Part shown: positions 1 through 64,000 of the stretch, one piece after another
How the letters are laid out: each line of letters starts with the position of its first letter
Position numbering within the stretch: the stretch's first letter is position 1
NCBI GenBank assembly: GCA_951804945.1
Contig: OX638160.1
Location: 11,470,001-11,534,000, forward strand
Direction: 5' to 3'
DNA length: 64,000 nucleotides
Source of the DNA: Podarcis cretensis
Lineage: Eukaryota
Translations under genes and position numbers: made by a program
Notes under the pieces: model-generated
What the model was told of the DNA's origin: nothing
Seen by the model: the letters and a program-made list of their open reading frames with translations, nothing else
Database searches by the model: none

Positions 1-742
1 CTTTCCTTGGTGACATGTAGTAAAACAGTGAATCAGAACAAAATTGGTCCTACCTGAAGCATAGGTTTCATCGGTTACGAGGGGGTAACTGGGGCCCAGC
101 CCTTTGGGGTCTGCAGTTATGTTTTCTAACTTAGGTTATATGTTCACTATTTATCTTCACATTCTTACTTACACACACGTTTTGAGCCAGGGTGGGAGAT
201 AGACAATTATTTTCAGATTTTTTTAAATGGACACAGTTTGCAGCTGCTATGAAAAACTGAATAGAGCGAGCTGACCCCCCACAAATCATTGTTCCTGCCT
301 TTGTCATGTGATTGAGGCCTGTCCCAACCCAGTTAACCCCTCGTCAACCTATGGAAATGAGGGTGTAATGATGATGACGATGTTGTATCCCATTGGTTTT
401 CCACTCCTGCACCACTTTGTTGGTTGGTTGAGGGAGTGGGACATTCACAGTGTGATTGTCATGAATCCAGGAGAGACAAAGCAGATGGGGAATGCTGTTT
501 TTGGCAGTGGTCACATAGGTCCCAAAATGTGTGGTTCTGCCCTTGGTCATTATTGGCTGGATAGGCACAGTAGTTTCAAAGTGTAGCTTTATAGCATGTA
601 CAAACCGCATTGGTTTATAGTTCAGAGAAATTGGCTTTTTGCTTGTTTTGTTTTCAGTCCTGTGTATTCATCCTCACTTCAAAATAGAATCATTGTTCTG
701 AACTGTAATTCTTCCTACCACACTTTCCTCTCTATGACATAG

Positions 743-961
743 GAACAGTATTTTGCTCTGCGACCAGAATTACGGACAAGGAACTATGGGAATATTACTG
801 ATCGTGTGGAGTTGAGAAGAAAGTTGAACTGCAAATCGTTTAAGTGGTATTTAGACAATATATACCCAGAGATGCAAATTTCTGGTTCTAATGCCAAAGT
901 ACCGCCGCCACTCTTTTTCAACAAAGGGCAAAAACGACCAAAAACATTGCAACGTGGACGG
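743..961 (+). CDS. GALNT11: GALNT11 coding exon (C-terminal catalytic region/linker), 219 nt
   Basis: AG 741-742, GT 962-963; [45 protein letters not shown]...QRGR, typical GalNAc-T CKSFKWYL motif; phase 0-0. Confidence 0.95.
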
Positions 962-1280
962 GTAAGATGCTGTTCTAACTCTTCAGGTTCTTTAAAATCA
1001 TACTCTGAAAAATGTAGTTATAAAGATCACAAAAGCTGCCATCTGAATTAAAAGAAACTATTATTACTTTCTAGCTGTTGTGCAGCTTCGCAATAAGAGT
1101 AGCTTTGAAAATCTGTAATTATGCACTGTAGTTTTTAGATCAAATATGCTAAAGGTATCATATCAGTCTTACTTGCCTTGCTTCCTGTGCAGGTTAACAA
1201 CCTTCGTTATGGATGAATGTCTTTCACATTTGTAGGTGACTATAATCTCTTGTCTGATCAGAAGCACTCTTGCTTTAGGA

Positions 1281-2072
1281 CAGGGTGGTCCAAGCTCTCA
1301 AACCAAGTAGGCCACAAGAGTACTTCAACACAGAACCTGGGGGGGGGGGCACACTGAATTAAATTTCCATATCATAAAGTGTTTGCAATATATTTAATAT
1401 TATTTATTATACACACATTTATCTACCTACCTACCTACCTACCTAAAAAGTGACCAAAAATCATGGAGGCTGCCTGGTGTGAGGAAAGTTGCTGGATGTA
1501 GGCAGGACTCCAGAAAGGAAAGAGGAAGGGAGAGGGAGGAGCCAAGCGAGTTATTACCAGCTCTTTGTGGGGCAAGTCAGAGAGAGGAAAAGAGTGTGAA
1601 AATGAGCAACTCACTGCAGCTCTGCCATTTTGCTTTTATTGCTTTCTTTCCCCCTTTCCCCTTCTCTCCTCCTTTGCCACTCCCGCTTCCAGCCCTGCCA
1701 CCACCACCAAAATATTCAACACATGCACACATGTGTGTGCACACTCACTAGCTCTAGTTCAAGTTAGGGATTCTCTCCAGATGAGAGAATCTTCTGCAAG
1801 GAAGACATTGCTTACTTGGCTGAAGAAACTGCCTTTTACTCCCCTCCTTTCCTTTTTTCTTCCACATCTTTCTTGCTCTCTACTCATCCTGCCCCCAAGG
1901 TGGATTCTCAGCCACAGCTGGGATGAGTGGCCTGTGCTGGTCACAAGCAAACTAGGGCAAGGCTTTCATGTTGTCACTTCCAGTTCCCTGCAGCTTCAAT
2001 ACATAGCAAGGGCCACCAAGAAAGGCCTTGAGGACCACAAGTGGCTTGTGTGCCGCGTGTTGGACAACCCTT
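1281..2072. mobile_element. Non-autonomous hAT DNA transposon (about 790 bp)
   Basis: TIR CAGGGTGGTCCAA / TTGGACAACCCTT; perfect 8-bp TSD CTTTAGGA (1273-1280, 2073-2080). Confidence 0.8.
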
Positions 2073-2156
2073 CTTTAGGAACACATATATTGGAAATGAC
2101 TTTACAGTGGAAGGAGATAAAAAACCTTACCTTTCCAAAGAATTGTAGATGATGTA

Positions 2157-2520
2157 GGGACGCAGGTGGCGCTGTGGGTTAAACCACAGAGCCTAGGACT
2201 TGCTGATCAGAAAGTCAGCGGTTCGAATCCCCGCAACGGGGTGAGCTCCCGTTCCCCGGTCCCAGCTCCTGCCAACCTAGCAGTTCGAAAGCACATCAAA
2301 GTGCAAGTAGATAAATAGGTACCGCTCTGGCGGGAAGGTAAACGGCGTTCCCGTGCGCTGCTCTGGTTCGCCAGAAGTGGCTTAGTCATGCTGGCCACAT
2401 GACCCGGAAGCTGTCTGCGGACAAACGCTGGTTCCCTCGGCCTATAGAGCGAGATGAGTGCCGCAACCCCAGAGTCGGTTACGACTGGACCTAATGGTCA
2501 GGGGTCCCTTTACCTTTACC
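2157..2520 (+). mobile_element. Sauria SINE, full length, more diverged subfamily
   Basis: tRNA-like head with A box and B box GGTTCGAATCC; (ACCTTT)n tail; clear similarity to the three young copies; no TSD seen. Confidence 0.9.
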
Positions 2521-2866
2521 TAATTACTCCTAAGTTAGCCTGTTTTGCAACATAAAAATGTGCATAGGTGCATAGGTGCATGCAACTTTCTCTTTTATCT
2601 CTGCTTAGCCTTGAGACTGCAACAAGTAGCTTTGGGCAAAGTTGCTGTCTCTGAGGTTACCTTATCAGCACACAAAGGTTTTTTTTTTTTTTTAAAAAAA
2701 AAGATAGGCTGAAGAGCTTATAGTTTACTTTGTCTGTGTGCTGAAAACTTTTGTGTCCTTACTAGTCTCTACTACTCATATCTCCTAGAAATCTGTCAGC
2801 AGAGTTGCTTCTGTGATTGCAATACCTTGATCTAGTGAAAATTATTCTAGAGATACAACTATTAGG

Positions 2867-2988
2867 CATGGGTGGAGCCAGGATTTTTGTTAGGGGGGCA
2901 GAACGGATGTGATTGGTCAGTTAAGTATTTCTATTGTTTCACTTGATGGGGGGGGAGCTGCCCCCTACCCCCCTTGGCTACGCCTATG
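2867..2988. mobile_element. Short MITE-like element
   Basis: Imperfect terminal inverted repeats CATGGGTGGAGCCA / TGGCTACGCCTATG. Confidence 0.4.
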
Positions 2989-3172
2989 TTGTTAAGGGAA
3001 ATTCTATAGAGAGCACATAAAATAACCTTCTGCCTCTTTCCTTCAAGCGTCTCTCATTTTTTCCATAATGCTCTCCCCCATCCTCTCCCTTATATAATAC
3101 AGCAAGAATGAATAGTATTGTGATTGCAGACATTTTCCAGTTGTCTTACGTGTGTGTGTTTTTCTTTTGCAG

Positions 3173-3277
3173 CTGCTTCATCTTCAGACAAATAAATGTC
3201 TTGTTGCCCAAGGCCACCCAAGTCAAAAAGGAGGACTTGTTGTGGTCAGAGAGTGTGATTACAATGATCAAAATCAG
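3173..3277 (+). CDS. GALNT11: GALNT11 coding exon, ricin-B lectin alpha repeat, 105 nt
   Basis: ttttgcag|CTG...CAG|gtaagt; [35 protein letters not shown]. Confidence 0.95.
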
Positions 3278-4319
3278 GTAAGTGCCCGAAGACAGCACTT
3301 ACTTTCTCCTTGCTTTGCTTTCCCTAGCATTGTTTATTTTTATAGTCTCCACAGTGTTGCTTTATTTTGATCACTCCTTCATAACATTAAAAACAAACCA
3401 CACCCAAATTCCTTCCACTATAGACATGAAAAGGGTCTCTCACTTGATATCTTCTCACTGTATGCTCTGGTCATCTATATCTTACGTCACATAAAGCTTT
3501 CTGTTTGTATCAATTCCCTTTCTGTTATTTCAGGACTGATCACTCAGATAAATACATCAGTATCCATTAGCTACTTTTTGCCACTGTTGTCTGCTTCAAA
3601 ATCACTTACTAAAAGGAGGCTTTGTGGATTCTTTAAGTACCTCACTACTGTAGGTGATACATTCAGAATTTTGCTCAGTGCTTGAGGTCCATTCCAGGAA
3701 CTTTCCAGGGCACCAAGAACAGATCTGCTTCAAAATGTGCCTTGAGGAGAGGCCCCATGTCCTGGAAATAAGTTCAATAGAGTTACTGGCCCATATGAAT
3801 GTGGATTTAAAATAGCCAGAGAAATTATATCTGATCCAAAAATGCACAGCTGTTAGAGGGTTCCAGAATTAAAGCAAACAACATCTGGCACCCTCCCTAC
3901 TTTTAGGTAATTTTAGAGAAGCCAAAAAAAGGGGGGAGGATAGAAAACTGGGAGTTTTCCATTGCTAGCACCTCTCCACATGTTCAGATTGGTCTAATAT
4001 ATTTCCTTTTTAAAGCTCAGCTCATACTTGTTCACAGAAAATAAGTATCTGTGGTAGTTTTTTCTGCTTAAGGTAAACAGATTTTTTTTCACTCCTTGAT
4101 GCTTAATTTGAAAATGTTAAGAAGGGAATCTTACTTAAATGCAATTAATAGGAAATTAATCTGCTTCAAAATACTTTAGAAAGCTGCGATTTTACACTGT
4201 GGCATATTTTATAAAGTGATTTGTGGCTGTTTTTGTGTTACTATTTTACTTCTTGTATTTTTGTACAATACTTAGAGGTTTAGAAATGATTTTAAATAAA
4301 TAAATTATTCCACTATTAG

Positions 4320-4457
4320 GTATGGCTTTACAATGAAGATCATGAGCTGATCCTAAACAATCTCCTATGCTTGGATGTGTCTGAATCTCACACTTCTGAT
4401 CCACCACGCCTTATGAAATGCCATGGATCAGGAGGATCTCAGCAATGGGTGCTTGGG
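4320..4457 (+). CDS. GALNT11: GALNT11 coding exon, ricin-B lectin beta repeat, 138 nt (not in ORF track)
   Basis: attag|GTA...GGG|gtgagt; [46 protein letters not shown] (CLD and QxW motifs). Confidence 0.95.
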
Positions 4458-5262
4458 GTGAGTTGTGGACAAGAGTGGATGATTTCAGATCTTTCTGTGT
4501 GTGTCTTTGTGTGGGTAGGTATGTGATTTTCTAATTCTAAAAATCACGTGTGGGTTAACAATTTCACACTAATGTTTTTCAGTACAGGTTTCCTATTAAA
4601 TGATGTGTGTGCTCATCTAAATTATGTGGAGATCAGGGGAGGAGTGAACTATCATGTAAATGGGCCATTGTTGGAATAAAAATCCAAATACCTCCTTTTG
4701 AGGTTGCATGGAATAACCTGACAAACTTAACAATGGAGGACATTTATCTACTGGGGAGTAGCCATGCACTCTCAACACCAGCCCCTCAATACTCTCCACA
4801 TACTGGAGGGCTGTGCAATAAATTGCCCTATTGTTGAATACCAGTACTGTATTGAAATAACATTGTGATAAGTGTTTCCACAAGGCAATATGCCGCTAAG
4901 CAAGAAATGGAGACTTAACAGCTTCCCAGGGGGTAGCTCAGCTGAAGGACACTTCGCATTGCAGGCATGGCGTCTCCAGCTTTGTTTGCTTCCTCCGTCC
5001 TAACAATAAGAAATGATGTCAAGGTAGTGCATTGCATTTTGAAAATGTGCATCTTTACTACCATGTCTGGTTATTTTAAAATGAAAGTCTGTTCTGCAGT
5101 CCATATCATCTAGAGGGCACCAGGCTGGAGAAGGCTGACCTATAGCAATATCCCATGAGATGAGCTCTCCGGGATTAGCTTCATGGAAACAATAATCTCA
5201 CTGTTTTTTGTCTACAGTGATAACATATTGTAATGTTTGCAGAGTTCCCCAGCTTTGCAATA

Positions 5263-5504
5263 CAGTGGTACCTTGGGTTAAGTATTTAATTCGTTCCGGA
5301 GGTCCGTTCCTAACCTGAAACTGTTCTTGAATTGAAGCACCACTTTAGCTAATGGGGCCTCCCGCTGCTGCCGCGCCGCCGGAGCACGATTTCTGTTCTC
5401 ATCCTGAAGCAAAGTTCTTAACCCGAGGTAGTATTTCTGGGTTAGCGGAGTCTGTAACCTGAAATGTATGTAACCTGAAGCGTATGTAACCCGAGGTACC
5501 ACTG
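5263..5504. mobile_element. Tc1/mariner (pogo/Tigger-like) MITE, 242 bp
   Basis: TIR CAGTGGTACCT(T/C)GGGTTA, 18 bp with 1 mismatch; TA TSD on both sides. Confidence 0.9.
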
Positions 5505-5747
5505 TATATAGATTTGGCTAAGAAAAGTGATCCAAACAGATCACTGCAGCATCAAGCTTCAAACATTAGTGCCTGAATAGTTATTCAGAGTTCCTGTCCT
5601 CTAGATGAGTGGTGAGTGAATCAGGGCAACATTTAACTGCCCTAGTAAGGTCAGCTCTTCTCACCCCAGCACAGACAATATTCTCATTCAGAAGCAGGCT
5701 TTGAGCTGCTTTGTCTCAACTGTTGCGTTTAATTTTTCTGTCTCCAG

Positions 5748-5879
5748 AAACATAATCGACTCTATCAGGTGTCCGTTGGGCAGTGCATGAAGGTAGCTGA
5801 TTCGCTTAGCCTCAAAGGATATGTGACCATGGCAATTTGTGACGGCTCCCTCCCTCAGCAGTGGCGCTTTGAAAGCTGA
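5748..5879 (+). CDS. GALNT11: GALNT11 terminal coding exon, lectin gamma repeat, stop TGA 5877-5879
   Basis: tctccag|AAA; [43 protein letters not shown]. Confidence 0.95.
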
Positions 5880-6764
5880 CTGACAGTGAAGGCCCATTTC
5901 CACAGTAGCCTATAGTTGACCTTATAGAGCCTGCAGTCCCTGCTGCTATTTCTGAAACGGAACAGTTTGGGAAGCTTTTAGAAGCAAGCGGAATAGGAGC
6001 TGTGGCAGCCATGTTTCAACCTCTACACACATAGAAGTGCAATTCATGTAAGTTTTTTGCACTTCCCTGGCAAATGTAGATACTCTAAATAGTTAGACCA
6101 TTGTATTTAATTAGGAAAGAAAATTAATATTGAATATTTCCAATAGTCAGATGACTACCTTGTCTTGCCTGTACTTCTTGCACAAGTATTACTGTACTAT
6201 TATTTTCTTTGTTTGGATGATGAATTATTTTAACTGATCTGGAAAAAGAATATTCATTTTTAAACAAATCTCTGTATTTAATTTTAATTCATTAATTTTA
6301 ACATGTTACATTGTTAACATTTTATGTCACAGCATTTAAAATAAGTCATTACAGATTTTGATGTCTCTGGGCAGCATCCAGAATCATGAAGTGGAAATAG
6401 GTTTATACAGTGGGTCTCATGTCTTCTCCCTGCTGCCCCCCTGTATCCCAAAAGCCTCCCCTGACGATCTGGGAATCCTTAGGGAGGTATGGGAATGGGG
6501 GCTGCAGCAGTCGGGAACAATTACTGGAATTCAGGTAGGGGCTGACTTGCAATGGCAAATTGGCATTTTAAGAGCAAGTATGGTACTTTTTCTGTTATAA
6601 TCAGTTTCTGAGTGAAGAGGTCAACAGAAATGATTATGGTGCAAGATGTATGTATCTCAATACACTTGTGTGGACTTTTAAATTTCTTCCTCTGGATTGA
6701 AAGCATTAATTGCTGATTTTTCCTTTACTGGTTCATTCAGCACTGGTTTAAAATGCAGTTGCAT

Positions 6765-6770
6765 AATAAA
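6765..6770 (+). terminator. Candidate GALNT11 polyadenylation signal AATAAA
   Basis: AATAAA about 890 nt after the stop, followed by a T-rich downstream element near 6809-6824. Confidence 0.45.
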
Positions 6771-7653
6771 CTTGTGAAAATACTTCAGGGTTAACAATGT
6801 TTGAAACATTTTCTTTCTTTCTTTGAAATCGAGCAATATGCTTAGGACCTTGTCCAAAGGGGTTGGGGTGGGGGAGATCTGTACCTTATAAGAATTTATT
6901 AAGTTTTAATTTGCCACAGAGTTAATTTTTACTGATTTGTGGACTGTATGCTGCACAACAAACAAATGGAATACCAGCTAGTGTGTGCCACCTGTCTTAT
7001 TTTAACAGGTTGTCTAGTTAGGCCTGCATCCCCAGCACATAACACAGAATACTATGAACACCTCTGAGCATAGACTGCACTTTCATTTCAGTGAAGCTAG
7101 CAGCTCTCATGAAGTATATAATCCAACAAAACAATGGCTATCAGCTGTACTGTGTTCATACAGAAAGAAAGCTGTGGGTGGAAGTTACAGCACCAATTCA
7201 AGGAATTTGAATCTGTCCTAATATTTACTAGACCTTATTTTCAAAGAATTGAGCAGATTATATCCAGATGTGGAATGTTATGGTATCCAGAATAGAAAAT
7301 TGGGTGGAGTTCTTGTGGGCATTGATTTTACTCTGCAGATCATTCAAAAGCCATATACTATAAATAGTCTGGGAAGCATTCAGATTTATGAATTGCACTG
7401 TGGCTTTCTTCCAACTTTATCTGCTCGAGGCTATGTGCCTCTCAGCAATTAAATCATTGCTTTTGGTATTTTAGTTTGGAGTAAAGGTGATGGATTTATT
7501 TTTATATTATTATGGCTGCTTCCCTCTTTGAATGGCAGTGCAGTGCTGTACCAAATCTTGAGGCTCCTAAGTAAACCATCTAGGAACATTCTGGTAAAAT
7601 AAGAAACATTTCCAAATGAAAATATAGAGGTAATATTTATAGATGTAAAATAT

Positions 7654-7659
7654 TTTATT
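7654..7659 (-). terminator. Candidate KMT2C distal polyadenylation signal AATAAA
   Basis: TTTATT on +, at the end of a long AT-rich 3' UTR-like tract; other AATAAA sites exist upstream (e.g. 8795-8800). Confidence 0.45.
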
Positions 7660-7794
7660 TGTAAATGCTGATCTTCTAAATCTGTTTCCACAAATTTCAA
7701 AGCCCATAACACTCTGTATACTTCAAAAATTCATTTTTTGCCAACATTAGATAACTATTATACAGAACAGAAAAAACCTGTAGGACAAATACTG

Positions 7795-7934
7795 NNNNNN
7801 NNNNNNNNNNNNNNNNNNNNNNNNNNNNNNNNNNNNNNNNNNNNNNNNNNNNNNNNNNNNNNNNNNNNNNNNNNNNNNNNNNNNNNNNNNNNNNNNNNNN
7901 NNNNNNNNNNNNNNNNNNNNNNNNNNNNNNNNNN
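7795..7934. other. Assembly gap (140 N) inside the inferred KMT2C 3' UTR
   Basis: Run of N. Confidence 1.
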
Positions 7935-9489
7935 AGAACTGTAGCACTGAATATATCAACAGTTTTACAGTCCACTTTCGCTGTGCACACAAAAAACTTC
8001 ATTTTTTTAATATTTAGACTGTGAAGTGTCAGTACCAGAATTTAAAGTACAAAATAAAAAAACTAACCTGCTTCAAAATGTTGATTAGGTTTCTACAAGC
8101 AAACACAAACAGTGTTTTATTTTTTTTAAAGAAATGTAAACAAAACAATCCATACAAACACATTTTTTTAAATTACATTTTCCAAAACCCTATTGCCAGA
8201 GTCCTGCAGCTGAAAGCACAATTACACCTAATTTTTTCTTTGTTTTTACTTTTAAAGAAGGCAGCTATTGTATTAGACTTACGCTCTCACTACACATTTC
8301 TATTTTCATTACATGATTTAGTGTAAGCTGAACAGTTCATGTAATCCCCACTACTATTTTCTGGAAAAGAAAATCAATGTTCAGCTTCTATTTTGGGTGG
8401 TTTTAGCAGTTATTCACAGTTATCACAAATTCTAAGCACAAAAAACCTGATTTAAGAAATAGGGATGTAACAATATAATACAAATAAAATAAATCAGTCT
8501 AAATTTCCTCAGACATCTACAAAAGTCATAGTTGTAATATACATGCTCTCTACCAGTCTTAATGGTTACTTAAAAAAGTTATTAATAGAGCACAGTTGAG
8601 CCTGCTTTAAAGATTAAAAAAATAAAGTAAAACCTCTCTTTAAATTGAGATTTTGGTTATTCCATAACAATTGTAATGGCATTTTTAATACATGAGATCA
8701 TATTGTAACATCCCTATCAAAGTTTTATAATAAGCACCCGAACTGCTGCAAAGTCTGGTAGCATTTGGTCAATTACTATTTTTTTATACTGTACTTTATT
8801 CCTCAAAATATTTACACTTTTGTACAAAGTAACAGGGTTTGTTAGTTCTGCAGGTAACAGCAGCAGCTTGGCTTCTAACTTTTCCTTTTAAAAATAGCTT
8901 CATTCACTTATTTCAATAATAAATACAAAAAGTTTCTCTTATTTTACAGAAATCAAAAACTACAATAAACTGACTCATGGAATCAAGTATTTTAAATGTA
9001 TTTTAGTGCAAGTTATTTCCCTTAGCTCTATCCCTAAGGAAGTCATTTCAGTACATTCCTTGTTCAGTGGTGTCTACTTTTATTTATTTATTTTTTCTGT
9101 ATTTAGAGGGCCTGCCCCTTTAATAAGTAAGGCTGTGGCCAGCACTTTGGACGTCTCCCTTTCGCTGGTGATTTCAGTCTACATTCATTGATGCCCCACT
9201 GCCCTTTTGCAGTTCAGCCATAGCTTCTCTGCCCAAGTTCAACGATTTCTCCTTATGAGTTCATAAAATCAAAAGTGCTGGACTGGTTTGGAGATCAGTT
9301 TCACCTCTGTGTGCCTTGGACATCAGGCAACAACTCCATATTCTGCCAGCTTGCTTCACACTGGTGTAGAATACAACTTTCAGAAGTGATTGCTTTCACA
9401 CCCACCCACACCCACCCCATAAAAATCAAAAAAATCAAAATCACTTCATCCTTGGGACAAGCAACCCCTGGAGACAGCAAGGAATGCAT

Positions 9490-9582
9490 CTAGTTCATCC
9501 ATTTTCGGCAGTTTACAGCTCCACAGTGACATGGAATCTTGTGCTGGTCATCTTCAAAATCAAACTTATAGTCATAACAGAG
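9490..9582 (-). CDS. KMT2C: KMT2C last coding exon (~59), SET end and post-SET
   Basis: tttcag|CTC; [30 protein letters not shown] (TAG). Confidence 0.97.
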
Positions 9583-12500
9583 CTGAAAGAAAGGGACTGC
9601 CAGTTAGGTTTGGTGTTTGCAAAATCAAGAACAACTACTCACCTCATATATACATGGACGCGTTCTCAATTTCATATGTTGTTGTATTTTAAGTTGCTAA
9701 CATTGATTATGGATGGAAGCAGCAGCTTCTTGCAAGGTGAACTATGCCTAGGGTGCTAAAGTTCAGCCTCGTTGAATCAATATAGTGGCAAATGCCATAT
9801 TCATCTGTAATGTGATAATGGGCTGGGGCAACCATTTCAGATGGGTGGGGTATAAATAATAAATTCTTCTTATATTATTAATATCCTGAAATGGTGTTGC
9901 AGATTAAGGGTTGGTTTAGGAGATACCCCATTTCGGTAACCAGTCTAACCAGCTCATTGTGGCTGTTTTTATTTGCCAGAGTTCTTGCTACTGAAAATAT
10001 AGTGCAGAATGAAATGTGCTGATTGAGGTGCAAGAATGTTCCCCAAGGTGTTTGGAAGCATACACCTGAAAAGCCTTTATCTGTTGCTATCAAAGTAACT
10101 TTCCACGTTGGGGGCAAATACATCTCCACATGAAACGGTCTGCATGCTGCCCAAGAACTCTACAACACTGCTGTGTGCATTTGAATGGGCTCCAAAACAG
10201 TTACACCGGAATGATTTTTTTTTTTTTAAGTAGTAGTTTTCCAATATCCTATTTAGTGTGACGTTTCAGCATACAAAGCAATGTTTTACATTCTGCACAC
10301 TTCTATATGTGTACTTGCAGAAGTAAGCCCTGTTGAGTTCAATGAAAGTTACTCCCAGGTATGTGGGTAGAGGAAAGTGGTAAATGTTAAACAGCTTTAC
10401 AGTATAAACAAACTTTAACAAGGCATTCTTCAGAATGGCTTCTAATAGATTGCCTAAAATGCTAAGCAGTGCATGGGAAAAAATACAAGAGGGTGAGACT
10501 GTCCAGTTGACGAGTCAACAGAAAATAAATAAATCATGGTACTTAAAAAAGAAGCAAGTGCTGAAACATTTTTGTAACTAGGAATTTTAGAAAGAAGAAA
10601 TTGAGCATATTCTACAAATAAAGGTTTAAGCTACTAGAAGCTATGCAAATCCTACCTCTTCTCCCTTCTGGATTCTCCTGCTAGAGCTAATGATGATCTT
10701 ATGTCCCCTTTCAAAGGTTACCACCTCAGCCACACAGTTTGGTGCACAGGAATGGTTAATATACCTACAAGGGGTGGGGGGTTGGGAAAACAGGAGAAAT
10801 CCAGGCACATGTTTTAAAGTGTTGAGGAAGCAAACTGATTTTACTGTAAAATATGTATCTACAACCTCTGATCTTTGCCCAGGAAAAAACAAAGTTCAAA
10901 AAGTGCTCTATTGCTGGACATCTGCTTTGAGAGCACAAATCAAGGCTACAGTAAATTAATAAGGCAGCTTTAGTTTACTGGGAGTATGACAGTTGAATGC
11001 GCCAACTTAGAGAATAAAGGCAATTGCGGAAGAACACTTCCAGTAGAACTCCTCAGGAAAGAGCCAGCAAAGAGAACATGGCTGGCATCCAAAAATGAGA
11101 TCACCATTCCTCTCAAGAGCCACCCACCTTGCAGGACCTCCTGTCAATGTGGCATCAATGACATGGTCATTGTCAATGCGGAACATGTACACTCCGCGAT
11201 TCTGCGAGGAGGGAAGCAGAGAGAAAATGCTGTCAGATCTGTACAAGAAGAGTCAATCATTCAAACAAAAGGAGTGACACACGGTTCAAAGTGTTTTTCA
11301 GATTCATAATGAGACAACCCATTGGCATACTGTGGGAGACTTGGGTATATTTATACCCAACACAGAAAGCAGAGCATGCTTACTAGTATTTTGTGACTAG
11401 ATGTATTGAATAGAAAAGGCAACCTAGAAGATCCTTTAGAGACAGGCTCAGACACAGCCACAAACTAATAGTCTCAGTCAGTCTAAATCAGGCATGTCCA
11501 ACTTCCAAGAGACTGCGATCTACTCCCACTATAAAAAAAACTGGCAGTGATCTACCCATTGGATTGACCAAAGTTGTTGAACTTTTTTTTGGAGAGCGAA
11601 AGTTGTTGGGGTTTTTTTTTGGGGGGGGGGGTAGGGTGGGGAGATCGACCAGGGATGCCCAGTGATTGACTGGTAGATTGCAATTGACCTGTTGGACATG
11701 CCTGCTCTAAATGAATTCACATTCTCACACAATCTGTACCTATAGTCACTGGATGGTTGTGGGGACATGGATGTTACTCTGAATGGTTGGTGTGTATCGT
11801 AGTCTCTGTTGCACAGATCTCTACATATATGGGCCCAGATATCGGTTCATACATTTTTCACACACAATGTTTATGAACACAATGAACATCTGCTAATACT
11901 TTGAGCCATTTTTAAAAATTCTCCGGAAACACCAGGTGCTCCTGCTATCTGGAGACACAGTTCTGAGTGCTTCACATCCAAGCTGTAATACATGTCAGCA
12001 TTCACAACGCTATAGCTGTTTGCTCTGGAGAAGAGCTCACACATTTTTGACTATCTTACATGAGTTCTTGAAACAGGTTAAGTTGCCTTATGTAATACCT
12101 GAGATTCATAAAGCTTCTCTTTCCTGTTGGCTACCTCATTGCGGATGATGGTTCCAATATATTCAATGACCATGGTGTGCTTTTCAATGTCTCTAGCAGC
12201 ATATAAGCCCAGGCCCTACAAAGAATAGTAGATGCTTTAGGAATATCTCAGTACCAGAGTGCACAACCTGAACACTATGTTGGTGTAGTTTAGCATTAGG
12301 GTACAAGAACTGATGCTTTTTAGCAAACTTACAGTCAATCCTATACATGTTTACTCATAAGTATGTCCCTTTGTGTTCAATGGAGATTACTCCCATTTAA
12401 GGGAGTAGCTCAAATCAGCAAGGAGAAAAATAACACTAACATAGCCCACCAGTACACAAGTGCTATTCAGACCTTAATGTAAATTGAATGTAGTCTTTTA

Positions 12501-15500
12501 GGCAAGAAATCTCACAAGTGGCTTATATGAGCCACAATAAATAAAATTAATAAAATACAAAATTAATAAAATACAGGATCACAAATATATCACATATATA
12601 AAACAGCCCTGAAAAACAGCTGCATGTCCAGCAACAGGCAAGCGTAATATGATTAATATCAGCTAAAACATTTAAACAATTTCAAATCAGTGGGACCATA
12701 ACTTGAAATTAATGGGCTTTGGAAGGCCTGCAGTTGGGAAGGAGCCATTGGGATGAAGTTCCACAAGTGCAGGGCTAGCACCATAAAGGCCCTATTCTTT
12801 ATGCCCACCAGTCTGATTGATCTTACAGGCAGGCCTTACAGCAGGGTCTCCACAGTAGATCTCTGGGCCCAGGCAAGTATGAAGGGCTCCTTTCTCCTTT
12901 AAAGATCAACACCAGTATATTAAATTTATTGATGTTATATATTTTACCAGCCATCTGGCCCACATTGATAGACACATTTTTCACCAACGGAAATGTTCTA
13001 GCAATCTTCAAAGGCAGCCCTATATGCAATAGCAAAGTCAGAATGTCACTAGTTCATGAATAACAGAAATCAGGTCCATTGTCTACATAATTGGGGCTCC
13101 TCTCTTGTGGGGCCAATCATCTACCAGCCAAGCAAGTTTAGCAGCAGGCCAAGATGAGCAAGGCAGACTACTCTGTCCACCCCTTTTGTGACCTAACAAA
13201 CCCCAAACTCCCAAATTAACTAACACATCAACAGCAAATATGCAGATAGAAGGCCAGTAGTAGTGGTGATAGTATATTTTATAGACTGTCACATGTACAG
13301 CTTATCTGCATATTGGACAGATGTTTGTTCCCTTGAGACCAAGATGGCTGACTTGGAGAAACTATATTTCAAGCAGCACACATTTCCCCCAAAGATATTA
13401 GAAAACTGTTTGGATTCATCATCCTCTGGAAGCAAACCATTAGTGTTGACCCTCCACTACTGTGAAGGTTACAAGAAGCCTGAAGGTCAAATGTGATCAG
13501 CTAATGATCAGGTCATGACAATGAAGGCATTACTAGCTCCTCCTCCCACAGAGAATTTCCCCCTAGTCCAGTACAGAACACCAAAGTATGCTACACCACT
13601 TACATTGAGCCTAATTTTAATCTGAGCCGGACCATGGCTTCATACTGTTTTCATGGCTGATTGGAAGAGACAGTGGCAAAATTTTAAAAGACTGAATGCA
13701 TTGCACAGCAAAGTTGTTGCAACTGACCTGAATACGTGAGCGTGCCAAATAGACGTTGGATTTCCATTCGGTCTTCATTTTTCGGTACTGAGAGGACTTT
13801 GAATGAACAAACTGTTTACTGTAAGGTGCATTCAGTTCTCCTGTAACTGTGCTCTGAAATGACTTTGAAGTGCTGGTGCTATTTAAGGTATGAGGCCTGC
13901 AGTAGTGGGTCATATAACAGAAGAGACAAAGAAGGAAAACTGAAGATCTCTCTGAATTTTATGACATTTAGAGGTTGTTTTTTAAAAAACAAACTCAAAG
14001 ACAGACAAACATTCAAAGCCAGCTAGCAGAGACAACAGAGCAGCTCCCCTGGCTCAGACATGCACATACACAGCCAACAACAACAGGGTTTGTAAGCAGC
14101 ACACAGAAGCACAGGTATCCTACGCAGCCTATAAACCCTGGGCTGTACTATGTGAATTTAAAAGAAAATACCTTAACACAAACCTCTTGACATGGCTGCT
14201 CATTTTTGGCTCAGAGCGGGCGCAGCCTGTGGGGTTGATGGCAAGAGGAAGTTCCATGAGGGGGTTTCGGCCATACCGGAAGGTGTAATGTTCACAAGCC
14301 TCAACCCCAGGAAGCTGTAAACACACCAAGGAGTCACATGTCAGTGCAGTTGCAGAACAGCCAAAGAAATGTTCTCTGATTCAGGAATAGGTTTAGGAAT
14401 TAGAATAGCACACACAGAGAGAGACAGCACTCAGTGAAGTGTTTTACAAAACTGCCTTCTTTTTCCTTCTTGCTTTTCTTTAAGAGCACAGATCCTCAAA
14501 CCGATTGCACAAACCCAACCCTGCCTTTTCTATCCTAGCCTGCAATACTCAGTAAGCCCCTGGGTGCTTTGCCCACTCACATAGTATCTACTAATGCATA
14601 CTTCTACCTGCAAAACCTGCTGCCCTAAGTGTTGGAAAGAGGTGGGGTGGGCGGGCAGACAGGCAATTACAATACCCCACATCAAACCATTGTTTCCTGT
14701 TTCTAAACCTCTGAAAGTGAGCCTATAACCCTGGCCAAAAGGCCTGCTTCAGGGCTTTCCACTGACTAAATTTTAATGCTAGTTATGGCACAGCATTCTA
14801 TACCAGAACCATTTCTTCCTTCAGACTCTATGACAAGTTTTCAATAGGTAAGAGCCTGGACACATGTTACACGCATTGCATAAAAAAAGTGCCGTGTCTA
14901 AGACAGACAATGATTTACTACTAAAGAGTAACAAGCCCAGAACTGGCCTAGTACAGCCGCATGACCTCTTACCGATTCCGCAATCCTAGCCACTGCAGAG
15001 ACAGTCAAACCAAAAAGGTCTTCACCCTTTAGATATGCAGGGAATAGCTGCAGCATTTCAGAACTCCTCCTTACTGAAGCAACAGGCTCTAGGATTTTAT
15101 CCCAAACACCTGCATAGGATAAATATTACAGTGAATCACAAAATAAATGCAAGAGACAAAATAAATCACCACAATAAATTTGTTTAAAGTCACATCTACT
15201 TTGGATGTAACATTAGGATTACTCTAAAATACTAAGGGGCAGATTGTGTTTTTAGGATTCTACTGCTCCCAAGATGAATTCTTTACATCAATATCACTTC
15301 TGCATGGAAAACCATGTATACTTTGAATACTGACTGTCCTATATGGCACGCACACATGGCAAAATAGTATGGAGATCATCACATATAATACTGACATGGG
15401 TACTCACCATTTGCTACAAAGAAGTCAGCTGTGCATTGACGAGTTAGCAATGCAATAGGCCTAATGGCTTCCAGTAACCAGTCAGAAATATCAAATGAAC

Positions 15501-18500
15501 GTAAACAATGAAATGCACATCTAGCAGTTAGGCCAAAGACTTTCACACGATTCAGTGTTACCTTTAGGGGTTGAGTCCGTAAGAACCAGGTCTTCATGGC
15601 CTTGCTCAATGATCCTGATCACAAAGAGGGGAAGACCATCCTTCTCTTCAATGGAACACAGGTAGCGACACCTGCGGTTGGCATAGCGTGTGCTCCAATA
15701 CAACCGGCTGGCCTCGTAACCCACAGGGTAGAGCACCTTTGAAGAATGGAAAGCCTGCATCTGGTGTGGCAGCAGCTGGCCAATGGTGTGGAAGATGAGG
15801 CTCCCCACCCGGAAGGTGTGCTCACGATCCCCCCGTTGGACTATGCTGGCAATTTGTCGGACTTCATCCCGCTGGACGTATACCCGCCTGAAGACTGCAA
15901 AATAGCTGAGTTCTTGCTCGTGAGCGCCCTTTGGTTTGTGCATAGGGCAAAGCATAGTTTTGTCTTTAAAAAACATGCATTGTGCTTTAATGGCGCAGGT
16001 AAAGTGATAAATATTGGTGCACCTCAACCTGTGACAGCCGCTGGTGGCGCCCATTTTGTGACAGAACATGCATTTCATCTGCAAGCCCCTTCGCAGGGCG
16101 AGCTCCACGTTGATTAAGGCACCAGCTTGTGTCTCATAGACCTCAGTAGACCAAAGAGCACAGTTCAAGTGGACCCAAACATCTAAGTCAAGGTTTAGAA
16201 GTCTTGCTGGTCCATCCGTTAGCCCATCGCCCTCCTCATGACAGAAACAACACTTTCGGTAGTCCTTCGGCACTGGATCAGGTTTAATGGTTGTGCCCAG
16301 CTTTTTGAGGAACTCATCTATCTCCTCATCACAAGGAGGTTTGAATGTTCCTTTAGGAATCACAATCTGTATGTTCCACTTTTTCCACTTCATTCCTTTC
16401 CATTTCTTACTTACTGGTCGACAGTCATCCAGACCATTCGGTATAGTTCTCAGGCGGGGTTTTAGCTTCACTGTTACCTTAAGCTCATCTGGTTTTGGCT
16501 CGACTCTGGCTGCTTCAAAAGCAGGAGGGAAGGTGATAAGGGGCGAGGAAGGCGGAGAAATCTTTTCCTGTAGCTGAGGCAGGCAGTGCACATCTAACGT
16601 AGAGATGTTGTTGTTATACTGATGGAACACTTTGGGGGCTGCCTCCTTCAATGGAAACTGTGGCAAGGTTGGAATTGATTCCTGAGAAATAATAAAGCAA
16701 TTAAATATGGAATGAAGGAAAACACGTTTGGTCAATATTATTTCAAAGTCAGATGCCTATGATGTATTATGGTAGTTATGAATGCATGAACCAGTAGCAT
16801 CCTATTTTACTTGCAGAGGAAACCTTATTATGTTCCTGGTGCTGTGTCTTCCCAGGCAGTGTGGTAGACTAGTAAGACTAATAATAACAGTAAATGCTTA
16901 GAAGACATGTGCTAGGAATTTATAAATTTAAGGCTGATTTACTTGCAGGTAAGTATGCCGGCTTGATGTTTGCAATGATATACTTCTCCACTTACAAGCA
17001 AATTTATTCATGGGCAGGCACATCAGATTGCAATTTTAAGCAGAAAGTTTTAACAGAACAAAGTTACCTAGGATTCCTGAATCAAAGTTAGTGAGTTATT
17101 GATACTCCAGGGAGACAACCTGAAAATGGTATCATAAAACACCACCCAAGATAAGATTCTGATGGCACCAAATATTCTGAATGTATTATGGGACGTATCA
17201 TGCATATGTATGTCACTGAATGATGGCTAGAATGCACTGGGAATATCTGCTGCATGTGTTACCTGCTGCTTCAAATGATGCCAGCACAGGAAAAACACTT
17301 AATAGATTGTACCCTCTATTGCAACAAAACTGAAATTTTTGGGACAGGTACTGATTTAATCTTCTAGAGTTAACTGAGATGAAAGCTACTCTTCGTTTAC
17401 ACTAGAGATGGATCTTGCAAACATTTTTTTTAAAAAAAAAATCAGAATACAGTATTCCATCTAGCTTCAGAATTTTGAAAGAAACTGAATCACTGTATAT
17501 ATTTCAATTAATATTTATTGTGTATTTTATTAATGCAGCAGCACTGGGAATTACCTTGCTTTCTGAGCTTTTAGCTTGCATGGATGCTGAATAAAGAACA
17601 AAGCAGTTGTTGCTACAGAAGACAATGTCTTTCTCCATTCTTTCAGACTTCTCTCTAGAATCCTGGAAATAATAAGCCAAAGAGCGTAAACATGAACTTC
17701 AGGGAATTTCATTTTTAGTACATTTAGTAAATTAGAAAAACCAAGCTGCCCATTACTTGTAGAAACCTTTTCTTATGTTAATACAAAATCTTGGAGAACA
17801 AATCTTATTCAGAATGAACTAGGGAAAACATTCACTTATGTTGCTAGTAATGTCAATGTGTTTATAACTCAAGACTTTGCTAATTACGTAAATGTGAGTT
17901 GATGAAATACCGTATTTTTCTGTGTATAAGACACCCCCCATTAATAAGACAGCCCCCTTTTTTTAACCCAAAATTTAAAAAATCAGTTTTGAAACATCAA
18001 ACAAAACAACTTTCTTTCAAAATAAAATAAAATAATAAGGAAATTGTCCAGTATTACCATAGAGACCAACTAAGTTTGTTCTGGGTATAAGCTTTCGTGT
18101 GCATGCACACTTCTTCATATACTTTCTTTCAGTTAGAGTGACAGGGGGAGCTTTTTTGGGGAGATCACCTTCAGACCCAGGCAAAAAGTGTGCAGGATCA
18201 AAATGAGCTGGCACGTAGAAGAGAGGGGGCCAGTCTGTTGCCGTCAAGCTCTTCGCAGCCTAAGCCACAACCTGCCCAATCCTGCTCTGCCTAGAGACTG
18301 TGGCAGCAACAGCAGCAGCAGCAGCAATGCCCAGGTTCCAGGATCAGAGCTGCTGTAGCTGGGAGTAGATCCAGGGACTTTCACATGCCAGTCACCTCTC
18401 CGTGGACTAGGCAAGGTGAAGCAGGCAGGTGCCAGAACCGGAGGAGCCGCCTGCTCCCCTCCCCAAATAACAACTTCAGTGCACCACTGACGTCACCAAA

Positions 18501-20832
18501 CTTTGGCAGAGAAGGTTGGGCCAAAGTTTTGGAAGGCGGGAGGGGCAGCAGAGCAGAGCCTTCCGCACAGGGTGACAAGGCGTCCTCTTCAGTACTGTAC
18601 TAGAGGAGCTTCAACAGCAGCCTTTCTCAACCTGTGGGTCCGGAGATGTTGTTGAACTACAACTCCCATCACCCCTAGCTAGCAAGGCCAGAGCTCAGGG
18701 GTGGTGGGAATTGTAGTCCAACAAGATCTGGGGACCCACAGGTTGAGAATCACTGTTCTACAGGATGCCTCATGAAGCTTAGGCTCCATGCATCAGGCTC
18801 ACTCCCGGCAGAGGGGGAAAGAGTGACTCTGAGCATGAGCAAAGTGCCATTCTTTTTCCGCCATGTCACCTGACAGCAGCCAAGCTTCTCTCCCCTCCCC
18901 ACATTCTGTTTATAAGACAACCCCCAAATTTTGACTGAAAAAAACCAGGTAAAAACATCGTCTTATACACAGAAAAATACAGTATATTTGTTTCTTGATG
19001 TAAAAAATAGTTCACATTGCACCTCAGAATGTTAACTTAAGACACACAGCCCTTTCACTATGCACTATTTGTAACAAGAAATGCTGGCATGTTGGCTTGT
19101 AGTTACATGCCAAATCTACCATTATTTTACATATGATTTTGATTGTATGAAACTACTTGGTAGCGAGAATAGTTTCAAGGAAAGATAAATTGGCTGATGG
19201 TGCTAGTATGGAGGCATGCAGACTTCTGAAATTTCTACTTTGAAGCACTCTGGTATTTATTCACAGGCTAGAGAATCCCTAGGGATCTTTATTTTTATAG
19301 AACTGTTGAAACAGCAGAAATAAAATGAGAGCAAGATTTTTTAAAATTATGAACTCTCTTCTCCTGCAACTGATAAAACCTAATTACTCTGGAATGACTT
19401 TTTGAGTTATTTCTAACTTGCCAGAGACCACTTGTTAATGAAAGAGAAATCTCTACTGAATTCTACCAACCTCCAAAATGCAGAACAGTAATAATTAAAT
19501 AGTTGTACCATGTCAAGTATATGAACTGTAGGAATCAACCTGACCCCCTCTTTTTGTAGTTTAACCTTATAAAGCAAAAAACAATAATAGACAAACGGGT
19601 ATCACAGTAGTACCTGTTTCAGGAAAGGTAGATCACTGAAGGATTTCCGTACTCCACTGCCCAGAACTACGACTTTACAATGAGAGCACCACTGTGACCT
19701 CAACCCTGAACCATCTGCAACATGTGGACTGTGTGCCTTATAGCCTGCCAAGACTTAACAAGAACACCAACAAGTTACAAAGTGTCATTCTGAATAGAGC
19801 ATATGCATTACTTCAGTGTAAGTATTAACATGGGCGTGCGTGTTCATCCAAATAATTTATCCTGATTTCATTTTTAAAGCACAATTTCCCTACAACTGTT
19901 GCACAGCAACACACCTTCCACCACTGCGGACCTACTTTGCCCTTCCCCTTCATACCACCCTATTCTTTTTACAGTGCTTCTATTTACACATTTTTACATT
20001 GCAGTTTAATGTGACAAAATATCTGCCGCTGGACAACGTTCCACATGTATGGGTTTTGCCTAGTCACTCTCACCAGAACATGATTCGTATTACTGAGGAG
20101 ACAGAAAAATGAAGCACAGTGTCATTTTCTCACCTTGGATTAAACTCTTCATTGCCACCTTTTCTAAAAAACAACTACAATTAACAAAACCGAAAAAAGA
20201 TATATCCTTACTCACCGTTACCACTTGGGGGAAATGGCATATTATGTTGTTTGAGTCCGTAAGGCCCTGTTAGTCCAGGAGGCCCTACAGTGCCTGCCTG
20301 AGGACCGTGAAGTAACAAGTGCTGCCTGTACTCAAAGGCTACATTTGCTCTGTGAGAGTTCATAATTCCCAGAGAGGATGGGACATCTGGTGCACTGCTC
20401 ACTTCATAACTGTTTGGAATTCTGACATGCAGAAGATTGGAAAATGCAGCCACCACACTGCCAATATTCTAGAGTGGGAAAAGGAAAAAGGACAAGTGCA
20501 TAGCATCTTTTTTCTTCATCACATATTTAAAAGAGGACTGCACTGAAATGGAGCAGTGCATGTTTTGCAGAACAACCTCCCCCCTCCCCTGAATGCTCTC
20601 GTCCAGTTTTGGGGTGGGAGGGATGTAAAACAGGTCACACATTTGCACACACTCCAAATGGCAGACTGAGGGCAATGCTTCCTGGGCTCACTTCTGTTCA
20701 GCTTAATGACAGTAAATTTGACTGATTGCCTTATGACGAAACATCAACACACTAGCTACGTGATCCCTGATTGGCCAGGATTACATTAGTAAGAAGCCCT
20801 TGTTTTCTTTTTTTTTAAGAAGGCACCTAAGC

Positions 20833-20886
<54 letters not shown>

Positions 20887-23800
20887 ATCAAGGAAAGCAG
20901 CTGCTTCAAAGAGCATGTGATAAAACAAGGAAATTGGGAATTTGTGAACCCAGCCCTCCACAATCTAAGTAAGTGTCTTTTTCTTCGAAAAACTGTTTGT
21001 GGGAAGTATTTCGGTGCAGATTTACAATTTAAAGAAATGGCACTGAAACTAATAACCAGAGTTTACAACAACTGTTGTACTGCAACACAAATAAAATAGC
21101 CATAACGTCTGCAGGACATGGGGCACAACATTGTCACAGATACATGCAGCTCACTGGAACTTTCCTTACCTCTGCAGCTGTGGGATGTAAAGTAATTGCT
21201 ATGGATACAAGGCCAGATTTTGGACCATTTTGAGAAGGACCAAGCTGAGAGCCAAAGAAGCCAGAACCAGGCTCTGTTTTGATATAATTCCTTTTTTCTT
21301 CTGAACCTTCAGTTAAAGGGAGATACAAAATTAAACATGCATGGAATAGAGGCACATGATCATGCCGGTGGGGAAATTAGTAGAAACATCTAGAAAATAT
21401 TTTGGCAATACCTTTTCCAGTACTGGCAGGTAGAATTGGAATGATGGGGGATGGAACAGGTTCGGGCATTTCTTCCTTTACTGCTGACAGATCAGGGTAT
21501 CTACTTATTTCCATGCCCATTACACTCTCGGGAGAGGAGGAAGGAACAAAGCTGTCAGGAGTGTCTCTGTCATCACAAGGATCCTGAACCCTGAGAGGGA
21601 AAATAATTGGAAATGTTTTTCACATATAGATGTGTAAAGTGGAAATGGGTATGTTTAGCCTGGTAAAGAGGAGACTGAGAGGAGATATGATAGCCATCTT
21701 CAAATATTTTAAGGACTGTCACATGGAGGGTGGAGCAAGCTTCTTGTTTTCTCCTGCACCCATCCAATGGATCCAAAAGTTACAAGGAAGGATATTCCGA
21801 CTAAACCTCAGTAAGAACGCTCTGACAGTAAGAGCTGTTTGACAGTGGAATGGACTCCCTTGGAAGGTGGAGGACTCTCCATTGTTTGAAGTTTTTAAGC
21901 AGAGGTTGGATGACCATCGGCCATGTATGATCCAATTTACCTGAATTCAATAGGACTTACTTCTGAGTAACATGGTTATTTAGAATTTAGCAGCATCATG
22001 GAGCACCTAAGATAACAGATATCCAACACAAAGCTAAAAATAAAAATAATTAGAGAAAATATCTACCTCAGCTCTTCATGATTGTTATGAGGTGGGGTTG
22101 GAAGAGAAGCAGGAACATCCACACTTTTAGGACCCTGAGCCATGGCTCTGGCTAACAGATCATCCTGTGGTCTGAAAGGCAGCTGAAACTGCTTCGGTCC
22201 CAGAGCTTTGGTAACTGAAATGCAGCAAGAACAGAAAAAACAAATGACCCAAATATTCAGTGACCTATAAAAGGGGACGGGGAATCGAAAAATGGATCCT
22301 AACTTCAACCTATACTTCTTTTGTTTTACATTTAATTAGACTTTCAGTCAGTAGCCGAAGTTGTGAAAATCTGCAGCATTCTCATACAAATGAAAGGATG
22401 AGGGAAGCTCATGCCCACTTTATGAGGACCAACAATATAGCTATCTATACTGGCCATGTATACATTATGTAAGCACAGAATATGCACAAAATGTTCATCA
22501 AAGTTGTTCCTATAAATTTTGTGAGAAATGATAACAAAAAGTCAAAACATTCTGCTGTAAAGTGGATTTCAAATCTGAAAAAAGGAAGTAAATGGTTTTC
22601 AGACAATCTGAAAACTGAAAATGTATATTCTGGCATACATGTGAAAACTTACCATCATGCCCTCCAAGCATTCCAGCCTTTGTAGCAAGTTCTTCAGTGG
22701 TTGCAAATCCATTTACCATTTTTTGGCAAGTGACAGGTGGAGGTGTAGGAGGGAGGGAGGCCGGAGGAGTGGGAGGGTTACTCAAGTTATTCTGCTGCAA
22801 AAGAGGAAATAATTTAAAGTTAGCTTTCAGCAAGTTTATCTGGTACGTGATAAGTTATGTATCTTACGTACAAAAGGTCCAACAGAATGTACATAATTTT
22901 TATTTTACAACTGCACATACATAATGCACCTGTTTATCTACCAGTCACACTGGCTTGGTTCAGATGCAACACAAAACCTGGTTTGGTGCCATGAGAATAA
23001 ATCTGGAAGAATAATATATTTGATCAACTTCGATTTTGCATGGCAAATGCAAGCCATAATTTGCAGGTCATGTTTGAAGTTATGCCTGAACTGAGGTGGC
23101 TGGCTTGGTTCACACATCACACTAAGCTGAACCACGGCTTAGCATAAACACATGCGTGTGGGTTCTGGACAAGAAGATTGGCTGGGGAAGAACAAAAAAA
23201 CCCTCATTCTGCTGCAGCACTGCAATGAGCTAAGCCATGGCTTGGCCTTAGCCTGTCATCTGCAGCTGGGCTTGTGGTTTATCTCTCTCCAGACTAACTA
23301 CAAGCAGTAAGCAAGATTTGCTCCATGGTTTATGGCTCACAGTTTGTTCAGGAAAACGTAACCATAAGCCTGGGTTTGGATGACACACTAAGTAAAACCA
23401 GGCCTTCGTTCAGTGCAGGGTAGCAGAACAACAGAAGGACCAGTCGGGAGCAAAGCAACCACAATCCCCTCTATGGGAGCCCACATGCTCATCTGTTTGT
23501 GCTAAGCTGATGTATCATAGCCAAGGAGATCCTCTCATCAGTCACCACCTATCTAAAGGCTTCCTCAAACTCGGTCCTCCAGATGTTTTTGAGACTACAA
23601 TTCCCATCATCCCTGACCACTGGTCCTGCTAGCTAGGGATCATGGGAGTTGTAGGCCAAAAACATCTGGAGGGCCGAGTTGGAGGAAGCCTGTGGTAGAG
23701 CATCTGCTTTACATTTCAATTTATGGCATCTTCTCTCTGGGAACGTCCCCTGTCTGAAACCCTGGAGCACCATTGGCACTCAGTGTATACAGTGCTGAGC

Positions 23801-24614
23801 TAGATGGACCAATGGTCTGACTCAGTTTAAGGCAATTTTCTGTCTCTAATAAATGGAGTGATACATACAAGAAAGGAAGGACAGACACTATACTTCAAAT
23901 TAACAGTCCTTTCAAATTATTTGGTGTTTGCATTGCACTGGGAATTTTGTTTAAAAAGAAACTTTAAAGGTTAGGATTACAACTTTCACAATTGCATCAG
24001 TTTGAAAAGATAGTTATAGAATAAAAAATATTTACAGTGTGAGTAATGGGTCACATCCAATGCCGTGGTTCCACTATGGCAGTAGACTTCCACTTGTGCA
24101 TAAGAACTGCGCCCCCCACCCCCCCATGTCTGCCAGTGTGGGAGGGGAAGTCCCGTTGCAGAAGCAGAATTTGCCTCACCACTTTCCAGTGAGGAAGAAC
24201 AATAATAAAGTTGGCAATGAGAGAACAAGAAAAACGAAATCTTTTAAAATCCAGCATGTCTCATGAAACACCATAGTATAACTACTGCTGGATCCCAATG
24301 TTTTGTTTCGTATAGAACATTTGGAGAATCTATGTAGAAAAAAAAATACACCTTGTAGATTAGCTGAGAATAGTAATCTGATACCCCGTCAAGCGTTGCA
24401 CTACCAAAGCTTCCCAAAAGGCGATTTCCACTATTCAGATGGCCACTGCCATAAGGAAGAAAGTGGGCAAAACTCACTCCAATTATCGGCTCCATTAGAG
24501 GCAGCAAAGAGAGTTGCTGTAGGAAAAGATGAGTAGTAATTATTTTTCACTAGCAATATGCAACAATGAAGTGTAAATTTCCACTCAATTACACTAAGAT
24601 GACTGTAACCATTA

Positions 24615-24658
<44 letters not shown>

Positions 24659-25323
24659 TTATTTATTATTTATACCCCGCCCATCTGGCTGGACTTCCCC
24701 AGCCATTCTGGGCGGCTTCCAAAAGAATATTAAAATACATCAAACATTAAAAGCTTCCCTGAACAGGGCTGTCTTCAGATGTCTTCTAAAAGCCTGGTAG
24801 TTGTTGTTCTTTGACATCTGATGGGAGAGCGTTCCACAGGGTGGGTGCCACTACCGAGAAGGCCCTCTGCCTGGTTCCCTGTAACTTGGCTTCTCGCAGT
24901 AAGGGAACCGCCGGAAGGCCCTCGGTGCTGGACCTCAGTGTCCGGGCAGAACGATGGGGGTGGAGACGCTCCTTCAGATATACTGGACCGAGGCCGTTTA
25001 GGGCTTTAAAGGTCAGCACCCAAGGTTTTTTAAAAACTCATTTATTGAACACTAGCCTTGAGGTTAGTCCTTCAAGTCCTTTACATAAAGGACTTCAGAC
25101 AGAATCACAGAAATGTAGAGTTGGAAGGAACTCAAAGGTCACCTAGTCCAACTTTCTGCAATACAGGAATCACAGCTAAAGGAATCCCTGATAGACTGCC
25201 ATCCAACCTCTATTTAAAAACCTCCAGTGAAGGAGAGTCCACCACCTTCCAAGATAGTCCATTCCATGGTTGAACAGAGTTCTTCCTAATGCTTAGTCAG
25301 AATCTCTTTTCTTGTAATTTGAA

Positions 25324-25368
<45 letters not shown>

Positions 25369-28300
25369 TTATTTATACCCCACCCATCTGACTGGGTTCT
25401 CCTAGCCACTTTGGGCGGCTCCCAACCGAATATTAAAAACACAGTACAGCATTAAACATTAAAAACTTCCCTAAACAGGGCTGCCTTCAGATGTCTTTTA
25501 AAAGTAAGATAGCTGCTTATTGCCTTGACATCTGATGGGATGGAAGGCGCCACTACCGAGAAGGCCCTCTTCCTGGTTCCCTGTAACCTCACTTCTAGCA
25601 GTGAGGGAGCCACCAGAAGGCCCTTGGCGCTGGACCTCAGTGTCTGGGTTGAACGATGGGGGTGGAGATGCTCCTTCAGGTATAAGGACTGAGGCCATTG
25701 AGGGCTTTAAAGGTCAGCACCAACACTTTGAATTGTGCTTGGAAACATACTGGGAGCCAATGCAGATCTGTCAGGAACATTATATGGTCTCGGCGGCCAC
25801 TCCCAGTCACCAGTATGGCTGCCACATTCTGGACTAATTGCAGTGTCCGAGTCACCTTCAAAGGTAGCGCCACTTAGAGCGCATTGCAGTAGCCCAAGCA
25901 TTGATTTGTCTCCTACCCTTCAAAGCAGAAGAAAACAAGCTTCCTCCACCTTCCCCGTGACAGCCATTCTGATATTTGATGACTATCATATCTCCTTTTA
26001 GTCTCCTCCAAGCTAAACATACCCAACTCCAACTGTTCATCATAAGGCTTGGTCCCCAGACCCTTGATAATTTTGGTTGTCCTGCACACATTCCAGATTG
26101 TCAATATCCTTCTTAAATTGTGGCGTCCAGAACTGGGGGACTGACCAAGGCAGAATAGATTGGTGCTACTACCTCCCTTGATCTAGACACTATACTTCTG
26201 AATTGCTTTAGCTTTTTTGCTGCTGCATCACATTGCTGACTCAGGTTAAGGTATGGAATTACATCCTTTCATGCACTCTTCCCATGAGGTAAGCAGGCTT
26301 TACCAATACATTTTTGCTCGCAGACTTTGCTCTCAAATAAAATAAACTAACACCATCAGGACAGTGGCTCTCCAACCGTGGAGCACTGCAACTGTTTCCC
26401 AACCTTCTATTAATAATAAATGAACAACAAACACATTGTTTTAAAAGCTTATTGCGTAAAATAAAAAAAAAGATGTTTTCTTGATGATTTGGAAGGTTGC
26501 AATAGTTCTGCCTCTTCTGTCTCACCTCCAAGCCTTATTATTTTTACCTACCTTTCCAACAGACACTTTCTTCGTCTTTTATGCATTAGCCCTATGCCTT
26601 TACCAAGCGTCTTTCACTTTGCCATTTCTCAGTCTCCTTGCTTTCTTCTCCATGATCCTGGCTGCATTCTTTCATCAACACTCCCTAAGCAATCCCTAAA
26701 ACACTGACATTATATTGCAGGGGGCAACAAGTCAAATATGTCAGCACCATCATGCATCACAATAAATCTAGATGCGGATTGTAGGCAAATATTAAGTGCA
26801 CTTAAAAATGTAAATACGTGTATTTCTAGATTATTAACTACTGTGAATAAACAAGCATACTAAAACACCCCTAAACATTATGGTGCTGGATGTAACCACC
26901 TTGCTCAGTATAGTCAGTGACATAATATATCTTCAGTCTTTTAAGTTCTTTACCCCTTCAGTGCTCACCTGTTTTAACTGCATAAATGTTTCAGTGTTAG
27001 GATAAATAGCATGCTTTTCCTCTTCCTCTTTTTTTCTCTTCTTAGATCGAGGTGCTGCCTTCTCACCCGCCCTCTGAGCTCGTTTATTTCGTTGTTTTTT
27101 CATTTCATGTCCTAAATCTGCTCTCTGAAGCTGGCTGTTACCACATCCAAATGTACCCTGCAATGGATTCCCTAATGATTGCTTATGGGGGGTGGGAGGG
27201 AAATGATAAAGATATATCAGTTCAAATCACTTAGTTGAACATTTTGTTTTGTATTTGTAAAAAGCAACATATAATGCTACTATACATTTGGCATTACTTT
27301 ATTAGTTTATTATCTATAACAAGCAAGACACCCACCAAATGGTAAGAACACGACTATGAAAATGAGCATGGAGGCAAGTGAATCTTTCCTCCCCTGTTCC
27401 AAGGAGGTTTTGCCAATCCGTGTCTCTAAAATCCCAAGCTTTCACCATATCTTTAAAACTGTCTGCTAATTCACCTGCCCCTTTCCCTTATGCTTTGTCA
27501 CCTCAGCTACTCCCTTTAAACACTGCCTTCCTTCCTCATTTCCTGGGCCCCAAGCTGATATTGCTACACCTTTCATTACTTTGGCTCCTGCTTACTCTAA
27601 AGCGACTTTCCAAACCACCTGCTTTTTTCTGCCTCCATATATCTTTGCTATCTCCTCAGCACTCCTTAATCAGGCACCCAGCCTGCTTCCCTTCAGCTTT
27701 CAAGAAGGGGTCTGATATGAGGAAAGGGAGAGGACTGGTCTATTGGATGCCAATGTCGCACAATCACTTAAATCTGCATACTCATATAGCCTTGCTGTAG
27801 CTCTGCTTACAGTAGTTCCTAGCAGGAATACTGGTGGGGGTCTTTGTCCCAGGTGCAAGGTTAAAGGCTCCTGAAACATAGCTTATCAATTTCACATCTC
27901 CCTTTCCTTTTGGCAATACCCATCCTACCCTGGCTCTTAAAAGAGCAGTACTGAAGGAGAAAGTGGACAGAGACTCACAAATGTTGCAGATATTTTTCTT
28001 CCTATTTTATGTATAGGTTTGAATGCTTTTTTGTTACTGCCTAAATTTAAATGTTAAATATATGGAAAACATGCAGAAATCATAATTCATGAGGTACAGA
28101 CACCCCCCTCACTTTTAGAAAAAGCTAAACAACAATAAAAAGAAAGCACTACAATTACCAGTGGCATTAATGATTTTAGAAGGGTGAAGAGAAACAGAAG
28201 TTTAGAAGTATATAATTGCACCCATGCTAGAGAAATGCCACCCTTTCTATGTGATTCCTTCCTGCCCTAGTATTTTTGTTAACATGTTGTTTTGCTTAAC

Positions 28301-31300
28301 AATGTCCAGAGTCTCTTGACAGGCTGCAATAATGACAAAGCATACACACCTAATGAAATTAGAACTCCAGCATTCTACAGTAATATTTCACAGACACAAA
28401 TAAGCTCTCTGATCTTAGATTCCAATAATGTCAAACCAAGAATCACTGTCATTAAAAATTATAGCTTTTAAGTTTGAATACAAAAGCCATTTAAAAATTA
28501 TCAGTATAATTTATTTACACACAAAAACAGAGTGCTAATGGCAGCAAAACCTTCCAAGCACTGGTTTTATCCAGTTTTTAAGAATATTGTGCAATTATCA
28601 GTTCACAACAGCAGGTTTCCCTCTGGGAAGCACAAGAGAGTGACTCCCTAGAAGATATGTTAGCTATGAATTACTAAATTGGCTGACAAAATATATTATT
28701 CAGTGTTCAGCATGACTATAGTTATTCTTTCTAAGGTGCAGAATATCTTCATCAATGAATATCACTAGTTTATTACTGTGCTCAAACTAACTTATTTTGA
28801 GTAAGTGTGTGACTCAAGTGCTAAAAAAACCTTAAAATCAAAAATACAAGAACTTTTGCCATTCCTTATCTAATTTAAACAAATGGCTGCTTTATGATAG
28901 TATCTGTTCAGGGACCATAATCCAGCACGTCAAAGGAAAACTGAGGTTTATAATTTTCCATACAATCTTAAGCTTCTCCTCACATCTAAACTGGATATTC
29001 ACTAAAACAGTTGCTTGCGAGTAGCCCTGTATATTTGTCACGGGTAAAGGCTGGGATGCTGCAGCTATGTATTCAAAGGCTGTGGAGTTTGCCTTTGAAT
29101 CATGCTTCTCCATTTCCTGCTTTACTTGATGACCTCTAGAGGGGGTGAAAGCCCATATACAGAACATCGTGAAGGAGGAACATGTTCAACCAGTACTGCC
29201 TTTGTTTTTCTTTAAGGGCATATCCTTAGCGGCTGGGCTATTTTAAATTTACAATAAATTTACAATAAATACACAATGCTGCATCATTTCCAATACCCTC
29301 TAAGTTTGGATGTTAATAATAAAAATTGGTTACCATGCTGCCTTCCATCGGATCCCGTTTCCCCACGAATTTGCTCTCCTTAGCACTCTCTTCTGACTGT
29401 AAGCTGCTTTCTGCTTTCTGCTTGAAAAGAGAGGCGGATTTTTTGTTCTTAAGCAAGTGTTTGAGGAGTTCATTCCCTGATTCCCCTTTTGCTGCTGGAA
29501 TGCTGTCAGGTTGTGCCTGATTCTGCAAAGAAGGGGAAGGCTGCACAGTAGCTTTCTCCTCTTCCACTTTAATGCCATTTTCATTCTCCATCTTGGGCTC
29601 AGCCTCACTAGGGCATTGATCAGCGCTTGTCTTTTCCTGATTAATTTCCTGAATGCTCATAGAAGCCTCTGTCTTGTCCTTGTCTGTCTCCTGGTTCATG
29701 CCTGGCTGCTCAGGCAATATGTTTTGTGGCAAATCAGTACTGGAGAGCTGACTTTTCAATTCTAAGGAAGACTGACTCTCTGCAGCATCTGGAGGTGATG
29801 AGCCTGGCAGCTCCTCTGCCTCCGATTCTCCTGGATGCCGTGGAAGTTCACCAGGCGTGCCAACTGTTGGGGTGGAGACAGCATCTGAAACAACTGGAGT
29901 TGGGGGTGCAGTTATATCTGAATGTGGGGTTGATGGGGTATTTACTGACTCAGCATCGTCCTCTTTCTTCTTCTTTCTGGTTCTTTTCTTTTTGCCCTTC
30001 TCCTCTGGAATGATATCGGAATACAACTGGATGAGAGACTGACTTGTTCCAGGAAAGTTTGTTCCATGGGGCATGGCGTCCTGACCACAGGGGGGACCAC
30101 TGCCAGTTCCAGGAGAAACTCCAGGCAGACCAGTGGCAAACTGAGGCCGAACCTGGTACTGTGAAAAGCTTCCACGTGGCTGCTTCACAGAATGGAAAGG
30201 GGGACTTCCGTCTGGAAGTGGGGCAGGATCGGGTACAAAGGAGGAAGATCCCACTGGCTGCCGCTCACTACACTGCGGAAAGCTGGAAGCAGGTGGGGAG
30301 TTTAGAGGTCCTTGCTGCATAATGGGTCCCAACTGCTGCTGTTGATGCTGTGGAGATTGCTGAAGAGGCCGTGAAGGCCGCATGAAATCACAAGGTAGGT
30401 CTGAATTGAAGAACGGTATTTGAGGCAAAGAAGTTCTGGCATTTAATTCCGAGCCCATTGTACTGTGCTGTTCCATTTCCATTTTCTGCTGCAGAGCTCT
30501 CTGCCGATCCACCTCCTGCATAAGCTGAATTCGTTGCCTTTCCTGCTGCTCTCGCAAACGCTCCTTTCGCTCACGCTCTTGAAAGCTTTCACTAAATGGG
30601 TTGTTGTCATCGAACTCTACACGTGGTGGTGGCCCTGACTGCACATTTGAGCTAGGAGCTGACACAGAAGTGGGAGTAACAGGATTCACCGGCAACTGTG
30701 CCATTGGTGGCTGCATTCTTGGTACACTGTGTGGGATGTGTGCTGAAGCAGCACTGGGCGGTTGCCATCCAGGCAAACTTGGCATTCTGGGTGGATTGGG
30801 TTGTCCAGGAACAACTATGGCATGCTGTTGATGCTGAAGCTGTTGAGATACCATTGGGAAACTCTGCTGACCCACTGCTGGTGGAGATCCTCCTGGGACC
30901 ATTGCAGGCTGAGCAGGCATACCTGGCATCATTGCATGGGGTCCCATTCCACATTGTTGCTGTTTAATCCGATATTCTTCAATGAGTTCTGCATGCTCTT
31001 TCTGTTGCTTTCGTATCTACAATGTAAGCATGTTATTAAGTGATGTCCCATAAAAGTACATTTTCTGTTTCTTAAGCTGGAGACTTCTGCGAAAAAACAA
31101 ACCTTAATACATATAAGCAATGGAAAAATATTTAAGAAAATACTGGGCACAACATTTTACAAACTTTCTTTAATATATTTTTTTTAATTAGTTAACTGAT
31201 ATTCATTTCTGTGATATATAAATTCACTCTTTTTCCTTATATTGTCTACATTTGAGCTGCAAAGAAAAGAACGACTGGTGCACCTGAAGGGTAGATTTCT

Positions 31301-34300
31301 TTCAGCTTAGCAGGGCTGGTATGTTGGGTTATGGCTCTACCTAACATACCATCCCTGCTAGCTGAAGGAAAACAGAACAACTGACCCGCCTGAAGTGTAG
31401 ATTTCCTGTGGCTTAGCAGGGATGGTATGTTAGGTGGAGCCGTCACCCAACAAACAAGCCCTGCTAGCCAAGAGGAAATATAGATTAATATGCCTACTCT
31501 CAACTGAGGCTAACACTTCATGCCTGTGATAAAGTGAACTCTAGTCCATGAAACCTTATGCCACAATAAATTTGATTGACTCTGTTAATTTGGTATGTAT
31601 TATACTATATTACATTAATGTAGCTCCACTCCCCCTGCCCCCAGCTCATGGGCAACTAGAAAATCTGGGTCCCAAAATGAGTAGGAGTCTCCACAAGTAA
31701 AGGAGGCTTCACTGCTAAAGATAGTTACCCTTGAACATGTGGAGGGCAATGGAGATGGGGACAGAGTTCTTGTGTTTATTCATGCTCTCCCTACTATGTG
31801 TGGTTATTTAAGCCCCATTATGAACACCTAAAGTGGGTTCAAGAAAACCCCTGAACTGCAGACCTGACTCTTCAGAAAGAGTGCAACTCCATTCATAGCC
31901 AGTTAAAAACCAGCATCCGGATCAATGTACCATCTTAGCTGGATTATGTTTCAGCTTGTTTGCCATTCCAGAACTGCCTGCAGACACCTGTTCAGGATTT
32001 CTACCACCTCCCTGGTAGTAAATGGGAAAGCAAGGTAAAGCTGTGTGCTATGCTTTTCTCTATACCCATGTATTCATATTTACCTATTTACACTCATCCC
32101 AAACCTCTGGATAACCTCTCTCACTGACTCCATGTGAATGTTAAAAGCACAGGGAAACAGAAGTCTTTCAGCAGCATCTGCTAGATCCGCCTCTCCAGAA
32201 AAGGCCCAATCCACCATATCTTCAAGTTCATTCCAGAGAGGCTATCCAGAAGAGTACTATAGATGATGGTATCAAATGTTGCTGAGAGGTCCAGGAGAAA
32301 CAACATGGTTGCATTTGTTCTGTCTGCTCTGTGGCACAGGCGAGGCACCTGGGCAGCCAAGACCATTTTTGTCCCAAAATCAAGTCAAAGGTTAGACTAG
32401 ACCAGGTTTAAATTTTGGGAATACCACAACCTGCTCTAACCTGTTCAAAAATGATAGCTTTGACAGGGGACAATAATTCAGGAGTATGTGAAAATCTAAA
32501 AATACTTATGTGGCTCTGAATCTTATATTTTTGTTTCTTTATAAAAAATTGCTACCACCTTTTCTGCCAGTTTTAAAATTGTTGCTATTGGAACACTTGC
32601 AATTTAGTTATTGATAAACTCTCACCTGTTCAAGTTGTTTTTGAACCATACTCTGCTGCTCAGTAACATGCTTGAGCTGCTCCGCATCTTCCTCTGGGAA
32701 TTCTCGACCAGCTTTCTTTGCAGTGCGCTGTTTTGCAGATAGTGCCTTTTTTGATTTTCTGTGTGCTCCAATTTGTTCTTCAAGGAATTTCTGCTGCATC
32801 TGAAGAAGCTGCTGTGTTTCTTGTAGCCATTCTTCATATTGCTTTCTGTGTGAATCATCTAAGGATAAAACACAACAAATCAATTTTCTTACCATGGGTT
32901 TTGCAAACTTTCACAAATCTCATTTTCAAACTGATTTCAAAAAGAAGGGATTTTCTTTCATATCAGCCCCCCACACCAAGTATTAACACCTTTCTCTTTT
33001 TGTAATAGAGAAAAAATAAATTATTTTGAATAAAATAAGAAAAGAGGATGTAAAGCATCAACAAAATCTGGAGCATGCAAGTATGCATTAACATCCTTCA
33101 AGGCAGAATTTAAGGCCAATCTTTTCTTACCCTAACCAAGAAATCAAGTGCTACCCCTTTGAAACTGACAATGGGGCTACAAAATCTTTTCCCCCCTTTT
33201 AAAAAATAAGTTTATATAAAATACATATGAAAATGAATGTCAGGTTAGTCATTATTACCCTAATATTATCATCTAATCAATGCTAGTTATTCTGAGATGT
33301 TTCTGCAACTGGTTTTTCCACTTTTTATAAGTTCGATAGTTGTCACATTTCAAAAGCTTACTATGCACTGGCTCAGAATATTTCAGTTAATTGTGTCATA
33401 ATTCAATTATTATCTTTGAAAAGGCTTGTAAATAAGCTGTGTGTATTCTGAAATATAATATGTGCCCATGGAGTTGGCTTCAAAGTCTAATATCAGTTTA
33501 TGAGAGTTCTATACTTACTTACAAAACCAGGACCAAAATTTGGAGGGTTGGGCCTAGACATCTGCGGTGTCAGGTTTCCATCCTTGAAAGTGGGGGGGAA
33601 ACAGAGTGTGTTAAACAAAATTCTGTTTTACAGTTGCTCTGAAGCTGTGAGGAATGGGAATCTGCTACATTCAACACGTGGCCAAGAGGCTGCTGCTACT
33701 GGGTTTGGGTTATAGGTTGTGGCATACTTATGGACCCAGTCCAGAAAACATCCTGCTTCCCTTGTGGGATGATGAGCTCCTTGACAAAGAGACGATCATT
33801 GCAATAAGGTGTAACAGTGCAACTCACCTGCTCATCTCAGGTAAGGACAACAATTCAAATGTCTAGGATTTCAATCCAGAGACTTACTCAACTCATGAAA
33901 ACATTAGTGGCTGTGGATGCAGGTTTGTCTGAATACTCTATCTATTATAGCACATCAGCTTTTAGACCACAATTCCACTTACGAAAATCTGCTTTACTTC
34001 AAATTTCAGGACACGTTACCTGTGTGATTGCTTGCTGGACAAGATTCTGGCTTTCACCACTTGGTACTCCTGGCACTGCTTGACCCATAAAGGCAAATCT
34101 AGTAATGGGTAAATAAAATCACATTTTGTATTTTTTTTTACAGCTAAAATTAATGAAGTGTTAATAATATGAGATTTTGATATAAACTAATCTCAGAAGG
34201 GAAACAGTGTGCTCCTGGGCATGCACAGTCTGCTGCTTCACCTTCCCAGCCCCTGCCCTTTTCTGCATACCACAGAGTTATTGCTATGTGCAGAGGAAAA

Positions 34301-35833
34301 CAGCTGTTGGTGTGTATGACATGAATCACAAAATAGGAAATTAATGATTAATGGTAAAATTAACGCTAAAATTTACTTTGCTAATCTCCCAAGGAGGGAC
34401 GCAGGTGGCGCTGTGGGTTAAAGCCTCAGCGTCTAGGACTTGCCGATCGAAAGGTCGGCGGTTCGAATCCCTGCGGCGGGGTGCGCTCCCGCTGCTCGGT
34501 CCCAGCGCCTGCCAACCTAGCAGTTCGAAAGCACCTCCGGGTGCAAGTAGATAAATAGGGACCGCTTACCAGCGGGAAGGTAAACGGCGTTTCCGTGTGC
34601 GGCTCTGGCTCTGGCCAGAGCAGCGATGTCACGCTGGCCACGTGACCCGGAAGTGTCTCCGGACAGCGCTGGCCCCTGGCCTCTTAAGTGAGATGGGCGC
34701 ACAACCCCAGAGTCTGTCAAGACTGGCCCGTACGGGCAGGGGTACCTTTACCTTTACCTTTAATCTCCCAAGGAAGGTAACAGCTATCAGAATAACCTGA
34801 AATTTCAGTGAGCAGAAACTCATGCTGATATCTAAGAGAAGCTAAAATAGTCACAATCTTTGCCTACCTGTTCATGACCATTTGTGGCATGCCCATATTG
34901 TTCTGTGCCATTACTTTATTGATCCCTTTCAGAGCCACCATTTTCGCTTTCATTATAGGGTCAGTGATTGCATCAAAATCTATGAAACCAAAATTTAAGA
35001 AGAATAAGTATTTCTTATATAAAATAGCCAGTGTGGATAAGCATATCATTTGTTCACCATTGCTAACCTGTTGAGGCTCATTTTTAAGTTTCATAATTAT
35101 GACAGAAAAACTTGGTCCAGTGGTGTTTTAATTATTTTTAAAGGCAATTTACTGTGGTTACTATAGATCTTTTAGAAATTCACACTTAATAATTGGTTCA
35201 AACTATATTAAGACAGGGTGACTCTAATAGATTGATGCTAGAATGCTGATGGGCATCATAGAGAATGTTTTAGACCGAAGCAGTTCTCTTAGGTGCCATT
35301 TTCCCTCTTTATACCAGCTCTGAGCTAGTGCCAGCAGCATAATACCTTGTTTGCAAGAGAAGTAACCATATTGCTGGAGGGAGAGAGGGAGGGATGCCTG
35401 GTAATGGACTGTGTAGATTGCTTTCACCCACCCTTGTATTTGTTTTGAGGTTTTTACTCTACCTGTCACCTTCATGACAGAGTCTTTCATCAAAGATTTC
35501 CTTTTACTGGCTTGCTTCAACTGAGTAAGCTCACAATTTATACAAATTTCAATAAATTGAAGTGAGAGCTGGAGCAGTGATCTCTCCCTAACTGACTTGC
35601 TAACATGACATTCTTGGCCTTATGAGAATAGCAAAGGTAAGTTTTTGCCATTCTCACACCTGCAGAGCATGTTATACCATGCTCTGAATCCAAAACAAAG
35701 AATATACAATGACAATAAGAATATTAACATATCAACTGGAGTTTAGAAACAGAATATACCACTGGGGAATGTGGTTGTAAGGAGTGGCAGAGTAACTGAT
35801 CTGCACCTACTTGCCCAATCCACTTGAACAGAA

Positions 35834-35864
<31 letters not shown>

Positions 35865-38800
35865 AATGCATATGCAAATAAAGAACATAAACAGAGTTGG
35901 GCAGAATGAAGAAACATATTTGCTCTTCCCCTTGTGGAAGACACTTTATATGCTGCACCTTGTCCCAAATTATTCCCTTCGCCTTTACTTCTCACTCAAA
36001 TTCCCACTAATATTCCTCCTTCCTAAACTAGGAGGGCCAGTAAAAATGGACTGGCAGCCCCCCACCTCCAAAATTCAATTGAAGTTGACAGCATTGTTTC
36101 AAGCTAGGCACCAGATGAATATTTCAGCTTCTACAATCCACACTTTCAGCTGCTCAGCAAGCTATGTCTATTGGATTCCGAATACACACTTTCCCTGCAG
36201 CAACAGAAAACCTCTCGGACCTATTCCAATTTCTATTTTCTTTTTTTCTACATACAGATTAAACAAATTAGAAAACACAATAGAGATAATAAATTTTATC
36301 AAATGGTGGACATTCTGAGTATTCATACCGTACTTTACCATGTGTAAGACTAGGTTTTTTATGTTAAAATAAAATTTAAAAATTGGGGTCATGTTATACA
36401 TGGATAGTGCTGAGTGTATTTTCTTAATTTTGAGTCGCCCAAAATAGGGTGCGTCTTATACACGGGGGGTGTTATACACAGAAAAATACGGTATATGGTT
36501 GTTGGTTTCTATCGCACTTAGCATTATCAAAGAAAAAACAAAGACATACCAATGTTGGGGAAAAATGGCTCTGAACGCTGGCGAATCATGGCTTGCATCT
36601 GTCGCTGCTGCTGCTGCTCTTGCCTTTCTTGATCCAAAAGATCTTGCAGCAGAAGAGGCTGTTCTTCTAGCAGAAGAGGCCTCTCTCGATTTTGCTGCTG
36701 GGCTAATGTTTGTGGAATCATCATCGGCTGTGGCCCAGGCATACCACTGGGGCCGGGTCGATTTACAGCAGGCACAGTTTGATTACCAGGCTGCACTGCC
36801 CCAAAGCTATTAGCTGTCTGGCCAGGAATAAAGGCTGGATTTACCGCTGTCCCTTGTGAGAAGTTATGGCTTACTTGTGGAACATTTTCCATGGTTTGAC
36901 CAGCAGATGTCATTAAAGTTTGTGGCATACTTGAAACAGGGTTGATTTGTGCTGCTGGCTGTGGATTAGGCGGAGAGCCCAGAGGCCCGACATCAGGGTT
37001 TTCTGAATTCTCATTAGCTAACAAACTTGTAAGAACAGGAGTGGATCCAGAGATATTGCAAGAACCTTGAGCTGATGTTGGAGCAGGGCCCGGAACAGTA
37101 TCTGGGCTGGGCACAGTGATTTCCTCATTCATATTTGTTTTGCCAGGTAATTCCACATTACGGGGCATCACAGATGTTGCCTCTCCATCATGTAACTCTG
37201 TTTCAGTCATAAACTGAGCGCCAGAGGATGCCACACTTACATCTCTTTTTTCACTTTCAGATTTAGTTTCTTCTAACGTGTTTGGAGACATAACTTCTGT
37301 TTTAATTTCACTGACTTCAGCAGTTTTTTTCTGAGGAGACGATGCTGCAGGAGTGGCAGCTTTCTCATCCTGATGCTTTTGCTGAGTATCTTCTGCTTTG
37401 CCTTGTATTTCATCTATGGGGACATTAAGATCTAGCTCCTCACTAAACATACCTTTTTTGTCACCCAAATCGTGGTCTGGATCAGTGTAGGCAATTATGT
37501 CAAATTCACCTGATCTTAGGAGGTAATCAAGGTGGCGATCATTTGTTTCAAGATTATCTAATGTGTCCAGTTCATCTCCTTTGCCATCTTCTGGGTCTAG
37601 ATTTAGATTTTCAAGGTCCTCGTCAACTAAATCTTTAACCTCAACACCCTCAAGGTCCTTGACATCTAAATCTTTTACAGAGGAGTCATCAGGATCAAGC
37701 TTTTCTTCTAATCCATCAGTGGGTTGGTTGGGAATCTGTAAGTCACTTGCTGCCTCAGTAGGTGTTGTTGTTGGCAAAGAACCTCCTGAAAAAGCATCAT
37801 TAACTGGTGGATGACCTAAAGAACACATGACTAATACAGGTGGGTGGTTGGGATTCACTATAGCTTGCTGACCTGGCGGTAAATGCTCCAAACCCGTTGC
37901 CACATGCAATGGATTGTTTAGGCTTTGAGAATTACGTCTTGTGGGCTCTAGGTGTCTTGGGCCTTGACAGTCCTGTCTAGGTACAAATCCTGTATGTTGT
38001 TGATGCTGGGGGACTGTATTTGTAACAGCTGATGAGGAATTAAAAGGAAGTCTTGGCCTGCCTTCGGGTGCTCTGTGACAGAGCTCAATAAATGCCTGCC
38101 CCATGATGTTGTGCTGTTGAACCTGAATACCTTGTGGTGGGAAATGCTGTGAGAGTCCAATAGGGTTGCCCATTTGTGGCTTGTTAGGGAGTCTAGGCAT
38201 GTCAATTGATCTTCTGAGTTGTGGTGGAACTCCAGCACGTTGCATTTGCTGGGGAGGCCCAAGGAAACGTTCTTGACATGGTGGAGGACCATGACCACCT
38301 CCAGAAAAACCAAATCTGGGGGGGGGGGAAATATTTGGTTGACTTGGATTGCACATTGTAGAAAGTTTACACAACAAATCAATTTTGTGGGATATTATAT
38401 CTTTTGAATAAATTGAAGTGACACCTTTGCCAGCCTATTTACATTATGACTGGCTGTTACTGAAACAAATTATTGGACTAGATGTTCATTACATCTAAAG
38501 TAGCAATACATTGCTTATCTTCATATTTTGATGAAATCCAGAGTAGGTGTCAAAACAGACTGGACTGGTTTAAATTAAGGCAATTTACATAACTACTGAA
38601 ATAATCAAGAAAAACAAGTGAAAAAAATCAAGTTTCAGGCTAATCCATGTATTATCTGGGCTAAACAAGCATTTACTGCGATAAGGAAATACAAGTTTGC
38701 AATACATTATTTATAGTCTGCCCTTAAACCTACAGTCTCAATAGAGCCTCATTACTGCCCGGAACATACCTTTGTTCTGTCATATATTTTGCACTAAAGA

Positions 38801-41800
38801 ATTTAAACCTACTTGTAGAACAATTTTGAAATTAAGGATACTAAACAAGATCACTTACTTGAAGAGGTTACATATTTTTGCCCCTGCTTCAGTGTTTTTC
38901 CACAGAAAAGCAAATGTTCAGCAGGTTCGATAAAAGGGTCATGAATTCAATTTAAAGTGATTGAGTGTAGCCTTTAATGTATGTGCAGCATTACATTCAG
39001 ATATAATTTTAAACCGGAACATTTTTAAAGGGTCACTTAATATAAGCAACACTTAAAACATATAGATAAAGAACCCACAAATTTATTAAATGACGACATA
39101 TTTTATGATGAAGTAATTAAGAAGTATACCTAATTCCATGAGGTCTCATTGCCATTCCACCCATATCTCCTGGAAATTGGGGTCTATTAAACTGCCCATC
39201 GATGGGAAATCCTGTGAACCTCAGTCCGCTGGGAGGGACAATGGCTGACCTAATATTCCCAGGATACGGAGGAGGAGGTCTGTTAAAAATCTGGTTCAGA
39301 TTTTCTTGCTGCTGCCATGGTTGAGTAGATCCTGCATGAGGTGCTGTGGTAGGCTCTTGTGGCATTTTCTCTTGACGGATTGCATTCTTCTTTTGTTGTT
39401 GCTGCTGCAGAATAATCTCACGTAATTTCTGGCGCTGACAGGGAACAAAAACAATTCAGCTCCTTTATTTATTTCATTCTTATCCCACCCTTCATCAGCA
39501 AGCGATCCCAGGACAGGTTATATACATAATGAAACATGAAAACAGAACAAACAGTAAATAAAATATTAGAAGAACATAGAAAAAGCACATAAGTAACACA
39601 TATCTCCTTCCAGCATTAATACCACAAAATCAGTTCCCCTCTCTGCATCAGAAGCCTGAAGGAAGAGATGAGCTTTTGGGCTGGTGCTAAAAACACTAAA
39701 CAATGTCCGCACCAGCCATTATCTCGAGGGGGAGATTATTCTACAATTGGGGTGTCACCACTGAGAAGATCCTATTTTATGTAACTGAGTACCCCTCAAG
39801 AGATGGGACAAGCCGAAGGGCTTCCCTGGAAGTTCTTAAAGCTGAGGAAGAAAAATAAAGGAATATGTGTTCCTTCAGGTATCTCGGTTCTATGTTGTTC
39901 AGGGCTTTGTAGTCACCACTAAACCCTGAAGTGGTTTCACTAGGATACAGACAGTGTTAAAGGCCTGATACTGATGATAAGACTACTGCCACAGAATACA
40001 AAATACCTGCATCTTATAGTATAAAAAAAAAACGATTTACTGATCCAACACAGCCACTATGTTTCTAAAAGCTATTGATAAGTTCCATCAACTCTGGCAT
40101 CTCATAGTTTTCACAAGCACGTTATTCAACAACAGTAAACTCACTTGTCTTATTTTTTCTGCATCTGCCTGAGACATTGTGGTCGGCGTATTTGTTGCTC
40201 CAGCTGTTGGTACTGGGCCAGAAGAAGCTTGGGGGAACTGTTTTCCCTGCAAGCTCATGGAAGAGTTTGCAGATGAGCCCAAATTCCCCTCTGATCCAGA
40301 TCTTGGCTGATCTGCAACATCGTGGGGAAGCTGAGCGGTTCCAAAAGTTTCTGACTGAGGTCTTGGAGTCATTGGAGGTTGATCATAAGGATCACAAGGT
40401 GGTGCTGTTGAAGCATGGCTAAAAGAATCTGTCACAGCAGGTCCCAATAGCTTTGGAGGCTGAGAACACGGATCTGATGGCCTTACAAATGTCCCAGGTA
40501 AGGTCCTGTTCTGTGATGCCTGCAGATAAGGATCACGATTTGACATTAGGGCTGGTCTACTGTAAGGTTCTGGAATTCCAGGCCTTGGTGTTGCTGGTGG
40601 TTGAGAATATGGATCACTACTAACCGGCCTTGGTGTACCTGGAGGTTGGGCATATGGATCAGAATGCCTTTGATTTGCTGAAACCTGAGCAAATAAGTCT
40701 CCAGTCTGTGCAGGTCTTGGTGTGAGTGGCTGATGCATGTATGGGTCAACAGCAGTGGGGCGAGGAGTACCCGGAGGCTGGGCATAGGGGTCTGCAACTG
40801 GCCGAGGAGTACCCGGAGGCTGGGCGTAAGGGTCTGCAACTGGCCGAGGAGTACCCGGAGGCTGGGCGTAGGGATCTGCGACAGGCCGAGGGGTACCCGG
40901 AGGCTGGGCGTAGGGGTCTGCGACAGGCCGAGGAGTACCCGGAGGCTGGGCGTAGGGATCTGCGACAGGCCGAGGGGTACCCGGAGGCTGGGCATAAGGG
41001 TCCTGAGCAACTGCCCTTGAAATAGTTCCAGACTGAGAAAAAGTATCACCCTGGTTTCGCACTACTCTTTGTGGGTGGGCAAAAGTCTCTTTTATTGCTG
41101 GATGTGGAGTCAGAGGAGGCTGACTATATGGGTCATTAGATGGATTGTGTGAAAAGCTATCTACTGGCTTTGGTGTCAAAACAGGCCGTTCATAGGGGTC
41201 CACAGACATGCGCCGTGGGGTTGGTGGCATTGAAGCATATGGATCTTGTGGGGACTGAGTTGGGCGCATTGGAGTTTTAAATGGGCCAGGACTTCCCTCA
41301 ACAGCAGGAATGGGAGTCAATGGTGGGCGTGCATATGAGTCAGCAGGAGACATCCGGGGCCTAGGAAACGAATCTGTTCTGGGAGGTGGTTTAGCAAATG
41401 GGTCACTGTTTGCCACTGATAAAGATGCTTTCCCTGGTTGTTCTGCAATTAAAGGTGATCTTGATATTCCCAAAGGTTTGGAGAAAGGTTCCGTTCCCAT
41501 TGTAGGCCTGGGTGTATCTGGAGCTTTTGCATAAGGGTCACTGTTGACTGGAGACAAAGAACATGAATCTCTGACAGGTGATGGCCTGCTCCCTGTTGAT
41601 TCAGATGCCTGAGCTGGCCTGGATAAGGGTGAAGGGGGTGGACAGATATCTACTGATGTAACAGAATTTATTCTGACAAAGTTTTGATTTTGGTTAACAG
41701 GTGGTGGCCTAGGTGTCCCCACCATTTTTGCATAAGGGTCAACAGGAGAAGGTGGTCTGGCAGAGGAGCAAGGAGGAAACATCTGTTGTGATGGTGCCTG

Positions 41801-44800
41801 GCAATGTGCATCTTGAACAGGCATTCTATTTGGTGTTGCAGGTGGAGGTGGGGCCTGTGGCTTTAAGAAAACATCAGAAGGTGTAGAAGTAGGGGTACCA
41901 GGAACCTGTTTTGTATATAATGTCTGTTGTGCAGGAGACATACTTCCATTGCCAGTCTGAGGGGTTAAAGGACTTTGAATCCCACTACTAGGTGTGTCTG
42001 AACCTGAATGGTTCAAAAGTTGCTGTGACCCAAGTTGTTGTTGCAGTTGCTGCTGTTGCTGCTGCTCATTTTTCACTTGCTCAAGTTTCTGAGTTGCTTC
42101 AATTTTAGCTTGCTGTTTACTTTTCTGACGCATTTGCTGTTTTAGGAAGGGAAAAAACCAGGTTGAATTATAACTATCAGGTAATCAAACAATAGTAAAG
42201 AACCCATAAGCACGTTTTAAGGTCATTTGAAAAGTTCCAACAAATTAAGGATATGGGGCCAATTATTTCTAATATGTATATTATTTATGCAGGCTTCCAG
42301 ATGACTAATATCAAACGTGCAGATCTCTGAGAATATATACTTAAATTTGAAGAAGACAGACAACCTCTGTTAAAAGATACAGGGACACTGTATAACTTTC
42401 TTGGACATTCCATCCAAGGTGAAAGTACCAGAGGCTCATGAACTTTATTTTTAAAGGTCCTATTTTGAGTTTCTTATGTCACACAAAATTATCCCTATGG
42501 TGGCTTGGCACATGAGCTAACATAGCATGCAACTCACAATACATTGATCTGTATATGCTAAATGCACTGACTATCAAAATGACATTTTTTTTCACTAGTG
42601 GGGGGAAACCTGCTAACTTTCTTGTGAAACACCATGTGGAAATAATCCTTCATTCATTTGTAATAGTTACGAGTAGCCTCTACAAATGCTCATGACCTGA
42701 GAATTACCTTCTACACATGTGGTGCCTCACCGAGAAGCTGAACTATGAAATGGCTTTGAGTTCTTCAGGCATTTGCAGTATAGGGGGCTTCTTAAACTTT
42801 CTAACCACAGGACCAATTTGAGGGCCTAAAACTTACTGAGACCTACCAGTCTACATAGAGGAGGTACAGGGATGGAGCCAGTCACAAAACGGTAGCAAAT
42901 GGAGGAAGTTTAATTTAAGCCCCACTTTTTGTTACTTCAAATTGAGAATTCTCAGTTAAGGTGCTAGGATTATGCAGACGACACTTCAAAGGCTACCTAT
43001 ACTTGCTGTACACAGCCCATATACATCTGATGTTAATTAAGGGCAGCTCTTTCTACAGCTGTACTAGACAAAAGGGGGAATCAAAGACCAAATGCAACAC
43101 ACCTGTCTAAATTTCCACTCTTGCTCATGCTCTGATTCCCTCTGCTTTAATGGGTCCTTAAAGAGTTCAGTGTCAATACGAGAGCTTGGATCAATGCTAT
43201 CCTGCTGCTGCTGCCTTTTCATGGAATCATTAGACATCTGCACTTTGTTGATCCGTAAGGCAGCTCTATTATCTCGGGCTTTTTGCTGCAAAACAAGCAC
43301 ACATGTAATTTTTTAGACTTGTTTAGACTGATATTGGAAGTAATGCCATTCTTTATTACCAACACAAAACCCACAAACGGTTTACAGGGTTTGAATAAAT
43401 TTCACATAGGAAATAGGAAACTAGGACACCCTCGGTTACATTTCCAGAGAGGTAGCCATGTTTGTTTGTTGTAGCAAAAACAAAGAGTCTTATGGTACCT
43501 GTGAACTACTAATCTTCCTAGACACACAAAGTAAGGTTAATGCACCTATGTCATATCAAAGGTGCAGTTAGCAAAACAAACACACACACAAACACATTGA
43601 AAACAGTACAAGAAAAAGAGTCCTATCCATGTGTTTTGCACCAACAGCAGCTTCACTATTTCATGAAACATATGAAGAGAATTGGGACAATATCTGAAAT
43701 CCAGCTAACCACTGTAAGCACTAAACAGAGCAAATAGGAATTTTTTTTTAAAAAAAACAACATACATCACTTCGGTTAATAATATAATCAGTTTAATCAT
43801 TTAAAAACAGCTATAGGAATTAATTTCCGGGTGATGTTCATGATCTTTACTTTTCCAGAGGATCAAATCATCCTGTCAGTTTTTTAAAAAGTTTAGTATG
43901 TAAATTCAACACTAGGTTTTTAGAGATGCAAAAGAGCAGTCAGAAGAAATTAAGCCCAAATCCATAAAAAGTAAATTAAGAAAACTAACTGAAATTCATG
44001 TATGTAAAATGCACTTTGCAGAAGCAGTGTGCTTTATAGCAGTTTTAAAACTTAAAATACTTTTAGACTAATTAATGGAAATCAGAGACATAACATTTTT
44101 TTCTGTTTCAACAAAAATGGCAAATACTCATTACCACATATGGAGCTCTTTCTTGTGAGCTTGCTTTCCTCCACAATTTAGCAATTTGCTTCACTCTTGT
44201 AGTCCAATCTGAGAATGCAGAGGAGAAAAAGGAGTAAGATTTTGTTATTCTGCATTGATTAGGAATATCATCAATGCATCAGTAAACAGTAAACATGAAA
44301 CTGTTGCCTTTTTCAGAATTCAGAAAAGCTGAACTTTATGAAATAAGATTGGTGCCTAACAGATTTGTAATGCAAGGTTTAACTCAGTGGACTTCCTGTA
44401 CTGGCAAGAGGTTGGATTAGATAAGATTACTTTTAAGGTTCCTTCCAATTTTGTGATTTTACAATTTATAACAAACCTGGGAACTCCTCCTTTAGATTTG
44501 GAAAATTGATATTTGTGTACAAAACAGGTGCTACAGTTGCCATTTCACCAAGTGCTTCTTCCTTTTCCCACTTAAGAGTGCTTCTCTGCGCATTAGACAT
44601 GGTATCACCTTCACCATCCAGTGGTGTAGCAGACGGAACCCAAGAACTGGTGGGATCATTCATCACCGCATTAAATGCTGTATTCTTATCCCTGGCAAAG
44701 CAAAGCAAAATAGGGATTTGTTCATTTCAGTACACGGAAATACATTATTCCAACAAACACACACAAATTAGTAACACCTCAAAATTATTAATAATTTTGG

Positions 44801-47800
44801 TTACTCTAAAACCCGGGAAGAAGAGAAATCAGAGAGCCCAACTCGTTAGCATCATTATAGGTTCAATGAATATCATTATAGCTACGCTGAAGTAGGGGAT
44901 ATATCAAATTATTCCATTTTACTCACCTTGTGTCTGTGTATGGTGGCTGTGCTATTGTAGAAAATGAGCCTATACCTCCTCCCGGAACCAAAGTTGTATG
45001 AGGGAGATGGGGGCTTGGTCCAATTAGGCCATTTATAAGTGGAACTCTTGAAAATGCATTCTCTCCTTTATAAAGAAAAGTTGAAAACACAAATAATATT
45101 TATTTATGGTAATTTATTTACATACAGGCTTTTTAGGGCATAGCCCACCCAAGGTGGCTCACAATACCATAAAGCACAATAACTTGAACAATCTAAAATA
45201 TCATAATTAAAAATCTGATTACTATCTGAAAGCCAATACTCAGGAAAAATAAAATGTAATAGTAGTACTTTGCATGTGAAAAGCAAACTAAAACTCTGCT
45301 TCACTATTTCACAGTACTAAACTAGACCATTTGAAGGGACATTTTCTGCATACACCAAATATTAAACATTCAAAAATTTTACTCTGTTTTGAAGACTTTG
45401 AAAGAAGATAACATCCAGGGACTAAGCTCAAATAACTCTACCTCACACATCATGCTATTTTGCAGACTAAAGCCTTGTTTTGGCATTGTTTTCTGGGTTC
45501 TGGGATGCTGTACAGAAGACAATGTTTGGTTTCAGGAACATATAATGATCCTTATTCCTTGGCTGGAGACAGGAGGAGCTGAAAAGATGTTGGCCAAGCA
45601 TCCTTGGGTACAGGGGTGGGAACCAATGAAGTAGTGGGGGCAGGGAATCTGTCAAGGGATACCTTTCTTCAGGGAGAATTTGCCAGGAGCTGAGCGACTG
45701 TGGGGCAGGGAAGAGAAGAGACAAAAGTGGATGGAATTTGCAGCACTGAAGAATGTTCTCTGCCACCTTTTTTTCCCTCTTTCTACCTCTCTCTCACACG
45801 TACACATACAACTTGGTAGAGAAAGGAAGAGTGGCCCTGCTCTAACCAGAGGGTTGGACGCAGCCGCCAGGCCACAGATTGTTCACTACTGTCCTAGGTA
45901 GATAGGAGACAGGCTGTATCAAAAGAAACATATCCACCCTTATAGGATAATTTTATTGATAAAAAAAATTAAAAAACCAATACTCTAGCTTCCAGTTTTC
46001 ACAAGACTGGGTGACAATGACTGAATTGTGCGTGAATTGCTAGCAGTTGCATTTTTATTTTTTTAAAAAAGATAGTAAACAAACCTTGATTATGCAAATG
46101 CATGAGTTGAGGAGGTGGCGGTGGTGGGGGTTGTGGCAAAGGAGTTGACTGAGTAGCTGAAGGGCTCAGTACAGCAGTAAATAGGTCTTCAACATCCTTT
46201 CCTCCCAGCTCTGCAAAACACTGCATGTGAGTATATAAGGTATGGTTGCATTTAGTAAGCTTCATAAAATGATACTAAAAAGAAAGAGAACATACCTGGA
46301 ATCTTGTACAGTTTGCCAAGAATTGCACCTGAACAAAGTAAAATCAACAGAAACATTAGCAAACATATACGTACAGTGAACTGTGGTAATTGCAACTAAT
46401 TAAAACCAAGCACGAAGTAAATCTAAAAAAAGTTCCTTCATGAGGCAATGATATAAGAGAAACATTTACCATCTGTGACCATCTTGTCCAGTTCAGGACT
46501 CAGGATTCTATCTAACTGTTCTTCACTCAGTGGCCGTGAACTCTGACTGACGCTTTGTGGAGGTATAGAGGATGGATCATCCGATATGGGTCCAATATCT
46601 AGTCCAGCTGATGGAAGGAAAAGTATGGTTTTAACTAAAAGACCAGCAATAAGCTGAGGTGCCTAGTTTAACAACTGCTTGGAAAATATATTTGAAGCAT
46701 ATTTTTCTATAACACACCCAACTAAAAAACTCATTTGGTCTAAGAAACAAAGGTTTTGCAAACCTGACTGAATGTTATCTTGAATCATAAGCCTTTCCTG
46801 ATATTAAGAACTTAACAATTCCAACAAGTGATTGGATTATTTTAACATTAGAGGCTTCTTTGAAAATATTCATCAGCAGGTAAGAGTTAACCTATGGACA
46901 CTACAAAACCGTCTCTGGAATAGTTAAAGGAGGAAATATTTTCTTTAGAACTGATATAGATACATTTACACAGAACTTAATATGGTGTCTAAATCTGGTG
47001 AAACAAAAACAGCCTGCAGAAATGGATGACTCTACCCTCTTTGGAAGATTCTGCAATTTACTACCTTTTCTAGTGAAGAAGAACATTTGCCAAAGAGAGC
47101 CAAGAATACACTGGGGGCTTCTGCCCAAGGCGCTATCCTTAGATGTTAGGTGTGGTTTGCCAGAAACATTATTGTGTTTCTTTCCACCTTTGGCTCTGGG
47201 GATGCTCAGCAAAAAACAACATTCTATTTAGCCTTTTCTCCTATACATTACACAGTAGTAGTTTTTTTTGTCACAAGTCACTTCCTGGTTCTGTACTTCT
47301 TGGAATGGCGTCTGTCATCAATTACAGTAAAAGCGAGACCTCCCTCCAGGCTCTTCTTCCAAGTACATCTCCATCTCCTCTCTGAACTGCTTTCTCTATA
47401 TTAGAACCTGTAGTACTTCATCTATTCCATAACTGATCTAAATCTGGATTCTGTCTGGTGTTTTTTTTAACTTACATTATTTATTCACAGTATTTATATA
47501 GGTCACCTTGTAATAATATTCTCAGGGTAGCTCACAACAGGAAATAAAACAATTTAACATTCAGTAACAATGATACTATGAAAGTACAAATACAGCATAC
47601 AAACAGTTGCTGAGAATAGAAACAGCTGAAAGCTGAAAGAGATTAAAAAGTATAGGAAAATTAAAAAAAGACATTTGCCTGGCACCAAAATGACACAAAG
47701 GCAAGTGTAGGTGAGCGTCCCTAGGGAGGTCAATCCATAGCTGGGGTGATACTACTGTAAAGGCCTCTCTCTCCCTTAGCCACTTGCCCATCTCACTTGT

Positions 47801-50800
47801 AAGGGGCGCTTGAGTAAGGTCTAGATGGAGAAAGATTCAGGAGCCCTGGTTTTAAGTTATGAAGGGTCTTAAAGTTCAAAATTGTCATCTTGAATTGAGC
47901 CTGGAAAGGACTAAGAGCCAGTGAACAGAATGAAGCACTGTGAGATCAGTACACCCCAAAGAGTTCCAGAGAGTCCACACACCCCTGACCACTGAAGCCT
48001 CCCAAAGTTGTGAGAGAGAGGAGATAGATTAGAGTGGGACAGAAGGATCCAGGGTGGGTTTCCCACCTTCTTCATGATTTGCCCCTGCACAAGACCTCCT
48101 TCCTCCCCACTGAAAAAAGCAAGGCTATCTCTGGACCAAATGGGTGTCCTGGACACTTCCCTTGGCTGATCTGCATTAACTGTGGCATCCAAATCATGGT
48201 AGTTGTGAGTGGCTCTTATCTTTGAAGAACCTTGCAAACATGTCAAGGCATGCTTTTGTGCCTACTGTGCCAAACTGCAGAAGGCCTAAACCACTTGGAA
48301 TAGCTCTGTTGAATGATGAATAATTATACTAGACTTGTTCCTGTCATCACATCACACCAATGAGAGGTGGAACTAAGTATTTCCTCGTGTTGGATTGGCT
48401 AGTGAACACCAGAGAACAGTATATTGCTAAGCAGCACATGGTCATGGTTGCTGAAGCTCAACTGAGTGAGTTTTAGTCAACTTGTCTCAAGGCTATCTAG
48501 ATTATTTATGACCTCTCTGTCTTCTTGTGGGTTACTCCTTATGGGTGATATAGGCACTGGGAGTGGTGGTTGTGTAGGATATTAGAATGAGGTGGCTGAG
48601 AATTTCCAGTCTAAGAATGATAGAATTCTTGGAATTCTACATACAAATGTTACTTAATATGGGTTAGTATCATAAACACACTTAACTTATAGCACTTACT
48701 CACCACTTAGTAACTACAATATTTAGCAGTATATGAATTTAAATACTTGGAAATACAATGTTGAAGCCATTACAAAAAATAATACTTAAAGAGATAATCG
48801 CTTATATAATCTTTAAAAATAATGACTCCAACCTTGTGTTTTATGCTTGACAAAGTTGCAGTGTCCATCCAGGGCCAAACTGATATTAACTTTTTATTCA
48901 TGCTTTTCATAATACAACAAACTAAATTAAAAACAAGTCTATCACTGTGATGCTCTATAAAGCATACTTAAATAGTGCAGGAGGAAGGAAACGTGTTACT
49001 TTGTACTGTGAAAGGCACACACACAAATCCAGTTATCCAATTCACAAATCCAATTCACAACATTTTAAAACAAAATTCTGAAACACTACTAGGTGCACTG
49101 CACAGGCAGGTACTTAACATTGCACAAGACTCTGCACACAGAGATAGTGAAACATGAAAGCATTTTTAGTGACATGGAATATATTTACACATGCAAAAAT
49201 AAAAAATCAGCCGAAACCACTAGGAAAGATGACTACTTCTAACCATGAATCACCCACTGTTTATTTCCTTACCAAAAGGGGAGGATGAGCTCTCAACCTG
49301 GAAAGTGCATAAATCAAGACCTACAAGATCCAAACCAGATAAAATGGATGATTATAACAAGAAAGAAAGAAAAGGAGAGGCTGAAAAAGCAAGAAAGAAT
49401 ATAAACCAAAAGTATATACAACTGCATGCTAAAATAGTATATGGGAATGCCAGACACCAACAAGATTTTTAAAAGTTATCCCCACATCAATAAAGTGCAA
49501 AGTAAAATAAAGTGCAGATTTATTGATCAAAGCAAGAAATAAGAAAGAGTCCTTTGCTTGCTGAAGCATATTTATGGTATAACAAATACATATATAAATA
49601 GTTGCATAATACCATGAACAGGATGATTTTATAAATCAAGACAAATTTCACAAAACCAACAAGAACTTATACATGTACCTGAATGATCCCCAGATTTCAC
49701 TAAATCATCAGAAAGAATTCCAAGTATGTCATCATCAGTGCTCAGCACAAGGGCAGCTAATGGGTCATCCGAGGTACCTACAGAAAACAGGTGCTTTACA
49801 CAATGAGCTTATCCACATTTACCTTTTATTCTGCTCTTTCAAGGCAGAGGTCTGTGCTTTAAAGCTCCATATATGAGTGTGTTTTGGTTGGTCTTTTTGC
49901 CCTGAGCTTTCCCCGCAATGACCCTTCTTTAAAGCCAAATTGGAGCAAATGTCAATTTGGGTTTTCAGTGGACTGACATTTGTTTTGATTGGAATTTAAA
50001 GAGTGGGTTTTTGACCCCAGGGGAAAGCTCTGGAGCAATAAAAAATGGAGGGCACTTGGACACAGAAGTTTATATCACAGTCCTTGCCTAGAAAGAGTGG
50101 AACAAGGTCAGTGTGGAAAAGCCCTTAATCATAACAACTGTGATCCCCCATGTTATTTATCCATTTATCCATTTGCTCCGAGCTCAAGGGTTTTTAACAA
50201 GAATTATTTTGAGTATGTTTTTCTCCAATCAGACACCTTTCTTTTATTTTCTCTTTACGAAAAGGAGGCTTGAATGCTTATTTGTAAACAGAAAGCTCAA
50301 ATTTAAGTAAACTGTTGAAACACCATTTAACGCTTTGGGAATTGGCCTACAATGACTTAAATCAGAGCAAGCCCACCCATAGCACCCCACCTCCTCCCCA
50401 GCTATCCCTACAGATTTTAGGCTTGAAAAAAAGCCTCCTATTTGGAGCCCACAGAATCCTTTTTCCAAGCTTAATTGCAGTGCAGGGGGCCATGGGGGAA
50501 GGGAATCACAGCTGTGATCCTCTTCTGGAAACAACCTCCACTGTAATTAGGCTTGAAAACAGCCGTACCAGTGGAAGGCTTTACTCAAGGCTAATTGCTA
50601 TGGGTGCGGGGATGGATTTCACAAAGGGGGCAGCTAGGAAGGGAAGGGTTAACCATGCAATCTCTGTGAGGATCACCCTCTTTGGCAATTAAGACTGATA
50701 AGGCCTATTTGTGTGAGATCCTGCATATATGAATGTGTGTGCAGCATAATTATGCGGTGTGTGCAATACATTTATGTGGGCACACCAGCTCCTGCAGTAC

Positions 50801-53800
50801 TTTAGGCCCATGCACTTTCGTTTTGGCCTTACTCACCACTGGCATGTAGGTGCCAGAAAGTGGCCTATGGCTGAAAAATGTTCCTCACCCCTGTGCTGAA
50901 ACAGCTTGGATCCATATAACACCTTCCCCATATAATAAACATAGACTGTAATGTCAGCCACTGCTGTCCTGGCCCAGGCTTCATAATCTTTGGTTTTATA
51001 CCATCTGCACTCCAGCAATTTTCTGAACTGCTTCAGAAACATGAGCTCTTTGGTAAATCAGGGGGATTCTTGTCACTATAATGAGAGAGTATACTCAAGA
51101 GCCACTGTCCAATTGCTGCCATCTGCTGACAAGACAATGTAGCTATCAGATTTGAGTACAATTCCACACTTTCCAACAGTGTTGGAAACCTACAGGAACT
51201 GTAAACTGCCAGAAGGGCCATAGCTCAGCAGCAGAGAACACACTTACTGAGAATACTAATTAATAAGATAGCTAAGGAAATTATTCAAAATACTTTCCCT
51301 AAGCACTGTCCTTCTACTAATCCACCCAAAATTCCTGCTTTTAAGAACTCTGTTCTTCAAGTAGCCCTTACCAAAAGAAACAAAAACATACAAGCTGGTG
51401 TACCTTGTATTCCAGATTTTGATGGAGCTGGAGTGGATGTTGAGCTAAGAAGTGGATCTGAAGATGGATCTAGAAAATTTGTGTTCAAATTTGCTTTGCA
51501 AGAAATGTTAAGGCTCTCTTCACATAAATTATCTAAACTTGGTTTTCTTTGTCTACTGGTATCTAGGAGGTCTTTTCCAAAGAAGGCTTCCTACAATGAA
51601 AAACAAACACATTCCCCACATTTGAACATTGGAACACAAAACCAAAAACTGATTTCTTTACATACAAAACTATTGTTCACCCAATTTTCATTCTAAACCA
51701 CAGAGCCTAGGACTTCAGTGGTCCCTTTACCTTTACCTTTAATGTTAACTTTGTGACCAGAACATAGTAAAATTAAACTCAACACAAATGACTATTTTTT
51801 TTTATGTAAAGTTCTTGAAGTTAATTCATCACCCTTTACTTCCTATTCAAATACTTGTATCCTATGAAAAAAGAAGAAACATTTCCAATTTGGGGCAATT
51901 TCCCCATTACTCAACAGCTCCCTGTGCCCATCCAAGGTTGTTCAGGAGGCCTCCTGACCCCTTGGATAAGCTTTTTGGAGCACACAGACAGCTGCTAGAG
52001 TGAAGAGTAGATGGGGAACTTTTCTTCTGCAAACTTGGTTCAATTCTGCTATCTTAGCATACATATTAGGTAATATATGGTGAAAAGAATTAAGTTCTCC
52101 ATATTGCTCCATGCTGCTGAAAAAATAGCCTCTGTTTATAAGAATCAGTATACAAAATTAAATCCTCCTAGCAAGGGCAAACTATTTTCAACTGAAGCAT
52201 CTATATCAACATTAATACAGACATTTGGGTTATGTCTGAATAACATTCTATTGTTTTTGTTGGAAAACAAATGAAACAGGAAAATTAGAAGGAAAGGTGT
52301 AATTTATGTTTTAATGCTTAATAGCAAAAGGAGGCTGTTGAAACGATCGCTCTTTATGCAAAATCAACTTAGAGTGATAATGAATTACACAACTGGAAAG
52401 CAAATGTTTGTGTTTTACACCGATTAACAGTTTATTCAATATATGCAAATGCTAATCTTAAGCAGCACACTACGCATAGCAATGACTATACCTGCAAGTA
52501 CGCTGGGAAGATTTCTTCAAGCTTGTTTTTCTTCTTCCTGTAACGCTTTTTAATTTTTTCTGTATTCTCTGAAACAGGAGTAGTTTCATCAACGGGTGTA
52601 TCTAGTAGCTGTTCACTCCAACCTAACAATGACAATCATGCATAATAACAAATTTACTTATAACTCTTGCCCATTCTTGAGGTACTGCCCCACTCTGTTT
52701 AGCATCTGTACATCTCCTTAGTTTAAAACAGCAATATTATAAAAATTACAATAATGCAGAACTGCAGAGATGGACCAATTTAGCAAATGATGCATAATGT
52801 TTTCTTAAGGTATTCAGAGATGCTAAGTGAAATGAAACAAAATCTACAAAATTATTTCTGGGCTGAATTGAGATAACTGTGAAATAATTGCATTCGAGGA
52901 AGATAGGGAATGGTTTTTCTTCAACAGAAAATGAATGCTGAATACTGTATACCAGGGAGGTCCAACTCCCAAGAGACTGTGATCTACTCACAGAATAAAA
53001 AACTGGCAGTGATCTACCCCTTTTTTGGGGGGGGGGATCAGCTTTATTTAGAGGGGAATATCCTGAGATTGGCCCGAACCTCCCAGGTATCAACCAGTTG
53101 ATCCCAATCAACCTATTGGATATCCCTGCTATATACTGTAGATTGCATATCTGTATTTGTATAAGGTAAAGGTAAAGGTACCCCTGCCCGTACGGGCCAG
53201 TCTTGACAGACTCTGGGGTTGTGCGCCCATCTCACTTAAGAGGCCAGGGGCCAGCGCTGTCCGGAGACACTTCCGGGTCACGTGGCCAGCGTGACATCGC
53301 TGCTCTGGCGAGCCAGAGCCGCACACGGAAACGCCGTTTACCTTCCCGCTGGTAAGCGGTCCCTATTTATCTACTTGCACCCGGAGGTGCTTTCGAACTG
53401 CTAGGTTGGCAGGCGCTGGGACCGAGCAGCGGGAGCGCACCCCGCCGCAGGGATTCGAACCGCCGACCTTTCGATCGGCAAGCCCTAGGCGCTGAGGCTT
53501 TAACCCACAGCGCCACCTGCGTCCCCATGTATTTGTATACATTTTAGTAAAAAAGTCTCATAAGTGACAAATGCTATTTTTAAACAAATAATATTTGTTA
53601 CTGGATTAAACCTCTTAAAATGATGTTTCATTTAGGTGCTTTCATTAATTCTCATTATATTATCATTTTATATTAGCAGGATTGTTATTTTTCTCTTGTC
53701 AACCAAATGATACTGTGCAGAGTTATTCAGCTACTGAAGTGACACTTAAATACATTTAGCACCTTTTCAAGTGTTAAGTAAATGTCTGCAGTGTGTCAAG

Positions 53801-56800
53801 ATATGGAACCTACACATTACCACCTACGTTATGAAAAGCATCAGGAGAGATTTCTAAAAGATTGAGGGGAATTCCTACTTTTGATGAGCATTATTAGGTA
53901 ACTGAACAAGTCAGTTATGGGTAAATCAATATAATCAATCCAACTGCAGTATCATCCACTCTGCAGTTACTGTCCATTCCTAAAACAAAGCTATGGTAAC
54001 ATAGCATTTCATTAACATTGCCTTCATAATGATACAACCTATTGAGACGACAAGACCCAAACCCCAAATTATTGATTAAGGTAAAATCCCTGGTTCTAAA
54101 CAGAGCATAAAAAGTACTGGAGTTTGTGTACAGGTTATGTAAGGAGGCATTTAACCAGGTTAAACTAATTTATCAAGAGCAGATGCTATCACTACTATTT
54201 TTTTAAAGGTTGCACTGCACAAAACCCATTTGTCGGTTTTCACTCAACACTACTACATTACCTGTAGCCACCTCCTGACAGGCAATTTTGAGTATAAATG
54301 GGCAACATGAGACAGTGAGAACAGATGGCAGAAACAAGGTGAGATGGGTGGGTGAGCAAGCAGTTGCAGGTGAGGTGGAGAAGAGTTTTATTTGGCCCAC
54401 AATTTAAGTAAACTGACCTAATTCACACAGATCAGAATGCAGTGATCCTCTGAATTTCACAATACAGTTTTTTTGCTTAAAAACATACTGAAGAATGTAA
54501 TTTAGGATAAAATATTTATAGAAATGCATACATTGAAATAAAATGTTTATTTCGATATGTATTTTGCAGTAAAATACTGCAAAAAATATTTAAATAAAAA
54601 AAAAATAACAATTTTCATAGTTTTTTTTAATCCACAGATTAATGCACAAATGGTATGGAACAGGCTTAAGAAGAAACACGTGCAAAATTAATATGAACTG
54701 CTCAGGACAGGCACTTTTAAAATGATGCTTCAGGAATAAGTATGTGCTATGGGAAGTGCCGAAAATACAGACGTGGAGAAAACCAGTAGTTAATTTTTTA
54801 AAAATTGCATTATAATGAATCTTAACAATATAATGCTCCTATATTGAAGTACATGTTGCTATAGTGACAGATAATTTAACATAACTATCAGTGTCACATT
54901 TAAGTGGTTGATTCACATAATTAGTACCCACTTTCATCTCTGCTGGGTATCTGCTCAGATACAGAGCCAGAGGAGTCCTTCCTTGAAAGAGATCGTTTTG
55001 TTTTTCCCTGTCCTGTACGACTCCGCTGACGTACCATAAATCCACCAATGCCTGTAAAAACACACACAAATAATACACCTTGAATTTATTTGAATTAGGA
55101 AAACATACTTGGATTTCACCTTTTTGTAGATTCACAAACACTAAAGTCCACTTTAAGTATAAAACTGGAAGTGGATACACAGTACATATTTAGTAAGCAC
55201 CTGGCTCTACATCATAATACAAGAGGTGGTCATGCAACTTATTTTACGCTACCAGAACATGTGTCCAGGAGCTTTGAGTGATCCAGATGCATGGTCCTGA
55301 GATGTATATGTAATGAAAATGATGCACCAGTGCCTCACATACTATAGTAGGGATAGTGAACCCTTGATCCGTGGGCAGCAAGCCCTGGCCAACTGCCCCA
55401 CTCCTGATGTCATATGTAATATCAGGTGAGAGTCTTAAAGTGTTTCCAATTACGGTATTCTCTGGCAAGGGAGGCTAACTGCTACAGAGTTCCCCATCAG
55501 AAAAGAATTAGAATGGAAAGCATCTGCCAAAAACCCAATGAGGAGAATATGATGTCTATCTAGCAAACTTAACCAGATGGAATATGGAAGGGTGAAATAG
55601 AATGTCCTTTCATTCTTGCTGAGAGGATAATTTACTGGGTAAGCCATTAGGTAGAAGTACAGACGAAGTACAGACGTTGGGAGAGTTAGGAACAAACTGA
55701 TTTCACAACCATGTTTAGACCTACTGATCCTTGTAGAACATGCAAAATTCCCTCATCCTACATGTATAGAAAAAGAGTCTAATCTGAAACATTTGGATTA
55801 TGTTGTTGTGACAAGGAAAACAATATTCCAACTTCACTTTCAAAACTAGTGTCCCCCTTCCTGATACAGACTGTCTAGAGTTATTATACTTTGCACATGC
55901 ACTGGGGCAGAAAAGAAATTTCTTTTAACTGCTATGGTAGTTATTTGCTTTAATGAAAGGTGCTCTAACAGCACCGCCATGATAGTGTTATGGGGAGATA
56001 GTGTGTGCGCACATATACATTTTCCTGTCTTATACAGCGGAAGCAAACCACTCAGAACAGCAGGCCACCTATCTGGTTTAATGATCCATTGGCAAGTTTC
56101 AATACAAAATTAGTACTTAAGAGAATGATACGGGTAGTTCTCCTGTTTCGCAACATTGGAACACCATTCTTTAGAATCAGAAAGGAAATGAATTGTAACC
56201 CAATTAGAGGAAGCTGTAATATACAACAAACAGGGAAGTGATAATTCTCAGCAAAATCTTATCAAGTTTGTAAGTTAAAAGATTATTTACATATAGATAA
56301 TAAATATAAACCTAATGAATATGCAAACATCTGGAGCATGTACTCTACCAGGTCTGTATGGTTTTCTCTTTCTCTTTTTAATCCCCTCAGTTCCTTCTAC
56401 TCCCTTAGGATCATCATCTGCAGGCTCCCGTTCAGGGCTTGTATCAGATTTTCCCTCACAGTCCATGAGATCTCCTTCTGAATTTAAACACACACAAACA
56501 CATAAAACAATTATAAAGTAAAATCCATAGGGAGTTGTCATTTTCTCTTACAGAATTCTGCCTCACCTCTCAGGAAAAAGCTTCCTAAGGTATGAAATGG
56601 CATATATAAAATAACAAGCATAATAAAATCACACACAATTTTGAATGACAGCACACTGAAGAAGTAGTAGTAAAAACGGACTCTACTAAAATCAAATGCT
56701 GGGAAAAGACAGAAGGTATAAATGCTACTAGGGTTGGTGACTGACAAGCAGAGAAAGGTGTGGAATTTCAGAGGCAGGGTGCCATAACGGAAAAGGCCCT

Positions 56801-59800
56801 GTTTGCCACCCAAAGCACCTCTGATGGTGGGATGGGGGGGTGCACTGAGCAGAGCTTCCAAGTACACGTAGTTCTTCTAAGTCTGCTGGGCCTAGGTCAT
56901 CTAAGGTTCATCTGGCTTGAATGTCATTAGGACATGTGTACTTGTGCCCAGGTCCCATTTCTTCAACCTGAGTAGCAGCTGGCAGTCAGTAAAAGTTGCT
57001 AAAAGGTACTGAAGGTATGGAAGACAGCTGGGCATCCTGTTTAGTGGAGTTTTTAAAGTTTGATGTTTTATCATGTTTTTAATATTCTGTTGGGAGCTGC
57101 CCAGAGTGGCTGGGGAAACCCAGCCAGATGGGCGGGGGTAATAATAATAATAATAATAATAAGAAGAAGAAGAAGAAGAAGAAGAAGAACCTAATACACC
57201 TGTACTCATAAGCAGGCACTTATCATACTAATGAATAGCAATATTGCTGGGTATTTCATTACATGGGTTTCATTATGCAAGTCGTCTGTCTAGCATGTGT
57301 CAGTAAGTATTGTACTAGTCAGGTATTTCTCACGAAAGTTAAAATCCATTCATGACCTATGTATCTCCTTATATAACATCGCCATCGTGAAAGTCTAACA
57401 TCCCTTTGCTAATGAAGGTACTGGGAATTAATTGCTTATGTCATAACACTTACACGAACAGATGCAGTTGGTGGAGTACCTGTTTTGCATGCAAAAGGTT
57501 GCTAAAGCCACTGATAGGCAGAGCAGGCAACCAAAGAGTTATATATAGTTGGAAGGTTTCTTGGAGATAATCTAGTCCAAACCTCTGCTACATGCAAATC
57601 TATAACATTCTGTCTACTGAAGGGCAAAATTTCTGGTTCTATTCTGGAAGACCTGAACTACTGAAAATCCCAACTGCCTCAATATCCTCCTACAACCCAT
57701 GTCCTTCTGTAAACTGCTTCTATTGTTAACAGCGACATACAGCACAAAGCAACAATTACCTCTACTGTCATCCATCTCGCCATCCCTTGAATGTTCTGAT
57801 TGGATGTCAGGCAGGGTCTGGAGTACAGCCACACTGTTCTGGTTTATAATCTTCAACTTGAGCTTTGGCTTTGTCCGTTTTCTTCTTGGTACAACAGCAC
57901 TGAGGCTCTGTAACTGAGACATCCCTGTTTCTGTCAGACAGACTCCATCCTGAGTGTATGTCTTCGGTGGGTCTATGAAATTTGCATGAACCATAACAGG
58001 AATACACAACTTTAATAACCTTAGCTTACAAGCATTGTGTAACTCTATCCCCCCCAACTTTAAGGAACTTGCAATTAACATACTAACAATTATCCATTGT
58101 AACATCAGAGCAAAAGAAATAAAAATGAGCAGAACTATTTCTGAAGTAAATCAACATTGGTTCAGAATAACACAAAGCTTTTCCATTGATATATTATTTA
58201 TTCCAATCTGATAGAAAGGACAAATGACTGGTTCACATGTAATGCTAAACTCAACCATGGTTTAGCAAAAGTGTGTGGGTTCCCAGAGCCTAGGAACAAT
58301 CCTCTCTGATTGTTTTACTGCTGCACCATGCTGAACCAAGCCACGACATCTGAATCTGGGCTTCAAGTTTTGCTTTTTCCAGACTAACCATGAACTCTAA
58401 CCAAGCATTGTCCTGTGGTTTATGGCTTTTTCCAGGACTGCCTGGGTTCAGATGGCACACTAAGCCACAATATGGTTTCACTAAAGTGTGGCAAGTGAAT
58501 TACCGGGGTGAAGCAGCAATGAGCTCCTCTCTGGAAGCCTACATGGTCTTGCTAAGCCTAAATTTGGATTAGCATGAAATGTAAACCAGACCATTGTTTC
58601 TTTACAGTTTTCTTGATTGCTTCCTACAGATATTTATTCATGCTCTCACCATAGCATAACTACTTTGACCCTGCAAAGGTTCTATTCAAATTGAGTCCAA
58701 GGAAAAACCCATAAAGGCTGTTCCGTAAGCAATTTATAGCAGTGCTCATGTTAAGGGAGAAAAGGTAACAAATTAATGAAATCCAGAAAAAAACTACCCA
58801 CTAAAATGTCTCATTTCAGCCCTGTTTTTGGCTCACTTAAGGGATTTACTTAAACAAAAAATCTGCCTGTTCCATAAATTTTGAAGAGCAGTCGCATGTT
58901 CAAAAAAACTAAAACTTATAAGCACACACTTTTAGTACGAGGCGATATGATGACAAAAGATAAAAAGAGCTAAGAAACGTATTGATACAATGTAGAACTT
59001 ATTTCTAGGTTAAGCAGTAACCATGTTACGGGGCAGAAATAAAGAATTTTAAAAGTTACCAAATTCCTTTGCTTTTGTTATAATTTGAGTGGCAACTGAT
59101 GGTTCACAGCATTCAGAGGAAGGCACTGAAAGATAAAAATTGAAATTGGCTGTGAGTCCTGGAAGACCTGCTCCCTGCCTTGCAGGCCTTTTCCACATGC
59201 CCTTATTGACTCCAGCTACAAAAGCTGAGGCTGCTGAGGTAGCCAGATATCATCTTGTCTGTCTCAGTGCAGACCCAGGTCATCAAGTCTGAGCTTCCAC
59301 AGCTGCCACCCCCTGCCATAAACCACCATTGGCAGGACTGGCAGCAACAACACTAGATATGTTCTATGCTTATAATAGTATTTTATTCTCTTGTAAACTA
59401 TATTGGACTTCCTTTAGTAATTGTTTTATTTTGAAATCTTATAAGATAATGCTGTAGTTTCCTGTTATTTATATTGCTTTGGCTGTGTACCCTATATATG
59501 ACTTTCTTCAGTAACATTTTATTATAGATTCCTTTATTTGATGTTGTACTGTAAACCACTTTAAGATTTTTTCCCTTAAAAATATAAAGCGGTATAGAAA
59601 TGAAATGAATAAGGATGATGACGTTGCTTGTATTAAAATATATAATCCTCTATAACTATAGTTTTTGATGTTGGTATCATTTCTAATCTTCTGCAAGTCT
59701 CTTGTGCTCAGGCATGTCAGAAGTGCATTTTTAAATTTTTGAACAATTGAATTTTTTTAGGCTAATAAATTTCAGTTGACATTCACTGTTACCAGGAATA

Positions 59801-62800
59801 CAGTGGAAGGCTGAATATACAAATTAAAAACAACTATGTGCTAATAGTGTGTTGAAGAAATGCTTATATTTCTGGAAGCACTAGGCACAATCTAAAGAAC
59901 ATTAATTCCATAACAGCTCTCACTGAAAGCAGTAAAGCTTACAGCCTAATTCCATTCATGCATACCTGCAAGTTATTTTTTTTCTGACCTGTTTTTACCC
60001 ACAGCACCAGAACACTCTGCCAAGGCACCTATGCCCACAATTTCTTACTGATATACCAGAGGATCTCTGGCAGCATAACTGCTGATTCTCTCTCTGGTGG
60101 GTCTTCCTCTCTGCTGGTAGAGTGGCACTTACACAACTTCCAAGTGACCCTCAGTTGGCCTTTAGCTGGCTTTAAGATTGCTCCCTTAAATCAAGCCCTT
60201 CTAAGGGTTGTGAGAGAAAGCACAATGTACCATTTGTCCCTTTCAACAATAGCATTCATTTATTTTATTTCTTTGTATGCACAGCCTGCTCCATCTTGAA
60301 AAATCTAGGCAGGTATCAATTAATTTTTAAAAATGTAAATAATGCCTTTAAAATAAAATGAAAATCTAATTTGATGTAAACCTGAACAAGTTTATTTTTT
60401 AATGGTGTGGGAAACAACATTCCATAGAGGTTAAAGCCTGGATAATTTGAGAGACGGGGGATGGAAAGGCAGAAGCACATTTGGGAAGCCAAAGAGGCAG
60501 CAGTCCCATTTGACTTAGAAATAGCTAATTAAGACAAAGCATGATAATTTCAGAATTAACTAGCAAGAAATAGTATGGACAGACAGTGATTTGGATGTGG
60601 CAGCTGGCAGATTAACATATGAAGAAAACAAGAAATATAAGTTAGTTTAAAGATCAATAACACAATCTGCCAAGTGGGCAACCTCCATGAAGGACTCTGG
60701 TGCAAGACCCTTTAAATAGATGGAAGCCTGCCATTCTGCTATCACAGTCATTTCCCAAAACCTTCTAGGTATCAAAAGGTTATTGGAAAACCATTAGCAG
60801 CCCACTAAGAAGGGTTTTAGGATATGAAATTCTTTTAGACCCAGTGTTGTTGTTTTTACCCTTTTTCTGAATTATGTGGAAGACACAGTGAAGTAAGATC
60901 AAAAAGAATTTACTGCATGGTTTCTAATACAGTAAAGGTAAAGGTAAAGGTACCCCTGCCCGTACGGGCCAGTCTTGACAGACTCTGGGGTTGTGCGCCC
61001 ATCTCACTTAAGAGGCCAGGGGCCAGCGCTGTCCGGAGACACTTCCGGGTCACGTGGCCAGCGTGACATCGCTGCTCTGGCGAGCCAGAGCCGCACACGG
61101 AAACGCCGTTTACCTTCCCGCTGGTAAGCGGTCCCTATTTATCTACTTGCACCCGGAGGTGCTTTCGAACTGCTAGGTTGGCAGGCGCTGGGACCGAGCA
61201 GCGGGAGCGCACCCCGCCGCGGGGATTCGAACCGCCGACCTTTCGATCGGCAAGCCCTAGGCGCTGAGGCTTTAACCCACAGCGCCACCTGCGTCCCTCT
61301 TCTAATACAGTAACCACCGCTAAAATTTTATATGCAGGAAGGTGAGAGTGGAGATGATCAATGACACCACCTATTGAAGAATGGATTGGTAAAATTTGGA
61401 AGTTTGCTTCAATGGCTGAATTAATATGATACATCAGATTCAAAGTGGAGGAGACAATAACAGGGTAATTTTATGATGAATGGCATTTTCTTTATCAAAT
61501 ATAGTAAGAAAAATTGGATGCAATCTAATATAAACCATGGTTTTATAGTGTTCTGAAATATGATTAATTTTGCTATTTGGAATTCCTTAATGGTGGGAAG
61601 CAACAAGACACTGGTCACCTTTGAACGTGATATGACACAAAAGAAAGAAAGAGAATTGAAGTCAGAGTAGCGGTTGTGCTTCATTTGTAGATAGCACCTC
61701 AGCTTCCATAATATAAGAAACAATAATGATTGAACTGAGGATAAATCTTATGACAATGCCCTTATATATATATAAAAGGATGGGTGTGAGAAAAGAAAAA
61801 TTTGGAAATGTGTTTCTGGTATTAAGAAACAACGAAAACTGGAAGTTATTACAGGATATTGTTAATATAAACTATTGATAGGAATAGCTATACATGTGTT
61901 TGATATGATGTAGAGAAATGTGGTATATATGTTTGTTTGCCTAGAAGGTTTTCTCTGTGTGTTTTATTGGGGGGGGGGGGGAAATATTCTGTGTCCTCTT
62001 TGACTGTCAAAGGTCATGGCCTTATATTGTTATTATGTCAAAAGCCTGTCTGGCATTAGAAGCTTAGTGGGAGGTAAGAGAGAGTCGATCACCTTGAGAA
62101 TTTATTATATAGGACCTGGATCAGGTAAATTTATTCTAATTGGTCTAGGTGGCTGCCAGTTAGGAAAAGAGTTGAGATTTGACAGGGAGAGATGGTACAG
62201 TAACTCTGACTGCCATCATCATTACTTAGAGCAGTGGTTCCCAATTAGAGGTCCAGGAACCCCTGGGGGTGCATGGAACACACCCAGGGAGTCCACAGCC
62301 CCATCTCTTGCTTCCCTCCAGCTAAATTTTTGTCATTTTTGCATGGTAAAATCACAAATGTTATGGTCTGTTTTAGCGTTGTGCAGTTTCTCAATATATT
62401 GACCAAAATTGGTTTTGAAATCACACCTCAATAATATATTGCTCCTCACACGAAGGAAAGCAGGGCAGCCGACTGCAAGGTGCTGCCTTCCGCTCATGCT
62501 GACAGAGAGCAGGGCAGCTGATCGCCCTCACATCAAGGCACTGAGGCAGAGCAGCTTTTCTCAGTCAGCAGGAAAGCAGCCACAGTAGATGTGCATCTTC
62601 GCTGGCTGCTCCACTGACAGCAACTTCATGCACCCCCTCATCCCTATCCCCTCCCACTCAAACCACGAAGTAGAGGAGACTCTGTTTCCTCAACTCCCCC
62701 CCCCCACATCCAATCTCCACAGCTGAGCCTTGTTTGATCTCTATGACTGTTCCTTCCCTCATCCCCATGCCTGATTTCCAATTTCAGACATTGTGATATA

Positions 62801-63616
62801 TCAGAATATTGTGATGTTCAGCTGTTGATATATCACAACGTTGAAAACCAGATATTGCTCAGCCCTAATGTGTTTTTAGTATACCTAAAATAGGGGCTAC
62901 CCCGCATTTTGTTCTAAAAATTGCTTTGCAGAGGTAACTACCATAGACTTATCAAAATTTTCAAAAGTAGAGGGTCCGTGGCTTGGCTTTTGAAAAATAG
63001 GGGGTCCTCAGTAATTAACTAATTGGGAAAAACTGACTTGGAGTAAAAAAAACAACACCACATATTTTTACATGTCTGTTACTATCAATGCAACTTATGA
63101 AAAAAATAATCCTGAGAATCTTGAGTTAAGAGAAGTCTATCTGACACTGAGAGCAAAATATTCAAGATAATGTTATTGTTAAATAATGAATTTCATCTGC
63201 TCAAAATCATGGTGCTCTGAGTGCAGTCGTTCTCTCACTTGTGGGCACACACACCCTCTTGCTGCTATTATAATTTTAAGCAGACTTACAAATCCTCTGG
63301 GAAGAGATTTACCCAGCTTTCTACTCTAAATTGTTTTTTTCCTCATTAATAATCTTGCAGTGCTAAAAGCAAGACAAAAGAAATTATTTCCCTCAAGTAC
63401 TGCCTCTGAAATCAATTCAGCATCTGCCAATCAGGAGAAAGACCAAAAGAAGTTGTTTCCAAAGCTAGTGCTACGCTGCTAGATACCCAATTAAGAAATT
63501 CCTTACCATTTGCTGGTGGTATGTATGGCTGACACATGGTACAGTCAAAGCCACTGTCAGCCGTGCTTTCAACTTCCTCGTCTGTGTTTAAGTTTTGACA
63601 GATTGTGTGCATCCAT
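9490..63616 (-). CDS. KMT2C: KMT2C/MLL3 histone H3K4 methyltransferase, 3' portion of the gene (exons ~21-59; gene continues beyond the window end)
   Basis: Chain of GT-AG exons with consistent phases encoding PHD, HMG-like, ePHD, FYRN/FYRC, Win (GCARSEP), SET ([11 protein letters not shown]) and post-SET ([15 protein letters not shown]); tail-to-tail with GALNT11 as in the known vertebrate synteny. Confidence 0.97.
10656..10764 (-). CDS. KMT2C: KMT2C exon ~58, SET domain, 109 nt
   Basis: [36 protein letters not shown]; AG/GT flanks. Confidence 0.97.
11128..11201 (-). CDS. KMT2C: KMT2C exon ~57, SET domain, 74 nt
   Basis: [25 protein letters not shown]; AG/GT flanks. Confidence 0.97.
11489..11704. 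mobile_element. hAT MITE
   Basis: 14-bp TIR CAGGCATGTCCAAC; 8-bp TSD GTCTAAAT/CTCTAAAT; related copy at 52953. Confidence 0.85.
12099..12215 (-). CDS. KMT2C: KMT2C exon ~56, SET domain, 117 nt
   Basis: [39 protein letters not shown]; AG/GT flanks. Confidence 0.97.
13728..13896 (-). CDS. KMT2C: KMT2C exon ~55, 169 nt
   Basis: [56 protein letters not shown]. Confidence 0.96.
14172..14314 (-). CDS. KMT2C: KMT2C exon ~54, FYRC end and WDR5-interacting Win motif, 143 nt (alternative donor at 14184)
   Basis: [48 protein letters not shown]. Confidence 0.95.
14973..15109 (-). CDS. KMT2C: KMT2C exon ~53, FYRC, 137 nt
   Basis: [45 protein letters not shown]; TCG|gtaag. Confidence 0.96.
15562..16681 (-). 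CDS. KMT2C: KMT2C exon ~52, extended PHD finger and FYRN, 1120 nt
   Basis: Within ORF 15521-16735; [35 protein letters not shown]...[13 protein letters not shown]. Confidence 0.97.
17555..17662 (-). CDS. KMT2C: KMT2C exon ~51, 108 nt
   Basis: [36 protein letters not shown] (FCS motif). Confidence 0.93.
17910..18982. mobile_element. Non-autonomous Tc1/mariner-superfamily (Tc2/pogo-type) element, about 1.07 kb
   Basis: 23-bp TIR C(C/T)GTATTTTTCTGTGTATAAGAC, TA TSDs; carries a nested hAT MITE. Confidence 0.85.
18618..18755. mobile_element. Palindromic hAT MITE nested in the 17910-18982 element
   Basis: CAG..TTCTCAACCTGTGGGTCC / GGACCCACAGGTTGAGAA..CTG; 8-bp TSD TTCAACAG/TTCTACAG. Confidence 0.8.
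19614..19753 (-). CDS. KMT2C: KMT2C exon ~50, 140 nt (alternative acceptor 19744)
   Basis: [46 protein letters not shown]. Confidence 0.9.
20216..20468 (-). CDS. KMT2C: KMT2C exon ~49, 253 nt
   Basis: [30 protein letters not shown]...PPSGN; G|gtgagt. Confidence 0.94.
20835..20885. repeat. (TTA)n microsatellite, about 17 units
   Basis: Direct reading. Confidence 0.95.
21170..21306 (-). CDS. KMT2C: KMT2C exon ~48, 137 nt
   Basis: [45 protein letters not shown]; GAG|gtaag. Confidence 0.94.
21412..21590 (-). CDS. KMT2C: KMT2C exon ~47, 179 nt
   Basis: [59 protein letters not shown]. Confidence 0.94.
21630..21935 (+). mobile_element. CR1 LINE 3' fragment
   Basis: Encodes the CR1 ORF2 C-terminal motif [22 protein letters not shown]. 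Confidence 0.85.
22067..22214 (-). CDS. KMT2C: KMT2C exon ~46, 148 nt
   Basis: [49 protein letters not shown]. Confidence 0.95.
22653..22794 (-). CDS. KMT2C: KMT2C exon ~45, 142 nt (CAGCAG tandem acceptor)
   Basis: [47 protein letters not shown]. Confidence 0.95.
23095..23515. mobile_element. Degenerate palindromic MITE (same family as 58226-58591)
   Basis: Starts GGCTTGGTTCACA..CTAAG..ACCACGGCTTAGC with internal inverted repeats; similar to the 58226 copy. Confidence 0.5.
23556..23692. mobile_element. Palindromic hAT-type MITE (family of 18618)
   Basis: GGCTTCCTCAAACTCGG..CCTCCAGATGTTTTTG / CAAAAACATCTGGAGGGCCGAGTTGGAGGAAGCC. Confidence 0.75.
23693..23845 (+). mobile_element. Degenerate tRNA-derived squamate SINE fragment (Squam3-like)
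   Basis: GTGGTAGAGCATCTGCTT...CTGAGCTAGATGGACCAATGGTCTGACTCAGT resembles that SINE consensus as recalled. Confidence 0.5.
24352..24516 (-). CDS. KMT2C: KMT2C 165-nt phase 0-0 exon between ~44 and ~45 (probable cassette)
   Basis: ctacag|CAA...AAG|gtgtat; [55 protein letters not shown]. Confidence 0.9.
24617..25021 (-). mobile_element. L2 LINE 3' fragment with (AAT)n tail
   Basis: ORF 24786-25019 [14 protein letters not shown]...[15 protein letters not shown] is an L2 ORF2 C-terminus; microsatellite tail. Confidence 0.85.
25100..25323 (-). mobile_element. CR1 LINE 3' end (part 1 of a split element)
   Basis: ACAGAATCACAGAA tail followed by CR1 3' UTR and ORF2-end sequence. Confidence 0.8.
25324..25900 (-). 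mobile_element. L2 LINE 3' fragment inserted into CR1
   Basis: (AAT)n tail; ORF pieces [29 protein letters not shown]; highly similar to the 24617 copy. Confidence 0.85.
25901..26250 (-). mobile_element. CR1 LINE fragment (part 2, continues part 1)
   Basis: ORF 25913-26104 [23 protein letters not shown]1 motif. Confidence 0.8.
26969..27181 (-). CDS. KMT2C: KMT2C exon ~44, 213 nt, basic NLS-like stretch
   Basis: [14 protein letters not shown]...[16 protein letters not shown]...LKQ; CAG|gtgag. Confidence 0.9.
29334..31016 (-). CDS. KMT2C: KMT2C exon ~43, 1683 nt
   Basis: [16 protein letters not shown]...[26 protein letters not shown]...NELLKHLLK (LxxLL)...EGSM. Confidence 0.96.
32100..32470 (-). 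mobile_element. Old L2/CR1-clade RT fragment
   Basis: ORF 32181-32366 [11 protein letters not shown] matches the RT motif LLDLSAAFDT. Confidence 0.65.
32626..32858 (-). CDS. KMT2C: KMT2C exon ~42, coiled coil, 233 nt
   Basis: [57 protein letters not shown]. Confidence 0.96.
33519..33582 (-). CDS. KMT2C: KMT2C exon ~41, 64 nt
   Basis: [21 protein letters not shown]; A|gtaagt. Confidence 0.93.
34020..34098 (-). CDS. KMT2C: KMT2C exon ~40, 79 nt
   Basis: [26 protein letters not shown]; CAG|gtaac. Confidence 0.9.
34396..34760 (+). mobile_element. Sauria SINE, young full-length copy
   Basis: A/B boxes, (ACCTTT)n tail, 14-bp TSD TAATCTCCCAAGGA (34382-34395, 34761-34774). Confidence 0.95.
34868..34979 (-). 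CDS. KMT2C: KMT2C exon ~39, 112 nt
   Basis: [37 protein letters not shown]. Confidence 0.95.
35834..35861. repeat. (CA)14 microsatellite, (UG)n on the KMT2C sense strand
   Basis: Direct reading. Confidence 0.95.
36328..36491. mobile_element. Tc1/mariner MITE related to the 17910 element, 164 bp
   Basis: TA|CCGTACTTTACCATGTGTAAGAC ... TTATACACAGAAAAATACGG|TA. Confidence 0.75.
36550..38315 (-). CDS. KMT2C: KMT2C exon ~38, 1766 nt
   Basis: Within ORF 36527-38377; FGFSGG...[13 protein letters not shown]...[20 protein letters not shown]...FFPNI; acceptor preceded by a C11 tract. Confidence 0.95.
39130..39434 (-). CDS. KMT2C: KMT2C exon ~37, 305 nt
   Basis: [16 protein letters not shown]...NRPPPPYPG (PPxY)...MRPHGIR. 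Confidence 0.94.
40145..42136 (-). CDS. KMT2C: KMT2C exon ~36, Pro-rich DPY-repeat region, 1992 nt
   Basis: Within ORF 40088-42133; [24 protein letters not shown]...QADAEKIRQ; CAA|gtgagt. Confidence 0.96.
40751..41002 (-). repeat. KMT2C: Coding minisatellite, 6 x 42 bp ([14 protein letters not shown])
   Basis: 42-nt periodicity (CGAGG at 40761, 40803, ...); near-identical units. Confidence 0.97.
43103..43285 (-). CDS. KMT2C: KMT2C exon ~35, 183 nt
   Basis: [61 protein letters not shown]. Confidence 0.96.
44135..44208 (-). CDS. KMT2C: KMT2C exon ~34, HMG-like box, 74 nt
   Basis: [24 protein letters not shown]. Confidence 0.96.
44477..44691 (-). CDS. KMT2C: KMT2C exon ~33, 215 nt
   Basis: [12 protein letters not shown]...[37 protein letters not shown]. 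Confidence 0.96.
44927..45065 (-). CDS. KMT2C: KMT2C exon ~32, about 139 nt
   Basis: [46 protein letters not shown]; AG|gtgagt; acceptor is AAGGAG (+/-3 nt). Confidence 0.88.
46085..46210 (-). CDS. KMT2C: KMT2C exon ~31, 126 nt
   Basis: [41 protein letters not shown]. Confidence 0.94.
46296..46328 (-). CDS. KMT2C: KMT2C exon ~30, 33 nt
   Basis: ttcag|GT GCA ATT CTT GGC AAA CTG TAC AAG ATT CCA G|gtatg ([10 protein letters not shown]). Confidence 0.93.
46470..46607 (-). CDS. KMT2C: KMT2C exon ~29, 138 nt (or 129 nt from acceptor 46598)
   Basis: (GL)[43 protein letters not shown]. Confidence 0.92.
47480..47935 (-). mobile_element. Old L2 3' fragment
   Basis: ORF 47576-47791 [14 protein letters not shown] resembles the L2 motif RAFSVAAPxLWNxLP; weaker similar fragments near 12560-12910 and 39465-39920. 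Confidence 0.55.
49273..49320 (-). CDS. KMT2C: Candidate 48-nt in-frame cassette micro-exon of KMT2C (intron ~28)
   Basis: cttgtag|GT CTT GAT TTA TGC ACT TTC CAG GTT GAG AGC TCA TCC TCC CCT TTT G|gtaagg; phase 1-1 matches the flanking exons. Confidence 0.7.
49679..49777 (-). CDS. KMT2C: KMT2C exon ~28, 99 nt
   Basis: [32 protein letters not shown]. Confidence 0.93.
51404..51590 (-). CDS. KMT2C: KMT2C exon ~27, 187 nt
   Basis: [25 protein letters not shown]...APSKSGIQ. Confidence 0.93.
51695..51740 (+). mobile_element. Internally deleted Sauria SINE remnant
   Basis: AAACCACAGAGCCTAGGACTT (head) joined within about 5 nt to GTCCCTTTACCTTTACCTTT (tail). Confidence 0.7.
52492..52622 (-). CDS. 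KMT2C: KMT2C exon ~26, 131 nt
   Basis: [43 protein letters not shown]. Confidence 0.95.
52953..53128. mobile_element. hAT MITE (family of 11489)
   Basis: CAGGGAGGTCCAA / TTGGATATCCCTG; TSD CTGTATAC/CTATATAC. Confidence 0.8.
53164..53526 (-). mobile_element. Sauria SINE, young full-length copy
   Basis: Reverse complement of the 34396 copy; 12-bp TSD TGTATTTGTATA (53152-53163, 53528-53539). Confidence 0.95.
54932..55051 (-). CDS. KMT2C: KMT2C exon ~25, 120 nt
   Basis: [39 protein letters not shown]; weak donor A|gtgggt. Confidence 0.92.
56349..56477 (-). CDS. KMT2C: KMT2C exon ~24, 129 nt
   Basis: [42 protein letters not shown]. Confidence 0.95.
57030..57190 (+). mobile_element. Short L2 3' end with compound (AAT)n(AAG)n tail
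   Basis: GCCCAGAGTGGCTGGGGAAACCCAGCCAGATGGGCGGGG matches the 3' end of the 24617 and 25324 elements. Confidence 0.75.
57760..57972 (-). CDS. KMT2C: KMT2C exon ~23, 213 nt
   Basis: [23 protein letters not shown]...[19 protein letters not shown]...DDSR. Confidence 0.95.
58226..58591. mobile_element. Palindromic MITE
   Basis: Imperfect TIR GACTGGTTCACATGTAATGCTAA / TTAGCATGAAATGTAAACCAGAC. Confidence 0.6.
59060..59125 (-). CDS. KMT2C: KMT2C exon ~22, 66 nt
   Basis: cttcag|TG CCT...TTT G|gtaac; [21 protein letters not shown]. Confidence 0.9.
60936..61297 (-). mobile_element. Sauria SINE, young full-length copy
   Basis: Almost identical to the 53164 copy; 14-bp TSD TTCTAATACAGTAA (60922-60935, 61300-61313). 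Confidence 0.95.
62232..63035. mobile_element. Non-autonomous hAT element (about 800 bp)
   Basis: TIR CAGTGGTTCCCAATTAG / CTAATTGGGAAAAACTG; TSD ACTTAGAG/ACTTGGAG. Confidence 0.8.
63507..63616 (-). CDS. KMT2C: KMT2C exon ~21, C-terminal half of a PHD finger, 110 nt
   Basis: [36 protein letters not shown]; G|gtaag. Confidence 0.94.
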
Positions 63617-64000
63617 CTGGAAGTTAAGTTAAAAAGGAGAAAATGAAACGTATACCATTTTATGCCAAAACACCATTCAGACTCTCTTTAGATTGAAAGA
63701 AGCACAGAACACGTCTACCGCTTTAAAAGTTTTCCTGTAAAGAGGTAATGATATGAAGACCCCAGAGGAAGTCTGCTTTAGTCCCAGAAGATAGTTGTTA
63801 AAACTGTCAGATAAGACAGGGGTACTGGGTAGATGGTTTGTCCACCCAGGGGAGGAGTTCACTCTGTGCTAGATGGGATTATACTCTCCCCAAGCAACAG
63901 GCTGTACTTTGGGAGTGCTCTTTGCAATACAGAAGCAAACTGCACCTCTAAATGTTGCATCAGAGGCCTGGCTTAAATGTCATATTACATCATAGTTAAA

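Follow-up and report, generated by a model that had tools for sequence, protein, structure and literature searches.

A double hairpin in a Podarcis cretensis intron is probably a remnant of the ends of a DIRS retrotransposon

In the DIRS elements of Anolis, the right extension (rE) is 26-28 bp long and the right half of the internal complementary region (ICR) 58-60 bp (PMC3266345 Table 3), and in those of Xenopus LAP2alpha is a domain of ORF1 (PMC9210276). The cDNA of DIRS-1 was found to be mostly linear, and amplification of the junction failed (PMC7192593). Solo LTRs and other recombination remnants of DIRS are expected, and had not previously been investigated (PMC8498967). Based on the analysis of a 64,000-nt stretch of the Podarcis cretensis contig OX638160.1 (the window), we propose, with a probability of about 0.82, that a 215-bp intronic double hairpin is what is left of a DIRS retrotransposon, namely its left end, its right end and, between them, an inverted copy of the segment that joins the ends; the coding sequence is gone, and the remnant is likely a neutral fossil.

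The double hairpin lies in a 1609-nt intron (31017..32625, minus strand, GT..AG) of a KMT2C/KMT2D-family gene, and the joint between 31016 and 32626 is carried by 25 spliced reads. The downstream exon at 15524-16756 matches a KMT2D chain (E 5.5e-145) and holds the Pfam domains FYRN and zf-HC5HC2H; sequence resemblance and synteny with GALNT11 suggest that the host gene is KMT2C rather than KMT2D. The acceptor at 31017/31016 is 291 nt from position 31308, in agreement with the distance of about 290 nt given by the first-pass annotation, which had read the locus as tandem pre-miRNA-shaped hairpins with a flipped second core.

All pieces of the 215-bp locus match the termini or the ICR of a low-copy DIRS (tyrosine-recombinase) family in the same genome, and on the minus strand they follow the order of left terminus (48 bp), 89-bp end-to-end junction and right terminus (about 75 bp including a 27-bp extension). 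The left terminus (31432..31479, minus strand) comprises the first 48 bp with a start of ATT/TTT, is of the single-T type without rE, and aligns with four left-terminus-like copies (L021, L070, L071 and L075), all of which begin at the same T run and lack rE. The right terminus (31265..31342, minus strand) is identical at 63/78 positions to that of the family locus L003, and is composed of a terminal TTT (31265-31267), the 27-bp rE (31268-31294), whose motif is common to the complete DIRS copies L059, L062 and L064, a divergent inverted terminal repeat (ITR; 31295-31328) and a 14-bp stub of the conserved ITR (31329-31342). T-rich triplets, namely ATT/TTT at the left and TTT at the right, appear to bound the whole, and no empty site was seen. 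Between the termini, the ICR-like segment (31343..31431, plus strand) is inverted with respect to both of them, with a left half at 31343-31372, an AAA junction at 31370-31372 and a 59-bp right half at 31373-31431; its stretch 31340-31427 matches the L003 ICR at 67/90 positions, in register across the junction. The 89-bp junction is the reverse complement of the ICR, and on the minus strand it reads right end, TTT and left start, the order predicted for a circle junction.

This composition accounts for the hairpins themselves. Each of the four arms represents the segment that both DIRS termini and both ICR halves have in common, loop 1 of the first-pass annotation is the conserved ITR stub, loop 2 lies in the left terminus, and what had been described as a single T bulge is the difference between the left and right termini. 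Because flanks, arms, loops and bulge all derive from DIRS termini or ICR, the hairpin units were not born from host intron sequence. No gag, RT/RH/MT or YR reading frame exists within the 215 bp, and therefore the locus is a DIRS-derived remnant, not an element. It retains the DIRS1-like inverted, non-identical termini, the right one with a 27-bp rE and the conserved ITR cut to 14 bp, as well as an ICR complementary to both ends with halves overlapping at the 3-bp AAA junction. However, whereas the ICR of a canonical DIRS, read on the element strand, is the complement of the termini, here it stands direct, not inverted, to them, an arrangement found at this single locus genome-wide with the search pattern used.

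Other matches in the genome keep the pieces in the canonical DIRS order: on the minus strand, L003 carries a YR-like C-terminus, the ICR and the right terminus, and L004 shows the same order of pieces. The identities of terminus to ICR are similar in the window (49/61 and 26/33) and in L003 and L004 (45/57 and 29/36), and therefore the three belong to the same age class. A genome search with the L003 protein piece gave 21 matches, one of them to itself; the piece is 44% identical (E 1e-13) to an HSTR-bearing frame of L060, in which another frame matches a PHROG integrase (E 3.7e-4). Searches of Pfam, PHROGs and the protein database gave no match to the L003 piece, and its catalytic motif has decayed from HSTR to HSMM, so that its YR identity rests on this chain of matches; the L060 frame gave no match in a PDB search. 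Locus L062 has all DIRS repeats together with Pfam LAP2alpha above the cut-off, and RT as well as LAP2alpha occurs in related elements. The rE motif has 28 exact matches against 0 for the control, with YR within 1.5 kb in 7/28 and an inverted partner in 14/28. The genome searches turned up no full-length member of this exact family.

About 36 short matches to query positions 179-242 were dropped as a separate high-copy 47-bp insert that is present in L003 and absent from L004; as these had crowded the family search, in which 40/258 candidates were scored, it was repeated without the insert. Six of the eight junction-pattern matches were rejected as chance, all in one Gly-rich coding-like repeat on C6, and six matches with two mismatches were without extended similarity, except for a weak 36-bp match in L010. 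The copy number is low, with at least seven other loci in the genome, none of which has this double hairpin, and the hundreds of copies that would mark an ordinary MITE did not appear. We therefore give next to no weight to a MITE or a hAT-type DNA transposon pair as the source. The inverted repeats are indeed short, and the arms start with CAGGG, which resembles the ends of hAT elements; but the searches found no large set of uniform copies, the arms have no flanking 8-bp direct repeat, the homology extends beyond them into rE and YR-bearing elements, and this reading is contradicted by the way L003 and L004 are built, as DIRS elements.

The repeat geometry of the first-pass annotation was largely reproduced. 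Two direct copies of 98 nt each, spaced 106 nt and 76% identical, are present; 31340-31360 pairs with 31414-31434 at 21/21 positions, the outer arms at 19/21, and the loops match as reverse complements at 8/11 but directly at 4/11. The flipped core holds as well, since the 53-bp cores agree at 48/53 as reverse complements versus 40/53 directly. Each unit is predicted to fold into a hairpin on its own, but the 21-bp upper stem ascribed to both is incomplete in unit 2, whose own arms pair at 17/21 only. The predicted folds on both strands are very stable (z = -12.2 on plus and -11.7 on minus; 0/200 shuffles equally good), and the predicted dominant one on either strand is a long inverted repeat at 31292..31482 with 69-nt arms, 83% identity and a 53-nt spacer. 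On the minus strand, on which the host gene is read, hairpin 2 contains a 3x3 internal loop and the basal stem of hairpin 1 is interrupted. Folded alone, the units reach predicted energies of -42.6 and -41.8 kcal/mol at pre-miRNA size, yet they are outcompeted by the long stem, which is favoured in the models by 11-16 kcal/mol; the energies are not close, and so the proposed bistability between two hairpins and one stem is not supported at equilibrium. In the pre-mRNA, the locus would thus mostly form one long imperfect stem that is spliced out with the intron. In organisms A-D the long fold keeps a predicted energy between -100.7 and -113.3 kcal/mol, so that, as a point against neutral decay, the stem is not visibly falling apart.

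The element occupies the same intron site in five related organisms, among which, in the rows listed and with low power for such close organisms, 9 sites vary in its 218 bp against 30 in 652 bp of flanking intron (p = 0.85), while 0 vary in 117 exon bases. Seven changes fall in long-stem columns, of which five break a pair, one makes a wobble, one mends a pair and none is compensatory; three of the five pair-breaking changes come from contigs of organism E with depth below 5 and may be errors. The reading of the remnant as a co-opted locus for a miRNA or endo-siRNA that Drosha/Dicer would release from the intron gains from its persistence at one site, its very stable stems (z about -12) and the repeat-derived miRNAs known in mammals (PMC3059204). 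Nevertheless, we judge it very unlikely, as substitution runs at the intron rate, arms are not more conserved than loop and flanks at this low power, and on the transcribed strand the local hairpins have a predicted probability near 0 versus 0.975 for the long stem; conservation thus lends the novel loci of the first-pass annotation no support. No Rfam family lies on 31265-31480 even at E up to 10, and the scan of 30000-33000 gave two weak matches, neither on the element.

ADARs incidentally edit long intronic duplexes, and the 69-bp, 83% stem, transcribed with its intron, would be a duplex of that type, which could suggest a functional RNA switch or edited element controlling the acceptor 291 nt away. 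Such a function is highly improbable: on the transcribed strand, the two-hairpin ensemble is predicted to fall short of the long stem in stability by 11.0-12.3 kcal/mol, and all 25 of the 25 listed junction reads (15 and 10 from two runs of organism E, at low depth) use the normal clean splice, with no other joint listed, so neither conservation nor splicing supports the switch suggested earlier. An alternative fold may be trapped kinetically during transcription, and incidental editing of the long stem, which is not function, is possible though we think it unlikely. For organism E, two bulk RNA runs and a single-cell run gave no reads over the element; since such libraries miss small and nascent RNA, this does not bear on expression or editing. 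As it stands, the striking four-arm fold is a false lead, being the built-in repeat logic of DIRS ends.

An ICR inverted relative to its termini is unlike any canonical DIRS, and for its origin we infer, at somewhat less than even odds among the histories considered, one aberrant copying round on a folded single-stranded DIRS intermediate. The paired inverted repeats would have been crossed by switching template at a short ACC microhomology, so that copying passed over the interior and ran through the junction of the two ends; one breakpoint would then have been mirrored to the opposite side, and the product inserted by the DIRS recombinase at a T-rich triplet. The two window breakpoints are mirror copies, alike at 31/36 positions. 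Alternatively, a full element or a head-to-tail pair was inserted first and collapsed later by hairpin-driven deletion in host replication, after which either the single collapsed unit was duplicated in tandem and one core flipped, or an inversion of the ICR took place between the complementary arms that it contains. This history holds a substantial minority of the probability, given that unit 1 is formally unit 2 with a reversed loop and that single collapsed hairpins of 102-140 bp exist in other DIRS families (L090, L106 and L107; 3/27 other DIRS-end loci). However, the unit-to-unit divergence (about 20-25%) equals that of terminus to ICR in L003 and L004, and any duplication is therefore about as old as the insertion; breakpoints differ among the three collapsed hairpins, yet the window's two are exact mirrors, which argues against two independent collapses. 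The duplication and hairpin-mediated micro-inversion of the first-pass annotation thus formally fit as one possible history, with the units taken from DIRS ends and not from the intron, whereas the polymorphic loop orientation it envisaged was not seen, as no flipped or single-unit allele occurs in contigs of the five organisms. Some later correction between the long arms would have brought them closer to each other in sequence than the flanks are: differences fall at 5/53 positions in the cores and at 13/52 in the flanks (p = 0.04), which simple decay does not explain, and which fits arm-to-arm correction, although weak selection on the stem would fit too.

More speculatively, and in our view rather improbably, collapsed 100-140-bp hairpins of fused left and right termini could form a recurrent, undescribed class of DIRS remnants, the counterpart of solo LTRs, with this locus a double one that freezes the end-to-end junction of the postulated circular intermediate in a chromosome, and could readily supply reptile introns with hairpins of pre-miRNA size. 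If so, cataloguing collapsed and doubled DIRS ends across the genome would yield breakpoint data on the folding of the single-stranded intermediate, show whether the ends are joined prior to insertion, which eluded PCR in PMC7192593, and measure the loss route called uninvestigated in PMC8498967. Among the papers listed on head-to-tail and non-autonomous DIRS, template switching, DIRS-derived miRNA and squamate DIRS, such a remnant appears in no title or abstract opening.

Compared with Anolis AcDIRS1 and AcDIRS2 and the Xenopus DIRS1-like elements (PMC3266345, PMC9210276), the remnant shares the NTT start of the left terminus, the divergent ITR, the 27-bp right extension, the 59-bp right ICR half, the AAA junction and the segment common to four repeats, but it lacks gag, RT/RH/MT and YR, measures 215 bp versus about 6 kb, has its ICR inverted relative to the termini, and keeps 14 bp of conserved ITR where Anolis DIRS have 136-140 bp. 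As in the repeat-derived miRNA hairpins of PMC3059204 and the MITE-derived miRNAs, transposon inverted repeats have given a pre-miRNA-sized intronic hairpin, although here the source is a YR retrotransposon and no constraint was detected in five close organisms. As in the expected DIRS solo LTRs (PMC8498967), terminal sequence persists after loss of the interior; yet loss between direct repeats, leaving one copy, is expected there, whereas here both inverted termini persist as hairpins. The 215-bp remnant deserves some interest solely because it may preserve, as a fossil, the joining of DIRS ends, in that its middle 89 bp, like the DIRS-1 circle junction predicted by the Cappello model (PMC7192593), reads right end, TTT and left start along the strand on which the outer termini lie, but unlike that junction it is chromosomal and lies between two further termini, and by sequence it is indistinguishable from an inverted ICR.

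The 215-bp element at 31265-31480 is a real feature, and we consider, with a probability of about 0.93, that it originates from a DIRS, a tyrosine-recombinase (YR) retrotransposon. It contains two 98-nt direct copies, spaced at 106 nt and 76% identical, across both of which extends an inverted repeat of 69 nt (83%). The arm pairings described in the first-pass annotation (inner arms 21/21, loops 8/11, outer arms 19/21) were confirmed, and the arms of unit 2, the second hairpin-forming copy, pair with each other at just 17/21. Folding was well above chance expectation on both strands (z ~ -12). However, the bistability claimed between two hairpins and one long stem does not hold at equilibrium, as the long stem is predicted to be favoured by 11.0-16.3 kcal/mol on both strands. 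For the transcribed strand, the predicted mean pair probability is 0.975 for the long stem and ~0 for the local hairpins, and forcing the two-hairpin fold carries a predicted penalty of 12.3 kcal/mol, or 11.0 with 450 nt of context; for the other strand, penalties of 16.3 and 13.2 kcal/mol are predicted. The two-hairpin state may still act as a kinetic trap.

The own-genome search returned four matches, two inside the window and two elsewhere (L003 and L004), the latter containing the same pieces in a different order; the hundreds of copies first considered as the mark of an ordinary MITE were not encountered. On its minus strand, L003 carries in order a recombinase-like C-terminus, a match to 31340-31427 and, ~190 bp on, a match to 31268-31342 in the opposite sense, which is the layout of a DIRS 3′ end, namely YR, internal complementary region (ICR) and right terminus. 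The L003 protein piece by itself had no match in Pfam, PHROGs or the protein database, and its identity therefore depends on 36-46% matches to relatives, some of which bear an HSTR motif. It has 21 genome matches, itself counted, and nine more regions were examined, seven around these matches and two around terminus matches. Left terminus, ICR and right terminus are present in L059, L062 and L064; clear matches were obtained for two of five frames, with LAP2alpha above the Pfam cut-off in L062 and an RT piece slightly below it in L061, and one of three frames gave a PHROG integrase match (L060, E 3.7e-4). The inverted terminal repeat (ITR)/ICR layout and LAP2alpha are described for DIRS in passages of PMC9210276. 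The "shared flank" motif of the first-pass annotation is the right-terminus extension (rE) common to all these elements, with 28 exact matches versus 0 for the reversed control, YR adjoining in 7/28 loci and an inverted partner in 14/28.

Several other observations were made at these and further loci. A 47-bp insert at L003:1874-1920, absent in L004, has many genome-wide copies (258 candidates, mostly this insert), and the DIRS fragment at L004:1370-1460 ends ~30 nt past an exon that resembles one of a voltage-gated sodium channel. L060 (G000:C11:4.493-4.503 Mb) and L059 are clusters of several YR-bearing DIRS copies, direct and inverted, possibly nested insertions. At L080-L085 (G000:C6:34.84 Mb), a tandem repeat of coding-like sequence rich in Gly and Ala extends over several kilobases, its periods being 18, 72 and 162.

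Alignment of 15 terminus pieces assigned the right terminus to 31268-31342 (63/78 to L003), the ICR match to 31343-31431 (in register with the L003 ICR across the AAA junction; 67/90 for 31340-31427) and the left terminus to 31432-31479. The last, as in four other copies, begins at the T run, lacks rE and has one T versus two in right termini; this one-base difference between left and right termini is what was reported as a "T bulge". The rE and right ICR sizes agree with those given for Anolis DIRS in parts of PMC3266345 (26-28 and 58-60), which also mention that the two ITRs and the two ICRs have a short conserved sequence in common; the element's four arms are this sequence. The orientation is odd: followed along the strand that carries the outer termini, the middle runs from the right end through TTT to the left start, and the whole therefore amounts to terminus-to-terminus hairpins paired head-to-tail.

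The two breakpoints share both the base at which the ITR stops and the arm base at which the sequence resumes, with a 3-base microhomology, and they are 31/36 alike as mirror images. A single event that was later copied is a likelier source than two separate deletions. The termini match the middle of the element to the same degree (49/61, 26/33) as they do in L003 (45/57) and L004 (29/36), whereas the younger L064 has 50/55 and 33/34; the arrangement therefore dates from roughly the period in which the family was active. According to passages of PMC7192593, the single-stranded DIRS cDNA regains its ends by using the other repeat and the ICR, and a template switch across paired repeats during this restoration would produce the arrangement in one round. 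A later collapse followed by duplication and core flip may instead have occurred, or the ICR may have been inverted between its arms, each of which yields the same letters. Differences number 5/53 in the cores versus 13/52 in the flanks (p = 0.04), which fits later arm-to-arm correction, and weak selection may also lie behind the greater core likeness.

In a pattern search of 1.5 Gb, two direct rE motifs 76-106 nt apart matched once, at this element. The only other direct rE partner among the 28 loci (L102; 26 bp, 335 nt distant) has the position of that locus's own left ICR half. Single collapsed hairpins occur at L090, L106 and L107 (3/27 other rE loci; motif near locus position 1501), where the right terminus is joined directly to the left within 102-140 bp, the interior is absent and the breakpoints differ among copies; L095 and L096, judged by eye, are less clean cases, and a targeted pattern search again returned L090 and L106 only. 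In the literature, searched mostly at listing level, neither collapsed nor doubled DIRS ends were described; the repeat tables that supplement PMC3266345 and PMC9210276 may be relevant here. That collapsed hairpins form a recurrent class, and that this locus has kept the joined ends of the replication intermediate, is a tentative and rather doubtful proposal.

The host intron (31017-32625, 1609 nt) belongs to a minus-strand gene of the KMT2C/KMT2D family, which we take to be KMT2C. Tail-to-tail with it, window 743-1051 (+ strand) holds an exon-like, polypeptide GalNAc transferase-like frame, presumably GALNT11. After 31490, organisms B, C and D of the related organisms A-E carry 30 additional bases, absent from A, which resemble 32049-32078; a direct repeat thus flanks ~560 bp containing repeat fragments. 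Short high-copy fragments with many contigs piling up lie at 31510-31580, with loose ends like a squamate SINE tail, and at 32242-32302, and a frameshifted minus-strand fragment at ~31900-32050 resembles a LINE reverse-transcriptase C-terminus. Elsewhere, 40761-41002 is a G+C-rich tandem array (42-bp unit, 5.8 copies, 93% matches).

The analysis covered eight of 24 listed sequencing runs. In contigs of A-E, the element occurs at the same site and orientation, spanned in one piece in A, B and C and in overlapping pieces in D and E, and no strand-changing joint was listed. Among A-D, 9 positions of the 218 bp element are variable versus 30 in the ~650 bp of intron around it (p = 0.85; three comparison rows lie outside these counts) and zero in 117 exon bases. 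The long-stem columns in A-E show seven changes, five pair-breaking (three from contigs with depth under 5), one wobble, one pair-mending and none compensatory, and the predicted fold energy is similar throughout A-D despite the changes. Bulk RNA from organism E (two runs, ~12% of each) gave 15 and 10 reads over the normal splice, with no other joint listed. Rfam had no match on the element. The element is very probably neutral.

MicroRNAs derived from repeats are a known class (PMC3059204). DIRS remnants are expected from direct-repeat recombination and are said, in passages of PMC8498967, to be uninvestigated; the present element is a different product from the remnant expected there. In the way it works it resembles the terminal repeat system of DIRS1-like elements, from one of which it derives, but it differs from them in two defining features, as it lacks coding frames and its ICR orientation differs, and it is therefore a remnant rather than a DIRS element.

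What the first reader, a model, noticed from the sequence alone, without database searches (positions are those of the whole stretch)
49185..49460. 48-nt in-frame micro-exon ([16 protein letters not shown]) with regulated-exon hallmarks
Seen: exon 49273-49320 has a TAG acceptor, a strong G|GTAAGG donor, phase 1-1 matching intron 28 and no stop. It has a long U/C-rich upstream tract, a TGCATG about 80 nt downstream (49190-49195), and no recognisable TE in its flanks. Established: downstream UGCAUG promotes RBFOX-dependent inclusion in neurons and muscle. It is absent from the ORF track and from the canonical exon set I recall. Inference: a tissue-specific insert adding a Ser cluster and an SP site to the disordered region.
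Basis: partly seen in the sequence, partly recalled or inferred. Interest (0 to 1): 0.7.

Follow-up and report, generated by a model that had tools for sequence, protein, structure and literature searches.

The report
Ancient optional micro-exon in KMT2C
This is a real 48-base optional exon of the chromatin gene KMT2C, kept from skates to mammals and already in public gene models; it adds 16 amino acids that likely act as a protein-docking patch, likely switched on in nerve or muscle cells.

Summary
The exon is real. At 49320-49273 (minus strand) lies a 48-nt AG/GT, phase 1-1, stop-free exon of a lizard KMT2C. Its 16 residues occur at the same position in KMT2C models of skate, gar, teleosts, amphibians, turtles, alligator, birds, squamates (16/16 identical in lacertids), marsupials and placentals. 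Models with and without exactly these residues coexist in 19 species. Four runs of related organisms show the skip junction; inclusion could not be measured. So it is an ancient cassette exon, already in RefSeq models; I found no paper on it.

The pyrimidine tract is distal and the proximal tract weak. The serine run is the least conserved part; G-L-D-L-C-x-F-Q-V and the final P-F are what is kept. Neural or muscle inclusion through RBFOX and PTBP is plausible from the motif layout but untested, and one TGCATG arises by chance about 8% of the time. KMT2D shows no counterpart. Ordinary kind, uncharacterised case.

The parts
49679..49777 (-). Upstream KMT2C exon (exon 28 by recalled human numbering), 99 nt, ends in phase 1
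   Evidence: its end is the loose end seen in all four runs
49425..49429 (-). GCATG (partial RBFOX word) 109 nt above the acceptor
   Evidence: chance about 16% per 150 nt
49351..49420 (-). Distal pyrimidine tract, 79% U/C, with five UCUU and five UUCU words between -79 and -42; likely PTBP-type silencer and distal tract
   Evidence: role inferred from PMC4317164 section 9
49380..49382 (-). Competing AG acceptor 60 nt upstream (score 13.5 against 7.4); its use would put a stop in frame
   Evidence: use not observed
49273..49320 (-). 48-nt cassette micro-exon, phase 1-1, encoding [16 protein letters not shown]
49190..49195 (-). TGCATG, RBFOX-type word 78 nt below the donor
   Evidence: binding and conservation untested
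49166..49170 (-). ACTAA, partial QKI-type word 103 nt below the donor (not the full ACTAAY; motif recalled)
   Evidence: chance about 12% per 150 nt
46470..46607 (-). Downstream exon (exon 29), main acceptor 46607 adding A-G-L; weak second AG at 46598

Best explanation
This is an ancient in-frame cassette micro-exon of KMT2C that adds 16 conserved residues to the acidic linker between the PHD4-6 fingers and the HMG box; it is likely repressed by PTBP-type binding to the distal U/C tract, likely included in neurons or muscle with RBFOX help, and likely works as a short protein-docking motif. Shown: exon structure, conservation from skate to placentals, include and skip models in the same species, skip junctions in four runs. 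Inferred: which tissues include it, which proteins regulate it, and that the G-L-D-L-C-x-F-Q-V and P-F residues bind a partner, perhaps tuned by the neighbouring S-P site.
For: Structure. Conservation: all 120 proteins listed carry it (117 by pattern, 2 variant forms by eye, the skate; the query held the insert and only the best 120 of 294 were listed, so this is a selected set). Across 49 genera chosen for carrying it, mean identity to consensus is 0.87 against 0.69, 0.78, 0.82, 0.93, 0.76 and 0.68 for exons 27 (part), 28, 29, 30, 31 and 32. Alternative use: 111 include, 23 skip, 2 uninformative of 136 models and 91, 19, 1 of 111; exact 16-residue include/skip pairs in 10 species and 9, among them Zootoca, Lacerta agilis, zebrafish, Xenopus and Rhea. 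Skipping in RNA: 4 reads of 14 laid in X22 and one contig each in X2, X5, X13 run from exon 28 straight into 46607. Layout: weak proximal tract, distal UCUU-rich tract, downstream TGCATG, the layout that Li et al. link to PTBP1 repression and RBFOX enhancement (PMC4317164 section 9). Position: no Pfam domain and none of the 60 listed solved stretches covers it; residues 1415-1540 have net charge -16.
Against: No inclusion read was seen, and inclusion could not be measured. Tissues of the runs are unknown. The TGCATG is single, has about 8% chance, and its conservation was not testable. Most RefSeq models include the exon, which also fits broad inclusion (though such models tend to be built around the longest form). 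KMT2C is not named in the main text of a survey of neuron-specific splicing in chromatin regulators (0 hits, PMC11864812), nor in the 12 supplements of a zebrafish neural micro-exon study; the mouse Rbfox/Ptbp table holds four Mll3 exons, of 120, 105, 213 and 162 nt, none this one. FoldIndex around the insert is slightly positive (0.15), so 'disordered' is not shown. 80 of 335 sixteen-residue windows nearby are more conserved. No binding partner is shown.
Confidence: 0.55

Rival explanations
1. It is a conserved cassette exon that is partly included in many tissues or follows development, with no neural or muscle switch; the TGCATG is incidental.
For: 202 of 247 listed cluster members include it; splice sites are only a little below the gene's median; TGCATG chance about 8%; absent from the neural lists searched.
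Against: All four runs laid, from four studies, gave only the skip junction (records may be filtered out, so weak); the distal tract is the most pyrimidine-rich of 37 acceptors.
Confidence: 0.3
2. The insert acts mainly as a phosphorylation site (S-P, proline-directed kinases).
For: S/T-P in positions 10-16 in 47 of 49 genera; S12 94%, P15 98%.
Against: The serine run itself varies (three or more serines in 18 of 49, four in 2 of 49) and the invariant residues are G, L, F, F with C and Q at 98%; the protein has many other S-P sites.
Confidence: 0.1
3. It is a pseudo-exon or chance open stretch.
For: Two other intronic stretches score as well on splice sites and are open; no inclusion read.
Against: 13 of 16 residues match the skate, 13 zebrafish, 14 cat, 16 the lacertid models; the profile scores 71.8 here against 22.6 for the next best place in the window.
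Confidence: 0.01

Closest known systems
The same exon in RefSeq predicted KMT2C isoforms (e.g. XP_034985248.1 Zootoca, XP_005162602.1 zebrafish; skip forms XP_060136901.1, XP_073797515.1)
   Same: Same position, same 16 residues (identical in lacertids), both include and skip models.
   Different: Database predictions only; I found no paper on its regulation or role. No human or house-mouse protein was among those I examined.
RBFOX-enhanced, PTBP1-repressed micro-exons of 51 nt or less (Li et al. 2015, PMC4317164; abstract and section 9 read)
   Same: 48 nt, frame-keeping, conserved, pyrimidine-rich upstream, TGCATG downstream, 2.7-kb downstream intron.
   Different: No binding or knockdown evidence here; the only MLL3 row in the supplements searched is a different 23-nt exon (one file not searched).
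Neuron-specific small exons of chromatin regulators such as LSD1 and PHF21A (PMC11864812; passages read)
   Same: Short conserved in-frame insert in an H3K4-pathway protein.
   Different: The LSD1 insert has 4 residues and lies in the catalytic domain; this one lies in a linker; neuron specificity is unshown and KMT2C is not named in that text.
SRRM3/4-dependent neural microexons (3-27 nt)
   Same: Short, frame-keeping, conserved, weak proximal tract.
   Different: 48 nt is above the size limit and the nearest TGC is 71 nt above the acceptor; the near-acceptor UGC rule is recalled.
CtBP-binding PxDLS motif, HIC1 variant GLDLSKK (paper title seen in the reference list of PMC3671672; the paper itself not held)
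   Same: The insert starts G-L-D-L; it is one of only two PxDLS-like hits in the 5017-residue protein under a pattern I widened to allow Cys.
   Different: Cys instead of Ser, no following Lys or Arg, and Leu4 is Phe in 57 of 120 models, all or nearly all spiny-rayed and other teleost fish; binding untested.

Membership tests
Alternative cassette exon of KMT2C | Canonical splice sites, frame kept, no stop | tested here: met
Alternative cassette exon of KMT2C | Peptide conserved at the same place in orthologues | tested here: met
Alternative cassette exon of KMT2C | Skip form exists as RNA | tested here: met
   four runs of related organisms A and B
Alternative cassette exon of KMT2C | Include form exists as RNA | tested here: inconclusive
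   No direct reads; indirect support from 13 of 15 lacertid models
RBFOX/PTBP1-regulated micro-exon (51 nt or less) | Length 51 nt or less | tested here: met
   48 nt; definition in PMC4317164 abstract
RBFOX/PTBP1-regulated micro-exon (51 nt or less) | Downstream TGCATG and upstream U/C words present | tested here: met
   (single TGCATG, about 8% by chance)
RBFOX/PTBP1-regulated micro-exon (51 nt or less) | Motifs conserved in orthologous introns | not testable with these tools
   No other vertebrate genome is held
RBFOX/PTBP1-regulated micro-exon (51 nt or less) | Higher inclusion in brain, heart or muscle; response to knockdown; binding | not testable with these tools
   Tissues not given; exon absent from the tables searched
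SRRM3/4 neural microexon | Length 3-27 nt | tested here: not met
   48 nt; limit as in abstracts listed
SRRM3/4 neural microexon | UGC close above the acceptor (rule recalled) | tested here: not met
   nearest TGC at -71
CtBP-binding PxDLS/GLDLS motif | P/G-x-D-L core | tested here: inconclusive
   G-L-D-L-C in 58 of 120, G-L-D-F-C in 57 of 120
CtBP-binding PxDLS/GLDLS motif | Ser/Thr then Lys/Arg after the Gly form (recalled pattern; HIC1 title) | tested here: not met
   C-T-F follows
CtBP-binding PxDLS/GLDLS motif | Binds the CtBP cleft | not tested
   No complex prediction was obtained

The most novel reading that the evidence does not exclude
A micro-exon older than the split of sharks and bony fish gives the enhancer methyltransferase KMT2C, and not its paralogue KMT2D, a switchable docking motif in neurons or muscle; its G-L-D-L-C start is a degenerate CtBP site, so splicing would tie an activating H3K4 writer to an NADH-sensing corepressor in one cell type, in an isoform that tests on the usual form would miss.
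Probability: 0.08. Interest if true: 0.75.

Novelty: already known. Interest (0 to 1): 0.33.

Why it matters
KMT2C is an autism and developmental-disorder gene (PMC8437376, PMC11925151, passages read), and how broadly expressed chromatin enzymes gain cell-type roles is an open question that small neural exons partly answer for LSD1 and PHF21A (PMC11864812). A 16-residue optional insert kept across jawed vertebrates, more conserved than most flanking exons and without a counterpart in KMT2D, is a cheap and precise handle: junction counts give its tissue pattern and an include/skip pull-down gives its partner. If the human reference form lacks it (recalled, not checked), variants in it could be scored as intronic. 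As a kind of feature it is ordinary and it already stands in predicted gene models.

Tried and rejected
Run search: no RNA holder listed; raw-read rows came only by species label. Atlas: one search was aimed at the wrong stretch and is void; one search gave no usable hit. RNA fold of 49150-49420: z = 0.29, no special structure. Tandem repeats near the exon: only short arrays more than 180 nt away. KMT2D counterpart: best profile score 13.5 in the matching 3.7 kb, below the opposite-strand control 19.5; a diverged exon cannot be excluded. Origin by duplication of the start of exon 29 (both begin G-L-D): score 18.9, within background, not supported. QKI lead: the Mll3 target in PMC6429586 is a 105-nt exon, not this one. 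Paper searches with no paper on this exon: (listings only, except those opened); 'PLDLC'+CtBP gave 0. Supplements without the exon; files left unsearched: 1, 3, 17, 1, and they may hold it. PMC4390143, PMC133903 and PMC5828955 are not held. Earlier scan notes: nothing. Three of 40 junctions were mis-called and dropped before scoring. One search used a wrong offset and is void.

Full report
Setting. The minus strand of the window holds most of KMT2C: a rhea and a lacertid KMT2C protein align exon by exon from 63618 to 9493, and Pfam finds PHD, HMG, FYRN, FYRC and SET domains in a lacertid model. The window's largest exon scores best against the lacertid cluster among 15 reptile proteins (3433 of a possible 3665; next 3030), so the host is a lacertid-like lizard.

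The observation. The exon is at 49320-49273, 48 nt, between TAG and GTAAGG. Junction fitting gives phase 1 on both sides, a 358-nt upstream and a 2665-nt downstream intron, and the reading [23 protein letters not shown]. I scored its sites on matrices made from 36 other junctions of the gene (37 of 40 junctions kept; 3 mis-called ones dropped). The donor is a little below the median (25 of 36 higher) and the acceptor near it (20 of 36 higher). The last 20 bases of the intron are poor in pyrimidines (34 of 36 as high or higher), while -60..-40 is all pyrimidine and -100..-30 is the richest of the set, with five UCUU words. A better-scoring AG lies 60 nt upstream and would bring a stop. TGCATG is at +78; there are 24 such words in 42,497 intronic bases, about 8% per 150 nt, and 3 of 37 donors have one. 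The flanks are single-copy in this genome, with repeats starting about 1 kb downstream.

It is an ancient exon. The first protein search returned 17 partial proteins; of the 12 with the right anchor, 8 teleost proteins carry the insert and 4 (tuatara, sterlet, camel, hake) lack it. Two searches with insert-bearing regions listed 120 proteins each (of 294 and 452 hits), so they favour carriers. The insert is present in a skate, gar, bowfin, many teleosts, frogs, caecilians, a newt, turtles, alligator, birds, geckos, skinks, monitors, anoles, snakes, lacertids, marsupials and placentals including a vole and two lemur-group primates. It is letter-for-letter the window's peptide in Zootoca, Lacerta, Podarcis, Anolis and Rhineura. 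No human or house-mouse protein was among those examined. Over 49 genera the insert averages 0.87 identity to consensus, above exons 27, 28, 29, 31 and 32 and below exon 30; 80 of 335 nearby windows are higher. The KMT2D locus of this genome joins the equivalents of exons 27 and 29 with no match to the insert between them.

It is optional. Among listed cluster members, 111 of 136 and 91 of 111 include it, 23 and 19 skip it, 2 and 1 are uninformative. In one search, 11 of 23 species with two or more models have both forms, 10 of them differing by exactly the insert; one search adds 9 species. These are predicted models, which tend to be built around the longest form, so the ratio says little about abundance. 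In RNA of related organisms, 4 of 14 reads laid from X22 and one contig each from X2, X5 and X13 pass from exon 28 directly to 46607. Of 378 insert-bearing models 367 continue at the 46607-type acceptor and 9 at the 46598-type, all vole or lemur-group.

How it likely works. Splicing: a weak proximal tract with a distal UCUU-rich tract and a downstream TGCATG is the layout that Li et al. tie to PTBP1 repression and RBFOX enhancement of micro-exons of 51 nt or less in brain, heart and muscle (PMC4317164, abstract and section 9). That step is inference. It is not an SRRM4-type microexon by size or by the recalled UGC rule. Protein: the insert falls at residues 1446-1461 of the lacertid model, in an acidic stretch (net -16 over 126 residues) between the PHD fingers and the HMG box, outside Pfam domains and the 60 listed solved stretches. 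FoldIndex there is slightly positive, so disorder is likely but not shown. Selection keeps G1, L2, F7, F16 (100%), C5, Q8, P15 (98%), D3, S12 (94%) and V9 (92%), and lets positions 11, 13 and 14 vary. Fixed hydrophobic residues in an acidic linker are what short binding motifs look like, so a docking role is the best guess, with an S-P pair (47 of 49 genera) as a possible tuner. The start resembles the HIC1 form of the CtBP motif (title seen in the references of PMC3671672), but lacks the following basic residues and has Phe for Leu4 in 57 of 120 models; binding is untested.

What is in print. Ten searches gave no paper on this exon; the library lacks most subscription journals. Seen: PMC11864812 passages (KMT2 and MLL3 0 hits); PMC5989265 supplement rows (four Mll3 exons of other sizes); PMC4317164 supplement (a 23-nt MLL3 exon); PMC6429586 table and supplement (105-nt exon); supplements of PMC12064062, PMC5630039, PMC12626424 and PMC8187152 without a hit (22 files in all went unsearched, see Tried and rejected); passages of PMC8437376, PMC11925151, PMC11863264, PMC7545264, none on this exon. 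Splicing databases, which I could not query, may well list it.

Verdict. It is already in public gene models, so the feature is known; its tissue pattern and role appear undescribed. The RBFOX/PTBP neural-muscle switch with a docking-motif role is my best reading at about 55%. The serine-cluster emphasis is not supported. Interest 0.33.

Noticed in passing
window 24352-24516 (-): A 165-nt, phase 0-0 exon (55 residues) that is missing from 1 of 15 lacertid models, so a second cassette exon of KMT2C; no TGCATG within 300 nt above or 500 nt below.
   Followed up: partly
window 49679-49777 (-): Most squamate models are three residues shorter in exon 28 than other amniotes (LAALV against LADLSEV); the two geckos keep the longer form.
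   Followed up: no
frog proteins P0193, P0197, P0335, P0437: Frogs have a further optional 5-residue piece between exon 28 and the micro-exon, used independently of it; the lizard frame there has a stop.
   Followed up: no
window 46598-46607 (-): Vole and lemur-group models use only the inner acceptor (no A-G-x), while other vertebrates use the outer one: a lineage shift of a tandem acceptor.
   Followed up: partly
window about 40700-41060 (-): An 11-codon tandem repeat of about eight copies inside the 2-kb exon, which leaves several frames open.
   Followed up: no
window 743-1048 (+): An open frame that looks like a GalNAc-transferase exon; GALNT11 as KMT2C's tail-to-tail neighbour is recalled, not tested.
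   Followed up: no
L004 2952-6550: The KMT2D paralogue seems to lack an exon-28 equivalent as well as the micro-exon.
   Followed up: partly
L006, L007, L008 (G000:C7 35.11-35.13 Mb) and L009-L011: Three tandem 2-hydroxyacid dehydrogenase-like genes, and three separate CtBP-like loci in this genome.
   Followed up: no
window 47480-48200: Old dispersed-repeat fragments (72-90% identity to 10 other places) in the downstream intron, about 1 kb or more from the micro-exon.
   Followed up: partly
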